From Spirochaetia bacterium (GTDB lineage Bacteria; Spirochaetota; Spirochaetia; CADAEX01): DNA of 64,000 bases. This document shows, one piece after another, positions 1 through 64,000 of this stretch (within the stretch, counting starts at the first letter, position 1; every line of letters begins with the position of its first letter). The position numbers and the translations under genes were made by a program. Location: NCBI GenBank assembly GCA_963662265.2, contig CAXXHA010000029.1, positions 1-64,000 of the forward strand, read 5' to 3'. The notes under the pieces are model-generated. The model had not been told where the DNA came from. It ran no database searches and was given only the letters and a program-made list of their open reading frames with translations.

Positions 1-1070
1 TAACACTGACGGGAGGTCCTACAGGTCCTGCGTGGGTGCCGGTAGGTGGTGTGTACGGGTTCTCAGACAGTACAGCAAACGATCTTGAAATGGATGTAAG
101 GCCAGATGATGACAGGGTTGTCTGTGTATACAAGGATTCACTCAACAGCAACAGCAGTTCAGCTCTTATCTGGGACGGAACAACATGGAGCGATCTCGGG
201 ATCAGGGGAATTACAGGAAACCTTGTAACTGATATTTCGATGACTATTGATGCAGGTAATAATGTATATATAGCACAGCAGCTTATGTCGGACAGTGATA
301 TCAATATTTCAGAGTACACAGGTTCATCATGGCTTTCTGTCCCTACATCAATACCTGCAAATATTGACACCCCCATGTCTGATATTGAAGCTACTTTGTC
401 TGCCAAATATGTTATTTACAGGGATACAACAAATGCCAACCAGGTTACTGTTCAGGAATATAACGGAGCAACTTTATCTGCTCTGACAACAGCAGGTCTT
501 ACAGCAAGTACATCATCAAATCCGCACAATTTTAAGCTTACAGCTGTGGGAAATACACTGTATGCTTCATACTATAATGATGCCGGTGATTTTACCATGC
601 AGGAATACACAGGCTCTGCATGGATAGATGAAGGAAGCGCTTCATTTTCAGCAGTTGATACAAATACGTTTTTTGATGTTGCTGACCAGAACGGAGATAT
701 GTACAGCGCTACTGTAGAGGGCGGCAACATAATAGTAAGGAAAAATAACGGCAGTAATGTCTGGGTACAGGTTGGAAATACAATAACAGATGCTGATGTT
801 TCCACAACACCGGAGAATTTTATCAAGCTTGAAGTCAGTTATGCGGGAGATGTGTATCTCTTTTACAGGGATACGGCCTACAAGCCTAACCTTGTTAAAA
901 TAAATGCAGCAGGAACAACTGTCATCGCAGAAGGTGTTCTTGCAGGCGATCTGATTAACAATGATGATGTTGCATACGGAAGCATTGCTGTTGATCAGAA
1001 TGACAAGGTTTATATTGCGTATCGGGATGATTTAAACGGGCAGAAAATAACTGTCCTGACTTATGAATAA
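1..1070 (+). CDS. C-terminal part of a secreted or surface beta-rich (propeller-like) protein; 5' end lies outside the window
   Basis: Frame is open from position 3 (TLTGGPTGPAWVPVGG...). Repeated W/Y-x-G-x-x-W and YxxYxD motifs; rich in S, T, N and D. Confidence 0.6.
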   Translation, partial: TLTGGPTGPAWVPVGGVYGFSDSTANDLEMDVRPDDDRVVCVYKDSLNSNSSSALIWDGTTWSDLGIRGITGNLVTDISMTIDAGNNVYIAQQLMSDSDINISEYTGSSWLSVPTSIPANIDTPMSDIEATLSAKYVIYRDTTNANQVTVQEYNGATLSALTTAGLTASTSSNPHNFKLTAVGNTLYASYYNDAGDFTMQEYTGSAWIDEGSASFSAVDTNTFFDVADQNGDMYSATVEGGNIIVRKNNGSNVWVQVGNTITDADVSTTPENFIKLEVSYAGDVYLFYRDTAYKPNLVKINAAGTTVIAEGVLAGDLINNDDVAYGSIAVDQNDKVYIAYRDDLNGQKITVLTYE

Positions 1071-1154
1071 AAGTAAAATCTGAACAGGCAGTTTTCAGGC
1101 TTCAGTTATCCTGAAAACCGGGTTTTTACTGAATATGTCCAGAATCCTGGAAAA

Positions 1155-1853
1155 TTATTGATTGATAATTTTCAGTACAGATTCAAGGAGAATTATCTTA
1201 TCCCTGTTCTCCTCATCATCTCTCATTGCGACTACAAGTTCTTTTCTCATTATTACATCGACTGTTTCAAAACCGGAAATATTGAGAATATTGGAATAAT
1301 ATTTCATTACAAGCGGATCTGTAATTGCCGCATCATTTCTCCCGCGTACCAGTTTTTTCAGAAGGGATATTTCATTAGGCGCTTCATCAACATTGTGTGA
1401 ATACATTTTAATATATCTGGAGATTTCCTCGGGATAGATATATGTGCTGACAATTCCCACTTTGTGGTTTTTAAAGAGAGATTCGATGTTTTCATATTCA
1501 AGATGAAATCCGGTTCTCTTCATTATACTTATTTGAGACCAGTCAATAGGTGATGATGCAATAAAACCCTTTTGAACTTCCTCCGGCCATGCGGGAAAAT
1601 ATCCCACATATTCTCTGTTCCTTGCTTTTATTTTGGCTCTTTCCCATGGAAAGAAATCCACAACAAGTTTGATGTTTTTATCAGCAAGCAGTTCTGAAAG
1701 AATCTGTGTTGATCTTCCGCAGTTTTTTGCATTCTCATCAACATAAGGCCCCCATGCAAGAGCAGTCATTTTCCATACAGTCTGGCAATAAGCAGAAGAA
1801 TGCAGAACCAGGAGAATAATTATTAAATAAATGTTTTTTGTTTTAAAAAGCAT
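1155..1853 (-). CDS. Extracytoplasmic solute-binding protein, family 3-like
   Basis: Signal peptide plus WGPY, FPWERA and LVRGRND motifs. Confidence 0.75.
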   Translation of the reverse strand: MLFKTKNIYLIIILLVLHSSAYCQTVWKMTALAWGPYVDENAKNCGRSTQILSELLADKNIKLVVDFFPWERAKIKARNREYVGYFPAWPEEVQKGFIASSPIDWSQISIMKRTGFHLEYENIESLFKNHKVGIVSTYIYPEEISRYIKMYSHNVDEAPNEISLLKKLVRGRNDAAITDPLVMKYYSNILNISGFETVDVIMRKELVVAMRDDEENRDKIILLESVLKIINQ

Positions 1854-1973
1854 TTTAACTCCGGAATATTCTGAAGAGCTATATAATAATTATAGGATAA
1901 AACAAAACAATGTTGTAATCAAATTATAATAAATGTTGACTTGGGCAATTCTTAAAGATAATATGAGAAAAGT

Positions 1974-3449
1974 ATGTCAGATTTTAAAAATGCTCTTGAT
2001 TCATATAAAAAATCAGCCGGTAAAAAAACTGAAAATACAGGGTTTTCTGCCGGTAATATTTCGTCCGCCGATAGGAAAAAAACTGTAATCAGAAAAACTC
2101 TGCCTGAACATCTAAAGAAATCACTCTCAGATTCTGATAAACCGGAATTTAGCAGGAATATTGAAAATCAAAACACAGACAGCAGTTCTGAAATGTCTGT
2201 GGCTGAGAAATATGTGAGGCAGTCTATGCCGGATAATTCAGATTCAGGTAAAGCATTTCTATCGAATCTGAAAAAAGCCATGGGCAGCAAGTCTGAAGAT
2301 AACACTGTTTATCCCGAGAAATTCATTTTTCATCAGTTTAATGAAAAAGAGAGGAATAAAAACGGCAACTATTTCATAAAGGAAACAGGATCTGAAGATG
2401 ATCTGTCCGGGGACAGGGGCGGAGCTTCTTCATCTCCTGCAGAAACAGCGGGAAGGAAATATACTGAATCGGGACTGAAAAGGGTTGCAAAACTCATCGC
2501 TCTTCTCGGCCGGGAAGAAGCTGCAAATGTTCTAAAGAGTTTCTCGAATGAAGAAATAGAAAAAATCGCGTCAGAACTTCTGAAGATCAAGCAGATAGGG
2601 CGTGATGAAGCATCAGAACTTCTTAAAATAATACATAAGAAAAATACCCGGACAGAAATATTTACAGGCGGGGTTGACAGGGCGCGTGACATACTTATCC
2701 AGGCCTACGGCAAGGAGAAGGGCGAGGAGATACTTAAGAAATCACTCCCTGAAAAGAGGGAAAAACCCTTTGAATTCCTGAATGATGTCGAGCCGCACCA
2801 GATAAAACTACTTCTCAAGAAAGAATCCCGGACAATAACTGCAATGATTCTGACTCATCTGGACCCTGATAAAAGCGCAGCTCTTTTAAAGGAATATTCA
2901 GCTGAAGAACAGAAATCGATTGTCCTTAAGATGTCGCATAAAGGTAAAATCAGCAGCGAAATTGTTGAGAAGATAGAAAACGGTCTTAAGGAAAAAATAC
3001 GGGAACAGGGAAAGATTGTAACAAGGGAAGTGGACGGGAAAAACAGGCTTGCAGGTATTCTAAGGTTTATGGATCCCGAGGAGGAAGAGAGAATACTTGA
3101 AGAACTCAACGATGAGGATCCAGATCTTTCAAGGGAAATAGATTCAAAGATATTCAGCATAGAAATAATCCATGATATTCCTGACCGTGATTTTCAGAAA
3201 CTTCTGAATGATTTTTCTGAAACTGAAATTGCGATGATTCTGAAAGGTAGAGGCGGCAAAATAAAAAAGAAATTTGCTAAAAACATGTCACAGCAGAGAA
3301 AAGAGATGGTCCACCGCGAATCTGAGCTGATCGGAATAGTCAGAAAAAGTGAAGTTAACAAGGTAACAACGGAATTTCTCGATTATATCCGCCAGTTTGA
3401 AAAAGAGGGTAAAATTATTGTCAATAGAGGCGGCAATCTTTTTGTGTAG
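1974..3449 (+). CDS. fliG: Flagellar motor switch FliG-like protein (stand-alone paralog) with an ~165-aa N-terminal extension
   Basis: GLKRVAKLIALLG, GGVDRARDIL, PFEFL and MSQQRKEM...EV segments match the FliG N, M and C domains. Confidence 0.8.
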   Translation: MSDFKNALDSYKKSAGKKTENTGFSAGNISSADRKKTVIRKTLPEHLKKSLSDSDKPEFSRNIENQNTDSSSEMSVAEKYVRQSMPDNSDSGKAFLSNLKKAMGSKSEDNTVYPEKFIFHQFNEKERNKNGNYFIKETGSEDDLSGDRGGASSSPAETAGRKYTESGLKRVAKLIALLGREEAANVLKSFSNEEIEKIASELLKIKQIGRDEASELLKIIHKKNTRTEIFTGGVDRARDILIQAYGKEKGEEILKKSLPEKREKPFEFLNDVEPHQIKLLLKKESRTITAMILTHLDPDKSAALLKEYSAEEQKSIVLKMSHKGKISSEIVEKIENGLKEKIREQGKIVTREVDGKNRLAGILRFMDPEEEERILEELNDEDPDLSREIDSKIFSIEIIHDIPDRDFQKLLNDFSETEIAMILKGRGGKIKKKFAKNMSQQRKEMVHRESELIGIVRKSEVNKVTTEFLDYIRQFEKEGKIIVNRGGNLFV

Positions 3450-3452
3450 TGC

Positions 3453-3481
3453 TTGACAAAGGAAAAGTTCGACAATACTAT
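3453..3481 (+). promoter_or_regulatory. Sigma70-type promoter of alaS, probably leaderless
   Basis: TTGACA-N17-TACTAT, then 7 nt to ATG 3489; no SD. Confidence 0.65.
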
Positions 3482-3488
3482 CATTTCT

Positions 3489-5283
3489 ATGACTGCAAAA
3501 GAATTACGTGAAAAATATATCAACTTTTTTGTTGAAAAGGGGCATAAGCAGATATCAGGAAAATCTCTTATCCCTGAGAATGATCCTACTGTGCTTTTTA
3601 CAACAGCGGGAATGCATCCTCTTGTACCATACCTTCTGGGAGAGGAACACCCCGCAGGCACAAGACTTGTGAATTTTCAGAAATGTATCCGAACAGGTGA
3701 TATAGATTCTGTAGGTGATCCTTCCCACCTTACATTCTTCGAAATGCTGGGAAACTGGTCTCTCGGAGATTATTTTAAAGAGGAAGCTCTTTCCTGGAGT
3801 TATGAATTCCTTACATCGGAAAAATACCTCGGCCTAGATTAAGGACAAGCTTTCTGTAACAGCTTTTGAAGGCGAGGCTGAAAATGATATACCTGCAGAC
3901 ACAGAAGCTGCATCAATATGGAAGACGCTCGGTATTCCTGAAGAGAGAATATACCTGCTTCCCAGAGAAGATAACTGGTGGGGACCGGCAGGCGAAACAG
4001 GACCATGCGGACCTGACTCTGAAATGTTCATAGATACTGGAAGGGAAGCATGCTCTGCAGACTGTAAACCCGGCTGCGGATGCGGCAAGTATTTTGAAGT
4101 CTGGAATGATGTATTTATGCAGTACAACAAGCAGGGCGACGGAAGCTATAAAAAGCTGGAAAGGAAATGCGTTGATACAGGTATGGGAGTTGAGAGAACA
4201 ATTGCCATGCTGCTTGGTAAGAAATCTGTATATGATACTGAATTTTTTATTCCTGCAATAAAACTTCTGGAAGAACTTGCAGGCAGGAAATACGGCGGAA
4301 ATGAAGATGCTGATGTCTCAATCAGAATCATATCTGACCATGTAAGAACTGCAACTTTTATACTTGGGGATGAGAGGGGAGTTAAACCTTCAAATCTCGG
4401 GCAGGGCTATATCTTAAGAAGAATTATAAGACGTGCGATAAGACACGGCAGAAAGCTTGGAATTGAAGGGAAATTCCTCTCAAAACCCGCACTTGTCTTT
4501 CTCGATATGTATGAAGATGTATATCCTGAACTGAAGGAACACAGGGACATGATTCTTGGGGAACTTGAAGCTGAAGAGGAAAAATTTCTTGGTACACTCG
4601 GAAAGGGGGAAAGCGAATTTTCAAAAATGCTTCCAAACCTTCTCAAAGGCAATGCCAAAATTATTCCTGGCCGGCTTGCTTTCAAACTCTATGACACTTT
4701 CGGTTTCCCGGTTGAGATTACAGAGGAGCTTGCAGCAGAACATGGTCTTACTGTAGATAAGGAAGGATTTGACAAGGCTTTCAGGAAGCACCAGGAGAAA
4801 TCAAAGGCAGGTGCTGATAAAGTATTTAAAGGCGGTCTTGCAGATCATTCTGAAATGACAACAAAGTACCATACTGCAACACATCTTCTTCATAAGGCGT
4901 TGAGGACTGTATTAGGTGAGCATGTTCAGCAGAAGGGTTCAAATATCACTGCAGCAAGACTCAGGTTTGACTTTTCACATCCTGAAAAGATGACACCTGA
5001 ACAGATCAAAGAGGTTGAAGAGATGGTTAACAGCCAGATTGAAAAATCTCTTCCTGTAAGCATGGAGATCATGAGTCTTGATGAAGCAAAAAATAACGGG
5101 GCTATAGCATTCTTCGGAGATAAATACGAAGAAAAAGTCAAAGTATATACTATCGGAGATTTTTCAAAAGAGGTGTGCGGGGGACCGCATGTTGAAAATA
5201 CATCGGAACTTGGTAAATTCAAGATTAAAAAGGAACAGTCATCCTCAGCAGGGGTGAGAAGAATAAGAGCTGTCCTTGAATAG
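3489..5283 (+). CDS. alaS: Alanine--tRNA ligase, short form (~597 aa); apparent +1 frameshift at ~3839-3840
   Basis: Motifs [42 protein letters not shown] and EVCGGPH. Removing one T from GATTAAG joins both ORFs (...[15 protein letters not shown]...). Confidence 0.93.
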
Positions 5284-5344
5284 TCTTTACCGGATCAATA
5301 CTCTGTATTGAATATATCCGGTTTTCAGGCTGTTGAAAAACAGG

Positions 5345-6358
5345 TCAGCCGGAGGCTAACTGGCCGCATGCACCATTGATGCTGCGGCCTTTTTTGCGTC
5401 TTATCGAGTAGGGTAGATTATTCCTGTCAAGCATTGCGCAGAAATCATCCACTTTTTTCCAGGAAGGTGTTTTATACGGTAAGTCTTCTGCAGGATTCCA
5501 TGGTATCAGGTTAACCATTACTGAAAGACCTTTACAGAAATCTTTAAGAAGTGCCGCATCTTTTTCAGAGATATTGAAGTTGTCTATCATTACATATTCG
5601 AGAGTTATACGCTTTTTTCTGACAGACTGGAAATAGATGAGAGCTTTTTTAAGATCAACAAGGCTGTATTTTGATGTAACAGGCATGATTTCTTTTCTTT
5701 TTACAGGATCAGCAGCATTGAGAGAAAGCGCAAGCCTTAAGTCAGCCTCACAGTCTGCGAGTTTTGTTATACCTATCGCTAGGCCGCATGTAGATACAGT
5801 CATTTTCCTGTAACTCATGTTTATCCCTTTTTTATTGTGCAGAATATTTACTGCTTTTATAAGATTGTCAAAGTTATCAAGAGGTTCACCCATTCCCATA
5901 AAAACTATGTTGGATATCTGACCGAAGATATTCCTGAGGTGAAGAAACTGTTCAATAATTTCATGCGATTCAAGGTTTCTTTTATATCCCATGCTTCCGG
6001 TCTTGCAGAAGGTGCATCCCATTCTGCATCCTGCCTGTGTCGATATGCATGCGGTTTTTCTTGATTTGGAATCTGACAGAAGGACGCATTCAATCATTGA
6101 GGAATCGTCCAGTTTAATCCTCAGCTTCGAGCTGCCGTCAGGGTCTGTCAGTTCTGCATCTATAACAGAAGTAAAAACAGTATATTTTTCAGAAAGATTT
6201 TCCCTTAAAGGTGCAGGAAGAGATGTAATTGAATTTAGATCTGTTATTCCTGTAGAATGTATTGAGTTGAATATCTGTGAAGCCCGGAAATTTTTATCGA
6301 GAGAAAGCTTTTCCAGAAGCTCGCTCTCGTTAAAACCGGACAGTCCTGTTTTTTTCAT
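5345..6358 (-). CDS. rlmN: 23S rRNA (A2503-C2) methyltransferase RlmN, radical SAM
   Basis: CISTQAGCRMGCTFC, FMGMGEP and GACGQL. Confidence 0.95.
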   Translation of the reverse strand: MKKTGLSGFNESELLEKLSLDKNFRASQIFNSIHSTGITDLNSITSLPAPLRENLSEKYTVFTSVIDAELTDPDGSSKLRIKLDDSSMIECVLLSDSKSRKTACISTQAGCRMGCTFCKTGSMGYKRNLESHEIIEQFLHLRNIFGQISNIVFMGMGEPLDNFDNLIKAVNILHNKKGINMSYRKMTVSTCGLAIGITKLADCEADLRLALSLNAADPVKRKEIMPVTSKYSLVDLKKALIYFQSVRKKRITLEYVMIDNFNISEKDAALLKDFCKGLSVMVNLIPWNPAEDLPYKTPSWKKVDDFCAMLDRNNLPYSIRRKKGRSINGACGQLASG

Positions 6359-6383
6359 TTTAAAAAGCTGTAATACTGTTTAT

Positions 6384-7511
6384 TTAATCCAGATTATCCA
6401 GATAATGCGCAATATAACTTGTTTTAAGGCCGTTACGCTGATACTCGGCAAGTATCTCGGTAATCTTCTTTTTATCATTCAGCTGAGTATAGCAGTCAAG
6501 AAGCTCAACATAAAGGCGATAGTTTTTCGGATCATGTTTAAGAAGCGCTTCAAGTGATTCAACTGCTTCTGCAAACTTACCTCTTGTTTTATTGATAAGA
6601 GCAAGACCGAGTATTGCATAAACATCAAATTCTATATTCAGTGCTTTTTTATAATAATCTTCCGCAAGATCAAGTTCACCAAGGTTCCTGTATGAATCAC
6701 CTGCCCTTGTAAGAATTACCTTGTTATTGGGATCAAATTTAAGTATTTTAAGCCAGTTTTCGAGAGCCTCGTTATGCATGTTGAGACCTCTGTAGCAGTT
6801 TGCCACTCCGAAAAGGGCGTAGAAATTATTAGGTTCAATTTCAAGCGCTTTCTTGAAATAGGGTATTCCCTGTTCAAAAGTCTTGAGTTTTCTGTGGCAG
6901 TTTCCAAGAGTTGTGAGGACTCTGATATCCACATTGTCATTTATTTCAAGCATTTTTTTAAGGTAATACTGTGTTTCAGCATAAAATTTGAAGTCAAAAT
7001 GAAGATGTCCGAGGCCTATGAGTGCATAGGCATTGTTCTCTTCCATTTCAAGTACCTGGAGATAAAGTTCCTTTGATTTGCTGAAATTTCTCACCTTTCT
7101 GTAGGCATCTGCTATTCTTGTAAGAACAGTTATGTTTTTATCATCATGCTTGAGATACTGTTCCCATATAGCAATTGCAAGTTTGTACTGGTTCAATGAT
7201 TTATAGCAGTCAGCAAGGCCGAAAAGTGCATAGTTGTTGTCAGGATATTTTTCAAGACATTTCTGATAGTATTCTATCGCAGTCTTATAGTCTTTTTTCT
7301 TACGTGTAGCATCACCGAGGCCGACAAATGCATAATTGTTTTCAGGATCTTTTTCAAGTATTTTCCTGAAAGTCACCTCTGCGTCGGCAATATTGTTTTC
7401 TTTCAAGAGTTGATAACCGGATTTTGAAAGTTCAGATATTTCTCTTTTTAAACTGTCTTCAGTATTTGTAATAATTTTATCATCTTCTAGAAAATCAGCT
7501 TTATCCATCAT
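6384..7511 (-). CDS. Tetratricopeptide-repeat protein
   Basis: 34-aa repeats such as NNYALFGLADCY and NITVLTRIADAYR. Confidence 0.9.
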   Translation of the reverse strand: MMDKADFLEDDKIITNTEDSLKREISELSKSGYQLLKENNIADAEVTFRKILEKDPENNYAFVGLGDATRKKKDYKTAIEYYQKCLEKYPDNNYALFGLADCYKSLNQYKLAIAIWEQYLKHDDKNITVLTRIADAYRKVRNFSKSKELYLQVLEMEENNAYALIGLGHLHFDFKFYAETQYYLKKMLEINDNVDIRVLTTLGNCHRKLKTFEQGIPYFKKALEIEPNNFYALFGVANCYRGLNMHNEALENWLKILKFDPNNKVILTRAGDSYRNLGELDLAEDYYKKALNIEFDVYAILGLALINKTRGKFAEAVESLEALLKHDPKNYRLYVELLDCYTQLNDKKKITEILAEYQRNGLKTSYIAHYLDNLD

Positions 7512-7535
7512 TGTAAACCACCTTGCATGTTCTTT

Positions 7536-7889
7536 TTAAATCGACTGTTTTTTCAACCATACTTTAACAATTTCTGACATTTTTTCTATCAGGAAATCTT
7601 TTTTGTCTGGAGCCGGAGCTACTTCGTACATCTCCAGGGCTTCAATAAAGTTTTGATTATTATAATAATAATCGCCCACCCGTATTATCCCATCTGTGTA
7701 ACCGGTTGTCAGAAAAATTCTTCTAGCTATATCGATTTTTCCGTTATTGTAAAACTGGTTGCCCTTTCTTATAAGAGCTACTCGTTCTGAACTTTTTAAA
7801 CTGCTGTTTTTATACTCTGTTAACTTAACAAAGTTTGATTGCGGAATTTTTTTTAAAATATCTTTTTGTTTATCCAAATAAAGCTCCAC
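7536..7889 (-). CDS. Conserved hypothetical protein, helical
   Basis: 117-aa ORF co-oriented in the hisB-TPR run; contains LIRKGN...ARRIFLTTGYTDG. Confidence 0.7.
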   Translation of the reverse strand: MELYLDKQKDILKKIPQSNFVKLTEYKNSSLKSSERVALIRKGNQFYNNGKIDIARRIFLTTGYTDGIIRVGDYYYNNQNFIEALEMYEVAPAPDKKDFLIEKMSEIVKVWLKKQSI

Positions 7890-7983
7890 TTATTCTAAAT
7901 AAATCGGTAAATAGCAATTTATGGAACATACTAATATTAAAATCTGACAATTTTCTAAAAAAGTCAATACAACATATAAAAAA

Positions 7984-8574
7984 TTATATTATTCCCTTTG
8001 TTGAAAGGACATCCTTCCCTTCAGAAAGAGGATAATATGCACCGTAAAGAGCTTTTCCCAGCGCCTTGAACAGTGATTCCGCCATGTGGTGGCTGTTCTC
8101 CCCGTATCTGCACTCTGCGTGAAGAGTTATCTGCGCCTTGTTTACAAGAGCTGTAAAAAACTCTTTTAAAAGCGACATGTCAAAATTGCCGGAGTAGGGC
8201 TGGGGAAAATCAGCCTTGAAAACACAGTAGGGCCTTCCGCTTGCATCAATAGTCACTTCGGAAAGCGCATCATCCATGGGTATTACAGAATTTGAATACC
8301 TCATTACAGGGCCGAATTCCTCAATAGTCTTATTCAGTGCTTCACCCAGGACGAGACCGCAGTCCTCAACCAGATGATGCGGATCAACATCTATATCCCC
8401 GACTCCGCTTATTTTAAGAGCGAAATTCCCGTGGAAAGCCATGGAGGTGAGAATATGGTTGAAGAAAGGAAGCTGTGTTTTTATTTCAACACCCCCTTCA
8501 CCCGAGAGATCAAGTTCAACAGTTATATCTGTTTCCTTTGTTGTCCTTTGAAGAAGTATCTTTCTGCTACTCAT
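7984..8574 (-). CDS. hisB: Imidazoleglycerol-phosphate dehydratase
   Basis: RTTKETDI, DPHHLVED, PMDDAL and NSHHMAE. Confidence 0.95.
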   Translation of the reverse strand: MSSRKILLQRTTKETDITVELDLSGEGGVEIKTQLPFFNHILTSMAFHGNFALKISGVGDIDVDPHHLVEDCGLVLGEALNKTIEEFGPVMRYSNSVIPMDDALSEVTIDASGRPYCVFKADFPQPYSGNFDMSLLKEFFTALVNKAQITLHAECRYGENSHHMAESLFKALGKALYGAYYPLSEGKDVLSTKGII

Positions 8575-9208
8575 TGCCTTTTCCTTTTAAAATATCAATT
8601 AATTCATTGATTCTCTTATAATGAAGTTTATAATATCCCGGGTTTGCAATCAAGTGAACTTTTGTCCTTGCTATTTTTTCCTGAACTTTGAGGTTATGCG
8701 CCTTAAGGGTTGTGCCTGTTTCAACAAGATCAACAATATAGGGAGCAAGTCCGAGTATTGGTGCAAGTTCAACAGAACCGTTAAGTTTTATTATCTGGAC
8801 CGATTTTCCCCTGCTGTTGAAGTAGTCTCTTGTATATTTTGTGAATTTTGTCGCTACTTTAAGGTGTTTTATTTCTGAAGCCGGTGTTTCTCCCTCTTTG
8901 GCCGCTATGCATATATCTGTTCCGCCGAAGTCGAAAGTCATCAGCCTGTAAAATTCCTCGCCTGATTCATAAATAACATCATCTCCGCAGATACCGAGAC
9001 CGGCAATACCGTGACTCACATATGTCGGGAGGTCTGAATTTTTTACCAGAAGGAATTTCAGGTTCTTTTCATCATTCATAGCAACAAGTTTCCTTGCTTC
9101 GAATTCGAAATCTATATTATTTTCACTGAACAGTTCTTCAGTTTTTTTCTGAAGTCTTCCTTTCGGAAGGGCTATTGTAAGTGCAATTTCTGACAGTTTG
9201 GTTTTCAT
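8567..9208 (-). CDS. hisG: ATP phosphoribosyltransferase, short form
   Basis: IALPKGRL, ATKF and GSVELAP...DLVETGTTLKAH; 213 aa. Confidence 0.95.
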   Translation of the reverse strand: MKTKLSEIALTIALPKGRLQKKTEELFSENNIDFEFEARKLVAMNDEKNLKFLLVKNSDLPTYVSHGIAGLGICGDDVIYESGEEFYRLMTFDFGGTDICIAAKEGETPASEIKHLKVATKFTKYTRDYFNSRGKSVQIIKLNGSVELAPILGLAPYIVDLVETGTTLKAHNLKVQEKIARTKVHLIANPGYYKLHYKRINELIDILKGKGNE

Positions 9209-10302
9209 AAAAGTGATATCCCCCCGTTTTCCCTGGTTTTTTTTGCATTTCTGTATTTTTCAGCAAAATCCTTACCTTCTGCAGCAGGAACAGCTTCAGG
9301 GAATTTAAACCTGTCTCTGTCACCTATGTATGGTTCCACTTTTCTCAAGAGAAGGGAAAATCCGACAGATGTTGTGTTGCCTCCGAACCTGTCCATCAGG
9401 TTGTCATACCTGCCTCCTGAAATTACAGCAGAGTCTGTACCTTCCATATAGACCTGGAAAGCAATACCAGTGTGATACGGCTGTGTGCCTATTTCTGAAA
9501 GATCAATCCTGACAATTTCAGGAACATTGAGCTTTTTCATGTTTGATATAATCTCTTTAAGGTAATCTGCAGTACTTTTAATCGAGAAAAATCCCCTGTT
9601 CTGTATTGTTTCAGCAAAAGAAATAAATTCATCAAAGCTTCCTATGAAGCTGAAAATATCTCTAAGGATTTCCCGCTCCCCGTCTTTATGAAGGTATGAT
9701 ATTTCCTCCAGCCTGTCCCAGTCTCTCTTGGCTATGGTGTTTATAAGATCCTGCTTTTCATCATCAGAGTAACCTGAATATACAGTCTTAAATATTTCTC
9801 TTGAACCTATATGAATTCTTGTTCCGGGAAGAGAGAGAAGATCAAGAGTTTCTATAAGCAGCATGAATATTTCAAGGTCTCCTTCTATTCCGGGTTTACC
9901 GAAAAGCTCTGCCCCGGTCTGGAAAAACTCATTCCGTGAAATATCCTCTTTATCCTGGTGCCTCAGTATTGAGTCTGCATAACACACCCTCACAGGTGTT
10001 TTCAGTGATTTAAGTACAGGCCCAAGTTGTTTTGCAAGAAAGAGAGTTATATCTGACCTGAGCATGAGAAGATCTCCCTCCCTGTCAATGAGTCTGTAAA
10101 TCTTTTCTGACGGCACTTCTTTCAAAAGGGGTCTGTATATATCATAAAAATCAAATACCGGAGTAAGTGAAGGCAGATATCCCCAGCTGCTGAATAGTTT
10201 TTCAATCTGATATGTAATCTGTTTATGCAGGAATGCTTCTCTTAACAGGATACTTTCTGTTCCCTGTGGAGTTTCAAGCATGTTTTTTGAATTTTCCATC
10301 AA
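9205..10302 (-). CDS. hisZ: ATP phosphoribosyltransferase regulatory subunit
   Basis: HisRS-like LRSDIT, EFFQTGAEL and GGRYD; overlaps the short hisG. Confidence 0.9.
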   Translation of the reverse strand: MMENSKNMLETPQGTESILLREAFLHKQITYQIEKLFSSWGYLPSLTPVFDFYDIYRPLLKEVPSEKIYRLIDREGDLLMLRSDITLFLAKQLGPVLKSLKTPVRVCYADSILRHQDKEDISRNEFFQTGAELFGKPGIEGDLEIFMLLIETLDLLSLPGTRIHIGSREIFKTVYSGYSDDEKQDLINTIAKRDWDRLEEISYLHKDGEREILRDIFSFIGSFDEFISFAETIQNRGFFSIKSTADYLKEIISNMKKLNVPEIVRIDLSEIGTQPYHTGIAFQVYMEGTDSAVISGGRYDNLMDRFGGNTTSVGFSLLLRKVEPYIGDRDRFKFPEAVPAAEGKDFAEKYRNAKKTRENGGISLL

Positions 10303-10382
10303 ATTTTCAACCTCCGGTTAGTTAGTATAAAGAATACTGTAATTCAGTATGCAGTATTCTATATGAAGAATCATTTTTTCTG

Positions 10383-10411
10383 ATTATGAAGAAAACATCA
10401 TCAAGTGTCAA
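10383..10411 (-). promoter_or_regulatory. Sigma70-type promoter of hisZGB
   Basis: Minus strand reads TTGACA-N17-CATAAT. Confidence 0.55.
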
Positions 10412-10447
10412 TTCAAGAATATTTTAACCTTACCCGATATATAACTG

Positions 10448-11035
10448 ATGATTATGAAAAAATATTTTTATGCTGCATTATTATTAATATTTATTACATC
10501 TGTATCCACACAGGAAAAACAGCCTGATAAGGAAAGCCTGGATAATAATCAGGATAACAGAATAGAAACCCAGCAGCTTCCTGATGGATTTATGAATCTG
10601 AAACTCGGGTTGAATATGGAACAGCTTGAAGAGGCACTTGATGAAAACAGCTATTTTGACTACAGGGGGAAACCTGATGTAGACATGAGGATGATGAAGG
10701 AAAGATCTCTGATAGAATGTTCAGGGTTTTCATATATTAAAAAAGGGTATTTCCAGTTTTACAAGGAAAAACTAATTGTTATAACTATAATTATTGATGA
10801 AAAAGAGCTTGATTATTATTCATTCTATACAAAACTGGAGAAAAAATATGGCAAGCCTGATCATCTGAATCCGGACGGTGTTTACTGGGAAAATGAAAAC
10901 ACAGCAGTTGCTCTTGAGAAACCTCTTTCTGTAAAATATACTGACCTGAAATCTTTCGATGAGATAAAGGATAAATTTGCTTCCGAAAAATCGAAACAGA
11001 AAAAGCTGAAAGAGGAATTTGTTGATACTTTCTGA
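10448..11035 (+). CDS. Exported hypothetical protein
   Basis: Signal peptide; 195-aa ORF. Confidence 0.7.
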   Translation: MIMKKYFYAALLLIFITSVSTQEKQPDKESLDNNQDNRIETQQLPDGFMNLKLGLNMEQLEEALDENSYFDYRGKPDVDMRMMKERSLIECSGFSYIKKGYFQFYKEKLIVITIIIDEKELDYYSFYTKLEKKYGKPDHLNPDGVYWENENTAVALEKPLSVKYTDLKSFDEIKDKFASEKSKQKKLKEEFVDTF

Positions 11036-11116
11036 TATTTCAATAAAATCAGTTAAGAAATGAGCTGCCTTGAAAAGGTCAGGATTTTTACAGCAGGAAT
11101 GGTGACAGGATAAATA

Positions 11117-11602
11117 ATGCTGAAAGCTTTAAACAATATTGTACATGCAAAAATTATACTCATTATTACAATCATTTTTCTCCTGCCTGTACTGTCCTGC
11201 AAAAGCTATGATAATGAGAAAGGAAGTATAACTGCAGGAAATAAAGTCATAAATGTTGAAATCGTCTATACAGTAAGTGATAGGGCACAGGGCCTCATGA
11301 ACAGGAAGGTTCTGGATGAAGACAGCGGCATGATATTTGTTTTTCCCTATGACAGGAAACTCTCTTTCTGGATGAAAAATACATCAATACCTCTCTCAAT
11401 TGCATATATATCTTCTGATTTTATTATCAGGGAAATAAGAGAGATGACTCCGTTTTCCCTGAAACCGGTTAAGTCAAAGAATTCTGTCAGGTATGCCCTT
11501 GAAGTGAATGCCGGTTATTTCAGTGAAAACGGAATAAGGGAAGGGGATAGGCTTGTCTTTTCCGATTCTATTCATAAGGCCCTGGAAAAAGCTGAAGACT
11601 GA
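11117..11602 (+). CDS. DUF192 family lipoprotein
   Basis: GLMNR, GMIFVF, FWMKNT.IPLSIAYI and ALEVNAG; lipobox VLSC. Confidence 0.9.
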   Translation: MLKALNNIVHAKIILIITIIFLLPVLSCKSYDNEKGSITAGNKVINVEIVYTVSDRAQGLMNRKVLDEDSGMIFVFPYDRKLSFWMKNTSIPLSIAYISSDFIIREIREMTPFSLKPVKSKNSVRYALEVNAGYFSENGIREGDRLVFSDSIHKALEKAED

Positions 11603-11737
11603 TTCTTTGGCAGGGTAAATGCATCAATCCCTAGGAAGCTTAAGAACAAGCCTGTCTGTTCTGTTTTATCCGGATTGATTCTTCAGCCATGATAACACAT
11701 CAGGCACTGGAAGAAGCCGAATACCAGGCCTGCGCTG

Positions 11738-11995
11738 CTATTCATCAAGCTCGGGAAAAAGCTGAAGACTTGGCTCTTCCGGTTTGTTTTTTCCTGCCTG
11801 GTTTTCCTTTGCCTGAGGCTGGTTAACAAGAATCTCAACCTTTCTTTCCATTTTGTCGAGTTCTTTCTGAAGATTCCCCGCTATTTTTATACCTTCTTCA
11901 AATATAGTCATAGCTTCTTCAATATCAATCTCATTGCTGTTGATTCTGCTGTTTATCTCTTCAAGCCTGTTAAGTTTTGTTTCAAAATCTTTCAT
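11738..11995 (-). CDS. xseB: Exodeoxyribonuclease VII small subunit
   Basis: FETKLNRLEEI...FEEGI; lies downstream of xseA. Confidence 0.9.
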   Translation of the reverse strand: MKDFETKLNRLEEINSRINSNEIDIEEAMTIFEEGIKIAGNLQKELDKMERKVEILVNQPQAKENQAGKNKPEEPSLQLFPELDE

Positions 11996-12072
11996 TTTTA
12001 TCCCTGTTTATAAACCGTTTAATACGGTTTTGTTATTTTTAAAAATATAAAATATCCTGTTTAGTTAATAAA

Positions 12073-13299
12073 TCAATCCTGAACCTTTTCAGTTTTCTCA
12101 GCACCAATTGCTTCTGCAGACAGTATATCTCTGTAAAACCTTACCCTGATTTTTTCTCCCTGTTTCACATCAAACCCGCTCTTGATGATTTTTCCGTCCG
12201 ACTCTGAAGAAACAGATGCATAACCTTTCCTGAGTATTGATTCCGGTGATGATGATTCAATGGAATTTTTCAGAAGTTCAAGCCTGTGCCTTTTTTCTGT
12301 AATCCTGTCTGTTAAAGACCGCTTTAGTTTATCCTTAAGATCATCAGCTCTCTGGATCACCGGATTAATTCTGTTTCTGAATCCTCTTTCAAGGTTTTCA
12401 ACTGAACTGCTGTCAAGCCTCATTCTGAATATTTCTATTCTTCTGTCAATTGATTCCCTGAGCGAAAGTGAAACAGCTTCTATCCTTTCTTCCACACTGC
12501 TCAGCTCGGAAGATACTATTTCGGCAGCTGCAGACGGGGTAGGCGCCCTTAAGTCTGCTGCATAGTCTGAAAGAGCATTGTCTATTTCATGACCTACAGC
12601 CGATATCACCGGTATTTCAGATTCATAGACTGCCCTCACAACATCTTCATCAGAGAACGGTAGAAGATCTTCAAGCGATCCTCCGCCTCTTCCAATTATA
12701 AGGACATCGGCAATTTTAACGCTGTTTGCATAACGTATCTGGTTCGCAATAATACCTGCAGCATCATCTCCCTGAACAGGAGCCGGAAGAATGATAAGGT
12801 TTATCTTGTTGTTTCTCCGTTTCAGCACCCTCAGGATATCCTTTATAGCTGCCCCGGTAGGTGATGTTACAACTGCCACTTTTCCAGGGAAACGGGGAAG
12901 CTGTTTTTTAATTTCCTGATCAAAAAGTCCCTCCAGAGCAAGTCTTTTCTTCCTCTTTTCAAGTTCAGCGAGAATGTTTCCTTCTCCCGACTTTTCTATG
13001 GAACTGCATATGATCTGGTAGCTGCCCCTCTGCGGATAGACAGATATATCTCCGGTGACTTTGACAAGATCGCCGTCCGCCGGTATTTCTTTCAGATTCT
13101 TGGCCGCATTCTTAAACATGACTGCGGAAATCATTGATTTGCTGTCTTTAAGGCTGAAGTAATAATGCCCTGTACTTGACGGTCTGAAGTTTGAAACTTC
13201 CCCTTCAAGCATTACAGAATAGAACTGTGATTCCAGTGTTTCTTTTATAAGAGAGGTTATTTCAAATATCTTGAAACACCTGCCCTGCATACTTATCAT
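12073..13299 (-). CDS. xseA: Exodeoxyribonuclease VII large subunit
   Basis: GHYYFSLKD, VVTSPTGAAIKD, RGGGSLEDL, SAVGHEID and APTPSAAAE. Start set at ATG 13299 below a TTGATA-N17-TAATAT promoter. Confidence 0.95.
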   Translation of the reverse strand: MISMQGRCFKIFEITSLIKETLESQFYSVMLEGEVSNFRPSSTGHYYFSLKDSKSMISAVMFKNAAKNLKEIPADGDLVKVTGDISVYPQRGSYQIICSSIEKSGEGNILAELEKRKKRLALEGLFDQEIKKQLPRFPGKVAVVTSPTGAAIKDILRVLKRRNNKINLIILPAPVQGDDAAGIIANQIRYANSVKIADVLIIGRGGGSLEDLLPFSDEDVVRAVYESEIPVISAVGHEIDNALSDYAADLRAPTPSAAAEIVSSELSSVEERIEAVSLSLRESIDRRIEIFRMRLDSSSVENLERGFRNRINPVIQRADDLKDKLKRSLTDRITEKRHRLELLKNSIESSSPESILRKGYASVSSESDGKIIKSGFDVKQGEKIRVRFYRDILSAEAIGAEKTEKVQD

Positions 13300-13498
13300 G
13301 AATGACATATTAGTCACTGAAATTGTTTTTATCAAGGCTGGTTTTTATTTTAAAGCGTTAAATATAAAATTGATAAGATATATAAGCTGTTTTTACAGTA
13401 TCCGGAAGTGAAGATCTGAATAAAAATAATATATTTTATATCAGCCTGCACTGAATCTCTTTACACATCATGTTCAATTGACGATATAATGAATAAAT

Positions 13499-15004
13499 AT
13501 GAAAAATATAGCTTTTATTAATTGCACGGAAATAACAGAATACGGATTCAGAAAACTGGTTAATGGCAAATCCGCTTTTGAACTCTCCCTTGAATATGCT
13601 CAGTCGCTTACTGATGTTGAAAAGACTGTAATTGTTACTGTAGAGGACAGGAAAAACCTCTTCGAAAGCTTCACAGCAGAAGCTGAAATATTAACAGCTG
13701 AAAAAATTGACAATGCTGATCTTTTTGATATTTTTGAAAAAGAGTCATCAGGATTTGATTATATATTCTACATGTACGGCGACTGCCCTTTTCTCGACCT
13801 AAACACTTTTGAAAGAATGTATAAAAACCATATAAGGTATTTTGCACAGTACAGTTTTGCAGACGGCAATCCATACGGGACAGCCCCTGAAATACTTTCT
13901 ACGGAAATAGCGGGAGCACTGAAAGTGCTTGCAGAAAAAAATCTTTCACCAGTTGAACGCGATACTGTTTTTAAAACAATACAGAAAGATATCAACTCAT
14001 TTGATATTGAAACAGATATTTCAGAGAAAGATTTAAGATTATTGAGAATAAGTCTTACTGCAGATTCGAAGAGAAATTTTCTTCTTCTCGAAAGGCTTGC
14101 TTCTGAAAACAGAACAACAGAAAAAGAAATAGTTGAAATAATTGAGGAAAAAGGGGAAATACTCAGGACCCTGCCTGCCTACTACCAGGTACAGGTTTCC
14201 GGAAAATGTTTCCAGAAATGCAGTTACTGCCCTTATCCTTCAATAAACCCGGATCTGCTTGATTCAAAAGAATTCATGAGCAGCGAAAAATTCAGCATAA
14301 TACTTGATAAAATCCACCGCTTCTCGGAGGATGCAGTTATTGCACTCTCTCTCTGGGGAGAGCCGCTTGCAAATCCTGAACTTGAAGAAATTATAGATGC
14401 TGCAATGAAGTATGATAAATTTTCAGTTCTGATAGAAACATCCGGTCTCGGTCTTGATAAGCAGCTTGCATCCCGCCTGGCTGAAAAATACGGAAACAGG
14501 ATAACATGGATTGTATCGCTAGATACAGATGACATGGAAATGTACGGGAAGATAAGGGGGGATAATTTCAGCGAGGCTGTGGAGTCTGCAGAATACCTCA
14601 TTTCCGTTTTACCTGAAAACAGCTTTGTCCAGGCTGTTAGGATGAACGATACAGAGGAAAAACTTGAACAATTTTTCAGAAACTGGAAGAAAAAAACAGA
14701 AAATGTGATTATCCAGAAATATGATAATTTTACAGGACTTCTTGAAGATAAAAAAGTAACAGATATTTCTCCGCTGAAAAGATTCCCGTGCTGGCATCTG
14801 AAGCGAGATATTTCAGTCCTTATCAACGGCGATATTCCCCTGTGCAGGGAAGATATACACGGAAAAAATATTCTTGGAAATATTTTCAGCAGTGAACTTG
14901 ATAAAATATGGGAAAAAGGGGAAAAAATATACAAAGATCACCTGAAAAATGATTTCAGCGGTATATGCAGGGAGTGCGATGAATACTATACCTACAACTT
15001 CTAA
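13499..15004 (+). CDS. spiro-SPASM protein: cytidylyltransferase-like N-terminus, radical SAM domain and SPASM domain
   Basis: YGDCPFLD; CFQKCSYC (CxxxCxxC); GEPL; C-terminal CWHL...LCRED...CREC. Confidence 0.85.
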   Translation: MKNIAFINCTEITEYGFRKLVNGKSAFELSLEYAQSLTDVEKTVIVTVEDRKNLFESFTAEAEILTAEKIDNADLFDIFEKESSGFDYIFYMYGDCPFLDLNTFERMYKNHIRYFAQYSFADGNPYGTAPEILSTEIAGALKVLAEKNLSPVERDTVFKTIQKDINSFDIETDISEKDLRLLRISLTADSKRNFLLLERLASENRTTEKEIVEIIEEKGEILRTLPAYYQVQVSGKCFQKCSYCPYPSINPDLLDSKEFMSSEKFSIILDKIHRFSEDAVIALSLWGEPLANPELEEIIDAAMKYDKFSVLIETSGLGLDKQLASRLAEKYGNRITWIVSLDTDDMEMYGKIRGDNFSEAVESAEYLISVLPENSFVQAVRMNDTEEKLEQFFRNWKKKTENVIIQKYDNFTGLLEDKKVTDISPLKRFPCWHLKRDISVLINGDIPLCREDIHGKNILGNIFSSELDKIWEKGEKIYKDHLKNDFSGICRECDEYYTYNF

Positions 15005-15947
15005 AAGACCCAGAATCCCCTACACAGTTGTAAGCGGCGGGAGCCGGATAAAACAGCAGAAAAAACCGGGTAAAATAACACTTCTAATACTGAACCAGGG
15101 AAACAGCCTGTATAAAGAGGAAATGCTCAGGGATGTCGAAAAACTTGGGTTCTGTGAAATTATTTCCATTGAAAACCCTGGTGTTTCATATGATGTTGAG
15201 AATGTCTCCAGAAAAATACCGTCTGTGAAATTTCTCCTCCTCCAGGAAAGCTGCAACACGGGAGAACAGATAAATATAGGTATCAAGGAAGCTGAGAGCG
15301 ACTTTGTTTTTGTAATCTGGAATAATATGAAACTCCCGTCTTCTTCTCTTTCTGTCAGCCTTGCAGATTTTCTCTACTCTGGAGAATATCTGTGCACTGT
15401 TCCTGTCATGAAAAATATGGAAAAAGAGATGATTCCCTCAATTTCTGTTCCGGCATTTCAGAAAAAGTCTCTTAAAGTTATTTTCGCGTTTCCAAAAAGG
15501 AAAGGTGTGTTGAGTCTTTTCCCTTTTGATTTTACAGGCATTTATAACAGGGAGAAATTCCTTAACTGCGGAGGTTATGATTATTCCATAAAGAATCCAT
15601 ACTGGCAGAAGATGGATTTCGGAATGAGGGCAAATCTTTGGGGGGAGAAAATAGTATGTTTTACAGCTCTCCAGGTTTCTTATATTGGTAAATCCATTGC
15701 TGATGATAATTCAACAGACCGGTATTACAGGATGTTCTATCTCAAGAACCTTGCAGTACGTTATAACGGCGATTCCGGTTATCTTCCGGGTTCCCGCCTT
15801 TTCAGGTATTTATTCAGGTCTGGCGAAGGATTTTTTCATGCGAAAAAGAATTTTGATGAAGCGGCAAAATGGGTTGAACTTAATAAATTCCGTTTTAAAT
15901 ATGATTGCAGGAGCCTTACAGAATTATGGAAAGATCCCGACGAATAG
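14979..15947 (+). CDS. Glycosyltransferase family 2-like protein
   Basis: INIGIKEA..DFVFVIW, REKFL..GGYD and DFGMRA..WG; GGAG SD before ATG 14979. Confidence 0.65.
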   Translation: MNTIPTTSKRPRIPYTVVSGGSRIKQQKKPGKITLLILNQGNSLYKEEMLRDVEKLGFCEIISIENPGVSYDVENVSRKIPSVKFLLLQESCNTGEQINIGIKEAESDFVFVIWNNMKLPSSSLSVSLADFLYSGEYLCTVPVMKNMEKEMIPSISVPAFQKKSLKVIFAFPKRKGVLSLFPFDFTGIYNREKFLNCGGYDYSIKNPYWQKMDFGMRANLWGEKIVCFTALQVSYIGKSIADDNSTDRYYRMFYLKNLAVRYNGDSGYLPGSRLFRYLFRSGEGFFHAKKNFDEAAKWVELNKFRFKYDCRSLTELWKDPDE

Positions 15948-16627
15948 CAGTATTTCTTCAGGTAAGAATCAATTCAACCCGTTTCCCGGGAAAAGCTGTA
16001 AAAAAAATATACAATGATATCTCAGTGGCAGGAAGTGCAATGATGCAGCTAAGGAAAGTTGGTGCGGATTTTCATATCCTTCTGACTGATGAGAAGAGCA
16101 GAGAGGTATTGAAAAAAGAGGCAGACAGATACGGTTTTGATCTTTTTACAGGAGATGAGAACAATGTACTTAACCGCTTCACAACAGCTGCGAAATACTA
16201 TGAAGTAGATACCCTTATCAGGGCGACAGGTGACAACCCTTTTGTGTTCCCTGAAAAAGCTGAAAAAATACTCAGGTTCCATATTGAAAAAGGGGCAGAT
16301 CACAGCCTTTTCAGGGGCATGCCGCTTGGGGGAGGGGTTGAGGTTGCAGAAGCTAAAGCTCTTTACAGGGCAGAGGCGAGTACATCAGATCCCTACGACA
16401 CGGAACATGTAACACCCTATATTTATAAAAATCCTGACCTATTTATCCTGAACCATGTCGATTCAGATCCTGACTCTTTTTACCCCGAAGGGCGGATAAC
16501 GCTTGATACAGAAAATGACTATGAATATCTTAAAAAGGCAGCATCTGAACTCACGCTTGAAAAAGCATGCAGTTACATGGCTCTGATAGAATGGCTTAAG
16601 AACAATCCTCATCCGGATATGGTATAG
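15926..16627 (+). CDS. SpsF-like acylneuraminate cytidylyltransferase family protein
   Basis: QVRINSTRFPGKA, GDENNVLNRF, RATGDNP, EHVTPYIY and RITLDTEND. Confidence 0.88.
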   Translation: MERSRRIAVFLQVRINSTRFPGKAVKKIYNDISVAGSAMMQLRKVGADFHILLTDEKSREVLKKEADRYGFDLFTGDENNVLNRFTTAAKYYEVDTLIRATGDNPFVFPEKAEKILRFHIEKGADHSLFRGMPLGGGVEVAEAKALYRAEASTSDPYDTEHVTPYIYKNPDLFILNHVDSDPDSFYPEGRITLDTENDYEYLKKAASELTLEKACSYMALIEWLKNNPHPDMV

Positions 16628-16630
16628 GCT

Positions 16631-18559
16631 ATGGCAGTTCTTTTTATCCCTTCTGTAGAAAAAGGTAACGGAACAGGCCATCTGAAAAGATGTATAAAGC
16701 AGGTAATTGAATCTGCCGGCGACTTTTACATATATCTTCCCGATGATTTTACAGAAAAAAACAGGAATAACATTGCAGTTCAGAAAATAATCAAACCTCT
16801 CTTTGAACAAAACAGGGTTGTCTCAGTTCTGGACAGGAAATTCGATATTATTGTTTCGGATAAAAGAGAAACTTCTGAAAAAGAATTTGAAACATATATG
16901 AATATGTCATCCCTTCTGGTCGGTATTGATGAGGGGGGATGCATGAGGGAATATTTTCCATACCTGATTGATATTCTTCCATCACTTTCAGACCACAGCC
17001 CAAACATCTTTTCGACCGGTCTTCTCGGAATAAAAAGCAGAGATGAATCAGAAGGTAAGAACAGCAGTATGCTGAAATCAGGTATTGTTTCTGAAAAAGA
17101 GGGAAAGGCTTCTGTTGGAAATACCGGGGAAATAAAGGGAGATAGTTTTTCCCGGCCGGATAAAATAAGAAAAATCCTTGTGACTTTCGGAGGTGAGGAT
17201 CCTGCAGGCCTTACAGATAATGTGCTTGATATCCTGACTTCCGAATATTTCATTACTGATACAGAAGATTATGAAAATGCATTGAAATCATCTGAGGGCA
17301 GAGAAAAAAAATCAGATACAGGAATATCTGTAAAAAATCATGGCAGAGTTTCCAGATCCTCCGGGAAAAAAGTGGGTGAAATAAAAGCAGTAAGAGGGCC
17401 TCTTTTCAGAAAAATTATAAAGGAAAGAGGTGGTGTTGAGATAATAGATTCACCTGAATCACTCAATTCTTTGATAGATGATGCAGATCTTGTAATTACT
17501 TCTTTCGGGCTGACAGCCTATGAAGCTCTCTATGCCGGTAAGTATGTTGTACTTGTAAATCCTTCTGAATACCACTCAAGACTGTCTGCAAAAGGAGGTT
17601 TTCCTGAGGCCGGCCTGGGATCTGCAGACAGGAAAAAACTGATAAAATATATTGATAATCCATCTTCTATACTGAGCCACACAACTGCAGTCAGAGAAAA
17701 ATCAATCAGTCTGGGCAGTTTAATTAAGGGGCTTGAAAAATCAGGAATAGAAAGGTGTCCTTTCTGCGGAACGGAGAATATCCCTTTAAAGAGATTCAGA
17801 GACAGAAATTACCATATCTGCAGAAGCTGTTCACTTGTTTATATGGAGAAATTTTCACCTTACAGGATAGATTACAGCAGGGACTATTTTTTTGATGATT
17901 ACAAAAAACAGTATGGTAAAACTTATATTGAGGATTTTGACAATATAAAAAAAATGTCTGATATCAGGGTTGAAACAATTGGGAAATATATTGAAAAGGG
18001 AAAAATCCTTGATATCGGATGTGCATACGGACCTTTCCTTAAAGCTGCATCTGAAGAGGGGTTTATTCCTTACGGTATGGATGTATCTGAAGACGCTATT
18101 GAATATGTGAGAAACAGGCTTTCCATTGATGCTGAAGTTTGTGATTTCAGCACTTTTGATAATTATTCTGATTACAGCTTTGATGCTGTCACAATGTGGT
18201 ATGTAATTGAACATTTCAGAAATCCGGAAGCGATTGTTGACAAGGTTAAGAAAATACTGAAAACCGGAGGTGTATTTGCCTTTTCAACACCTAATTTTAA
18301 CGGTGTAAGCGGTAAAACCGACATGGCAAAGACACTCCTGAACAGTCCTGATGACCATTATACATTCTGGAGCATTGAGTCTGCATCCGGAATACTGACA
18401 GATAATGGTTTTGAAATTCTTGAAGTGAGAAATACCGGGCATCATCCCGAGCGTTTCAGCAGTAAAATAAAAAAAATTATACCTTTAACCCTATTAAAAC
18501 ATATGAGTTTTCTATTAAGATTAGGCGATACTTTTGAAATTTACGCACGGAAAAAATAA
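16631..18559 (+). CDS. PseG/SpsG-like GT-B hydrolase or glycosyltransferase fused to a Zn-finger and a class I SAM methyltransferase
   Basis: GNGTGHLKRC, TFGGED, CPFC...CRSC, ILDIGCAYG and WYVIEH. Confidence 0.8.
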   Translation: MAVLFIPSVEKGNGTGHLKRCIKQVIESAGDFYIYLPDDFTEKNRNNIAVQKIIKPLFEQNRVVSVLDRKFDIIVSDKRETSEKEFETYMNMSSLLVGIDEGGCMREYFPYLIDILPSLSDHSPNIFSTGLLGIKSRDESEGKNSSMLKSGIVSEKEGKASVGNTGEIKGDSFSRPDKIRKILVTFGGEDPAGLTDNVLDILTSEYFITDTEDYENALKSSEGREKKSDTGISVKNHGRVSRSSGKKVGEIKAVRGPLFRKIIKERGGVEIIDSPESLNSLIDDADLVITSFGLTAYEALYAGKYVVLVNPSEYHSRLSAKGGFPEAGLGSADRKKLIKYIDNPSSILSHTTAVREKSISLGSLIKGLEKSGIERCPFCGTENIPLKRFRDRNYHICRSCSLVYMEKFSPYRIDYSRDYFFDDYKKQYGKTYIEDFDNIKKMSDIRVETIGKYIEKGKILDIGCAYGPFLKAASEEGFIPYGMDVSEDAIEYVRNRLSIDAEVCDFSTFDNYSDYSFDAVTMWYVIEHFRNPEAIVDKVKKILKTGGVFAFSTPNFNGVSGKTDMAKTLLNSPDDHYTFWSIESASGILTDNGFEILEVRNTGHHPERFSSKIKKIIPLTLLKHMSFLLRLGDTFEIYARKK

Positions 18560-18583
18560 AAAATCTGTCAGACAGGTAGATAA

Positions 18584-20209
18584 ATGAGCAATAAAAAAAA
18601 AGATGCAGTTGTAATTCTCGGAGCAGGGATTATGCAGATCCCTGCAATAAAGACTGCCCGAGAGGAGGGCTTTGCTCCTCTTGTATTTGACGGCAATCCT
18701 GAACCTGCAGGTCTTAATGAAGCTGAGGTTTTCAGCAATATAGATATCAAGGATTACGGTAAAATACATGAAAAGTGTATTGAACTCGGAACACAGTATT
18801 CTGTAAAAGGTGTTTTTACAGCTGGTACTGATTTTTCTTATATAGTTGCCAAGCTGTCTGAAATGATGAATCTTCCCGGTATAAGTTATGAAACTGCTCT
18901 CAATGCTACTGTCAAGTCAAGGATGAGAGAGGTTTTCAGTAAGCATGGAGTAAGTTCTCCCCGCTTTCTTGTAGCTGAACGCGGCATGGAAGCTGACCTT
19001 GAAGAAAACAGAATAGATTTTCCGGTTGTCGTGAAACCTGTCGACAGCATGGGAGGCAGGGGATCAGTTAAAATAGAATCATTTGAAAGTCTCGGGGATG
19101 CTGTTGATAATGCTGTGCAGTACTCAAGATCGGGAAAGGCTATTATAGAGGAATTTCTTGAAGGGGCTGAGTTTAGTCTTGATGCAGTTGTTGAAGACAA
19201 TGATATAACTGTATGCGGAATTGCTGACAGGCATATATTCTTTCCCCCCTATTTTGTCGAGATGGGACATACAATGCCCAGTATATATCCTGAAGAGGTT
19301 CAGGCCAGGGTAGCAGAAGTTTTTAAAGACGGAATAAAAGCCATAGGAATTGATAACGGGGCTGCTAAGGGGGATATCAAGTATTCAGGGGGCAGGGCAG
19401 TAGTCGGTGAAATAGCTGCAAGGCTTTCCGGAGGTTACATGTCAGGGTGGACATTTCCTTATTCATCCGGTGTATCTGTTATCAGGGCTGCTCTGAATAT
19501 TGCTCTGGGAAAAAACTCAGGGCTGGGAAAATACGGTTATACAAAAACAGCTGTAGAGCGGGCTTTTATATCCATACCAGGGAAGGTTTCTGAAATCATT
19601 CTTCCACCGTATCTGGAAAACAGGACGTTAATGCCACCAGAGATAAAAGATGTTTTCATAAATATAAGGAAAAATGACAGGGTTGTTTTTCCCAGGAATA
19701 ATGTTGAAAAATGCGGAAATATAATAACTGCTTCTGAAAACCGTGATAATGCTGTAAATGCGGCGGAAAGGGGATGCAGGGACATAATTATAAGGCTTGA
19801 ATGCTGTGACCGGGAAACCGGGGATTTTTTACTGAAGGGTAAAGAAGAATGGATCCCAGATGCATTTCTTATAGAAGATAAGGATAATATCAAAGCAGTC
19901 TATTCAATGGAAAACATCAAAACAGCTGAAAATTATGACGAGAATAAAAAAACAGCTGTTGAAATGATCCCATTTCCGGGGAACGAGCATTCTGTTGACT
20001 GGCTTGGAAGAGAGTTTGACGAATCGCTTGAAAAAATCTTCGAGCTTACAGGTGCTGAAACTGTAAAACCAGGAGCTGAATATAACGCAGTGCTGGGAGC
20101 TGTTTTCTGGAAAGCTTTTAAAGCCGGAGGAATACAGGGCGGTATCTGGATAATTGAAACAGCTGAAAAATATCTTAAAGAGGGGAAACTGCCTGACAGT
20201 TTTTTTTAA
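18584..20209 (+). CDS. ATP-grasp ligase
   Basis: LGAGIMQ, VVKPVDSMGGRG, IIEEFLEG.EFS and GEIAARLSGG. Confidence 0.85.
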   Translation: MSNKKKDAVVILGAGIMQIPAIKTAREEGFAPLVFDGNPEPAGLNEAEVFSNIDIKDYGKIHEKCIELGTQYSVKGVFTAGTDFSYIVAKLSEMMNLPGISYETALNATVKSRMREVFSKHGVSSPRFLVAERGMEADLEENRIDFPVVVKPVDSMGGRGSVKIESFESLGDAVDNAVQYSRSGKAIIEEFLEGAEFSLDAVVEDNDITVCGIADRHIFFPPYFVEMGHTMPSIYPEEVQARVAEVFKDGIKAIGIDNGAAKGDIKYSGGRAVVGEIAARLSGGYMSGWTFPYSSGVSVIRAALNIALGKNSGLGKYGYTKTAVERAFISIPGKVSEIILPPYLENRTLMPPEIKDVFINIRKNDRVVFPRNNVEKCGNIITASENRDNAVNAAERGCRDIIIRLECCDRETGDFLLKGKEEWIPDAFLIEDKDNIKAVYSMENIKTAENYDENKKTAVEMIPFPGNEHSVDWLGREFDESLEKIFELTGAETVKPGAEYNAVLGAVFWKAFKAGGIQGGIWIIETAEKYLKEGKLPDSFF

Positions 20210-20210
20210 A

Positions 20211-21230
20211 ATGAAAAAAATCCTGTTTACACTGCTTATTTTTTTTAGTCTCTTCAGTTTATACGGAGAAAGTATAAAGCTTGTCGACTGGCTGGAGAAA
20301 AACAGCAGCGCTTTCAGGTGGGACCCGGTGAGAAAAAGCGGCGAAATACTTTACAACGATTCTGTATACAGTTTTAAGCTTGACAGGCAGTGGCTGATTA
20401 AAAACTACAGGGAAAAACATATTATAAATCCTTTTTACATGAAAGGAATTGATATCTATATAACTGAACAGGCGGAAGAGGTGATTCTGGGTACTGAAAA
20501 TAATAAACCTGCTGTCAAAACAGCTTCAGGACACCGGATTGCCGCAATTCTGATAGACCCGGGCCATGGGGGACGGGATTCCGGTGCTATAGGGCGGCAC
20601 AAAATCAATAATAAATCTCTCATAATAAAGGAAAAGGATGTCGTCCTTGATATATCAATCATGCTCTATAAGAGACTTAAGAAAAAGTACAGTGACAAAA
20701 GAATTCTCCTGACAAGAAACGATGATTCATATCCGGATCTTGAAAAAAGGGTTGAACTTGCGAACAGTATAAAGCTGAAAGAAAATGAAGCTGTTATTTA
20801 TATATCAATCCATGCAAACGCATCATTCAACACGAAGGCAAAAGGTTTTGAAGTATGGTACCTTCCTCCAGACTACAGGAGGGACCTGATAGATGAGGAC
20901 AGCGTTGAAAAGGGCACTGAAGAGATAATTCCAATATTAAATACAATGCTGGAGGAGGAATATACACTTGAAAGTATTCTCCTGGCAAGGAATATTGTGG
21001 GCAGCCTTGATAAAAGCACTGCAGGAAAATCTGTAAACAGGGGACTGAAAGAGGAGACCTGGTTTGTTGTAAGAAATGCAAAAATGCCTTCAGTCCTTGT
21101 AGAAGTAGGTTTTGTATCCAACAAAGATGAGGCGAAACTACTGAACAGTGATGATTACTTGAAGAAACTTACAGATGGAATCTATAATGGGATAGTGAAT
21201 TTTACAGATAACATAGAGAATATGAAATAA
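20211..21230 (+). CDS. N-acetylmuramoyl-L-alanine amidase (Amidase_3)
   Basis: IDPGHGGRDSGA, EK, ISIHANA and PSVLVEVGF; signal peptide from ATG 20211. Confidence 0.92.
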   Translation: MKKILFTLLIFFSLFSLYGESIKLVDWLEKNSSAFRWDPVRKSGEILYNDSVYSFKLDRQWLIKNYREKHIINPFYMKGIDIYITEQAEEVILGTENNKPAVKTASGHRIAAILIDPGHGGRDSGAIGRHKINNKSLIIKEKDVVLDISIMLYKRLKKKYSDKRILLTRNDDSYPDLEKRVELANSIKLKENEAVIYISIHANASFNTKAKGFEVWYLPPDYRRDLIDEDSVEKGTEEIIPILNTMLEEEYTLESILLARNIVGSLDKSTAGKSVNRGLKEETWFVVRNAKMPSVLVEVGFVSNKDEAKLLNSDDYLKKLTDGIYNGIVNFTDNIENMK

Positions 21231-21282
21231 AAAATTCTACAGCAAGCTGCGGGATTGTTTGTCTGTAAGGTATGGATTGTAT

Positions 21283-21426
21283 GATTGGTTTAATACCATC
21301 CATAATTCAGAATAAAACATAGCACCTGAAAGGCAATATTACCTGTACCTGCAATGTACAGGTAATATACACGAAAAGGTGTTGCAGACAGCAGGGCAAT
21401 TATCTTTTAGAGGTATTAAACCAATC
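21283..21426. repeat. Nested inverted repeats (candidate structured RNA or MITE-like element)
   Basis: Perfect 15-bp IR (21283-21297 / 21412-21426) enclosing a perfect 13-bp hairpin (21336-21368). Confidence 0.6.
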
Positions 21427-21450
21427 CTGCGAATAAACGGAGAAGTTAGA

Positions 21451-21915
21451 TTGAATAAAAAAATATTGTTATGGTCGGGAATACTGCCTGTATTTCTTCT
21501 TGTAGTGTCTCTGGCACTTTTCTTCCTGTTCAATAATAACAGACAGGAAAGGACTTTTTATTTTCATGAACAGGGAACCGGAAAAGAGATAGGTGAATTG
21601 AGAACTATTCCGAGATATCATGATCCTGAAAGAAATGTGAAGGTCTATGTGGAAGAACTGCTGCTCGGGCCGCAGAGAATGAACATGGTTTCTGTATTTC
21701 CGGAAGGAACAAAGCTGAATCAGCTTATGCTTCGTGAAAAAAAATTATATATTGATATCAATAATATGGTACTTAAGACCGATATAATTAAAAGTTATAA
21801 TATCGGTAAAAATATAAAATTGTTGAGGAAAAATATTATATTTAATTTTCCGGAAATCAGCGATATTATATTTACTATTACCGGGGAAGAACCGGAGATA
21901 GTTGAAGCCGAATAA
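21451..21915 (+). CDS. GerMN domain protein
   Basis: N-terminal TM, YVEELLLGP, FPEGTKL and LYIDI; GGAG SD before TTG 21451. Confidence 0.75.
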   Translation: MNKKILLWSGILPVFLLVVSLALFFLFNNNRQERTFYFHEQGTGKEIGELRTIPRYHDPERNVKVYVEELLLGPQRMNMVSVFPEGTKLNQLMLREKKLYIDINNMVLKTDIIKSYNIGKNIKLLRKNIIFNFPEISDIIFTITGEEPEIVEAE

Positions 21916-22035
21916 ACAGGCTGATTAAATAAAAGAAGTTTAAATATAATTTTCAGCCTGAATAACTGCCTGTATACAAAAGAGTTATTGATTATTTACT
22001 GCAGCTTTAAAAAAAAATAAAAAAAATAAAAGTTG

Positions 22036-22063
22036 TTGACAAAATCTTTAGCTATTTTATAAT
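22036..22063 (+). promoter_or_regulatory. Sigma70 promoter of flaA
   Basis: TTGACA-N16-TATAAT; AGGAG SD before the ATG. Confidence 0.75.
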
Positions 22064-22100
22064 TGTATATAAGGTTTATTAAAGAAAAAAGGAGCTATAG

Positions 22101-23135
22101 ATGAAACGGTTCTTCATCCTACTAACAACAGTATTTTTCTTATTGAGTGGATTTACATTTGCTGAAGAAGCTGTATTAATCGACTTTTCAAAGCTGGCAG
22201 CTGATTATCCTGAAGATAATCCAAGTGAAAATGCCAGAACACTGGTAGATTATTCCGATAAAGCTGGAACTTCTTATTCAAAAGAAGAAAAGCTTCAGAT
22301 GAAAGCTTCAATTGCTCTTGATAACTGGGATGTAATACTCTGCCCGTCATCAAGAACAGTTTTAAATCAGTCATTATCAATGACAAAACAGGTACCTGTA
22401 CTTGAAGAAGCAAAAAAATATGCCGGCGAAACAGTTCTCGGAGTCAGAATTCATTTTCCTGAAGCTGATTTCAATTCATGGGCTTTAATAGCTCCTCCAT
22501 TTGAAATTCCTGCTTACATGAAAAAAACAACTATTGATGAAGAAGGAAATGTTAATGTTGATACAACTGACAGATATGGAGAGAAATTCGTAGACGGTTA
22601 CGGTGTTGTTAAAAATGTTGGTGTAGTTAAAACTGTATCAGTTAATATGTACGGATCTAACTTCCCTAACGGATTTGAAATTATTCTCAAAGACCAGAAT
22701 AATAAAGAAATGCCTATTTTCATGGATTACATGGATTTTGAAGGATGGAGAACTCTTACATGGAAGAATCCTAACTATATAAGTGAAGTAAGAAACAGGG
22801 AAATTACAACAAGACCTCTTTATCCAAAAGCAACTCCAATGATGAAAATTGCAGGACTTAGAATTTCTAAAGATTCACAGCAGGATGGTGGTGATATAAT
22901 TACTTATATCAAAGATATTTCCATCGTTTATGATAAAGCGATTCTTAACATTGAAAGAGATGTTGATGAAGAAGCTATCTGGGGAATTCTTAAAGAAAGA
23001 GAAGAATCAAGAAGAACAGCTGAATTCGAAAAACTTGGTCACAAACAGGTGCTGAGATATCTCGAAAAGAGAAAAATGCACAGTGATGAAGATGTAAACG
23101 AAGCACCAGCTGAAACAACTGAAGACCAGCAGTAA
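22101..23135 (+). CDS. flaA: Periplasmic flagellar filament sheath protein FlaA
   Basis: LIDFSKL, VLGVRIHFP, PPFEIPAY, GYGVVKNVG and GWRTLTWKNPNY; sits upstream of cheA. Confidence 0.95.
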   Translation: MKRFFILLTTVFFLLSGFTFAEEAVLIDFSKLAADYPEDNPSENARTLVDYSDKAGTSYSKEEKLQMKASIALDNWDVILCPSSRTVLNQSLSMTKQVPVLEEAKKYAGETVLGVRIHFPEADFNSWALIAPPFEIPAYMKKTTIDEEGNVNVDTTDRYGEKFVDGYGVVKNVGVVKTVSVNMYGSNFPNGFEIILKDQNNKEMPIFMDYMDFEGWRTLTWKNPNYISEVRNREITTRPLYPKATPMMKIAGLRISKDSQQDGGDIITYIKDISIVYDKAILNIERDVDEEAIWGILKEREESRRTAEFEKLGHKQVLRYLEKRKMHSDEDVNEAPAETTEDQQ

Positions 23136-23158
23136 TAGCAGTCCGATTGATTAGATAT

Positions 23159-23189
23159 AAAAGCTCCCTTAACCGGGGGCTTTTTTTTT
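23159..23189 (+). terminator. Intrinsic terminator after flaA
   Basis: AAAAGCTCCC-loop-GGGGGC followed by T9. Confidence 0.85.
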
Positions 23190-23475
23190 GAGCTGCAGGT
23201 TGTAAGTTTTATTATGTGTTTTGCAGCATAAGTATTTTAAGAAGCTGACATAAAAGAAGAGGTATAGAGATTCTTTTATAAATGTGATTAAAGAGAGATT
23301 TAAAGATATTGAATAATTTATGTAAGCTTTTTGATGATTGACAGAAAAGGATATAAAGTTTTATGAACTGTACTGTGTTATGAATTAAAATTAAATGTTT
23401 GAAAAAATGATGATTATGATCTATAGTATAAAAAGCAATTTTTAACATTTTAGAATAATAGAGAAGACAATATTT

Positions 23476-25830
23476 ATGAGTGATTATCTGGATCCGGCAA
23501 ATGAAGAATTATTAAAAGACTTTTTTATGGAGGCTCAGGCGCAGGTTGATATTCTTGAAAGAAATATACTTGTTCTTGAAAATGATACTGGAAATAAAGA
23601 TTCTATAGATGAGATTTTCAGAGCAGCACATACCTTGAAAGGTAACTCAGCAGCAGTTGAGATGTTTGAAATATCTGAATTTACCCATGTTATGGAAGAC
23701 CTTCTTGACGAAATAAGATCGGAAAAAGTCAATGTAGACAGCGAGGTGATTGATATTCTCCTTGAATCTATCGATGTTGTTAAAATAATGATCGAAAAGA
23801 GAATAGCAGGGGAAGTCTATGAAGAAGATTTTTCAGAATTGAAAGAAACCCTCGAGTCAATGATGGGTGAAGAAAAACCGGAAGTTAAAAAAACTGCAGC
23901 AAAAAAATCATCAGTAAAGGAAGCAAAGCCAGCAGCTGTTAAAGCAAAAAAAGAAAAGCAGCTAACTGAATATGAAATTCTTGAGTTGATGGATAATGTC
24001 GAAAACGGTGAAATACTTTATGATATTAAAGTATCCTTTAATGAAGACAACCCAATGAATACAATTGGCGGTATTCAGGTTTTTGCAAAGATAAAAGAAA
24101 ACGCAAAAGTTCTTTCAACCAATCCTGATTTCGATAAACTTTACGAAGATAATTTTTATCCGGTTGTAGATTATTATATTGCATCTGAAGATGACCCTGA
24201 AAAATTTCTGGGTAAAGTAATGATACCTGATGTTGTTCTCAATGCGGAAGTCCTTGAAATAAAGGGTCTTGACAGCGATATAGAAGAGGCAAAAGAACCG
24301 GAAGCAGAAATTCCCGCCGAATCAGAAGCTGTTGCTGAAGCTGCAAAGAAAGAAGAAAAAGCAGAACCGGAAGAAGAGAAAAAAGAAGAAACAAAGGAAA
24401 AGAAAGCACCAGTTAAAGAAAAAGAAGATAAGATAAAAAAGATAAAGCTTAATGAATCTACTATTCTTAAAGTGGAATCAAAAAGAATTGACAGTCTTCT
24501 GAATCTTGTAAGTGAAACAGTAATTAATAAGGCTACATTCAATCAGATAAGTACCAAACTGCTGGGAATTCTTGATGAAATACATATGAATTACAACCAG
24601 ATTAATGAAACTTACAACAATATATTTGAAAACATGAAAGAATATATTAAAGATAATGTTAATCTGAAGGAAGCGAAAACCGAAATATTTCCGGATCATG
24701 AAAAAAGCAGGAAAGAGCTTCAGACAGTTGAAAATGACCTGAAAAATACAATAACAAAACTTGTAAATACATCGCAGAATTTCGGAAGAATAACAAATGA
24801 ACTTCATGAAAGTGTTCTACAGATAAGGATGGTTCCAATATCACAGATATTTTCAAGGTTTCCCAGGCTTGTGCGGGATGTATCAAAAAAGCTTGATAAA
24901 AAGATAAACCTTGTTATTGAAGGGGAAGAAACTGAGCTTGACAAGTCAGTAATTGAACAGCTTCTTGATCCATTAATTCATTGTGTAAGGAATTCAATGG
25001 ACCATGGCGTTGAAATACCTTCCGAAAGAAGAAAATCCGGTAAAAACGAAGAAGGTACTATTGTACTTAAAGCTAAAAATGAAGGAAACATGATTCTCAT
25101 AGAAATATCTGATGACGGAAAAGGTATTGATATAGAATCTGTAAAGAAAAAAGCAGTAGACAAGGATATAATTCATCCTGGAAAGAATCTTACAGATATT
25201 GAAGCATATAATCTTATTTTTGAACCGGGATTTTCAACTGCTGCAGAAGTGACAGATATATCAGGAAGAGGAGTCGGACTTGATGTTGTAAGAAGGCAGA
25301 TAGAAAAGCTCAATGGATCTGTAACTGTATGGTCGGAAAAGGGTAACGGAACTGTTTTTACAATAAAGCTTCCGCTTACACTCGCAATTATTCAGGGACT
25401 TCTGGTAAGGGTCGGTAAAGAAATATATGCAATTCCAATAACATCTGTAATTGAAAGTCAGAGAATTTTTGATGATGATATAAAAATACTTGATAATTAT
25501 GAAGTATTTAATGTAAGAGAAGATGTTGTTTCAATTATAAGACTGAACAGGCTGTTCGGTATAAAAACAGACGAGGAGAGAAAAACCCATTATACAGTTA
25601 TTGTCGGAAGCGGTGACAAGAAAATTGGATTAATGGTGGATCAGCTGATAGGGGAAGAGGATGTAGTTATAAAACCTCTTAAGGACAAGTATACCAATGT
25701 TCCCGGTATTGCAGGTGCAACAATACTTGGTGATGGTAAGGTTTCTCTTATTCTTGATGTCAGCCAGCTCCTTGAATTATGTTTTAAGAATGAAAGAGCT
25801 GCTCGTGAAAGAAAAAGGCTTATAATTTAA
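23476..25830 (+). CDS. cheA: Chemotaxis histidine kinase CheA
   Basis: FRAAHTLKG (Hpt), HCVRNSMDHG, SGRGVGLDVV and a C-terminal CheW domain. Confidence 0.97.
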   Translation: MSDYLDPANEELLKDFFMEAQAQVDILERNILVLENDTGNKDSIDEIFRAAHTLKGNSAAVEMFEISEFTHVMEDLLDEIRSEKVNVDSEVIDILLESIDVVKIMIEKRIAGEVYEEDFSELKETLESMMGEEKPEVKKTAAKKSSVKEAKPAAVKAKKEKQLTEYEILELMDNVENGEILYDIKVSFNEDNPMNTIGGIQVFAKIKENAKVLSTNPDFDKLYEDNFYPVVDYYIASEDDPEKFLGKVMIPDVVLNAEVLEIKGLDSDIEEAKEPEAEIPAESEAVAEAAKKEEKAEPEEEKKEETKEKKAPVKEKEDKIKKIKLNESTILKVESKRIDSLLNLVSETVINKATFNQISTKLLGILDEIHMNYNQINETYNNIFENMKEYIKDNVNLKEAKTEIFPDHEKSRKELQTVENDLKNTITKLVNTSQNFGRITNELHESVLQIRMVPISQIFSRFPRLVRDVSKKLDKKINLVIEGEETELDKSVIEQLLDPLIHCVRNSMDHGVEIPSERRKSGKNEEGTIVLKAKNEGNMILIEISDDGKGIDIESVKKKAVDKDIIHPGKNLTDIEAYNLIFEPGFSTAAEVTDISGRGVGLDVVRRQIEKLNGSVTVWSEKGNGTVFTIKLPLTLAIIQGLLVRVGKEIYAIPITSVIESQRIFDDDIKILDNYEVFNVREDVVSIIRLNRLFGIKTDEERKTHYTVIVGSGDKKIGLMVDQLIGEEDVVIKPLKDKYTNVPGIAGATILGDGKVSLILDVSQLLELCFKNERAARERKRLII

Positions 25831-25852
25831 AATCTTTGGAAGGGAATAAATA

Positions 25853-27232
25853 ATGAGTACAGATATTTGGGAATTGAAAGAAAGCGCTGAAGCCAGAGAA
25901 ACAGCTGAAAACAATGATTTTAAAATGGTTACTTTTTCTCTAGGCGGTAAGGATTACGGTATAGATATAATGAAGGTAAAGGAAATTCTGAAAGTGAATA
26001 AATTTACCTATGTTCCTAATTCTGAGAAATATGTCAAAGGTGTATATAATCTCAGGGGAGATATTATATCAATAATAGACTTCAGAAAAATGTTTGGAGT
26101 ACCTGAAAAACAGAAGGAAGATGAACTTGAAGATATTATTGTACTTAACCTTGACGACAATCGGATTGGAGTTATCGTTGATTCTATAAACAAGGTAATT
26201 GCTCTTCCTTCAGAAACAATAAAGGAACCCCATCCGATTTTCAGCAATATAAATATAAAATATATAATGGGTATCATAGAAAAGGGTACAGGGATTTATC
26301 TTCTGCTTGATGTCGAAAGAATACTCGGTTCTGAAAATGAAGAAGAGGAAGCTGAAGAAAGAAGAACAGATCGAGTTGCCTACAGTGATGAATATTATAA
26401 AGAAGGATCTAAACAGCTTTATAAAGAAGAAATTGAAGAAGAAGAGATTCAAAAGGAAACAGAAACCAATCAGGATGAAATAGATGATATCAACAAGAAT
26501 TTCATTTCTGATACACTCAAAACATTCAAGAATTTCAATATTACAGATATCAATAAAAACTGGTTTAACAGACGTTTTTCAGAGTGGGTTGATTACCGGC
26601 GTAATTCCGGAGAAAATATTCAACTGTCATCTGAAGAAGATGCTGAACTCTTTATATCTGCCTATTATTCTTCATATAAGGACAAGTTTTTTGCGCAGGA
26701 ATATGCTGAAAGAATTGGTTCAATTCTGCCGGAAGGAAGAAGCGGAAATTTAAGCATGTGGAGTATTGGCTGCGGAAAAGGGGAAAATACATATTCACTT
26801 ACAGCAATTCTCAAAAACAGGAATCCGGCAGCTGTTATAAAAGTATGGGCAAATGATAAAGAGCTAATAAGTATATCAAATGCCCCCAATCTTCTTGTAG
26901 ACGGGGCAAATGCGCCGGATTATATCAAGAAATATATTACAGAAGCAAAAGAAGGAGCATCTTTAAGCAGTGAAATTAAAGATATAATTTATTTTGAATA
27001 TCATGATGTAAAAAATCATAATCCTTATCCCGAAGTGGATATAATTTTATGCAGAGATAATTTTTCATTTTATGATTACAATGATCAGCTGCAGATTTTA
27101 AGTGATATATATGAAAAACTTAAAAACGGAGGAATTTTAATTATTGGTGAAAATGAAGAAGTAGTTTTTGATGGACTTGTTCCGGAAGAATCAAACGGGA
27201 TAAGATATTATAAAAAACTGAATGTGGATTAA
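25853..27232 (+). CDS. cheW: CheW fused to a CheR-like C-terminal domain (spirochete type)
   Basis: GVYNLRGDII in the CheW part; WSIGCGKGENTYS and DIILCRD in the CheR-like part. Confidence 0.9.
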   Translation: MSTDIWELKESAEARETAENNDFKMVTFSLGGKDYGIDIMKVKEILKVNKFTYVPNSEKYVKGVYNLRGDIISIIDFRKMFGVPEKQKEDELEDIIVLNLDDNRIGVIVDSINKVIALPSETIKEPHPIFSNINIKYIMGIIEKGTGIYLLLDVERILGSENEEEEAEERRTDRVAYSDEYYKEGSKQLYKEEIEEEEIQKETETNQDEIDDINKNFISDTLKTFKNFNITDINKNWFNRRFSEWVDYRRNSGENIQLSSEEDAELFISAYYSSYKDKFFAQEYAERIGSILPEGRSGNLSMWSIGCGKGENTYSLTAILKNRNPAAVIKVWANDKELISISNAPNLLVDGANAPDYIKKYITEAKEGASLSSEIKDIIYFEYHDVKNHNPYPEVDIILCRDNFSFYDYNDQLQILSDIYEKLKNGGILIIGENEEVVFDGLVPEESNGIRYYKKLNVD

Positions 27233-27246
27233 TTAAGGAGATAATA

Positions 27247-27711
27247 ATGAGAGTTGAATATATAAATCCATTTGTTGAATCTGCTTTTAATGTGCTTAAG
27301 GAAGTATTAAACACAGATATCAAAAGGGGTGAGCTTTATCTCAAGTCAACATCGCAGCCTGTTCTTGGAGTCGCAACAATAATAGGTCTTGCCGGAGATG
27401 TTGAAGGAAGGGTACTGCTTGATATGTCACAGGATACTGCTCTGAGTATTGCATCAGAGATGAATATGGAAAAACTTGAAACATTTGATGAGCTTGGAAA
27501 AGCAACTATAACAGAACTTGCTAATATGATAACCGGACAGGCAATAACAAAGCTTCATGAACTGGGTTTTAAATTTGATTTAACACCGCCTTCAATGCTT
27601 ACAGGTAATGATATGGTAATCTCTGACAGCGGTGTTGAGGCATTAATAGTTCCTATTGAGCTGCCTTATGGTAAACTGGAAATAAATGTAGCAATAAAAG
27701 AAAAGAATTAG
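27247..27711 (+). CDS. cheX: CheY-P phosphatase CheX
   Basis: EYINPF and ELANMITG (ExxN). Confidence 0.95.
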   Translation: MRVEYINPFVESAFNVLKEVLNTDIKRGELYLKSTSQPVLGVATIIGLAGDVEGRVLLDMSQDTALSIASEMNMEKLETFDELGKATITELANMITGQAITKLHELGFKFDLTPPSMLTGNDMVISDSGVEALIVPIELPYGKLEINVAIKEKN

Positions 27712-27722
27712 AGGAGAAAGTA

Positions 27723-28160
27723 ATGAGAGCAAAAATGGATTATCCTAATATAAATACTAAAAATCCTGAAGGGAAGAGACCAGATGGATCATCTTATAAA
27801 GTACTTATTGTTGATGATTCAATGTTTGTAGCAAAACAGATTTCTCAGATTCTGTCATCTGAAGGATTTGAAATTATAGGGACAGCCAAAGATGGTATAG
27901 AAGGTCTTGAAAAATATAAAGAACTTCATCCAGGTGTTGATCTTGTGACAATGGATATAACAATGCCTAATATGGATGGTGTAACATGTCTTCAGAAAAT
28001 AATAGAATTTGATCCTGAAGCAAAAGTTGTTATGATAAGTGCACTTGGTAAGCAGGATCTTGTAAAACAGTCTTTACTTTCCGGTGCAAAAAATTATATA
28101 GTTAAACCGCTCGACAGGGCAAAAGTCCTGGAGAGAATATCATCAGTACTGAAAGGATAG
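27723..28160 (+). CDS. cheY: Chemotaxis response regulator CheY
   Basis: IVDDS, MDITMPNMDG, SA and YIVKP. Confidence 0.95.
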   Translation: MRAKMDYPNINTKNPEGKRPDGSSYKVLIVDDSMFVAKQISQILSSEGFEIIGTAKDGIEGLEKYKELHPGVDLVTMDITMPNMDGVTCLQKIIEFDPEAKVVMISALGKQDLVKQSLLSGAKNYIVKPLDRAKVLERISSVLKG

Positions 28161-28204
28161 ACATTCACGGAATGAATATTTCTGAAGTATTAGAAGATTT
28201 CTGA

Positions 28205-28233
28205 TTGAATAAAAAAAAATAACTGATTATTAT
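28205..28233 (+). promoter_or_regulatory. Putative tRNA promoter
   Basis: TTGAAT-N17-TATTAT about 25 nt upstream of the tRNA. Confidence 0.5.
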
Positions 28234-28256
28234 TTATCGGAAAGTTGATATTTTCA

Positions 28257-28330
28257 GGGCGGCTAGCTCAGCTGGTTAGAGTACGTGCTCGACACGCACG
28301 GGGTCGGCGGTTCGAATCCGCCGCCGCCCA
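28257..28330 (+). tRNA. tRNA-Val (GAC); CCA end not encoded
   Basis: Acceptor stem GGGCGGC/GCCGCCC, D-arm GCTC/GAGT, anticodon arm CGTGC-TCGACAC-GCACG, T-arm GGCGG-TTCGAAT-CCGCC. Confidence 0.95.
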
Positions 28331-28358
28331 CATACAAATACTTACAGTATAAAGATTT

Positions 28359-28389
28359 AGGGAATTGCAATGATTTGTAATTCCCTTTT
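28359..28389 (+). terminator. Terminator-like hairpin after the tRNA
   Basis: AGGGAATTGCAA...TTGTAATTCCCT followed by a T run. Confidence 0.6.
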
Positions 28390-28714
28390 ATTTTGTCTAC
28401 TGTTGGCAAATTGTTAGCATTTTTTTCTTTTTTTTAGATCAAGAGACAGATGGAAAGGTGATTTGTTTTATTGAGAAAAATCTTTTTATGTTCAGAAAAA
28501 CAATAAAAAACACTACCTTATAAATATTATTAATAGAACTAATTTTAATAAGAGCAATTTATTCTTGCTATCAAGTAGCTCAGGATATAAAATATATTGT
28601 ATAGAATTAGTTCTGCAATAATTAATAAGCAGAAATACATATTAAAAATACAGAGTATTTTTAATATGAAATGTAAACTGCGTTAATGTCAGGAATATTT
28701 AAATAGGATTTTTT

Positions 28715-31273
28715 ATGTTTGAAAAGGTTATTAACAAAAAACAGTCTGTCGCAACACAGCTTACTGTATGGCTTTTTATTTCTATTTTAATTGCTTCCAC
28801 AATTTCTTCAATTCTCTTTTCATTTATAATGTACAATAACATAAACAGGGACCTTAATTCTGAAGGTAATGAACTTATTGAATATTTTTCAGGTGTAATT
28901 GAAATACCTCTCTGGAATTTTGAGGAAGATTCCATAAACCTGATTGTAAAGACTCTGTCCAAGGGTGAAGATGTCGAATCAGTTACTGTAAGAGATGAAA
29001 AAGGCAATGTACTCTACAATACAAATAAAAACAGGTATTCAGAACTGATAAACAAGACTAGAAGCATATATCATAACAAAGAACTGATTGGAAATATTGA
29101 TATATCTTTTTCTCAGCACCGATATCTTAAACAGTTACGGGAAGTTCTGCTTACTTCAGTATTTATACTGCTGACATCTCTTATCCCTGCAAGTATTCTG
29201 ATCAATTATCTTATAAAAATATTTCTCAGAAAACCTTTCAGGCAGCTTGAATCTCTGGCTTCTTCTTATTCTGAAGGTAATTTTGATATTGATATTGGAA
29301 ATGTTCAGATTACTGAATTTATCCCTTTTTTCCAGGTTATAGAAAAAATGGGACAAAGAATTACTCTTCAGCTTGATACTCTGAAAAAAACAACTCATTT
29401 CCTTGAAACATTGAAAAATACAGACCCTGACGCGCTGCTTATCCTGTCAAATACAGGTAAGATAACAGAAATTAATGAAACAATGGAAATTAATTACGGT
29501 TATAATTTTAAGGATCTTTACGGGAAATCTCTTGATTTCATAGCTAATGATCCTGTAAGCCGGGAAACTGTAGAGACAAATATAAAAGAAGCACTTGAAA
29601 AAAACGATAAATCATTCCAGTGGTCTGTAAAGAGCAAGGATGGGATAGTAATACCTGTTGTTGTCCGTTTGAAGAAGATGGTAATAATGGATGATGTATA
29701 TATTATTTCATTCCTGACTGATAAAAGGGAACTTATAAAAGCGGAATCAGAAAAGAAGAAAAGTGAAGAAAAATACAAGTGGCTTGTAGAAAATCTCAGC
29801 GATGAGTATTTCTTCTATACTATAAATAAGAACCTGGATCTGGCACATGTAAGTTCCTCTATCCAGAATATACTGGGTTATGATGTTGATGATTACCTGA
29901 AAAATTATAAACAGTATAAAACCTCGAATATTATAAACGAGAATGCTGAAAAGCACAGGGCGCTTCTGTTTTCCGGAGATGAATCAAAAGCTTCATATGA
30001 TCTTGAGATAGTTGATAATAAAAATAATATCCATGTTTTTGAAATAACAGACAGTGTTGTACGTGATTCCAAAGGCAATGTTACAGCTGTTGAAGGAATT
30101 GCACACGATGTTACTGACAGGAGAAATGTTCAGGAAAAAATCAGGGTTTCCCAGAAGATGGAGGCAATTGGTAATCTTGCAGGTGGAATTGCACATGATT
30201 TTAACAATATTCTGGGTGCAATGCTCGGGTATACAGAACTGGCAATAAGTGAAACAGATCAGGAATCACCTGAAGGTGTTTATCTTGCAGAAATACTGAA
30301 AGCTTCAAAAAGAGCTTCACAGCTTGTTAAGCAGATACTGACTTTCAGCAGGCAGAGTAAAAATGAAAGGGATTATATAGATCTGGATTCTCTGATAAAT
30401 GAAGTGATAAACCTGCTCAAGACATCAATTCCTGTTGATGTGGAGCTGAAGTATCAAACAATAAAACATCCTGGTTCAGTTCTTGCAGATTCAGTACAGA
30501 TACACCAGGTACTGATAAATCTGGTGACAAACGCTCACCAGGCAATGTCTGATAAAAAAGGTATAATTGAAATTACACTTGATTCTGTTTATATTTCAGA
30601 GGCCAGCAGTTCTCTGACAGGTCTTCAGATAAATCCCGGAAATTATGCACTGATAACAGTGCGGGATACAGGAAATGGAATAGAAAAAGATGTGATTGAA
30701 AGGATTTTTGAACCCTATTATACAACAAAAAAACATGGTCAGGGTACCGGTCTTGGATTATCTGTAGTTCATGGAATAATTAAGAGTCATCAGGGAAAAA
30801 TTGAAATAGAAAGTACAATAGGTGTGGGTACAGTATTTTATGTTTACCTGCCTGTATCAGATAAATACAGCATAAGCAGGGATGACTCAGGGGAAATACA
30901 GGTCCAGAAGGGCAATGCAAGAGTGCTTTTTGTTGACGATAACAAGGAATTTCTTGATGTTACAGAAAAGATGCTGATAAATCTTGGATGTGAAGTGACT
31001 AAAACTGAAAACCCTGTTGAAGCGGAAGAAATGATCAAGAAATCCGGGAATTATGATCTAATAATTTCTGATTACTCTATGCCGGAAATCAATGGAATAG
31101 AATTTTCCAAAAATATTTATAAAATCAACAAGAGCATTCCTGTGATAATATGTACCGGGACTGTAATTGATTTACAGAAAGAAAATATTGATGAAACCGG
31201 AATAAAGCTGTTTCTTGAAAAACCTGTAACACTGAATGAACTTTCTGAAGCTATTAAATATTGTACTCAATAG
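28715..31273 (+). CDS. Hybrid sensor histidine kinase (2 TM, HAMP, PAS domains, kinase core, receiver)
   Basis: LAGGIAHDFNNIL, QVLINLVTNA, GTGLGLS, LFVDDN and DYSMP. Confidence 0.92.
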   Translation: MFEKVINKKQSVATQLTVWLFISILIASTISSILFSFIMYNNINRDLNSEGNELIEYFSGVIEIPLWNFEEDSINLIVKTLSKGEDVESVTVRDEKGNVLYNTNKNRYSELINKTRSIYHNKELIGNIDISFSQHRYLKQLREVLLTSVFILLTSLIPASILINYLIKIFLRKPFRQLESLASSYSEGNFDIDIGNVQITEFIPFFQVIEKMGQRITLQLDTLKKTTHFLETLKNTDPDALLILSNTGKITEINETMEINYGYNFKDLYGKSLDFIANDPVSRETVETNIKEALEKNDKSFQWSVKSKDGIVIPVVVRLKKMVIMDDVYIISFLTDKRELIKAESEKKKSEEKYKWLVENLSDEYFFYTINKNLDLAHVSSSIQNILGYDVDDYLKNYKQYKTSNIINENAEKHRALLFSGDESKASYDLEIVDNKNNIHVFEITDSVVRDSKGNVTAVEGIAHDVTDRRNVQEKIRVSQKMEAIGNLAGGIAHDFNNILGAMLGYTELAISETDQESPEGVYLAEILKASKRASQLVKQILTFSRQSKNERDYIDLDSLINEVINLLKTSIPVDVELKYQTIKHPGSVLADSVQIHQVLINLVTNAHQAMSDKKGIIEITLDSVYISEASSSLTGLQINPGNYALITVRDTGNGIEKDVIERIFEPYYTTKKHGQGTGLGLSVVHGIIKSHQGKIEIESTIGVGTVFYVYLPVSDKYSISRDDSGEIQVQKGNARVLFVDDNKEFLDVTEKMLINLGCEVTKTENPVEAEEMIKKSGNYDLIISDYSMPEINGIEFSKNIYKINKSIPVIICTGTVIDLQKENIDETGIKLFLEKPVTLNELSEAIKYCTQ

Positions 31274-31434
31274 AAATTATTCTCTGAATACACATTAAAT
31301 ATAGTCTGAATAGTTCTGTTCGGTATATATAATGAACAATTAGAATCATGTAACAGAAAATTAATAAATAAATAACATGAATTAAACAAACAGCCATTAT
31401 TATTATCCTAAGAAATCTTAAATGGAGATGAAAT

Positions 31435-31593
31435 ATGAAAAAAGGTTTATGGCAATTTGGAGTTCTGTTTGTAATAACTCTCATATTTGTCCTTTTTGTT
31501 CCAAAATATCCTGATGTTAAAAACATTGATTTAAGATCAGGTGAAGTTGCAGAAGCTGAACTTAAAAAATTTAACGAAATAAACAATAATTAG
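31435..31593 (+). CDS. Small 52-aa single-TM protein, below the ORF-track cutoff
   Basis: GGAG SD; translation MKKGLWQFGVLFVITLIFVLFVPKYPDVKNIDLRSGEVAEAELKKFNEINNN; hairpin AGCTTTTAACG/CGTTAAAAGTT downstream. Confidence 0.55.
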   Translation: MKKGLWQFGVLFVITLIFVLFVPKYPDVKNIDLRSGEVAEAELKKFNEINNN

Positions 31594-31909
31594 AACCAAT
31601 TCATGATGCCTGGAGCTTTTAACGAGTTATACCGTTAAAAGTTTTGGGTATGGTAGATTCCCCTTCCTGATAAATCCTGTCTGTATAAATAAAGAATATT
31701 TTAAACTGTAATGCATATATTAAAACTGTTTTATTATAAAGAAAAAGCCTATTGTGAATTAATATTTCAAAGATTCTGTAAATAATAGTGTTATATAAAT
31801 CTTCAGCCGGCAGGTATTTTTTATATAAAATATGGATTTATACAGGCTTATAATAGTAATCTAATTGAAATAATATTTACCAAACAATAGCAGTTAAATA
31901 ACTATTAAA

Positions 31910-31969
31910 TTAATACAAAAATAACCTAAAACTCATTATTTTTAACAAATAAATCATTTTCTATTAAAA
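31910..31969 (+). promoter_or_regulatory. Putative Pho box (PhoB direct repeats)
   Basis: Hexamers TTAATA, ATAACC, CTCATT, TTAACA, ATCATT and TTAAAA at 10-11 bp spacing just upstream of pstS. Confidence 0.4.
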
Positions 31970-32014
31970 CTGCAGATTTAAAACTCTACTGTAAAAACTT
32001 TAAAGGAGAAAAAC

Positions 32015-32857
32015 ATGAAAAAAAACGTTTCTGTTTTTGTTTTAACAGTGCTGCTTGCATCTGCTTCATTTGCCGGCGGTAAAAAAGAGGGCCTTGCAGG
32101 CGAGTATAATCTGGGCGGTTCCACAACAGTTGCACCAATAATGACTTATGCAATTGAGGAATTCAGCGAGGTTGAACCTGATGTAAGAGTGAGCTATGAA
32201 TCGGTCGGATCGAGTACAGGTATAAAAGGTGTTATAAATGATATATACCTGATCGGTGGCGCTTCAAGAGAGGTAAAGCCTGCAGAACTTGAAAGCGGCA
32301 TCATGCCTGTACCAATTGCGCTTGACTGCCTTGTAATGATTGTAAACAGCGATGTATCAATTGAAAACATTACAAAAAACCAGCTTGCACAGATTTTTAC
32401 AGGAAGAATTACAAACTGGAAGGAGGTAGGCGGCGAAGACAGGGAAATCAATGTAGTAACAAGAGAAGAATCATCCGGAACATTCGGAACATTCAAAGAC
32501 ATGATTATTAAACCTGCATACGGCAAGAAGGAAAAAATTAAAACTGATTCGATAGTAGTATCCTCAAACGGTGATATGGTTACCAAGGTATCTACAACTC
32601 CTTCTGCTATCGGTTATACAGGTCTGGGTTATGTCAAACAGGTTGAAAATTCCGGCGGAAAAGTAATCATGCTTAACAGTGTTGTTCCATCTGAAAAGTC
32701 TGTAAAAGATACTTCATATGGACTTTCAAGAAAACTTTATGTTGTGCATAAGGGGGAAATTGAAGAGGGAAGTTTTAAAGAGGTTTTTATAGATTTTCTT
32801 CTGGGAGAGACAGGTCAGTCCCTTGTTGAGGAGGCCGGTTTTATTCCGCTGAACTGA
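32015..32857 (+). CDS. pstS: Phosphate ABC transporter binding protein
   Basis: GGSTTV, GSSTGI, ASR and REESSGT. Confidence 0.95.
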   Translation: MKKNVSVFVLTVLLASASFAGGKKEGLAGEYNLGGSTTVAPIMTYAIEEFSEVEPDVRVSYESVGSSTGIKGVINDIYLIGGASREVKPAELESGIMPVPIALDCLVMIVNSDVSIENITKNQLAQIFTGRITNWKEVGGEDREINVVTREESSGTFGTFKDMIIKPAYGKKEKIKTDSIVVSSNGDMVTKVSTTPSAIGYTGLGYVKQVENSGGKVIMLNSVVPSEKSVKDTSYGLSRKLYVVHKGEIEEGSFKEVFIDFLLGETGQSLVEEAGFIPLN

Positions 32858-32858
32858 T

Positions 32859-33740
32859 ATGAAAGAGATTTTTGTTAATGACAGACATGGAAAAGGGGTC
32901 CAGGCTTTCCTTTTCCTGTTTGCAATAACTTCGGTTATTATTGTTTTATTTATTTCATTTTTTATTTTCTACAGAGGTCTTCCTCTATTCAGGAACTACA
33001 GCATAATAAAATTCATTACATCTTCCAAATGGGATCCGATGAGTGAGAAGCCTGAGTTCGGAATCCTGTCTTTTATTGTCGGTTCATTTTATGTAACCGG
33101 TGTATCCCTTGCAATTGCTATTCCTATGGGGATAGGTACAGCGATATATCTTGCCGAGTTATCGGTGAAAAATACTGCAGTGATCTTAAGAAGAATTGTT
33201 GAACTTCTTGCAGGTATTCCTTCTGTTATATTCGGATTTATCGGTGTAACTGTAATAAGCGCTTTTGTAAGATATCTGTTCGGGGGGACAGGTTTTACTG
33301 TCCTGACAGGAGGAATAGTCCTGTCACTGATGATACTTCCAACCATAATATCTGTTTCTGAAGTTTCCATCAGATCAGTTCCGGGAGAACTTAAAGAAGG
33401 ATCACTGGCACTGGGTGCCAGCAATTTGCAGACAATATTCAGGGTAATAATTCCGGCTGCGAGAAAAGGAATAACAGCAGGAGTTATTCTTTCAATCGGG
33501 AGAGCAGTAGGTGAAACTATGGCAATTCTGATGGTAGCGGGTAATGCTGCAATAATGCCTGAAAGTATTCTCAGCATGACACGTACAATGACAATGAATA
33601 TTGTAACAGATATGGGATATGCGGACGGTGATCATATGACCTCACTTTTCACCACTGCAATTGTCCTGTTTGTTTTTATCCTGTGTATAAACTTATCTGT
33701 TAATTTTTTTACTGACAGGATTGATAATGAAAAAAAATAA
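32859..33740 (+). CDS. pstC: Phosphate ABC permease PstC
   Basis: ELLAGIPSVIFG and GRAVGETMA. Confidence 0.95.
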   Translation: MKEIFVNDRHGKGVQAFLFLFAITSVIIVLFISFFIFYRGLPLFRNYSIIKFITSSKWDPMSEKPEFGILSFIVGSFYVTGVSLAIAIPMGIGTAIYLAELSVKNTAVILRRIVELLAGIPSVIFGFIGVTVISAFVRYLFGGTGFTVLTGGIVLSLMILPTIISVSEVSIRSVPGELKEGSLALGASNLQTIFRVIIPAARKGITAGVILSIGRAVGETMAILMVAGNAAIMPESILSMTRTMTMNIVTDMGYADGDHMTSLFTTAIVLFVFILCINLSVNFFTDRIDNEKK

Positions 33741-35211
33741 TAAAATAAGGCAGATTACTGACAGGGCAGTTTTAATATTTATTTATCTGAGCGCTGCATC
33801 AACAGCTTTAATTCTTATCAGTATGATCGGGTATATAGCATTCCGGGGATTATACAGGGAAAGCAGAATAAATAAGCAGATTCTTGAATCAGATAATATT
33901 GTTTATGAATTTAATAATGAAAAATATATTTTTATAGTCAATAAAAAAATACAGAGGAATTTCATCGGTATTGATGAAGCTGAAAAGATTCTTGCAAAAG
34001 ATATAAAAAACTGGAGTTCAATTTCAGAGACCAGGGCAAGAATTAAATTATTATCCTTATTCAGGGAAAATAAGGAAATCAACAGTATATATAACATAAA
34101 AAACATGAACACTGCAGAAGAATTATTAAAAACCCTGCAGGAAAATAATGGATCAATCGGAATTGTTCCTCTTGATGCCAGAGAAAAATTAATTTTGAAA
34201 AACCTGAAGATACTTAATATCAATAATGAATGTGTTGCCGCAGGATATAAAGTGTCTGAAATAATAAACAACAGAAAACTCGCAGTTCTTTCTGAAGAAG
34301 ATTTTAAAAAAATAAAAGACGGAAAAGTTGAAAACTGGAAAGAGGTCGGCGGTCATGATATACCACTTGAAATAATGAAAAAAGCTGAGCAGGTAAAGAA
34401 GTCAGAAGGCGGATTTGCAGTTGTTGAATACAAAAAGGCAGTCAACGCAGGAGTATCAATAATTCCTGTGAGTTATGTGAAAAAAGGTGCAAATTTTACA
34501 CCCGGTTTTATTTTTGATAAACCTGTAAAGGCAGGTAAGGCCGGAGGTATTTCAACAATAATACTGAACACATTATTCATGATTATTCTCACTCTTATAT
34601 TTTCTGTGCCTGTTGGTGTAGGTGCTGCTTTATATCTGACAGAATATGCCAGTCCGGGCAGGACTATGAGAATAATCAGGCTGGGAGTTGAAACACTAGC
34701 CGGAATACCTTCCATTATTTTCGGTCTTTTCGGATTTATTTTCTTTGTAGATATTATGAATATGGGGATAGGTCTTTTATCCGGTTCCCTTACAGTTGCC
34801 ATGATGATTATACCTGTAATTATAAGGACTTCCGAAGAGGCTCTGAGGTCTGTTCCTATGTCATACAGGGAGGGGAGCCTGGCACTTGGCGCGGGGTTAT
34901 GGTACACGATTAAAAAAGTAATACTTCCGGCTGCAAAACCCGGAATTCTTTCAGGTGTTATTCTTTCTATCGGTCGTGCTCTCGGTGAAACTGCTGCGCT
35001 TGTATTTACAATGGGATTTGATTACAGGCTTGCGAATGGAATTAAAAGCTCTGCAAGAGTATTGTCAGTACACCTTTATCAGCTTGTACGGGAAGGTATT
35101 TCCTTCGAAAGAGCATTTGCAACAGCATTTGTTCTAATGTGTTTTATTTTTGTTATAAATACAACAACAATCGCTCTTGTATCTGGAAAAAATAATAATG
35201 GAGAAAAATAG
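33727..35211 (+). CDS. pstA: Phosphate ABC permease PstA with a large periplasmic insertion
   Basis: LAGIPSIIFGLFG and GRALGETAA; a soluble insert of ~230 aa follows TM1. Confidence 0.92.
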   Translation: MKKNNKIRQITDRAVLIFIYLSAASTALILISMIGYIAFRGLYRESRINKQILESDNIVYEFNNEKYIFIVNKKIQRNFIGIDEAEKILAKDIKNWSSISETRARIKLLSLFRENKEINSIYNIKNMNTAEELLKTLQENNGSIGIVPLDAREKLILKNLKILNINNECVAAGYKVSEIINNRKLAVLSEEDFKKIKDGKVENWKEVGGHDIPLEIMKKAEQVKKSEGGFAVVEYKKAVNAGVSIIPVSYVKKGANFTPGFIFDKPVKAGKAGGISTIILNTLFMIILTLIFSVPVGVGAALYLTEYASPGRTMRIIRLGVETLAGIPSIIFGLFGFIFFVDIMNMGIGLLSGSLTVAMMIIPVIIRTSEEALRSVPMSYREGSLALGAGLWYTIKKVILPAAKPGILSGVILSIGRALGETAALVFTMGFDYRLANGIKSSARVLSVHLYQLVREGISFERAFATAFVLMCFIFVINTTTIALVSGKNNNGEK

Positions 35212-35214
35212 CAG

Positions 35215-35970
35215 ATGATTGATGATATCATTACAGTTGAAAACCTGGACCTTTTTTACAGCGATTTTCAGGCGCTGCATAACGTTAATATGAAAATACC
35301 GGAAAATAGAATTACTGCTTTTATCGGTCCTTCAGGATGCGGGAAAAGTACATTTCTGAAAACAATAAACAGAATGAATGATCTTGTAGAAGGATGCCGC
35401 ATAACCGGCGAAGTGTTTTACAAGGGAAACAATATTTATAAGCAGGATGATATTTTTAAATTGAGAAAAAACATCGGGATGGTCTTTCAGAAGCCAAATC
35501 CATTTCCAATGAGTGTTTTTGACAATATTGCATACGGGCCAAGAATACACGGCATTAATTCAAAACATGTTCTTAAGGAAATTGTTGAAAAATGCCTGAG
35601 AGATGTTGCGTTGTGGGATGAGGTTAAAGACCGTCTTCATAAATCTGCTTTGTCGCTTTCCGGAGGACAGCAGCAGAGACTCTGTATTGGAAGGGTTCTT
35701 GCTGTGGAATCAGATGTTATTCTTTTTGATGAACCGACAAGTGCTCTTGATCCGGTTTCGACATCAAAGATTGAAGATCTTCTTGATAACCTTAAAAATA
35801 AGTATACGATAATTATTGTGACACACAATATGCAGCAGGCTGCCCGTATTTCCGATAAAACAGCATTTTTTCTTCATGGAAAGATTGAAGAGTTTGATGA
35901 TACTGAAAAAATATTTTTGAATCCCGGGAAAAAAACAACAGAAGAATATATTTCCGGAAGATTCGGCTAG
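35215..35970 (+). CDS. pstB: Phosphate ABC ATPase
   Basis: [25 protein letters not shown] and YISGRFG. Confidence 0.97.
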
Positions 35971-35979
35971 GAGGTGAAT

Positions 35980-36630
35980 ATGACTCGGGAAAAATTTGAA
36001 AATCAGCTGAAAAGGCTGGATAATAATCTTCTTAAAATGGCAATACTTGTAGAGGAATCTGTAAATAAAGCTGTATATGCTCTTAAAAATCAGGATACCG
36101 AAGCTGCTGCAGAAGTAATAAGTGATGATGAAAAAATAAATACAATGGAAATTGATATTACTGAGGAATGTTCAATTATTCTTGCAACTGAAAATCCTGT
36201 TGCAGGAGATTTGAAGCATATAATCAGTATTATGAAAATAATTACCGACCTAGAAAGGGCGGGGGACCACAGTGTTCATATTGCAAAAAATGTAATAAAA
36301 CTTGCTGATGAGACATATATCAAACCGCTTATAGATCTGCCGAAAATGGCGGAAATAGCAGTTGAAATAATCCATAAAGGGATAGAATCATTCCTGGAGA
36401 GAGATCCTGATTCTGCTTATAAGATTGCAATGAGGGACAGTGAAATTGATGATATTCATATGCAGGTTGTACGGGAGCTTATTTTTATAATGTTGACTGA
36501 CAATAAAAAAATTGACCAGGCGCTTTCTCTGATGTTTACAAGCAGGTTTATTGAAAGATTGGGTGATCATGCAAAAAATATCTGCGAATGGAGTATTTAT
36601 TCTGTAAAAGGTGAGAAAATTGATTTATAA
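35980..36630 (+). CDS. phoU: Phosphate signalling protein PhoU
   Basis: DLERAGDH and IERLGDHAKNI; AGGAGG SD. Confidence 0.95.
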   Translation: MTREKFENQLKRLDNNLLKMAILVEESVNKAVYALKNQDTEAAAEVISDDEKINTMEIDITEECSIILATENPVAGDLKHIISIMKIITDLERAGDHSVHIAKNVIKLADETYIKPLIDLPKMAEIAVEIIHKGIESFLERDPDSAYKIAMRDSEIDDIHMQVVRELIFIMLTDNKKIDQALSLMFTSRFIERLGDHAKNICEWSIYSVKGEKIDL

Positions 36631-36663
36631 TATTTATAATATTATAAATAAAGGTCAGGTTTT

Positions 36664-37359
36664 ATGGGGACTTTGAATAAACTTCTTGTTGTTGAAGATG
36701 AAGACGATATCAGGGAATTGATTGCATTTAATCTTGAAATGAGTAATTTCGAGGTGCTTAAAGCAAAAGACGGAGAAGAAGCTATTCAGATTGCGGAAAA
36801 GGAACTTCCTGATACAATCATACTGGACGTTATGCTGCCGGGAATGGATGGCTTTGAAGTCTGCAGATATCTTAAAAAAAATGTTTCAACAAAAGAAATA
36901 CCTATTATCATGCTTACAGCAAGATCTGAAGACAGCGATGTGGTAACAGGACTTGAACTTGGTGCTGATGATTATATTACTAAACCGTTCAGCCCGAGAA
37001 TACTTATTGCCAGAGTTCATGCAGCAGTAAGAAGACGATCTGAAACAGGGGAAACAGCTACACCCAGACAAATCAAAATACATGATATTCTCATAGATTT
37101 TCCAAGACATGAAGTATATGTGAAGGGAGAAAATGTAAATCTTTCTGCCACTGAATTTGCAATACTCAAGTTTCTGGTAACTAATCCGGGCTGGGTGTTT
37201 TCAAGAAGCCAGATAATTGATGCTGTCAAGGGGGGCAATTATCCTGTAACGCCCCGGTCTGTTGATGTCCAGATTTTGGGACTTAGAAAAAAACTGGGAA
37301 ATGAAGGACGTTTTATTGAAACTGTAAGAGGGGTAGGTTACAGGCTTCAGGCTGAATAG
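36664..37359 (+). CDS. phoB: OmpR-family response regulator PhoB/PhoP
   Basis: LDVMLPG, GADDYITKPFS and ETVRGVGY; lies in the pst operon. Confidence 0.9.
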   Translation: MGTLNKLLVVEDEDDIRELIAFNLEMSNFEVLKAKDGEEAIQIAEKELPDTIILDVMLPGMDGFEVCRYLKKNVSTKEIPIIMLTARSEDSDVVTGLELGADDYITKPFSPRILIARVHAAVRRRSETGETATPRQIKIHDILIDFPRHEVYVKGENVNLSATEFAILKFLVTNPGWVFSRSQIIDAVKGGNYPVTPRSVDVQILGLRKKLGNEGRFIETVRGVGYRLQAE

Positions 37360-39147
37360 TTGATGAAAAGTAAATCCCTTTTTTTTCAGTTTTTTACTGT
37401 ACAGATTCTGCTCATATTTATGGCAATTTTTGTATCCTCATTTTTTACTATCAGGACACTTGTTGATCTGATATACAGCAGAACTGCACAGGAACAGGAG
37501 GCAATCTGCCGTCTCATCGTAAATATGCTTCCGGAAAAGGGTTTTATCTCTCTTCATAATGCACAGGATTTCTCATATCAGGCTTCATCCGGAACAAGGG
37601 TGCGGCTGACTCTTATACAGTATTCAGGCAGCGTTCTTGCCGACTCTCACAGCGATCCTTTCTATATGGAAAACCATTTTGACAGGCCGGAAATCCAGGA
37701 AGCACTTAGAAGTGCGATAGGCCGGTCAAAGAGATACAGTTTTACAATGAGGGAGGAAATGTTTTATACAGCAATTCCTGTCCCCACCAGGAGCCTTATT
37801 GTCAGGACATCAATATCAGTCGAGGAGATAAACAGGGAAATAAGCCAGATGTACCTGCGGCTGACTCTTTCAAGCCTTATAATTCTCTTTTTTGCTGTTG
37901 TTTTTTCATATGTATTTGCAAAAACAATCAGCTCTGCAATGACATCGATTAAAAATGTTGCAAAGCATTATGCTGCAGGTGATTTTTCTGTAAAACTTGA
38001 ACAGGGGAATATCATTGAGCTTAATGAACTGAGTACTGCTATCAATTCAATGGGCAGACAGCTCAGGGAAAAAATCAGGACAATTACATCCCAGAAAGAT
38101 GAACTTCAGGCCATGCTGAACAGCATGATTGAGCCTGTAATTCTTGTGGACAGGAGCCTTGAAATCAGGGAATACAATCCTGCAGCGGAAAAAAATATAT
38201 TCGGGAAAAAGAAGCCGGAATCTCTGAATCTCCTGAGTGTTCTCAATAATGTTGAGATTACAGAGCTTGTTGAAGATTCGCTGAAAAACAGCGTCTACAA
38301 TGAAAAAGTCGTATGTTTCAATTTCGAGGAGGAAATATATTATCTTGTTCATGTTTCATTCATTGAAAATCTTGAGAATGAACAGTCAGGCGCTCTTATA
38401 GTTCTTAATAATATATCTGCAATCAAGCATCTTGAAAAAATCAGGAAAGATTTTGTCGCTAATGTATCACATGAACTGAAAACACCTGTCACATCTATTA
38501 TCGGTTATGTCGAGACAATCATGTCAGGCGGAAAGATAGCACAGAAAAATATTGACCGTTTCATGGATGTTATAAGCAGGCAGGCTAACAGGCTGGCAAA
38601 AATAATTGAAGACCTGCTTACCCTGTCACGTGTCGATTATGAACATGCTGAAATTAAAAAAGAAATAATTCCAATGTCTGACCTGATAGGAAGTGCAGTT
38701 GCAGCATGTTCATACAATGCTGAACTTAAAAACATGCAAATACATATAAGCTGTGATGATGAACTGGAATTTTATGCCAACACAATACTTGCGGAACAGG
38801 CTCTTACAAATCTCATTGATAATGCAGTGAAATACAGCAACAACGGTACAGATATTTTTGTAAGGGTACGGGATGATGAACAAGAGATCTATATAACTGT
38901 AGAGGATTCCGGTCCGGGAATAACAAAGAAGGATTTGAAAAGAATATTTGAAAGGTTTTACCGTGTAGACAAGGCAAGGAGCCGCGAACTCGGCGGTACA
39001 GGACTGGGGCTTGCAATTGTTAAACATGTTCTTAAAACACATTCAGGACGGATAGAGGTAGACAGTATTCCAGGAGAGGGCAGTAAATTCACCATAATCT
39101 TTCCGAAACATGAAAGAGGCGGTTCAAATACGGGGCGTATTTTTTAA
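37360..39147 (+). CDS. phoR: Sensor histidine kinase PhoR
   Basis: ENHFDRPE, DFVANVSHELKTP and FYRVDKARSRELGGTGLGL. Confidence 0.92.
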   Translation: MMKSKSLFFQFFTVQILLIFMAIFVSSFFTIRTLVDLIYSRTAQEQEAICRLIVNMLPEKGFISLHNAQDFSYQASSGTRVRLTLIQYSGSVLADSHSDPFYMENHFDRPEIQEALRSAIGRSKRYSFTMREEMFYTAIPVPTRSLIVRTSISVEEINREISQMYLRLTLSSLIILFFAVVFSYVFAKTISSAMTSIKNVAKHYAAGDFSVKLEQGNIIELNELSTAINSMGRQLREKIRTITSQKDELQAMLNSMIEPVILVDRSLEIREYNPAAEKNIFGKKKPESLNLLSVLNNVEITELVEDSLKNSVYNEKVVCFNFEEEIYYLVHVSFIENLENEQSGALIVLNNISAIKHLEKIRKDFVANVSHELKTPVTSIIGYVETIMSGGKIAQKNIDRFMDVISRQANRLAKIIEDLLTLSRVDYEHAEIKKEIIPMSDLIGSAVAACSYNAELKNMQIHISCDDELEFYANTILAEQALTNLIDNAVKYSNNGTDIFVRVRDDEQEIYITVEDSGPGITKKDLKRIFERFYRVDKARSRELGGTGLGLAIVKHVLKTHSGRIEVDSIPGEGSKFTIIFPKHERGGSNTGRIF

Positions 39148-39152
39148 TTTAT

Positions 39153-39180
39153 GGGCGCCTCTGAAAAATCGCAAAAACGA
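39153..39180 (+). mobile_element. Possible solo IS/MITE terminal repeat remnant
   Basis: GGGCGCCTCTGAAAAATC resembles IS ends of the GGGCACCTCTAAAAA type, recalled from memory. No partner repeat or transposase seen. Confidence 0.25.
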
Positions 39181-39280
39181 GTTATTCCCATAGATATTTG
39201 CCCAGAGAATCTATAAGAAAAACTTTGATAAATATTATAGTCCTATTCATGAAAATGGAAACTGCTGATACTTTAAAATG

Positions 39281-39323
39281 AAAAAAGCTGCATTGATGAA
39301 TAAAATCAATGCAGCCTTTTTTT
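39281..39323. terminator. Bidirectional terminator between phoR and the NhaC-family gene
   Basis: A6-GCTGCATTGAT-loop-ATCAATGCAGC-C-T7. Confidence 0.8.
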
Positions 39324-39356
39324 AATATTTATTAATATTATAAAGAATCAACAGTG

Positions 39357-40979
39357 TTATGCGTTCCCTTTAAAGATTTTCGGAAGAAAGAGAATTCCAA
39401 TACCGAAAACAACTGATGCTGCAATAAGTGCTGATGCAGCGCTGAGAGTTAAACCTGCTACAATATGTCCTATTAAAGCGACAACAGCGATAAACACTGC
39501 ATATGGGACCTGAGTTGCAACATGCTCAAGGTGAGGACATGATGCTCCTGTCGATGAAAGAATTGTTGTATCTGAAATAGGAGATGAGTGGTCGCCGAAA
39601 ATAGCTCCCCCCAGTACTGCCCCGATAGGAACAAGAGTTGCATTAAGAAGATCAGCTCCCTCATATCCTGATGCTTTACCAAGTGCAACAGCAATCGGCA
39701 TGATTATCGGGATCATGATTGCGAAAGTACCCCAGCTTGTCCCTGTTGAAAAAGAGATAAGACATGATATAAGGAATACAACTATAGGAAGAAGCCACAG
39801 AGGGAATCCCCCTTCAACAACTGATTCGGAAAGGAAAGCTGAGAGTCCAAGGCCTCCATCGGCAGGTGAGCTCTTGATAAGTGAGCCTATTGACCATGCC
39901 ATTGTAAGTATCATAAGCGCCGGTACCATTGACTTGAGCCCGTCAAGGATTGCAGATGCTGCTGTTTTTATTGTAAGAAGCTTTTTGGCTACATAATAAA
40001 TATATGATACAGAGAGAGTTGCAATTACTGCATACATGAGAGCTGCAGATGCATCTGTGTCGTTGAATGCAGTGGCAAGCGGAATAGCTGCAACAGCTTC
40101 TTTGAAACTTTTGATATTTTCTCCGTCAATTGATGCGAGCCATGTTGAAACAGGAAAGAAGACAACTGCTGAAATAATAAGAAAAATAATCGGGAAAAGC
40201 ATGTCTGCCGGTCTTGTTTTCTTAGTTCCTGTTTCCTGTTCAATGTTACCCGCCGGTTCGCCGTATTTTTCAGCATTGAAAAGAATATTTTCCTCTTCTG
40301 CAAGATTGCAGCTGTTAACCATTGGACCGAAATCCCTGGCTGTGAAAATTATTACAATAACCATGAGTATTGCAAACAGTGCATAAATATTGAAAGGGAT
40401 AACATGTATAAAGTAGCTGAACTCCTTTATGCCTAGTTCTCCGAACCCTTCAGAATCTTTGATTACCGACATAACATAAACAACCCATGATGAAATAGGG
40501 GCAAGAATACATACAGGAGCAGCTGTTGAGTCAAGAATATATGCAAGCTTTGCCCTGGATGTTTTTGTCTTGTCTGTAATGGGTCTCATTACAGTCCCGA
40601 TTGTAAGTGAGTTGAAATAATCATCAATAAAAATAATAAGTCCGAAAATCCATGTGAATACAAGACTTTCTCTTTTAGTCTTTATCTTTTTTGCTGCCCA
40701 GTCACCGAAAGAAAAAGCGGAGCCTGTTTTTGCCAGCATACCTACCAGTGCACCTAAAAGGCCGCAGAAAAGAAAAATTCTGATGTTCCATCCGTCTGCC
40801 AGAGAGTCTGCAAGCCTGTCTGTAAGAGACATGAGCGCAAGAAGCGGATTTCCCCCTGATACAATTAAAGTTCCTGATAAAATACCCAGGAAAAGTGAAA
40901 TAATAACATCTCTTGTTATGAATGCCAGTACTATAGTGAGTATAGGCGGAACAAGTCCAAGAAGGCCGTAATGTTCCAT
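39357..40979 (-). CDS. NhaC-family transporter (Na+/H+ antiporter or amino-acid transporter type)
   Basis: IFIDDYFN, LDSTAAP, TGTSWGTF, GDHSSPISDTTILSS and HVATQ. Confidence 0.88.
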   Translation of the reverse strand: MEHYGLLGLVPPILTIVLAFITRDVIISLFLGILSGTLIVSGGNPLLALMSLTDRLADSLADGWNIRIFLFCGLLGALVGMLAKTGSAFSFGDWAAKKIKTKRESLVFTWIFGLIIFIDDYFNSLTIGTVMRPITDKTKTSRAKLAYILDSTAAPVCILAPISSWVVYVMSVIKDSEGFGELGIKEFSYFIHVIPFNIYALFAILMVIVIIFTARDFGPMVNSCNLAEEENILFNAEKYGEPAGNIEQETGTKKTRPADMLFPIIFLIISAVVFFPVSTWLASIDGENIKSFKEAVAAIPLATAFNDTDASAALMYAVIATLSVSYIYYVAKKLLTIKTAASAILDGLKSMVPALMILTMAWSIGSLIKSSPADGGLGLSAFLSESVVEGGFPLWLLPIVVFLISCLISFSTGTSWGTFAIMIPIIMPIAVALGKASGYEGADLLNATLVPIGAVLGGAIFGDHSSPISDTTILSSTGASCPHLEHVATQVPYAVFIAVVALIGHIVAGLTLSAASALIAASVVFGIGILFLPKIFKGNA

Positions 40980-40998
40980 AAAAAAAATTTCCTCCAAA

Positions 40999-42093
40999 TT
41001 AAAATAATTTTTCTACATAGTTTGCAATTGCAAGTGAAGAAGTGAGCCCCGGGGACTCTATTCCGACAAGATTTATGAAGTTGTCAAGATCTCTGTCAGA
41101 TTCATTTTTTATAATAAAGTCCTTGAAAGATTCTCCTCTCATCTGAAGTTTTGGCCGTATGCCGCAGTCATCTTCTTTGAGATCTTCAGGATCAATATCA
41201 ATATAGTTTTTTATTGATTTGTGAAATTCCTCTTTGAAAGAACTGTCGAAGCTGTAGTCAAGTTCATCTACATAAAATGAATTCGGTCCGAATGCAGTGC
41301 TTCCGTCAAGATGAATTCTGATATGTATACCCAGGTGATTAACTTCAGGGGCAGGTACAGGATAAACAATACGCTTGAAATTCCTGTAACGTGAAGTCCT
41401 GTAGTAGACACCCTTGCAAAAATGTATTCTATACCCTTCCTTGTCAGGATCAATTCCTGCCATTTCTGATACTCTGTCTGAAAAGAGGCCGGCTGAATTG
41501 ATTACAACAGATGCTTCAACCTCATACCCGTCTGCAAAACCGACAGTGTATCCTGTTGAATTTTTACTGATTGAAGTAACTTCTGTGTTGTAGGAAATGA
41601 GGCAGCCGTTATTCTCAGCCCTGTATTCAAGACGTTTCATAAAGCTGTGTGAATCCATTATACCTGTTGTCGGAACAAACAGCCCCATCAGGGCCTTGAT
41701 TTCCGGTATTTCGGAAGTAATCTGTTCTTTTGTAGCAATAGTCAGCCCCGGAACATTATTCCTGTTGCCGTTTTCATAGAGCGCTTCAATTAAATCTATT
41801 TCATCCCTGTTAGTGGCAATGACATATTTACCGCAGTTATTGTATTCTATTTTTTCGCTGTCAAAAAAACTGTAGAGAAGATGATTCCCCTCCACACACA
41901 GATCAGCTTTCAGTGAATTGTTGTTGTAATAAATACCAGAATGAATAACTTCACTGTTCCTGCTTGATGCATGCTGCCCGAATGAAACTTCTCTGTCAAC
42001 AAGAACAACAGAATCATGTTTCTGTGACAGTTTTTCGGCAACAGCAAGCCCCACAGCTCCCGCACCAATAATGAGTATATCGATTTTTTCCAT
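40999..42093 (-). CDS. FAD-dependent oxidoreductase, L-2-hydroxyglutarate oxidase (LhgO)-like
   Basis: GAGAVG, SSRNSEVIHSGIYY, GIRPK and GIESPGLTSSLAIA. Confidence 0.85.
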   Translation of the reverse strand: MEKIDILIIGAGAVGLAVAEKLSQKHDSVVLVDREVSFGQHASSRNSEVIHSGIYYNNNSLKADLCVEGNHLLYSFFDSEKIEYNNCGKYVIATNRDEIDLIEALYENGNRNNVPGLTIATKEQITSEIPEIKALMGLFVPTTGIMDSHSFMKRLEYRAENNGCLISYNTEVTSISKNSTGYTVGFADGYEVEASVVINSAGLFSDRVSEMAGIDPDKEGYRIHFCKGVYYRTSRYRNFKRIVYPVPAPEVNHLGIHIRIHLDGSTAFGPNSFYVDELDYSFDSSFKEEFHKSIKNYIDIDPEDLKEDDCGIRPKLQMRGESFKDFIIKNESDRDLDNFINLVGIESPGLTSSLAIANYVEKLF

Positions 42094-42304
42094 ATTCAGA
42101 ATTCCTTGGGCAATAATAGTATTTAAATACTGTCCGGGTCAATTCAAAATTGCATAAAAATCAACAATGCCGGCTCTTATATTGTAGATATCATCCAGGT
42201 TTAATATTGAAAATATAAGTTTTATTTGACAAAATAATGTTATAGTTGAAAGGCGGGCAGTAAAATACTGATACCGGCATAAATAAGATTTTAAGGAGAA
42301 TTTT

Positions 42305-43588
42305 ATGGAATCTCTAGCTGTTGAACTGAATAACACACTTGAAGGCAGTTCAATCTACAAACTGATGTCAGATTTCGGAAAAAGGTTTTATTTTCCAAAA
42401 GGAATAGTTGCACAGGCTGCCGAGGCTGGAAGCAAGGCAAGCAGATTCAATGCAACTGTTGGAATGGCAACATCAGAGGGAAAACCAATGTTTCTCCCTT
42501 CAATAATGGAACACCTTTCAGATCTTGATTCTTCTGAAATATACTCTTATGCGCCCACTACAGGACTGCCTGCATTGCGAGAGATCTGGAAAAAAGAGAT
42601 GATACTTAAAAATCCGACACTTGAAGGGAAATCTGTTTCCCACCCGATAGTGACAGGCGGTCTGACACATGGAATATCAATTATTGCCGATCTGTTTGTC
42701 GGGGAGGGAGATACAGTTGTAGTCCCTGATATGTTCTGGGGAAACTACAGGCTGATTATCGAAGGCAGGTGCCAGGGGAAAATCCTTAATTTCCCTTTCT
42801 TTGACAATAACAGGATGAACCTTAAGGCTCTCGAAGAATCTATAAGGAAATCTCAAAACAGGAAAGCTGCTGTTATTCTCAATTTTCCAAATAATCCTAC
42901 AGGCTACTCACCTTCAAAAAAAGAAGCTGATGAAATTACTGAATTATTTGTTAAACTGGCAGATGAAGATTTTAATATCATGGTTGTCTGTGATGATGCC
43001 TATTTCGGTCTGTTTTTTGAAGAGGAAACCAACAAGGAGTCGCTTTTTTCCAGGCTTTGTGATGCCCATGAAAATATACTTGCCGTAAAAATTGACGGTG
43101 CCACTAAAGAGGAACTTGTATGGGGATTCAGGGTCGGTTTTATCACTTACGGCGGCAAGGGAATTTCTTCCGACCAGTATGAGGCAATTCAGAGGAAAAC
43201 AATGGGAGCTGTAAGGGCTTCTGTTTCCAACTGCAGCAAGATTTCACAGACACTTCTTCTTAAAGGACTTGAAAGCAAAACATACCATGAGGAAAAAGAC
43301 AGCGCATTCAGGGTAATGAATGAAAGATATATCAAGGTTAAGTCTGTTGTTTCAAATATGCCTGAAGATGTGCCTTTGAAAGCTCTTCCGTTTAATTCAG
43401 GTTATTTTATGACTTTTGAAGTTGTGGGAAAGGATTCTGACAAGCTTCGAATACATCTTCTTGATAAATACCAGACAGGAACAATTTCCATTGCAGGAAA
43501 ATACCTCAGGGTTGCATTCTCTTCAGTTGATGTGGAGAAAATTGAGGAGCTTTACAGTATTATTTTTAAAGCGGCAAAAGAACTGTAA
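42305..43588 (+). CDS. PLP-dependent class I/II aminotransferase
   Basis: NFPNNPTGY, DDAY, DGATKE and GFRVGF. Confidence 0.88.
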   Translation: MESLAVELNNTLEGSSIYKLMSDFGKRFYFPKGIVAQAAEAGSKASRFNATVGMATSEGKPMFLPSIMEHLSDLDSSEIYSYAPTTGLPALREIWKKEMILKNPTLEGKSVSHPIVTGGLTHGISIIADLFVGEGDTVVVPDMFWGNYRLIIEGRCQGKILNFPFFDNNRMNLKALEESIRKSQNRKAAVILNFPNNPTGYSPSKKEADEITELFVKLADEDFNIMVVCDDAYFGLFFEEETNKESLFSRLCDAHENILAVKIDGATKEELVWGFRVGFITYGGKGISSDQYEAIQRKTMGAVRASVSNCSKISQTLLLKGLESKTYHEEKDSAFRVMNERYIKVKSVVSNMPEDVPLKALPFNSGYFMTFEVVGKDSDKLRIHLLDKYQTGTISIAGKYLRVAFSSVDVEKIEELYSIIFKAAKEL

Positions 43589-43743
43589 ACAGATTTTAAG
43601 AAAGCAAAAATGATATTTTATTGAATTTTTAAATAGTTGCTGATAAACGGAAAAAGCAGTATGTTCCTGAAAAATATTTTATTATCTAATACTGCTTAAT
43701 CTGATTCTTTAAATATTTAAAAAACGGTAAAAGGGGGAAAATA

Positions 43744-45574
43744 ATGGCGAACAAACTAAGAAGCGCACTAACTATGGAAGACCGGAAAATGGCGGGAGCA
43801 AGAAGCCTCTGGCGTGCTAACGGTATGAAAGAAGAGCATATGGGAAAACCTGTAATAGGTATAGCAAATTCTTTTACACAGATGGTACCGGGACATGTTC
43901 ATCTGCATGATATCGGTCAGCAGGTTAAAAAAATAATTGAGGAGAAAGGCTGCTTTGCGGCTGAGTTCAATACAATAGCTATAGATGACGGAATTGCCAT
44001 GGGGCATAACGGGATGCTCTATTCTCTTCCGTCGAGGGAAATTATCGCAGACAGTGTAGAATACATGTGCAATGCGCATAGAATAGACGCACTCGTATGT
44101 ATCAGCAACTGCGACAAGATTACTCCAGGTATGATGATGGCTGCAATGAGACTGAATATACCAACAGTCTTTGTATCAGGCGGTCCTATGGAGGCCGGAA
44201 AATTCAAGGGAGAAAAAATCGACCTTATTGATGCGATGATCAAGAGCGCTGATAAAAATATCACAGACAGCGATGTGGATGGGCTTGAAAGAAATGCATG
44301 CCCGACATGCGGAAGCTGTTCAGGCATGTTTACTGCCAATTCAATGAACTGTCTCAATGAAGCTCTGGGGCTGGCTCTTCCCGGCAACGGAACAATTGTA
44401 GCTACTCATAAAAAGAGGAAGGAGCTTTTTGAGAAAGCGGCGGAACTTGTTGTAAGAAATGCTGAAAAGTATTATCTGGAAGGAGATGATTCTGTTCTCC
44501 CCAGATCAATAGCAACAAAAGAGGCATTCATGAATTCGATGGCTCTTGATATTGCAATGGGCGGTTCAACCAACACAGTTCTTCATCTGCTTGCAATAGC
44601 AAATGCTGCGGAAGTTGATTTTACGATGGAAGATATTGATATGCTTTCAAAAAAAATACCATGTATCTGTAAAGTTGCACCCAGCTCTCATTACCATGTT
44701 GAGGATGTAAACCGTGCAGGCGGTATCATGGGAATACTTGCAGAGCTTGACAGGGGCGGGCTTATTGATACTTCTGTCAAAAGAATTGATTTTCCTTCAC
44801 TTGCATCTGCATTTGAAAAATATGATATTAAAACTGCATCTGCTGAAGAGGGACGCAGCATGGCTGAAGCAGCTCCCGGAGGATTTTTTAATCTTGAACT
44901 TGGTTCCCAGGATAACAAATACGGCCAAATTGATGTAGACAGGAAAGAGGGCTGTATCAGGGATGTTGAGAACTGCTACTATCCTGACGGAGGACTTGCT
45001 GTACTCAGGGGCAATATAGCACTTAACGGATCTATTGTGAAAACAGCAGGTGTAGACAAGTCTATTTTCAATTTCAGGGGAACTGCAAAAGTATTCAATT
45101 CACAGGAAGATGCCTGCGATGCTATTTTAAGCGGCAGGATTGTTGCAGGCGATGTTGTTGTAATTATCTATGAGGGACCTAAAGGGGGACCGGGAATGCA
45201 GGAAATGCTTTATCCTACTTCATACCTCAAGTCAATTCATCTCGGCAAGGAATGCGCCCTCATTACAGACGGAAGGTTTTCCGGCGGAACATCAGGACTT
45301 TCTATCGGGCATGTTTCACCCGAAGCTGCATCAGGCGGGCTTATAGCGCTGGTTAGAGATGGAGATAAGATTGAAATTGATATCCCTTCAAGAAAACTTG
45401 AACTTCTTGTGAGCGGTGATGAACTGAATAAGAGAAAAGCTGAAGAGGAAGCAAAAGGCAAAGACAGTTATAAAACCTGTCGGACGAAACAGGGTTATTT
45501 CTGATTCACTTAAAGCATACTCCTATTTTGCAGCATCTGCAGATAAGGGAGCAGTCAGGGTAATACCAGAATAA
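43744..45574 (+). CDS. ilvD: Dihydroxy-acid dehydratase; apparent +1 frameshift at A4 45472-45475 near the C-terminus
   Basis: [31 protein letters not shown] and TDGRFSG. Removing one A restores ...[34 protein letters not shown]. Confidence 0.93.
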
Positions 45575-45607
45575 TGATTTACTAAACACTGTTTGAAAAT
45601 AAATTAT

Positions 45608-45643
45608 AAAGCCCTGCAGATAAGAAAAATGCAGGGCTTTTTT
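45608..45643. terminator. Terminator between convergent ilvD and the U32 gene
   Basis: AAAGCCCTGCA-loop-TGCAGGGCTTTTTT. Confidence 0.8.
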
Positions 45644-45706
45644 ATGAAATGCTTAAAATCCAAAATTATTAAAACAATGCTGTGAATATTTTCATATAGA
45701 TAATAA

Positions 45707-46919
45707 TCAGGTTTTCTCCCTTATTATAAATCCCTTATCAAGTTTTTTGTCTGTCACAAGATATGTTATTTTACCGTGATCTGTTTTTTCAACCAGGTTG
45801 AATTTTTCATCATAAAGTGAGAAATCTGAATCTTTGAGAAAGAGAAGATCAGGCCCTATATATTCAATCTTGCTGCTGCTTCTTATCTGGTTCTTCACAT
45901 CTATAGAATAACAGTTTTTCCCGTTTTCTGATTTTTCTTCTGACAACCCTGAAATACTGCCGAGGAATTTATACTCCCTCATGTAAGATTTAAAAGTCGG
46001 CATTTCTATTTCATCCTTGCCGTAATAAAAGCCTGTAGAAAAATTCCCTGTGGCTTACTTTGTAAATCTCATTTATATAATTATCAAGGTTGTTGATTTT
46101 ATGCCCGTTTATTGAATCAATCATTTTTTCTGTATGCTCTTGTAACAACTGCGGCATAATATATGGATTTCATCCTCCCCTCAATTTTGAGGGAATCGAC
46201 ACCTGCATTTTTAAGGTCTTCAAGATGGTCAATCATGCACAGGTCTTTGGAAGACATCACAGAAGTGAAATTTTCGCCTTCGATAACAGGGAAGTATTCA
46301 CCCTGTCTTTCAGATTCTTCCAGTACCCTGTACTGCCATCTGCAGGAGTGGGCACAGTCACCCTGATTGCCTGACCGGTCAGCAAGATATTTGCTTAAAA
46401 AACATCTTCCTGAATATGCAAGGACACATTGCACCGTGAACAAATACTTCCATTTCAAGATCAGGTAGTGAGTTTTTGATATCAGCTATTTCTGAAAGAG
46501 AAAGTTCTCTTCCAGGGATTATACGTGAAAACCCGAGATCTCTGTATAATTTTGCAGATTCTGTATTTACACAGTTGGCCTGTGTACTGAGATGAAGTTC
46601 TGTATCGGGAAAATATTTTTTTACTACAGGGAGGACTCCTATATCGCTTATTATAAAAGCATCAACCGGATATTCAGATATATAATCAATATTCTGTTCA
46701 AGATTATATAGATCAGAATTATGAAAATATATATTGAGAGCAACATAAAGCTTCTTATCCTGTTTCAATTCCCGGATCTTCAGATGTTCATCAGACTTGA
46801 AATTATCTGCTTTTGCCCTTAGTGAGAAATTTTTTGATCCCGATATATGCGGCATCTGCCCCATAGGCATATGCGTAATAAAGTTTTTCAATACTGCCTG
46901 CCGGCGATAATAATTCCAT
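45707..46919 (-). CDS. Peptidase U32 family protein (TrhP-like Fe-S RNA hydroxylase type), broken by four +1 homopolymer shifts
   Basis: Reconstructed as MELLSPAGS...YGADAAYIG, HLSTQAN, EVFVHGAMC(L)AYSGRC, CAHSCRW, LKIEGRMKS and HREFSTGF. Shifts at 46830-46835, 46422-46423, 46124-46129 and 46039-46043. Confidence 0.85.
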
Positions 46920-47238
46920 AACAGTGATAAGTTAAAATTATCCTGGATAATAGTCAATATAACATGTTTAAAAACAACTCTTTTAAATATTCTTTTGTTT
47001 ATTTCTTCTTTATTAATGAACAATATGATTATTAAGATACAAAAACATATAGTGTTTGTAGGAATATATAAAGCGAGAAAAAGGTTTATAATGTGAAAGA
47101 TGGCACAATATAAAGTTAGATGGGTGTATAAAAGCTGTTAAAAAGCCTTAATAATCACAATAAACAATTAATAATATACCGCAAGTAACATTAACAATAA
47201 TAAAAGATGTGATATATTAAGAAAATACAATATATTTA

Positions 47239-47299
47239 TTGACAATTATATAAATATGCGTATAAATTAAAATATAAGTATTAAAAATATTTAATACTT
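47239..47299 (+). promoter_or_regulatory. Promoter and palindromic operator candidate upstream of the yeeE cluster
   Basis: TTGACA (47239)-N16-TATAAA, followed by AAGTATTAAA-N4-TTTAATACTT (47276-47299). Confidence 0.45.
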
Positions 47300-47336
47300 T
47301 AATCAATATAATTAAATACAGGAGAGGTTTTTTGTT

Positions 47337-48055
47337 GTGAGTGATCTTAACGAAAAAAAAGAAGCTTCCGGTGAAAATACCGGATCTATCAGAAGAAGCA
47401 GCAGATCCAGAAGCAGAAAGCCTAAAAAAAAGCCAGATTATACCGGGGATAATTGTTCTTTTGGTGATTATTGCTATCGGTATTGTACTTGCGGCTGTAA
47501 AGCCGATGCTTGGATTTTTCTGGGTAACAGGTAATGCTTTCGGATTTATTCTTCAGAGAGCAAGATTCTGTTTTACTGCATCTTTGCGGGATCCCTATCT
47601 GACCGGCGGAACATCATTGACAAAGGCTGTTCTGACAGCTTTTGCGATAACATCAATCGGATTCATTGCAATACAGTACGGAGCAGTTTCCAAAGGCCTA
47701 CCAATGCCGGGACAGGCATATGTTGTACCTGTCAGCGCTGCAACAGCTGTCGGAGCATTCATGTTCGGTATAGGAATGGTTATAGCAGGCGGATGTGCGT
47801 CAGGAACATGCATGAGAGTGGGTGAAGGATTTCATATGCAGATGCTTTCCCTGTTCTTTTTTTGTAATAGGTTCCCTCTGGGGAGCTCATGATTTCGGAT
47901 GGTGGAAGTTGAATGTAATTCTCAAGGGAAAAGCAGTATATCTGCCTGATGTATTTGGTTGGACCGGAGCTGTAATTATTCAGCTTCTGACAATAGCATT
48001 ATTATGGATTGCCGCTGATAAATGGGGCAAGAAAAAGGCTGCAGAAGGCCACTAG
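47337..48055 (+). CDS. YeeE/YedE sulfur transporter, N-terminal-half protein; frameshift at T7 47857-47863 and possibly at A8 47424-47431
   Basis: GFILQRARFCF and FGIGMVIAGGCASG; continues FFVIGSLWGA in the shifted frame. Confidence 0.85.
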
Positions 48056-48080
48056 AAAATAATTGACAAGGAGATAAAAA

Positions 48081-48308
48081 ATGAAAGAAGTAGAACTTGA
48101 TTGTTTGGGAGAAGCTTGTCCGGTACCTCTCGTAAAGGCACAGAAAAAAATTGAAGAACTTGAAGTCGGTGATGTACTTATTGTTCAGATCGACCACAGT
48201 TGCGCTATGAAGAATCTTCCTGAATGGGCAAGAACAGAAGGTCATAACGTAGAAATTGAAGAAGTAGATGACGGAGAATGGGAAGTCATCATCGAAAAAA
48301 CTAAATAG
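48081..48308 (+). CDS. TusA/YeeD family sulfur carrier
   Basis: LDCLGEACPVP (CPxP motif); 75 aa; AGGAG SD. Confidence 0.92.
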   Translation: MKEVELDCLGEACPVPLVKAQKKIEELEVGDVLIVQIDHSCAMKNLPEWARTEGHNVEIEEVDDGEWEVIIEKTK

Positions 48309-48325
48309 ATTCCCGGAGGAAAGAA

Positions 48326-48871
48326 GTGAAACTGACTGATAAAATAAAGAATAATGATTATTATAAAATCTGGTTAAAAGACGCATGGCCTTATATTACC
48401 GGAGCAATTTTACTGTCAGTTTTCCAGATAGTAACATTAGCTGTTACTGGTAATCCGTGGGGAGTATCAGGCGTCCTTGCTAACTGGGGCGCCTGGCTAT
48501 ATCAGCTTGTCGGCGGTTCTGTCGACAAGTGGTATTACTTCTCAAGCGAAGGAGCCCAGAAAGTTCTTGCAAACAACTTTATAAAAGATCCCGGTACTAT
48601 GAGAAACCTTGGAATTATTTTCGGTGCACTTTTTGCAACGCTTATAGCTTCAGGTTTTAAATTCAAGAAAATCAAGACAAAAAAACAGGTTGTCGCAGCT
48701 ATACTCGGCGGTCTTTTAATGGGATATGGTGCAAGAATAGGTTACGGCTGCAATATAGGAGCACTTTACAGCGGTATTACTGCATTTTCACTTTCAGGAT
48801 GGGTATTTGGTATATTTATCTTTCTTGGTGCTATTGTTGGAAGTAAACTGCTTGTTAAATACTTCATGTAA
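48326..48871 (+). CDS. YeeE/YedE sulfur transporter, C-terminal-half protein
   Basis: PWGVS and GGLLMGYGARIGYGCNIGA. Confidence 0.88.
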   Translation: MKLTDKIKNNDYYKIWLKDAWPYITGAILLSVFQIVTLAVTGNPWGVSGVLANWGAWLYQLVGGSVDKWYYFSSEGAQKVLANNFIKDPGTMRNLGIIFGALFATLIASGFKFKKIKTKKQVVAAILGGLLMGYGARIGYGCNIGALYSGITAFSLSGWVFGIFIFLGAIVGSKLLVKYFM

Positions 48872-49021
48872 AGCAGTATCTGGAAAACATAAAAATATAT
48901 TTTTTAATAATATTTATTAAAAAGAAGTGGCTGAAATATCTGTCACTATAAATTGTAATTCAGGATTATATCAGATCTTAAATTAAAATACTTTCCTGAT
49001 TGACATGGAAAGGAGTGGATT

Positions 49022-50257
49022 GTGAGAGAAAAGAAAATTGAAAATTACGATGTTGTAATTATCGGGGGCGGTGCTTCCGGTCTTACAGCTGCTATATACT
49101 GCGGCAGGGCGCGGTTAAATACCCTGTTGATTGAAAAAGCTCTTATTGGGGGGCTTGCAACCTATACTAATGAAATAATGAATTTCCCGGGTTTTCCTGA
49201 CGGATCAACCGGCCTTGATCTTATGAACAAGTTTCATACGCAGGCGAAAAATTTCGGAGTAAAATTCAAACTGACTGATGTTAAATCTGTTGATTTCGGT
49301 GCTGAAACAAAAATCGTTGAAACATTCAGAAACAGCTATCATGCTAAAACAGTAATTGTTGCAACCGGAGGAAGGCCCAGAATTACAGGTGCCAAAGATG
49401 AAGAGAAATATCTTTTTGATAAAGGTATATCTTTCTGTGCAACTTGTGATGCTGCTGCCAACACAGGCAAAACTGTTATGATTATCGGAAGCGGTGACGC
49501 TGCAATCGAAGAGGGGATGTTCCTTACCAAGTTTGCTGACAAAGTAATAGTTTCTGTAATGCATGATGAAGGAAAAATGGACTGTAATGAGATAGCAAGA
49601 GACCAGGCACTTGCAAACCCGAAGATGGAATTTATCTGGAATACACTTGTAGATTCTTTTTCCGGTGAAGGTCATCTTGATACAGTTACACTCAAAAACC
49701 TGAAATCAGGCGAATTAATGCCTTTCAAGGTTGATACATGTTTCGAGTTTATCGGTTATATTCCCAACACAGAAATAGTCAAGGGAACTCTTGATATGAC
49801 TAAACCGGGCTATATTATTACCAACGATAAAATGGAGACAAATATTCCCGGAGTGTTTGCATGCGGTGATGTGAGGGACAAGGAGCTTAAACAGGTGGCA
49901 ACAGCTGTCGGCGACGGATCAATCGCAGGTGTCGGTGCTGAGAAATATATTGCTGAAACTGAAATGTTCAGAGAGCAGATCATGCAGAAGGAAAAAGTCG
50001 GTATTATTCTGATTTACTCTGCTGTTGATGCTCCAAGCAGGGAACTTATTCCTGTACTTACTGAAGTGGAAAAATCATACAACGGTAAGGTTAAACTTAA
50101 CTGTATAGATATTTACAAGGGAAGATCACTCTGTGACAGACTCGACTGTTCATGCGGAACAATGACAATCTTTATCACAAAAGATGGTGAAGTTGTTGAC
50201 AGGCTGGATGATTACTCAGAGTCAGCACTCAGAGCAAAACTTGATGCGCTTGTTTAA
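49022..50257 (+). CDS. Thioredoxin reductase-like flavoprotein with a C-terminal thioredoxin-like domain
   Basis: GGGASG, ATG, CATCD, GVFACGDV and QVATAVGDG; ~100-aa C-terminal extension. Confidence 0.85.
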   Translation: MREKKIENYDVVIIGGGASGLTAAIYCGRARLNTLLIEKALIGGLATYTNEIMNFPGFPDGSTGLDLMNKFHTQAKNFGVKFKLTDVKSVDFGAETKIVETFRNSYHAKTVIVATGGRPRITGAKDEEKYLFDKGISFCATCDAAANTGKTVMIIGSGDAAIEEGMFLTKFADKVIVSVMHDEGKMDCNEIARDQALANPKMEFIWNTLVDSFSGEGHLDTVTLKNLKSGELMPFKVDTCFEFIGYIPNTEIVKGTLDMTKPGYIITNDKMETNIPGVFACGDVRDKELKQVATAVGDGSIAGVGAEKYIAETEMFREQIMQKEKVGIILIYSAVDAPSRELIPVLTEVEKSYNGKVKLNCIDIYKGRSLCDRLDCSCGTMTIFITKDGEVVDRLDDYSESALRAKLDALV

Positions 50258-50268
50258 GGAGAGATAAA

Positions 50269-51171
50269 ATGAAAAAGATTCTTCTATCATTTTTAATTGT
50301 TCTGCCTTTTCTGTTTATTTCATGCGGACCGTCAACTCCGGGTGAAAAAGGGACAGAAATAATTGCTGCGGAAAAAGCTTTGGAAATGATTTCAGAAGGA
50401 AATATATATCTTGTGGATGCCAGAAAATCTGCTGATTATAAGAAAAATCATCTGAAAGATGCTGTTAATATTTCACGACAGGATATTGTTGACAGCAGCA
50501 AATTTCCAAACATGCTTGCATCAGGAGTTCAGATAGCTGAAGTTCTCGGAAGCAGGGGAATTTCAAATGATAAGACAATTGTTGTATATGATGATAACAA
50601 GAATATGGATTCTGCAAGATTCTGGTGGACAGTGAAAGTATACGGTAATGACAATATCAAAGTTGTCAGCGGAGGCCTTAAAGCGCTTGTTTCTGCAGGT
50701 GCTGAATTAACATCTGAAATACCTTCAGTGACTAAAGCTGACTACAAGGTATCATCGCTGCGAAGTGAAATGATAGCTGATGCCAAATACATTAAAAAAC
50801 AGGTTAATAAACCAGCTGATGATATTGTAATTATAGATACAAGAAGCCAGGAGGAATATGACGAGGGTACAATCCCTGGATCATGTCTTCTCAACTTTGT
50901 TGATAATAATTTCAAAGACGGTACTTACAAGCCTGTACAGCAGATCAGTATAAGATATCTTGAAGCTGGTATTAGTTCTGACAAGGAAGCTGTAATGTAC
51001 TGCAAGACTTCAATCAGAGGGGCCCAGACATACCTTGCGCTCTATAATGCAGGATACAGGAAACTCAAGCTTTATGACGGCGCATGGGTTGAATGGATTT
51101 CAAACCCTCTCAATCCAGTTTATAAACCGGAAAAACCGGCTTATATGATAGATTCTTCGGATAATTCATAA
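50269..51171 (+). CDS. Two-domain rhodanese/sulfurtransferase lipoprotein
   Basis: Lipobox FISC; SARFWW, IDTRS..EY..GTIPGS, YCKTSIRG and LYDGAWVEW. Confidence 0.88.
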   Translation: MKKILLSFLIVLPFLFISCGPSTPGEKGTEIIAAEKALEMISEGNIYLVDARKSADYKKNHLKDAVNISRQDIVDSSKFPNMLASGVQIAEVLGSRGISNDKTIVVYDDNKNMDSARFWWTVKVYGNDNIKVVSGGLKALVSAGAELTSEIPSVTKADYKVSSLRSEMIADAKYIKKQVNKPADDIVIIDTRSQEEYDEGTIPGSCLLNFVDNNFKDGTYKPVQQISIRYLEAGISSDKEAVMYCKTSIRGAQTYLALYNAGYRKLKLYDGAWVEWISNPLNPVYKPEKPAYMIDSSDNS

Positions 51172-51191
51172 AACTTTAAGGAGTGTTTAAG

Positions 51192-52130
51192 ATGAAAAAG
51201 AATTTTTTTAAAATTTTAACAATTATGTTAGTTCTCTTCCTGTCAACAGGATTTCTGTTTGCAGGGGGAAGTAAGGAACCGGCAACTGAAACAAAAGCTG
51301 AATCCACTCAGCTGACTGCTGTAGAAGCTGCAGTTGCAAAATACTATGATGAACTACCTGATCATATTTACAAGATCAACCAGAAGAAATTTGCTGAAAA
51401 AGTAAATGCAGGCGATGAAATGTATGTAATCGATATCAGAAGAGCTGATGACTATGCAAAAGGTCATGTAGCAGGTGCTGTCAACATGCCATGGGGAACA
51501 GCAATTTCTGACAATCTTCAGTACATCCCCCAGTCAGGCGAAGTATTTGTTTACTGCTACTCAGGACAGACTGCTGGACAGACTGTAATGCTTATGAATG
51601 CTGCAGGTATTCCGGCAAGATCAGTTAACCTCGGTTTCAAATGGGGTCTTTCAAAAGTTCCCGGAGTAGACGCTATTCTTACTACAGATGCAACAGAAAT
51701 CGACAAATCAATGACATATGATGTTAATGCAGAAATTGCGACTGCTGTAAAAGCTTATTTTGACAGATTTGCTGAAGTTAAGGGTACACCTTTTGCAAGC
51801 AACATCGTAAGTGAAGAAAATGCAAAGAAAATCCTTGATTCAGGCGATGACAGCGCTGTATTTGTATCAATCAGAAGCGCTGATGACTATGCGAAAGGGC
51901 ACATTGCTACAGCTACAAACATTCCATGGGGAAAAAGCATGCACAAGGGTTTTGATGTTCTTCCTGGTGACAAGAAAATCATTATCTACTGCTACACAGG
52001 TCAGACAGCAGGTCAGACTGTAGCAGCATTAAGACTTCTTGGATATGATGCTGTTTCTCTCAAGGGCGGCATGGGCATGGATGCAAATGCTCCTCTCGGA
52101 TGGAAAAACAAGGGATATCCGGTAGAATAG
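51192..52130 (+). CDS. Exported tandem rhodanese protein with a catalytic-position Cys in both domains
   Basis: Signal peptide ending FAGGSKE; two repeats of IR.ADDYAKGH...YCY(S/T)GQTAGQTV. Confidence 0.88.
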   Translation: MKKNFFKILTIMLVLFLSTGFLFAGGSKEPATETKAESTQLTAVEAAVAKYYDELPDHIYKINQKKFAEKVNAGDEMYVIDIRRADDYAKGHVAGAVNMPWGTAISDNLQYIPQSGEVFVYCYSGQTAGQTVMLMNAAGIPARSVNLGFKWGLSKVPGVDAILTTDATEIDKSMTYDVNAEIATAVKAYFDRFAEVKGTPFASNIVSEENAKKILDSGDDSAVFVSIRSADDYAKGHIATATNIPWGKSMHKGFDVLPGDKKIIIYCYTGQTAGQTVAALRLLGYDAVSLKGGMGMDANAPLGWKNKGYPVE

Positions 52131-52167
52131 TTTAATATTATATTCAGTTGATTCAGGATATAAACAG

Positions 52168-52203
52168 GCCGGCAGTCTTTAAAAAGGTTGCCGGCTTTTT
52201 TTT
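52168..52203 (+). terminator. Intrinsic terminator closing the sulfur cluster
   Basis: GCCGGCAGTC-loop-GGTTGCCGGC followed by T8. Confidence 0.85.
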
Positions 52204-52303
52204 AAAAAAATTGATTTTACATCATTATATTCTAATTATAGAATATAACCTCTTGTTTGATAATAATTTGTTGTATACTGAAACATAGATTTATTTTATA
52301 GAT

Positions 52304-52401
52304 TCCCCCTTTCGGGGACAGGTGCCTTGTAGGCAAACATCTAAGGCAGTTATCCCGGCTTACCGGGGAAAAACCGTAAAAGCGGTTTTTTAAAGGCATC
52401 C
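52304..52401. ncRNA. Candidate structured RNA or leader, family unassigned
   Basis: GC-rich multi-hairpin patch in AT-rich DNA, downstream of TTTACA-N17-TAGAAT (52216-52244). Confidence 0.4.
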
Positions 52402-52442
52402 ATAAGAGTAAAATAATAAATACTGCGGGAAGTGTCTGAATA

Positions 52443-54032
52443 ATGATAAAAACAGGAAAACATGCTGATAAGACAATTATCACATTTATTCTAATCTACT
52501 TTGTTTTAAACATGTTTCTGCTGGACAGTTTCCCTTTTGTGCATGCCGATGAAGCATGGCTTGCATCGCTGACAAGGGCTGTCATAAATGAAAAAAGCTT
52601 TGCTGCTGTAGAGGATTTTTTTATACTCACAAAACGTCATCCCCATGCACTGAAATCAGTTTTCCACATGATGCAGATCCCGTTTGTGGCATTTTCCTTT
52701 TCAGTTATTTCCGTAAGAATATTATCCCTGATATTTTCTTCAGCAAATCTTTTTTTCTTTTATATGATTCTGAAAAAAAATATAAGAAACCGTAAAATTA
52801 TTCTTTTCACATTGATACTGCTTGCAGCAGACATACAGTACCTTTATATTTCCCGCTTTGCCCGCCAGGAGATTATAATTCTTACATTGCTCACAACTGT
52901 CCTGTATTTATTAAACAGTCATCTGACATTGAAGAGAACTGCAACAGCAGCTTTGCTAACAGGAATTGCAGTCGGAATACATCCAAACAGTTTTATAATA
53001 TTTACTGCATCAGTTTTTTTTATTTCAGGTAAGATGTTAGTAAAGAGGAAAGATTTTAGAAAAAATATCAAAGCACTGGTTTTATATATATCTGTTACTT
53101 CTGCTTTTGCACTTGTGTTTGTTGTTTTAAGCATTGTGATGGATAGCGATTTTTTTCATAATTATCTGCAGTTCGGCTCACGTCATGGTGTTACTGATAT
53201 ATTTATTGTTAAACTTCTGAAACTTAAAAAATTCTACTTTAAGATTTTTAACAGGATATCAGGAACATACTATCTTCCCGATGTCTGTCTCCAGCTTTTT
53301 GTTTTTTTGTTTTTTTCTATTGTCACTTTTATTTCATCAATATTTTCAAAACATATGTTTAGAACGGCTTTTCCTGTCCTTATGTTTGCAGCCGGAATAA
53401 ATACCGGTTTTATACTTATAGGTAAATACAGCCCGCCATCGTTTTCATTCATTTTTCCCGCAGGCTGGCTTATTGCTGCATTAGGTGCAGACAGTTTGTC
53501 GGGTAAAGGAAAAAATATTAAAACATCAGTATTAATTTTACTGGCTGTGATACTGGGTTTCAATCTGCACAATACATATTCAGAAGTATTGAAATGGAAA
53601 AGCAGCAGCTATAAAAGTTATATGAAAGATATTTCACACATGATAACTGAAAAGGGCAGGGTATTCGGTTCTATCAATACATCATTTTACATGGACTACC
53701 GGCAGCTTGCTTCATATAACGATATGGAAATGTTTGAAAAGTCTGGAATATCTTTTGAAGAATATATTGTAAAAAACAGAATAAGGTACATTATATACAC
53801 AGATGAGCTTGATATAATCTACAGGGAGAGACCGCTCTGGAATGATCTTTACGGGAATATTTATCCACATTACCGGGAAATAAAAGAATTTATCGAAAAT
53901 AGATGCGTTAGAACAGGGGAAGTCCTTGATGAAACATACCCCGTCAGGATTGTTGATTTCATTGGAAGGAAAAAATATTCAGCAGCTGTTTTTAAGGTGG
54001 AAGGCTTTAAAAAACATCAGGGGATTCAATAA
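52443..54032 (+). CDS. GT-C fold membrane glycosyltransferase (ArnT/PMT-like)
   Basis: PFVHADEAW in the first loop, SRFARQE and HPN; many TM helices and a soluble C-terminal domain. Confidence 0.75.
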
Positions 54033-54750
54033 GATTCATCAGTTTTTCCCTTTCTATAAGGAAATCAGGTGTCAGGCTGTTGAAACATCCGGAGAAACTG
54101 TTTTTAGATACAGATATGAAATTACCCTTTTTATCCATTACTGCTATGTCTGTCGACAGTGTCATGGCTTCATCAATATCGTGGGTAACAAAAATTACTG
54201 TAATTCCGCTGTTTTTCCAGATGTTGTAAACAAGTTTATGCAGGGTTATTCTTGTCTGTATATCAAGGCTGCTGAACGGCTCATCGAGAAGAAGTATTTC
54301 CGGCCCTGAAGAGAGAGCCCTTGCAATTATCGCCCTCTTTTTCATCCCCCCTGAAAGCTGAGACGGATAATAATTCTCATAACCTTCAAGATATACTTCT
54401 TTTAAAAGAGATTCTGTTCTTACTTTTATATTGCCTGTCTTCAGTATTCTAAGTGGGAATGAAATATTTTCCTCTACTGTCAGCCACGGGAAAAGCTGGT
54501 TGTCATCCTGCAATACAATTACACGCGAAGGGTCAGGCTGTTCTGCGGTATTTTCTTTAAGCAGCACTTTTCCCCTGTCTGGAGTTATCATTGATGCTGC
54601 AGTCTTGAGCAGTGTTGATTTGCCGCAGCCAGAAGGACCCAGGATTGAGAAAAATGATCTTTCCGGTATACTGAGGTTTATTTCTTCAAGAATGTTTATC
54701 TGCCTGTTATATGAAAAGGTAATATTTTCAAGCCTTATTATATTGTTCAA
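54007..54750 (-). CDS. NitT/TauT-family ABC ATPase
   Basis: [30 protein letters not shown] and VTHDIDEA. Confidence 0.92.
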
Positions 54751-55517
54751 TTAATCATTCCCCATTTTTTTACAGTTTTATTTTCAACAGAACTGAAAAA
54801 AAGTTCTTCGATAAGAATACCTGTAATTATAATTACAATAAGACCCGCATAAATACCAGGTGTATCCATATAAACTCTTTTGCTGAAAATATACCATCCT
54901 ATTCCGCCTCTGCCTCCTGCAGCACCGAATATCATTTCCGCGCTGATAAGTGCACGCCAGGACCTTGCAAATGATATTTTAAGACCTGCAATAATATAGG
55001 GGAGAGAGTGGGGAAGTGTTATCTTTGCAAACATTTCGAAATGGCTGAGATGATAGTTTTTTCTGAATAAAACATAGTTTTCAGGAATGCTTGAATACCC
55101 TGTATAAAGGTTTGTTACCATGGGCCATAGGACAGAATGTATGACTATTATCAGAACAGATTCAATACCTGTCCCAGTCCAGAGTATAACCACAGGGAGT
55201 ATGGCTATGCCGGGGAGCGGATGTAAAAATGAAACAAGGCTTTTTAAAAGTGAATCAAAAACAGCTGAGATATGTGAACCGAGGACAAGAATAAATGCAG
55301 AAAGAGTCCCAACTGCAAGAGATATGAAAATAAGCAGAAGGGAGAAAAGAAGCTGAATAAGTATTTCACCCTCTTTGAGAGAGGAAAAAAGCGATAAGAC
55401 AACTGTCTTTACAGACGGGAAAACCAGAGGTGAAAAATTTCCTGATATTCTTATTATTTCCCAAATAATGAGAAAAAAAAGAAACCAGGCAAATTTTTTA
55501 ACAACTCCGGATTTCAT
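54747..55517 (-). CDS. NitT/TauT-family ABC permease
   Basis: PLPGIAILP and [10 protein letters not shown]. Confidence 0.9.
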
Positions 55518-56458
55518 TAATAATAAATATCCTTTTCATCTATATCATTTTCAAGGTAATTGTTTGTTTTCATGAATTTTATGAATTTGCCCATTCCCTG
55601 AATATCCTGGTTGAAATACATTCCTTCCCATGTAAGGTATTCTTTAAGTTCATCCTTATCCATATCATACTGAAGGGAGAGTATTTCTGATGCTTTATCA
55701 GGATTTTTTCTGATAAATGAAATTGTTTCTCCTATGACATTTCTCAGTACCTTGACAGCTTCGGGATGTTTTTCCGCAAAGCTGTTTTTTACAGTACCCC
55801 CGATAAATGTAAACTCGCCGCCCATTGCTTCATTGCCTGAAAGTATGAGTTTAAAACCCGGCTGTTTCAGCTCTTTCATTATAAAGGGGGGGGATGTGAA
55901 ATGCGCTGCAATATCATTTTTACTGAAAAGTGCATTCATCCCGTCAGGATGCGACATTGTCACTATGCGGTTGTCAAAAAAGGAAGGTGATCCTTTTTCC
56001 TTCTCTGATGCCATTGTAAGGAGAATATGCTGTATGCTGCCAGGCTGCGGAAGAGCTATCCTGTCCTCTTCTGTAAAGTCTGAAAGTGTGTTTATGTTCT
56101 CCTTCCAGCTGACAAGACCTATAGGCGCCCTGCAGAGCCCTGTAAACATTTTCCATTCCATTCCCCTGTCATAACCGATCAGGAAAGGGGGAAGTCCCAT
56201 GAAGCCTATATCAAGGCTGTCTGAAAGCATTGCCTCCCTGATAGCTGCAGTATTTGCAAGTTTTTTCCATTCAACAGTCCACCCCTGAAGTTTCTCCTCA
56301 AGTCTCTTCTCCGACCTGATTATCTGAAGCGGTGCATATGCAAGGCCGTACTGCTCTGCTATTATTATTTTTTTCCCCTCTTTTCGTCCAACACATGAAA
56401 AAAGGATTAAAGAGGCTGTTATAATTAAAATAAGCTTGAATATTTTGTGAATCAACAA
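55517..56458 (-). CDS. NitT/TauT-family ABC substrate-binding lipoprotein
   Basis: Lipobox LFSC; QYGLAYAP and IALPQPGSIQH. Confidence 0.85.
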   Translation of the reverse strand: MLIHKIFKLILIITASLILFSCVGRKEGKKIIIAEQYGLAYAPLQIIRSEKRLEEKLQGWTVEWKKLANTAAIREAMLSDSLDIGFMGLPPFLIGYDRGMEWKMFTGLCRAPIGLVSWKENINTLSDFTEEDRIALPQPGSIQHILLTMASEKEKGSPSFFDNRIVTMSHPDGMNALFSKNDIAAHFTSPPFIMKELKQPGFKLILSGNEAMGGEFTFIGGTVKNSFAEKHPEAVKVLRNVIGETISFIRKNPDKASEILSLQYDMDKDELKEYLTWEGMYFNQDIQGMGKFIKFMKTNNYLENDIDEKDIYY

Positions 56459-57738
56459 AATCTCCTTATTTCTTTGTATAATGCCTGGTCTGTTTTATCC
56501 ATAAGCATATTGAATCCCTGTTTATTTTCAACAGAGGATAAATTAAACAGTTTTTCTATATCATAATTCAGTTTACTGAAATTATCAGATAATAATACTG
56601 CATATCCTGCTCTTTGTGTTGAATTATTTATATTATTGATTTCAGTACCGGGACTGTGAAGGTAGGAGAAACTTTGCAGTGACTCTATGGAACTGGAATC
56701 AGGTTTTACCTGCCTGTGAATTACTCCCCTGCTGCAGAAAAAGAGGGGTACTGAAACATATTTACCGTAACTGTTTATCTTATACGGCTTGAGATTTTTA
56801 AAATCATCTTCAGTGATTTTAACTCCGCTAGATCCCTTTATAAGAAGTTTTCTTATGTCTATTCCTGTGAGAAGCGGTATAAACTCATCTTCATATGCCC
56901 CCCCCAGCCTGCATGCAATTTCATTGATAATTAAGCCTCTGTCTCCAATGAGATACTGAAAATAAATCGGCCCGTTTTTTATGCCGAAATTATCAGTCAC
57001 TGAAACAGTAGTTTCAATGATACTGTCTCTGTATGCCGATGAATATGGAGAAGGAAAGGTATGTGCCGAGCACACTCCTATTGTAGGATAATTATTGAAA
57101 GTAACCCTGTCAGTAACAGAAAAGATATAGACACTTCCGTTGCAGACCCAGCCTGATACTGTTATCTCATCTGAATCATAGTATTCCTCGATAAGTATCA
57201 TCTCTTCTCTTGAAAAGGAAACTGTAGTATCAAACAGCTGTCTTATTTCAGTAACTGTATCAACCTTGAAAACACCTCTCTGCCCCTGGCTGTCAAAAGG
57301 TTTGATTACGAAAGGGGGCTTGAGATCTGAAAGCTCATTATCTGAAAACCCTTTTTGTATCATTGCAAAAGGGGATGTCTTCATTCCGTGTTTTCTGAAA
57401 AGTGATTTCATTATCCGTTTATTGGTCACTGATAAAGCTGTTTTCCTGCTTAGAAACCGGGGAAGATTCATTTCCTCTGCAACTGAAGCGGCTGTCAATA
57501 CCGGCTGGTCTGTTCCTGCAGTAAGGACCGCATCAATACCAAGTTTAACTGCTGCTTGAGTTACTGCATCAATATCAAAAGTGCTTGCCTTTGCAAAATT
57601 GGTAGCAAAAACTCTTCCGGGGGCATTTTCATTGATATCAGCAAGAATTGTATTATAGCCCTGGCTGACACATTCTTTTATCAGGTTTATCTGGCTGCTT
57701 CCGCCGCCCAGTACCATGATTTTTTTTTCTTTATTCAT
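56452..57738 (-). CDS. ATP-grasp ligase
   Basis: LGGGSSQ, IKPFDSQGQRG, IEEY and NEIACRLGG. Confidence 0.85.
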   Translation of the reverse strand: MNKEKKIMVLGGGSSQINLIKECVSQGYNTILADINENAPGRVFATNFAKASTFDIDAVTQAAVKLGIDAVLTAGTDQPVLTAASVAEEMNLPRFLSRKTALSVTNKRIMKSLFRKHGMKTSPFAMIQKGFSDNELSDLKPPFVIKPFDSQGQRGVFKVDTVTEIRQLFDTTVSFSREEMILIEEYYDSDEITVSGWVCNGSVYIFSVTDRVTFNNYPTIGVCSAHTFPSPYSSAYRDSIIETTVSVTDNFGIKNGPIYFQYLIGDRGLIINEIACRLGGAYEDEFIPLLTGIDIRKLLIKGSSGVKITEDDFKNLKPYKINSYGKYVSVPLFFCSRGVIHRQVKPDSSSIESLQSFSYLHSPGTEINNINNSTQRAGYAVLLSDNFSKLNYDIEKLFNLSSVENKQGFNMLMDKTDQALYKEIRRFC

Positions 57739-58495
57739 GCAAAAACCTGCCGCAATTTTTATCTATTGATTTCTCTATAATATCACCTGCGGATTTCTTA
57801 TCAGAAAATAACAGTTCTGAAAGCCTGTATATAAAACGGGGGAAACCGTAATAGAAAACAAGTCTTGAAAATAGAAAAATAAGTTTACCTATGCTGTACC
57901 TGCTTTCAGAAACTGTAACAGTATCTGTATTTATATAAGAAGCCTCAGGTTTGAAGCTGAGAGCAATAGCTGAAATATAAATGAATTTCTTATCTGTTTT
58001 GAGGATTTTATCGACAAGTGATTTTTTCATTATTCTGAAGCTTGTTATTTTAAGTTTTAATGGTTTTCGGAATGCGGTATAGAAAAAAATGTCATGCGCA
58101 AAAGATCCTGCTTTTCTGAAAAATGAATATTTTTTTCTATTCACTGCATATACAATGTCATAGTTTTTCCTGATTTCAGCAATAAGAACAGGAATGATTT
58201 CAGGGTCATGCTGCATATCATCATCCATTGTAATAACATAATCCCCTCTGCTGTACATGAGGCCTGCAAAAACCGCATTCTGCTGACCCATGTTTTCTGA
58301 AAGGCTTATACCCTTTATCCTTGAATCTGATTCTGAAAGATTTTCAATTTCGTTCCATGTAGAATCACTGCTCCCGTCATTTACAAATATTATCTCAAAA
58401 TCAATCAATGAGCAGATTTTTATAATTTCAGAAGCAATTAACTTGAGGCGTCCCTTGCTGTTGAAACAGGGGATGACAATGCTTACAGATTCCAT
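57731..58495 (-). CDS. GT2 polyprenyl-phosphate glycosyltransferase (ArnC/GtrB-like)
   Basis: IPCFN, VNDGSSD, NMGQQNA..AGL, TMDDDMQHDPE and SFR. Confidence 0.85.
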   Translation of the reverse strand: MESVSIVIPCFNSKGRLKLIASEIIKICSLIDFEIIFVNDGSSDSTWNEIENLSESDSRIKGISLSENMGQQNAVFAGLMYSRGDYVITMDDDMQHDPEIIPVLIAEIRKNYDIVYAVNRKKYSFFRKAGSFAHDIFFYTAFRKPLKLKITSFRIMKKSLVDKILKTDKKFIYISAIALSFKPEASYINTDTVTVSESRYSIGKLIFLFSRLVFYYGFPRFIYRLSELLFSDKKSAGDIIEKSIDKNCGRFLHE

Positions 58496-58902
58496 ATCAA
58501 AATTCCTGAAGCAATTAATAAAACAGCTGCCGCTTTTTTTAAAGTAATTCTTTCCCTGAAAATAACAATACCAAGTCCCGGTATGATAATCTGGTTAAGA
58601 GCTGTAAAGCTGTAGGCTGTATTCAGTTCAAGCGACTTGAGCGCGTAAAAATAAAAAAACGGGGCACATAGAACGGCAGCAAGTCCCGAGATTAAACCAG
58701 GACGTAAAAACTGCCTGAAAAGAAGCGGGATATTCCTTGTAAGCACAATACTGCTGCTTGAATGCTTTATTACGAGATGGCCGTATGATGTCAGAATGCA
58801 CATTATAATAATTGATATAATTTCTCTTTTCAAATGATGCCCCAGAAATAAATAAGTATAATGTTTTTCAATTCCCACCCCGCTTTGTTTTGAGTGAATC
58901 AT
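58483..58902 (-). CDS. Small EamA/SMR-like protein (ArnE/ArnF-like flippase subunit); true start probably ~58833
   Basis: ALKSLELNTAYSF and FRERIT; about 4 TM helices. Confidence 0.7.
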   Translation of the reverse strand: MIHSKQSGVGIEKHYTYLFLGHHLKREIISIIIMCILTSYGHLVIKHSSSSIVLTRNIPLLFRQFLRPGLISGLAAVLCAPFFYFYALKSLELNTAYSFTALNQIIIPGLGIVIFRERITLKKAAAVLLIASGILIWNL

Positions 58903-59236
58903 TCATAAGAAGCAATATTCCTGAAGTTATGAGAACTGCTCCTGCTGAATTGAAAAATGTAATCTGTTCATTAAAAAGAACTGCTGAAAGAATAAGTATA
59001 ATTACATAATTTATGCTCATAAATGGATATGCTTCTGAGAGCTCTACATACCTGATTATAAATACCCAGATAAAACCTCTCAGTATAAGAAACATATAAC
59101 TCAGAATAAGAAAGATATTTAATGAGAAGCTCTCCTGTGAGGCAAGTATTGAAGATCCTGTTTTTGCAGAAATCTGTCCTGCAACCATAAGCAGAACAGG
59201 GATAAATAACAGGGTTATTTTGTTAATATTTTTCAT
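58868..59236 (-). CDS. Small EamA/SMR-like protein (ArnE/ArnF-like flippase subunit)
   Basis: GQISAK, ELSEAYPFMSINYV and FNEQIT...GAVLI..GI. Confidence 0.78.
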   Translation of the reverse strand: MKNINKITLLFIPVLLMVAGQISAKTGSSILASQESFSLNIFLILSYMFLILRGFIWVFIIRYVELSEAYPFMSINYVIILILSAVLFNEQITFFNSAGAVLITSGILLLMNDSLKTKRGGN

Positions 59237-59243
59237 CACATTG

Positions 59244-59272
59244 ATTTTAGCAGTTTATCTGAAGTTTTCCAA
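59244..59272 (-). promoter_or_regulatory. Promoter of the flippase-GT2-ATP-grasp-ABC operon, probably leaderless
   Basis: TTGGAA-N17-TAAAAT with a TGn extension, 7 nt before ATG 59236. Confidence 0.55.
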
Positions 59273-59409
59273 TTGATTTGTTTAATTTTATATAGAGGAA
59301 ATATAATATATGAAATAATTTCTGACGATAAATTTGGAGAAAGGGAAAAATAAAAATTCGCCTTCTTTTATATAGCCCAACAGGAAAAGCTGTAGTATAA
59401 ATACAGTAG

Positions 59410-59554
59410 TGATATAATCAGACCCTGCGGGGTTGTTTACTGATACAGGGGTAGGTTGTTATCCCCGGGGAAGGCTGTGATGTTAAAGCTTCCCGAAGGT
59501 GATAAAGCCTGCCTTGCAGATAAAAAAATATTAAAAATATCAGGGGTGTAAATA
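59410..59554 (+). promoter_or_regulatory. Extended -10 promoter and structured 5' leader of ddl
   Basis: TGnTATAAT at 59410-59418; GC-rich long hairpin at 59446-59516. Confidence 0.5.
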
Positions 59555-60571
59555 ATGAAAGTAGCAGTAATTTTCGGCGGCATGAGTTCAGAGCGTGATG
59601 TATCAATTGCAAGCGGTGCGCAGGTTTTCAAGGCGCTAAAAAGCAGGGGTCATGATGTTATAGCTGTTGATACTGCTAAAGGTATTCTTGATTCTGAAGA
59701 GGAGAAGGTGTTTCTCGATTCAAGGGTAAAGGAAACACCTCCGTCAATAGATCAGCTTTCACTTATGCGGGACGGACTCAATAAACTCACAGCTTCAGGT
59801 TCTCTCAGTGATGTGGATATCTGCTTTCTTGCTCTTCACGGCGGTATGGGTGAGGACGGCAGAATACAGGGGTTTCTTGATATTGCAGGAATACCTTATA
59901 CAGGCACAAAACATATGGGATGCTGTTATGCAATGGATAAGGATGTCTCAAAAATACTCCTTAGAAACAGCGGGGTTAAAACACCTGACTGGATAATGGC
60001 ACCTGCCGATACAGATGAAGTAGAGGCAAAACTGGGTTTCCCTGTAGTTGTCAAACCGAACAAAGAGGGTTCAACAGTTGGTCTCACTGTAGTTAAGGAA
60101 AAGGATCAACTTCAGAATGCTGTTGATTATGCACTGAAATTTGACACTGAAGTCATGATTGAAAGTTTCATAGATGGAAGAGAGCTTACAGCAGGAGTGC
60201 TTGACGGAAATGCTCTCGGTGTAGGGGAAATAATCCCCAGGATGTCTGAAATTTTTGATTATAAAAGCAAGTACCAGGAGGGGGGAGCTGATGAAATATT
60301 TCCTGCGGATCTTTCTGATGATGAAACATTGAAAGTGCAGGAAGAAGCTGTGAAAACATATTTTGCCTTGAAGCAGAATGATTACTGCCGTGTTGATTTC
60401 AGGATGGACAGAGAGGGGGGAATATGGTGCCTTGAAGCAAATACTCTTCCCGGAGTCACATCATCAAGCCTGCTTCCCCAGTCAGCTGCAGTCATGGGTA
60501 TAGAGTTCCCTGAATTATGTGAAAAGATATGCATGCTTGCAATCGAAAGAAAAAAAGCTTTAACAGTTTAG
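59555..60571 (+). CDS. ddl: D-alanine--D-alanine ligase
   Basis: GGMSSERDVS, ALHGGMGEDG, GST, FDYKSKY, RVDF and EANTLPG. Confidence 0.92.
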   Translation: MKVAVIFGGMSSERDVSIASGAQVFKALKSRGHDVIAVDTAKGILDSEEEKVFLDSRVKETPPSIDQLSLMRDGLNKLTASGSLSDVDICFLALHGGMGEDGRIQGFLDIAGIPYTGTKHMGCCYAMDKDVSKILLRNSGVKTPDWIMAPADTDEVEAKLGFPVVVKPNKEGSTVGLTVVKEKDQLQNAVDYALKFDTEVMIESFIDGRELTAGVLDGNALGVGEIIPRMSEIFDYKSKYQEGGADEIFPADLSDDETLKVQEEAVKTYFALKQNDYCRVDFRMDREGGIWCLEANTLPGVTSSSLLPQSAAVMGIEFPELCEKICMLAIERKKALTV

Positions 60572-60589
60572 AAATAAATAAATGCAGGA

Positions 60590-61399
60590 TTAATTTTTAT
60601 TATCCTGCATTATTCTTTTTTCCCTTAAGATTGAAATATTCTCATCCAGATATTCAAGCAGATACTGCTGTACATCTTCAAAATATGATTTCTGGATATC
60701 ACAGCCTTCAGCTGTGATGAACCTGTAATGCCAGGGTTCATAATTATATCCTGTAACATCATTCAAACCCTTCGGATAGGAAAGAGAAAAACCATATCTG
60801 CCGCAGTTTTCAAACATCCAGATCCCCTCAGGTGTATTTTCATACTCTTCAGTTATTGAACCGAAATCAACTGCTGTTCCGAGCTGATGCTGTGACGTGC
60901 CGGGACGTGCAGAGAATTTATCTGTTTCCTCCTGTCCGTAGACAGAAACATAATAATTATAAATTCTTTCCTGGTACGTATATGATCTGTAGGCAGATGA
61001 TACAAGAATATCAAGGTTTTCCTTTTCAGCATCATTTTTCATCATCATCAATGCATCCATTGCCGGTTTTCTTATCTGCATACCTTTCTTGTTCACCTTG
61101 ATATTAAAACTGTCAAGATCAACAAGATCGCCGGGAATAGTTTTTTCAGACAGCGGATTATTCTTATCAGCCAGTACCAGAAAATCATCATATATATCGA
61201 TTAGAGGAATAATTTTATCAAGGAAACCCTTCCTGTCTGATTTTATATTTTCAATTACCTTTTCAGGAAGGTTTGAAAGTGTTGTATCCAGTTCCTCTTC
61301 AGTAAATGTGAATGACTGGCTTATGTATTTATTTTCAGCCCTGATGCATGATGGCAACAGGGCTGATATGAGAATCAGGAGTAATATTAATTTTTTCAA
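60590..61399 (-). CDS. M15B D-alanyl-D-alanine carboxypeptidase (VanY-like) lipoprotein
   Basis: SAYRSY..Q, ARPGTSQHQLGTAVD and YEPWHYR. Confidence 0.9.
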   Translation of the reverse strand: MKKLILLLILISALLPSCIRAENKYISQSFTFTEEELDTTLSNLPEKVIENIKSDRKGFLDKIIPLIDIYDDFLVLADKNNPLSEKTIPGDLVDLDSFNIKVNKKGMQIRKPAMDALMMMKNDAEKENLDILVSSAYRSYTYQERIYNYYVSVYGQEETDKFSARPGTSQHQLGTAVDFGSITEEYENTPEGIWMFENCGRYGFSLSYPKGLNDVTGYNYEPWHYRFITAEGCDIQKSYFEDVQQYLLEYLDENISILREKRIMQDNKN

Positions 61400-63735
61400 A
61401 ATATTATACCGACAACTTCTTCGAATGTTTCAACCGGGTAGAATTTTATTCCCTTTTTCACATGGTCGGGAATTTCTTCAAGATCTTTCTCATTCTGTTT
61501 TGGAATAATAATATTTTTAATATTGTTTCTCCTGGCAGCTATTGTTTTCTCTTTTAGGCCTCCTATTGGAAGGACTGCGCCTGTAAGTGAAAGTTCTCCT
61601 GTCATTGCAAAACTGGCTTTAATCTTCTTGCCCCTGATAAGTGAAAGAAGTGCTGTTGCCATTGTAATACCTGCTGACGGCCCGTCTTTCGGGGTAGCTC
61701 CTTCAGGTATATGAAGGTGGAAAATATTTTCCTCAAACGTCTCCTTTCCGATGTTGAAATCTTCTGCAACAGTCCTGACCATTGTATAGGCAATTGAAGC
61801 TGATTCCTTCATCACATCTCCCATCTGGCCTGTAAGCTTGAAACCCTCCTTACCCATGGTCATTACTGTTTCAATCATCAGCGTATCGCCGCCGAAGTTT
61901 GTCCATGCAAGACCAATTACCATTCCTGGCTTTGTAACCTTTTTGATTTCTTCGGGCCTAAAATGGGGTTTCCCCAGGTAATCAGAAACATTATCTGCAG
62001 TAAGCTTGAATGGTGCTTCCTTGTCTTCAAGAACCATGCCTTTCGCAATTTTCCTGTGAATCTTATCAAGGGCTTTTTCAAAATTTCTCACTCCAGCTTC
62101 GCGTGCATAGTTTTCGCCGATTACAGAAAGCGATTTAGCATCATATTTAACCTGTTTCTTTGTCAGGCCGTTTCGTAAAAGGCTTTTAGGGATCAGGTAT
62201 TTTTTTGCAATAGCAATTTTTTCCTCTTTTATATAGCCGGAAAGCCTGATAATTTCCATCCTGTCTCTCAGCGGGGCTGGTATTGTATCAAGTGTATTTG
62301 CTGTTGTTATGAAGAGAACATTTGAGATATCAAAGGGAAGATCAAGGTAATGGTCTCTGAAGGAAATATTCTGTTCAGGGTCCAGTACTTCAAGGAGAGC
62401 AGAAGACGGGTCTCCCTGGTATGAGGAACCAAGTTTATCTATTTCATCTATCATGAATACAGGATTCTTGGTTTTAACAATTTTAAGGCCCTGAATAATC
62501 TTGCCAGGCATTGCGCCCACATATGTTCTTCTGTGACCTTTTATTTCAGCCTCGTCTCTCATGCCGCCTACCGAGAAACGGAAAAACTCTCTCCCCATTG
62601 CCCTGGCAATGGATTTTCCGATTGAAGTCTTACCCACACCGGGAGGACCGACAAGACAGACAATTGAACCTTTTGTGTCATTTTTCAGCTTTCTGACTGA
62701 AAGATATTCAATTATTCTTTCCTTCACATCTTCAAGGCCGTAATGGTCCTTATCAAGTATATCCTTTGCTTTCTTGATATCAAGGTCTTCAGGCTCTGGA
62801 TCATTCCAGGGAAGTGTAATGATAGTGTCCAGGTAGTTTCTTGTAACACCGAATTCAGAAGAGACAGGTTCCATGAGAGAGAATTTCTGTAGTTCCTGTT
62901 CAACCTGTTCCTTGACTTCTCCCTCAAGGTTGAGCTGTTCAATTTTTTCCTTGAACCTCAAAAATTCACTGCTTTTCGAATCAACCGGCATTCCCAGTTC
63001 ATTTTTAATAGCCTTGAGTTCCTCTTTCAGGAAATATTCTCTCTGGTTTTTTTCTATCTTTTCATTTATCTGTTTCTGTATTTTCTTCTGTATGCGGAGA
63101 AGTTCCTGTTCTTTTTTAATAAATACAAGAACCTGTTCCATTCTTTTTCTTATATTGAGTGTTTCAAGTATTTTCTGCTGGTCAACCCTGTCAATATTTA
63201 AAATTGAAGATATAAAATCTGCTATTTTACCCGGATGGTCAATATTGACCATGTTAAGTCTCATTTCTTCCGAGAAAAGAGGATTGTTTTCGGAAATCTG
63301 TTTCATCTCTGAAATGAGAGACCGTGTAAGTGCTTTTACTTCATTTGTCTTTTCTTTTTCATCTGAAAGATATTCAACTTCTGCTGTTATAGGCGGTTCA
63401 CCTGATATGTATTTTTTTATTTTAAAACGTTTCAGAGTTGAAATAAATATATTCATCCCTCCGTCAGGAAGGTTTATTTTCTTTACTATTTTTGCAACTG
63501 TTCCAACCTTATAAAGATCTTCAGCATCTATATCATTGATTTCCTCATCCTCAAGAAGAACAAGCCCAATCATGTTGTCATTCATCAGCGACTGTTCAAC
63601 AACTGATATATCTTTAGGAGAAACAATCATAAGAGGTGTAAAAATACCGGGAAAAATCGGTTTTCCGGAAAGCGGTATAATAAAAAGTTTGTCCGGAAGT
63701 ATTTGCGCAGCCGGGACAATTTCCTTTTCAGGCAT
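61396..63735 (-). CDS. lon: Lon ATP-dependent protease
   Basis: DHYGLEDVKERI, GPPGVGKTS and PKDGPSAG. Confidence 0.97.
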   Translation of the reverse strand: MPEKEIVPAAQILPDKLFIIPLSGKPIFPGIFTPLMIVSPKDISVVEQSLMNDNMIGLVLLEDEEINDIDAEDLYKVGTVAKIVKKINLPDGGMNIFISTLKRFKIKKYISGEPPITAEVEYLSDEKEKTNEVKALTRSLISEMKQISENNPLFSEEMRLNMVNIDHPGKIADFISSILNIDRVDQQKILETLNIRKRMEQVLVFIKKEQELLRIQKKIQKQINEKIEKNQREYFLKEELKAIKNELGMPVDSKSSEFLRFKEKIEQLNLEGEVKEQVEQELQKFSLMEPVSSEFGVTRNYLDTIITLPWNDPEPEDLDIKKAKDILDKDHYGLEDVKERIIEYLSVRKLKNDTKGSIVCLVGPPGVGKTSIGKSIARAMGREFFRFSVGGMRDEAEIKGHRRTYVGAMPGKIIQGLKIVKTKNPVFMIDEIDKLGSSYQGDPSSALLEVLDPEQNISFRDHYLDLPFDISNVLFITTANTLDTIPAPLRDRMEIIRLSGYIKEEKIAIAKKYLIPKSLLRNGLTKKQVKYDAKSLSVIGENYAREAGVRNFEKALDKIHRKIAKGMVLEDKEAPFKLTADNVSDYLGKPHFRPEEIKKVTKPGMVIGLAWTNFGGDTLMIETVMTMGKEGFKLTGQMGDVMKESASIAYTMVRTVAEDFNIGKETFEENIFHLHIPEGATPKDGPSAGITMATALLSLIRGKKIKASFAMTGELSLTGAVLPIGGLKEKTIAARRNNIKNIIIPKQNEKDLEEIPDHVKKGIKFYPVETFEEVVGIIF

Positions 63736-63862
63736 TTAAAACTCCTATATAATAAAAATCTTAACATGTAATTTCAATTACTTTTCAGGCAGTATCAAAC
63801 CTGCCTGTTTATACATAAACTACTTATTAATATATAATAATGTCAAGGAAAAACAATTACAA

Positions 63863-64000
63863 ATGAAAAGGCATTTAAAAATACAGGGGATAATCTTCAG
63901 CAGCTGGAGAATCCAGGAATTCAACAGGGGAATCAAAATATTTACACCGGATAACGGATTGATAAATACTGTCGCATACGGTGCTTACAGGCCTAAAAGC
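63863..64000 (+). CDS. recO: DNA repair protein RecO, N-terminal fragment running off the window
   Basis: MKRHLKIQGIIFSSWRIQEFNRGIKIFTPDNGLINTVAYGAYRPKS fits the RecO N-terminal OB-fold pattern. Confidence 0.65.
   Translation, partial: MKRHLKIQGIIFSSWRIQEFNRGIKIFTPDNGLINTVAYGAYRPKS

Follow-up and report, generated by a model that had tools for sequence, protein, structure and literature searches.

How the small carrier protein of the YeeE/YeeD thiosulfate uptake pair obtains its electrons is the question raised by the locus described here. Both cysteines of YeeD are required in Escherichia coli, and the 2024 YeeE/YeeD study reports that YeeD breaks down thiosulfate only if a reductant is present, while the cellular electron route and the proteins accepting sulfur from YeeD are both given as unknown (PMC11073785). 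The solved channel StYeeE conducts thiosulfate ions (PMC11582611, PMC11073785). In the present locus, genes for a split YeeE and a YeeD-type TusA are followed by genes for a flavoprotein reductase and two rhodaneses. For the window, i.e. the whole 64,000-nt stretch of DNA that was analysed, we document which genes the locus contains, with their motifs and export signals, and we show that their adjacency is conserved at related loci; we give about even odds (roughly 0.5) to the reading that it is a sulfur import-and-reduction operon, which would take in thiosulfate or sulfane sulfur and release sulfide from TusA at the expense of NADH.

Gene order and the conserved core

As the original prediction stated, six co-oriented genes are closed by one terminator, and all six open reading frames as well as the hairpin are present:

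47024..47336, + strand: AT-rich upstream region with putative sigma-70-like sites and the ribosome-binding site AGGAGAGG
47337-48055, + strand: g1, N-terminal half of YeeE; Pfam PF04143 (Sulf_transp) 81.3 bits, cut-off 27
48081-48308, + strand: g2, TusA, 75 aa; Pfam TusA 84.8 bits
48326-48871, + strand: g3, C-terminal half of YeeE, 181 aa; Pfam PF04143 (Sulf_transp) 117.5 bits, cut-off 27
49022-50257, + strand: g4, thioredoxin reductase (TrxR)-like protein with a Trx-like domain; Pfam Pyr_redox_2 149.7 bits
50269-51171, + strand: g5, rhodanese lipoprotein; Pfam PF00581, two stretches
51183-52130, + strand: g6, double rhodanese, predicted to be exported; Pfam PF00581, two stretches
52166..52205, + strand: intrinsic-terminator-like hairpin and T-run closing the six genes; hairpin at 52166-52197, 14 pairs, 7 of them G-C

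Successive genes are separated by 25, 17, 150, 11 and 11 nt. A sequence scan of the 150-nt gap between g3 and g4 found no terminator-like site, and the same spacing is just 20-35 nt in several relatives. Promoter-like matches at 47191-47218 and 47239-47268 point to a putative promoter upstream of g1, the GC fraction is 0.30 across 46500-47499, and a search of 47024..47336 against Rfam matched no family.

As assembled, g1 is broken twice, at an A-run near 47424 and at a T-run near 47857. Nine sites from 46039 to 47857, both breaks included, are one base shorter in Logan contigs, which come from 4 public runs of 2 studies; the 47424 site is covered by X1-X3 only, which represent one sample. Since the public contigs are one base shorter and the homologues in relatives are continuous, without frameshift, both breaks are assembly errors, namely homopolymer over-calls, and once these are discounted g1 encodes about 238 aa. 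The predicted start, 47337, is correct, for the N-terminus of the relative at locus L021 lies in the same frame.

All three functional cysteines of StYeeE are retained across the two halves, Cys22 and Cys91 being aligned with cysteines of g1 and Cys293 with that of g3 (HMMER alignment to 6LEO, residues 243-320 in the latter case). The curated TsuA models failed on g1 and g3, with 71.8 and 55.6 bits for NF052577 (cut-off 400) and 65.4 and 29.1 bits for NF041049 (cut-off 645), and two genes stand here in place of the single polypeptide of ~330-350 aa that characterises TsuA. As for the carrier g2, it combines the TusA fold, the CPxP cysteine and a YeeE-adjoining gene. Its Cys13 (in CPVP) and Cys41 are invariant, Cys13 being found in 16 of 16 sequences of alignment A2; this two-cysteine pattern is that of E. 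coli YeeD, and the closest solved relatives are TM0983 and StYeeD. The score of g2 against the TsuB/YeeD model NF041048 is 51.9 bits, short of the cut-off of 147.5.

Relatives of g4, with identities of 55 to 94%, define 38 related loci, which span Spirochaetota, Clostridia and Chloroflexota. With a g4 relative of at least 56% identity taken as the anchor, the g3 gene lies beside it at all 38, and g1 and TusA are found at 35, the remaining three being cut by contig ends. A search of two taxon samples with g4 alone gave 17 further loci, and the reductase is adjoined by a YeeE gene at every one of them. The firm unit is four genes, which encode the YeeE N-terminal half, a two-cysteine YeeD-type TusA, the YeeE C-terminal half and a TrxR-like flavoprotein. 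Of the six-part system in the original prediction, this core is the conserved unit and the rhodaneses are looser members, since those of the g5 type occur within 10 kb at 18 of the 38 loci and are absent at 20. The term 'trans-envelope', used in that prediction, is overstated, as the proteins of monoderm Clostridia would act across the cytoplasmic membrane only. Among the genomes sampled, the system was carried by 5 of 401 from Spirochaetota and by 16 of 399 from a Clostridia-class sample, and so patchy an occurrence of a highly conserved system suggests a transferable trait. We found no published description of the whole system in the literature.

The reductase and its proposed partner

The product of g4 is a low-Mr TrxR-like flavoprotein, having the two-domain FAD/NAD(P) fold of TrxB and a CxxC in the pyridine-nucleotide domain (CATC at 139-142) that is invariant in 32 of 32 sequences. 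Its predicted model shows the TrxR fold (pLDDT 83.0, pTM 0.70), with 2q7v as the best Foldseek match (E 6.4e-40), and its score of 310.4 bits lies below the cut-off of 343.45 for the TrxB equivalog TIGR01292. The arginines of the HRRxxxR motif bind the 2'-phosphate of NADPH; in g4 this motif is replaced, HDEGKMDC standing opposite HRRDTLRA of 2q7v, and from this motif loss g4 would be expected to prefer NADH over NADPH. Residues 312-407 at the C-terminus match Thioredoxin (PF00085; 26.1 bits, cut-off 23.5), and the beta-alpha pattern of a thioredoxin fold is visible in the model. The predicted TrxB-Trx fusion is thus borne out as to fold, but the domain contains no redox-active CxxC, and the four cysteines for which it had been called Cys-rich, although present in the window, are not conserved, being shared by 2 to 7 of the 34 sequences in the alignment. 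To judge from its residues the Trx-like domain is redox-dead, and for want of a CxxC in it a 'Trx system' is the wrong picture. Right, on the other hand, was the expectation of a dedicated reductase: a canonical TrxB is encoded elsewhere in the same genome, which makes g4 a dedicated paralogue.

A sister clade of g4 (L057-L060, L069), with about 41% identity, has no YeeE nearby. The same nucleotide pocket and a Cys-less Trx domain were seen in all five of the sister proteins read, and a thioredoxin gene and glycine-reductase genes lie directly downstream at both of the sister loci examined (L060, L069); the substrate of this type of enzyme is therefore a small redox protein, and the pathway it serves is a reductive sink. 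Complex prediction lends weak support to a pairing of g4 with TusA, with ipSAE values of 0.59, 0.58 and 0.59, whereas none of 3 controls exceeded 0.00; the runs share at least 96% of their contacts, and the pLDDT of the partner is at least 86. Over all scores, 58 of the 80 solved complexes used for calibration pass, as do 2 of the 110 mismatched pairs; at a score of 0.60 or under, only 7 of the 80 solved complexes pass, along with both mismatches.

The leading alternative, which we still consider rather improbable, is that the genes do form a unit but that TusA is not the substrate of the reductase. The enzyme would then reduce low-molecular-weight polysulfide or persulfide directly, in the manner of NSR/Npsr, or work with an unlinked thioredoxin, and TusA would serve the channel only. 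Cytoplasmic flavoproteins that directly reduce polysulfide and thiosulfate are known (PMC9431562). Further points for such a reading are the weakness of the complex prediction, the sister clade, which works with a separate thioredoxin, and the search for TusA-reductase fusions, which found none and returned 6 longer proteins with TusA domains only. In its score against the CoA-disulfide reductase (CoADR) model TIGR03385 (51.6 bits, cut-off 578.8) g4 is no member of that family, though it may work like NSR from outside it. Against a partner other than TusA, the genes conserved around the core at the 38 loci do not include a thioredoxin, whereas one is directly downstream in the sister clade, and the place of thioredoxin is held here by a TusA with two invariant cysteines, the gene of which is duplicated at several loci. 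Moreover, low-Mr TrxRs as a rule use their redox cysteines on protein substrates.

Rhodaneses, proposed sulfur flow and other readings

The g5 product is a two-domain TST-type rhodanese lipoprotein with the lipobox FISC and the active-site loop CKTSIRG at Cys245, while g6 encodes a tandem rhodanese with a catalytic cysteine in each domain (CYSGQTAG at 125, CYTGQTAG at 270), its true start probably being the ATG at 51192, as in L021. By sequence rules only, 22 of 23 rhodaneses from the window and its relatives have an N-terminal hydrophobic segment and 19 have a lipobox-like motif, in agreement with the extracytoplasmic location that had been predicted. The PspE model gives the window rhodaneses 53.4 bits, under its cut-off of 102. 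Rhodaneses are seen at only 5 of the 17 independent loci, for which either flank was covered to at most about 8 kb, and since they are missing at many loci, the four-gene core works without linked rhodaneses. They co-vary, not with the core, but with a glycosyltransferase/ABC-transporter/ATP-grasp module:

52443..59239, both strands: rhodanese-linked module as a whole, from synteny in relatives
52443-54032, + strand: GT-C/PMT_2-like membrane protein
54007-56458, - strand: SsuABC-like ABC importer
56452-57738, - strand: ATP-grasp ligase
57731-58495, - strand: ArnC-like GT2
58483-59239, - strand: ArnE/F-like pair

In an import-and-reduction operon, the halves of YeeE would together make up a single cysteine-lined channel through the cytoplasmic membrane, and TusA would dock at the inner face of that channel and accept thiosulfate or sulfane sulfur on Cys13. 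Its Cys41 would help to resolve the adduct, so that a disulfide or persulfide is left on TusA, and the CATC centre of g4 would restore TusA with electrons of NADH, not NADPH, and let sulfide out. The exported rhodaneses would probably mobilise sulfane sulfur (thiosulfate, polysulfide, S0) to feed the channel. The sulfide could go to cysteine synthase, because the genome (90.6% complete) shows no match to the sulfite reductase family NIR_SIR; CysK is present. At higher flux the pathway would re-oxidise NADH and so be a fermentative electron sink. Against this reading, at least one genus with the cluster, Vallitalea, is not known to use thiosulfate or S0 as electron acceptor. In its favour, Fusibacter paucivorans (L046) carries the entire cluster, and thiosulfate and S0 are reduced as an electron sink in the genus Fusibacter (PMC9751042).

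Alternatively, the genes might handle selenium or tellurium, with a YedE/FdhT-type importer, a YedF-like TusA and a reductase acting on selenium adducts, either for SelD or for detoxification; the original prediction had also included selenium analogues. In NCBIfam g1 and g3 match the YedE/FdhT model NF033796 best (91.7 and 101.4 bits, cut-off 350), TusA matches YedF models (TIGR03527 43.2 bits, cut-off 110), and the LysR of relatives matches the selenium-metabolism LysR model best (172 bits, cut-off 250). The channel halves and TusA score nearer YedE/FdhT and YedF than the TsuA/TsuB models, but all of them far below the cut-offs. The domain order of fused relatives is likewise that of YedE/FdhT, and YedE, YedF and LysR were tied to selenium by Lin et al., as summarised in PMC9312934. 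A selenium-specific role is nevertheless unlikely, and we rate it below a partner other than TusA, because no SelD match over the cut-off was obtained in this 90.6% complete genome and SelD is present in only 5 of 10 other carriers, three of the five lacking it being single complete chromosomes. Sulfur is also the better match for exported rhodaneses of the TST type, and for those carriers that are sulfur reducers.

Slightly less probable still is a role in sensing, export or detoxification of reactive sulfur, as in signalling SoxT or cst-type operons, instead of net uptake and reduction: the YeeE-like SoxT1B serves signal transduction in Hyphomicrobium (PMC11582611) and in relatives the core has regulatory genes beside it, a LysR gene at 23 of the 38 loci and a Crp-like one where the type is fused, but the spirochaete arrangement, this window included, has no flanking regulators, a dedicated reductase with 55 to 94% identity at 38 loci in three phyla suggests metabolic flux, and YedE1E2 accelerates the import of zero-valent sulfur, not its export (PMC10812762).

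Relation to known systems and meaning

Several known systems resemble parts of the import-and-reduction operon. YeeE(TsuA)/YeeD(TsuB) of E. coli and Spirochaeta thermophila (PDB 6LEO, 8J4C, 8K1R) belong to the same Pfam family and have in common with it the three channel cysteines and the adjoining two-cysteine CPxP carrier. Compared with StYeeE, however, the channel is split here (238 + 181 aa), with the carrier gene between the halves, which are together about 90 aa longer; a linked dedicated reductase and exported rhodaneses are also found, neither being described for TsuAB in the parts of the literature available to us. In PmpAB/YedE1E2 the channel is likewise encoded by two half-genes, both of which are needed, and their essential cysteines and directional import of zero-valent sulfur are reported, mostly from Proteobacteria, for halves that each have four helices, a single cysteine and a length of about 130 aa (PMC10812762, PMC11582611). 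The halves of the present channel differ from these in length, in having three cysteines in total, and in the carrier gene between them and the reductase gene after them.

For Thermotoga maritima, which has yeeE-dsrE-tusA and NSR, the source describes a comparable physiology: a fermenter with thiosulfate import by YeeE, yeeE up 42.6-fold with thiosulfate, and a soluble, cytoplasmic NAD(P)H-dependent flavoprotein that reduces thiosulfate, sulfide being the electron sink (PMC9431562). That NSR belongs to the CoADR family and is not placed in the yeeE unit in this account (PMC9431562), whereas the reductase here is of the TrxR family and fixed beside the channel. Away from the locus, a CoADR-like ORF of 679 aa that includes two rhodanese domains is present in the same genome. 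With TrxB and NTRC, g4 shares the two-domain flavoprotein fold and the CATC, and its C-terminal thioredoxin-fold fusion is as in NTRC; it differs in lacking the NADPH motif, a CxxC or conserved cysteine in the fused domain, and a nearby thioredoxin gene. Like the exported rhodaneses PspE of E. coli and Sud of Wolinella, g5 and g6 are predicted to place rhodanese domains beyond the cytoplasmic membrane, but they differ in build, g5 being a lipoprotein with two domains of the TST type and g6 having two catalytic domains in tandem. PspE converts thiosulfate to sulfane sulfur, which finally reaches the cell interior (PMC10215317).

With its gene fixed beside those of the channel and the carrier in three phyla, the reductase is a concrete candidate for the source of the reducing power of YeeD. 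More tentatively, and with distinctly less confidence than in the operon itself, the core may be the missing electron route of YeeE/YeeD, with an NADH-driven and TusA-specific persulfide/disulfide reductase, and may constitute with the surface rhodaneses the non-respiratory thiosulfate/S0 reductase of fermentative sulfidogens, Fusibacter and halophilic spirochaetes among them. If this were true, it would account for the sulfide formed by organisms without Phs, Psr, Asr or Dsr enzymes. Many fermentative anaerobes form sulfide from thiosulfate or S0 without a known respiratory reductase. Sulfidogenesis by fermenters bears on oil-field souring, on corrosion and on sulfur cycling in sediments and guts, and a soluble NADH-linked route would provide a genetic marker for fermentative sulfide production.

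Six co-oriented genes and single-base errors in the assembly

The region 47337-52130 carries six open reading frames, all in the same orientation on the plus strand:

47337-48055, plus strand, g1, N-terminal half of a YeeE channel
48081-48308, plus strand, g2, TusA
48326-48871, plus strand, g3, C-terminal half of a YeeE channel
49022-50257, plus strand, g4, thioredoxin reductase (TrxR)-like enzyme with a thioredoxin-fold domain
50269-51171, plus strand, g5, rhodanese lipoprotein
51183-52130, plus strand, g6, tandem rhodanese

The gaps between successive genes are 25, 17, 150, 11 and 11 nt; 35 nt past g6 there is a hairpin of 14 pairs with a T-run after it. In the 150-nt gap between g3 and g4 the terminator scan gave no terminator-like site. 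The 300 nt 5' of the operon are rich in A and T and hold two sigma-70-like sites as well as a strong ribosome-binding site; a riboswitch or leader in this position was rejected, for Rfam at permissive settings returned sub-threshold chance matches only. Reading frames, Pfam matches and hairpin with T-run all being present, the six co-oriented genes and closing terminator of the original prediction stand, and on these signals co-transcription of the six genes is plausible.

As assembled, g1 shifts frame at two places, an A-run near 47424 and a T-run near 47857, whereas its relatives are uninterrupted and the N-terminus of the closest one agrees with the frame from GTG 47337. We compared 45600-48100 with Logan contigs of four public sequencing runs (X1-X4) from two studies. 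Every covering contig has one base fewer at nine sites (46039, 46124, 46422, 46830, 46970, 47041, 47328, 47424 and 47857), of which 46970, 47041 and 47424 are covered by X1-X3, from one sample, and not by X4, the sole run of the second study. X1-X3 possibly come from the same sample as the source of the window's assembly, and X4 comes from the other study. The window thus contains systematic homopolymer over-calls of a single base each, nine of them within 2.4 kb. A genuine frameshift, phase variation or a pseudogene in g1 is rejected, since the extra base is missing from the public-run contigs at both g1 sites and at seven nearby, and g1 is therefore intact in the organism, with about 238 aa. 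The over-calls also falsely divide the upstream U32-peptidase/TrhP-like gene (45707-47023, minus strand) between three reading frames, and gene calls throughout this genome should be read with them in mind. A split of cysK on another contig (G000:C30:67732-68627, G000 being the window's own genome) resembles these, as seen in the assembly.

A conserved core of channel halves, carrier and reductase

Both g1 and g3 match the sulphur-transport family PF04143 (81.3 and 117.5 bits), and g2 matches TusA (84.8 bits). In a HMMER alignment to the solved structure of Spirochaeta thermophila YeeE, the g1 cysteines fall on Cys22 and Cys91 and the g3 cysteine on Cys293, three residues reported to be all functional (PMC11582611). 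The TsuA models score only 56-72 bits against the halves (cut-offs 400-645) and the YedE/FdhT model 92-101 bits (cut-off 350), so that no curated model claims them; g1 and g3 form a separate subfamily. The best solved relatives of g2 are TM0983 and StYeeD. Its Cys13 (in CPVP) and Cys41 are invariant in 16 aligned sequences and match the two-cysteine pattern C13 and C39 of Escherichia coli YeeD, both of which are needed for growth on thiosulfate (PMC11073785). Given a reductant, YeeD breaks thiosulfate down to sulfide; the same study calls its electron route unknown and asks that its acceptor proteins be identified (PMC11073785).

A scan with g4 as query, one genome per species, gave 66 loci. 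At all 38 of those with a g4 relative of at least 56% identity, g3 lies directly upstream of g4; 35 also have g1 and TusA, and the remaining three are truncated by contig ends. The 38 loci belong to Spirochaetota, Clostridia (Fusibacter, Oceanirhabdus, Lachnotalea, Vallitalea and many MAGs), Anaerolineae and two MAGs labelled Bacteroides; several have a duplicated TusA, and the clostridial loci bring a divergent LysR gene (23 of the 38 loci) and an additional TusA gene. In an independent test with g4 alone as query, a close relative was found in 5 of 401 Spirochaetota genomes, the window's own counted, and in 16 of 399 genomes from the class of the Fusibacter genome, and a YeeE-type gene adjoins g4 at all 17 newly fetched places. 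The neighbourhood search proposed earlier thus found the channel beside the reductase at 38/38 and 17/17 loci. More distant fused YeeE/YedE genes (27-39% identity to g3) lack such a reductase in their neighbourhood at the ten places read (L091-L100), which makes the association specific to one clade. A search of longer proteins for a Rosetta-stone fusion of TusA to reductase or channel returned 6 matches with TusA domains only, weak evidence either way.

The channel also occurs as one fused protein of about 420 aa with the halves in reverse order, found first at four uncultured Spirochaetales loci and later at more. A core variant was seen at L055, L056, L083, L084, L089, L090, L111-L113, L116 and L117, in the order TusA, YeeE/YedE-type channel with the C-half-like part first as in YedE/FdhT, and reductase; the channel is a single fused protein of that length at L055, L056, L083 and L084, and elsewhere the observation is limited to the order of the matches. 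At these same four loci, the ones with neighbours read, a Crp/Fnr-like regulator gene stands in front of the variant core.

The reductase g4 belongs to the pyridine-nucleotide disulfide oxidoreductases, and Pfam also places a thioredoxin fold at residues 312-407 (26.1 bits, cut-off 23.5). Its model (mean pLDDT 83.0, pTM 0.70) shows a low-Mr thioredoxin reductase joined to a domain of beta-alpha-beta-alpha-beta-beta-alpha pattern, with Deinococcus radiodurans TrxR (2q7v) as top Foldseek match (E 6.4e-40). Among 34 aligned sequences, the only conserved cysteines are Cys139 and Cys142 (CATC), Cys188 (94%) and Cys240 (100%). The four cysteines of the C-terminal domain, from which an extra Cys-rich domain had been proposed, are present, but each occurs in just 2 to 7 of the 34. 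A conserved Cys-rich metal or redox site is thereby rejected. The Cys-rich look is peculiar to this lineage, and with no conserved cysteine the fused thioredoxin fold is redox-dead, so that a relay through a TrxB-Trx fusion does not describe the enzyme well. The arginines of the HRR motif of low-Mr TrxR bind the 2'-phosphate of NADPH; in g4, HDEGKMDC aligns with HRRDTLRA of 2q7v, in a pocket nearly invariant within the clade, and we infer that g4 prefers NADH. A canonical TrxB (381 bits, above cut-off) is encoded on another contig of the same genome.

Relatives of g4 of about 41% identity that lack YeeE (L057-L060 and L069) have the same pocket and the same Cys-less domain. At the two such loci examined (L060:9977-14882 and L069:9908-14465, from Syntrophomonadaceae and another Bacillota MAG), a thioredoxin gene and then glycine/sarcosine/betaine reductase genes directly follow the reductase, a synteny which indicates a small redox protein as the substrate of this enzyme type, within a reductive pathway of fermenters, and which suggests that the sister clade has an NADH-type TrxR serving Stickland-type reduction. 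No thioredoxin gene is conserved near the reductase of the YeeE-linked clade, and the two-cysteine TusA is found in that place. A complex of g4 with TusA was predicted at ipSAE 0.59 (best of three controls 0.00; contact agreement between runs at least 96%, partner pLDDT at least 86). Over all scores, 58 of 80 solved complexes clear the ipSAE pass mark, as do 2 of 110 mismatched pairs; at 0.60 or below only 7 of the 80 clear it, together with both mismatches, so the model weakly supports such a complex.

Exported rhodaneses and a second module

Both g5 and g6 are rhodaneses of two domains each. The former has the lipobox FISC, a TST-type layout and the loop CKTSIRG, and the latter a signal peptide and two catalytic loops. 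Across the window and relatives, an N-terminal hydrophobic segment is present in 22 of 23 rhodaneses and a lipobox-like motif in 19, by which their predicted extracytoplasmic location, as originally proposed, is well supported at sequence level. The name RdlA for g5 was rejected, being absent among the 120 homologues listed; a possible link to RdlA comes from the Sediminispirochaeta smaragdinae genome paper (PMC3035371).

These genes are only loosely linked to the core, with g5-type genes at 18 and g6-type genes at 14 of the 38 loci within 10 kb of g4, and the six genes are thus not one fixed system, though their core is conserved. In spirochaetes, and at 5 of the 17 independent loci, they follow g4 directly; in many Clostridia they are found 7-10 kb upstream, on the opposite strand, and at both loci that were extended they lie just past the flank. 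Across phyla they nearly always adjoin a second conserved module:

52443-59239, second module: GT-C/PMT_2-like membrane protein, SsuABC-like ABC importer, ATP-grasp ligase, ArnC-like GT2 and an ArnE/F-like pair

The GT-C/PMT_2-like protein has no Pfam match and is assigned from language-model features only. The module contains either ArnE/F-like flippase genes or, in Clostridia, a WecE-type aminotransferase, and its gene order in spirochaetes is a rotated form of that in Clostridia. An exception is L025, with both rhodaneses and none of the module within 10 kb. The module may glycosylate a surface target, e.g. the rhodanese lipoproteins. The neighbouring ABC transporter matches SaoA/SaoP, names linked to a reported selenoprotein-associated system, only below the cut-off. 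The stretch between the operon terminator and the GT-C gene (52280-52400) has a number of short inverted repeats rich in GC, and a T-run follows one of them (near 52370-52392); they match no Rfam family and could be a leader or attenuator.

Proposed sulfur reduction and its possible uses in the cell

The nearest curated models are selenium-linked, but SelD has no match above cut-off in the window's genome (90.6% complete) and is found in only 5 of 10 other carriers, three of the five lacking it being single complete chromosomes. A selenium-specific role is therefore unlikely, and the suggested correlation of the cluster with selD does not hold.

For sulfur, assimilation and an electron sink come into question. 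No NIR_SIR sulfite reductase was found in the same 90.6% complete genome, so the organism must obtain reduced sulfur; CysK is present, split by an apparent frameshift, and sulfide from the operon could feed cysteine synthesis. The electron-sink role also has support. Fusibacter paucivorans has the full cluster (L046), and Fusibacter species are reported to reduce thiosulfate and S0 as electron sink (PMC9751042). A g4 homologue of 74% identity, known from the protein match, is named from S. smaragdinae, which is reported to reduce thiosulfate and S0 and to have rhodanese activity (PMC3035371). In Thermotoga maritima with thiosulfate, yeeE is reported up 42.6-fold, and thiosulfate and polysulfide are reduced in the cytoplasm by an NAD(P)H flavoprotein from a different family (PMC9431562). 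A 679-aa reading frame elsewhere in the window's genome (G000:C32:13559-14902), a CoADR/NADH-oxidase-like flavoprotein with two rhodanese domains, has the architecture of NADH-dependent persulfide/polysulfide reductases and is thus a second candidate sulfur reductase.

In the passages searched, no paper was found to treat the YeeE halves, TusA, a TrxR-like enzyme and rhodaneses together as a single system. What stands of the original interpretation is a dedicated, predicted import-and-reduction unit, without the six genes as a fixed system and without the thioredoxin relay. It probably combines YeeE/YeeD uptake with a cytoplasmic step of sulfur reduction that depends on nicotinamide, and its new part is a partner of the TrxR family for which those passages give no description.
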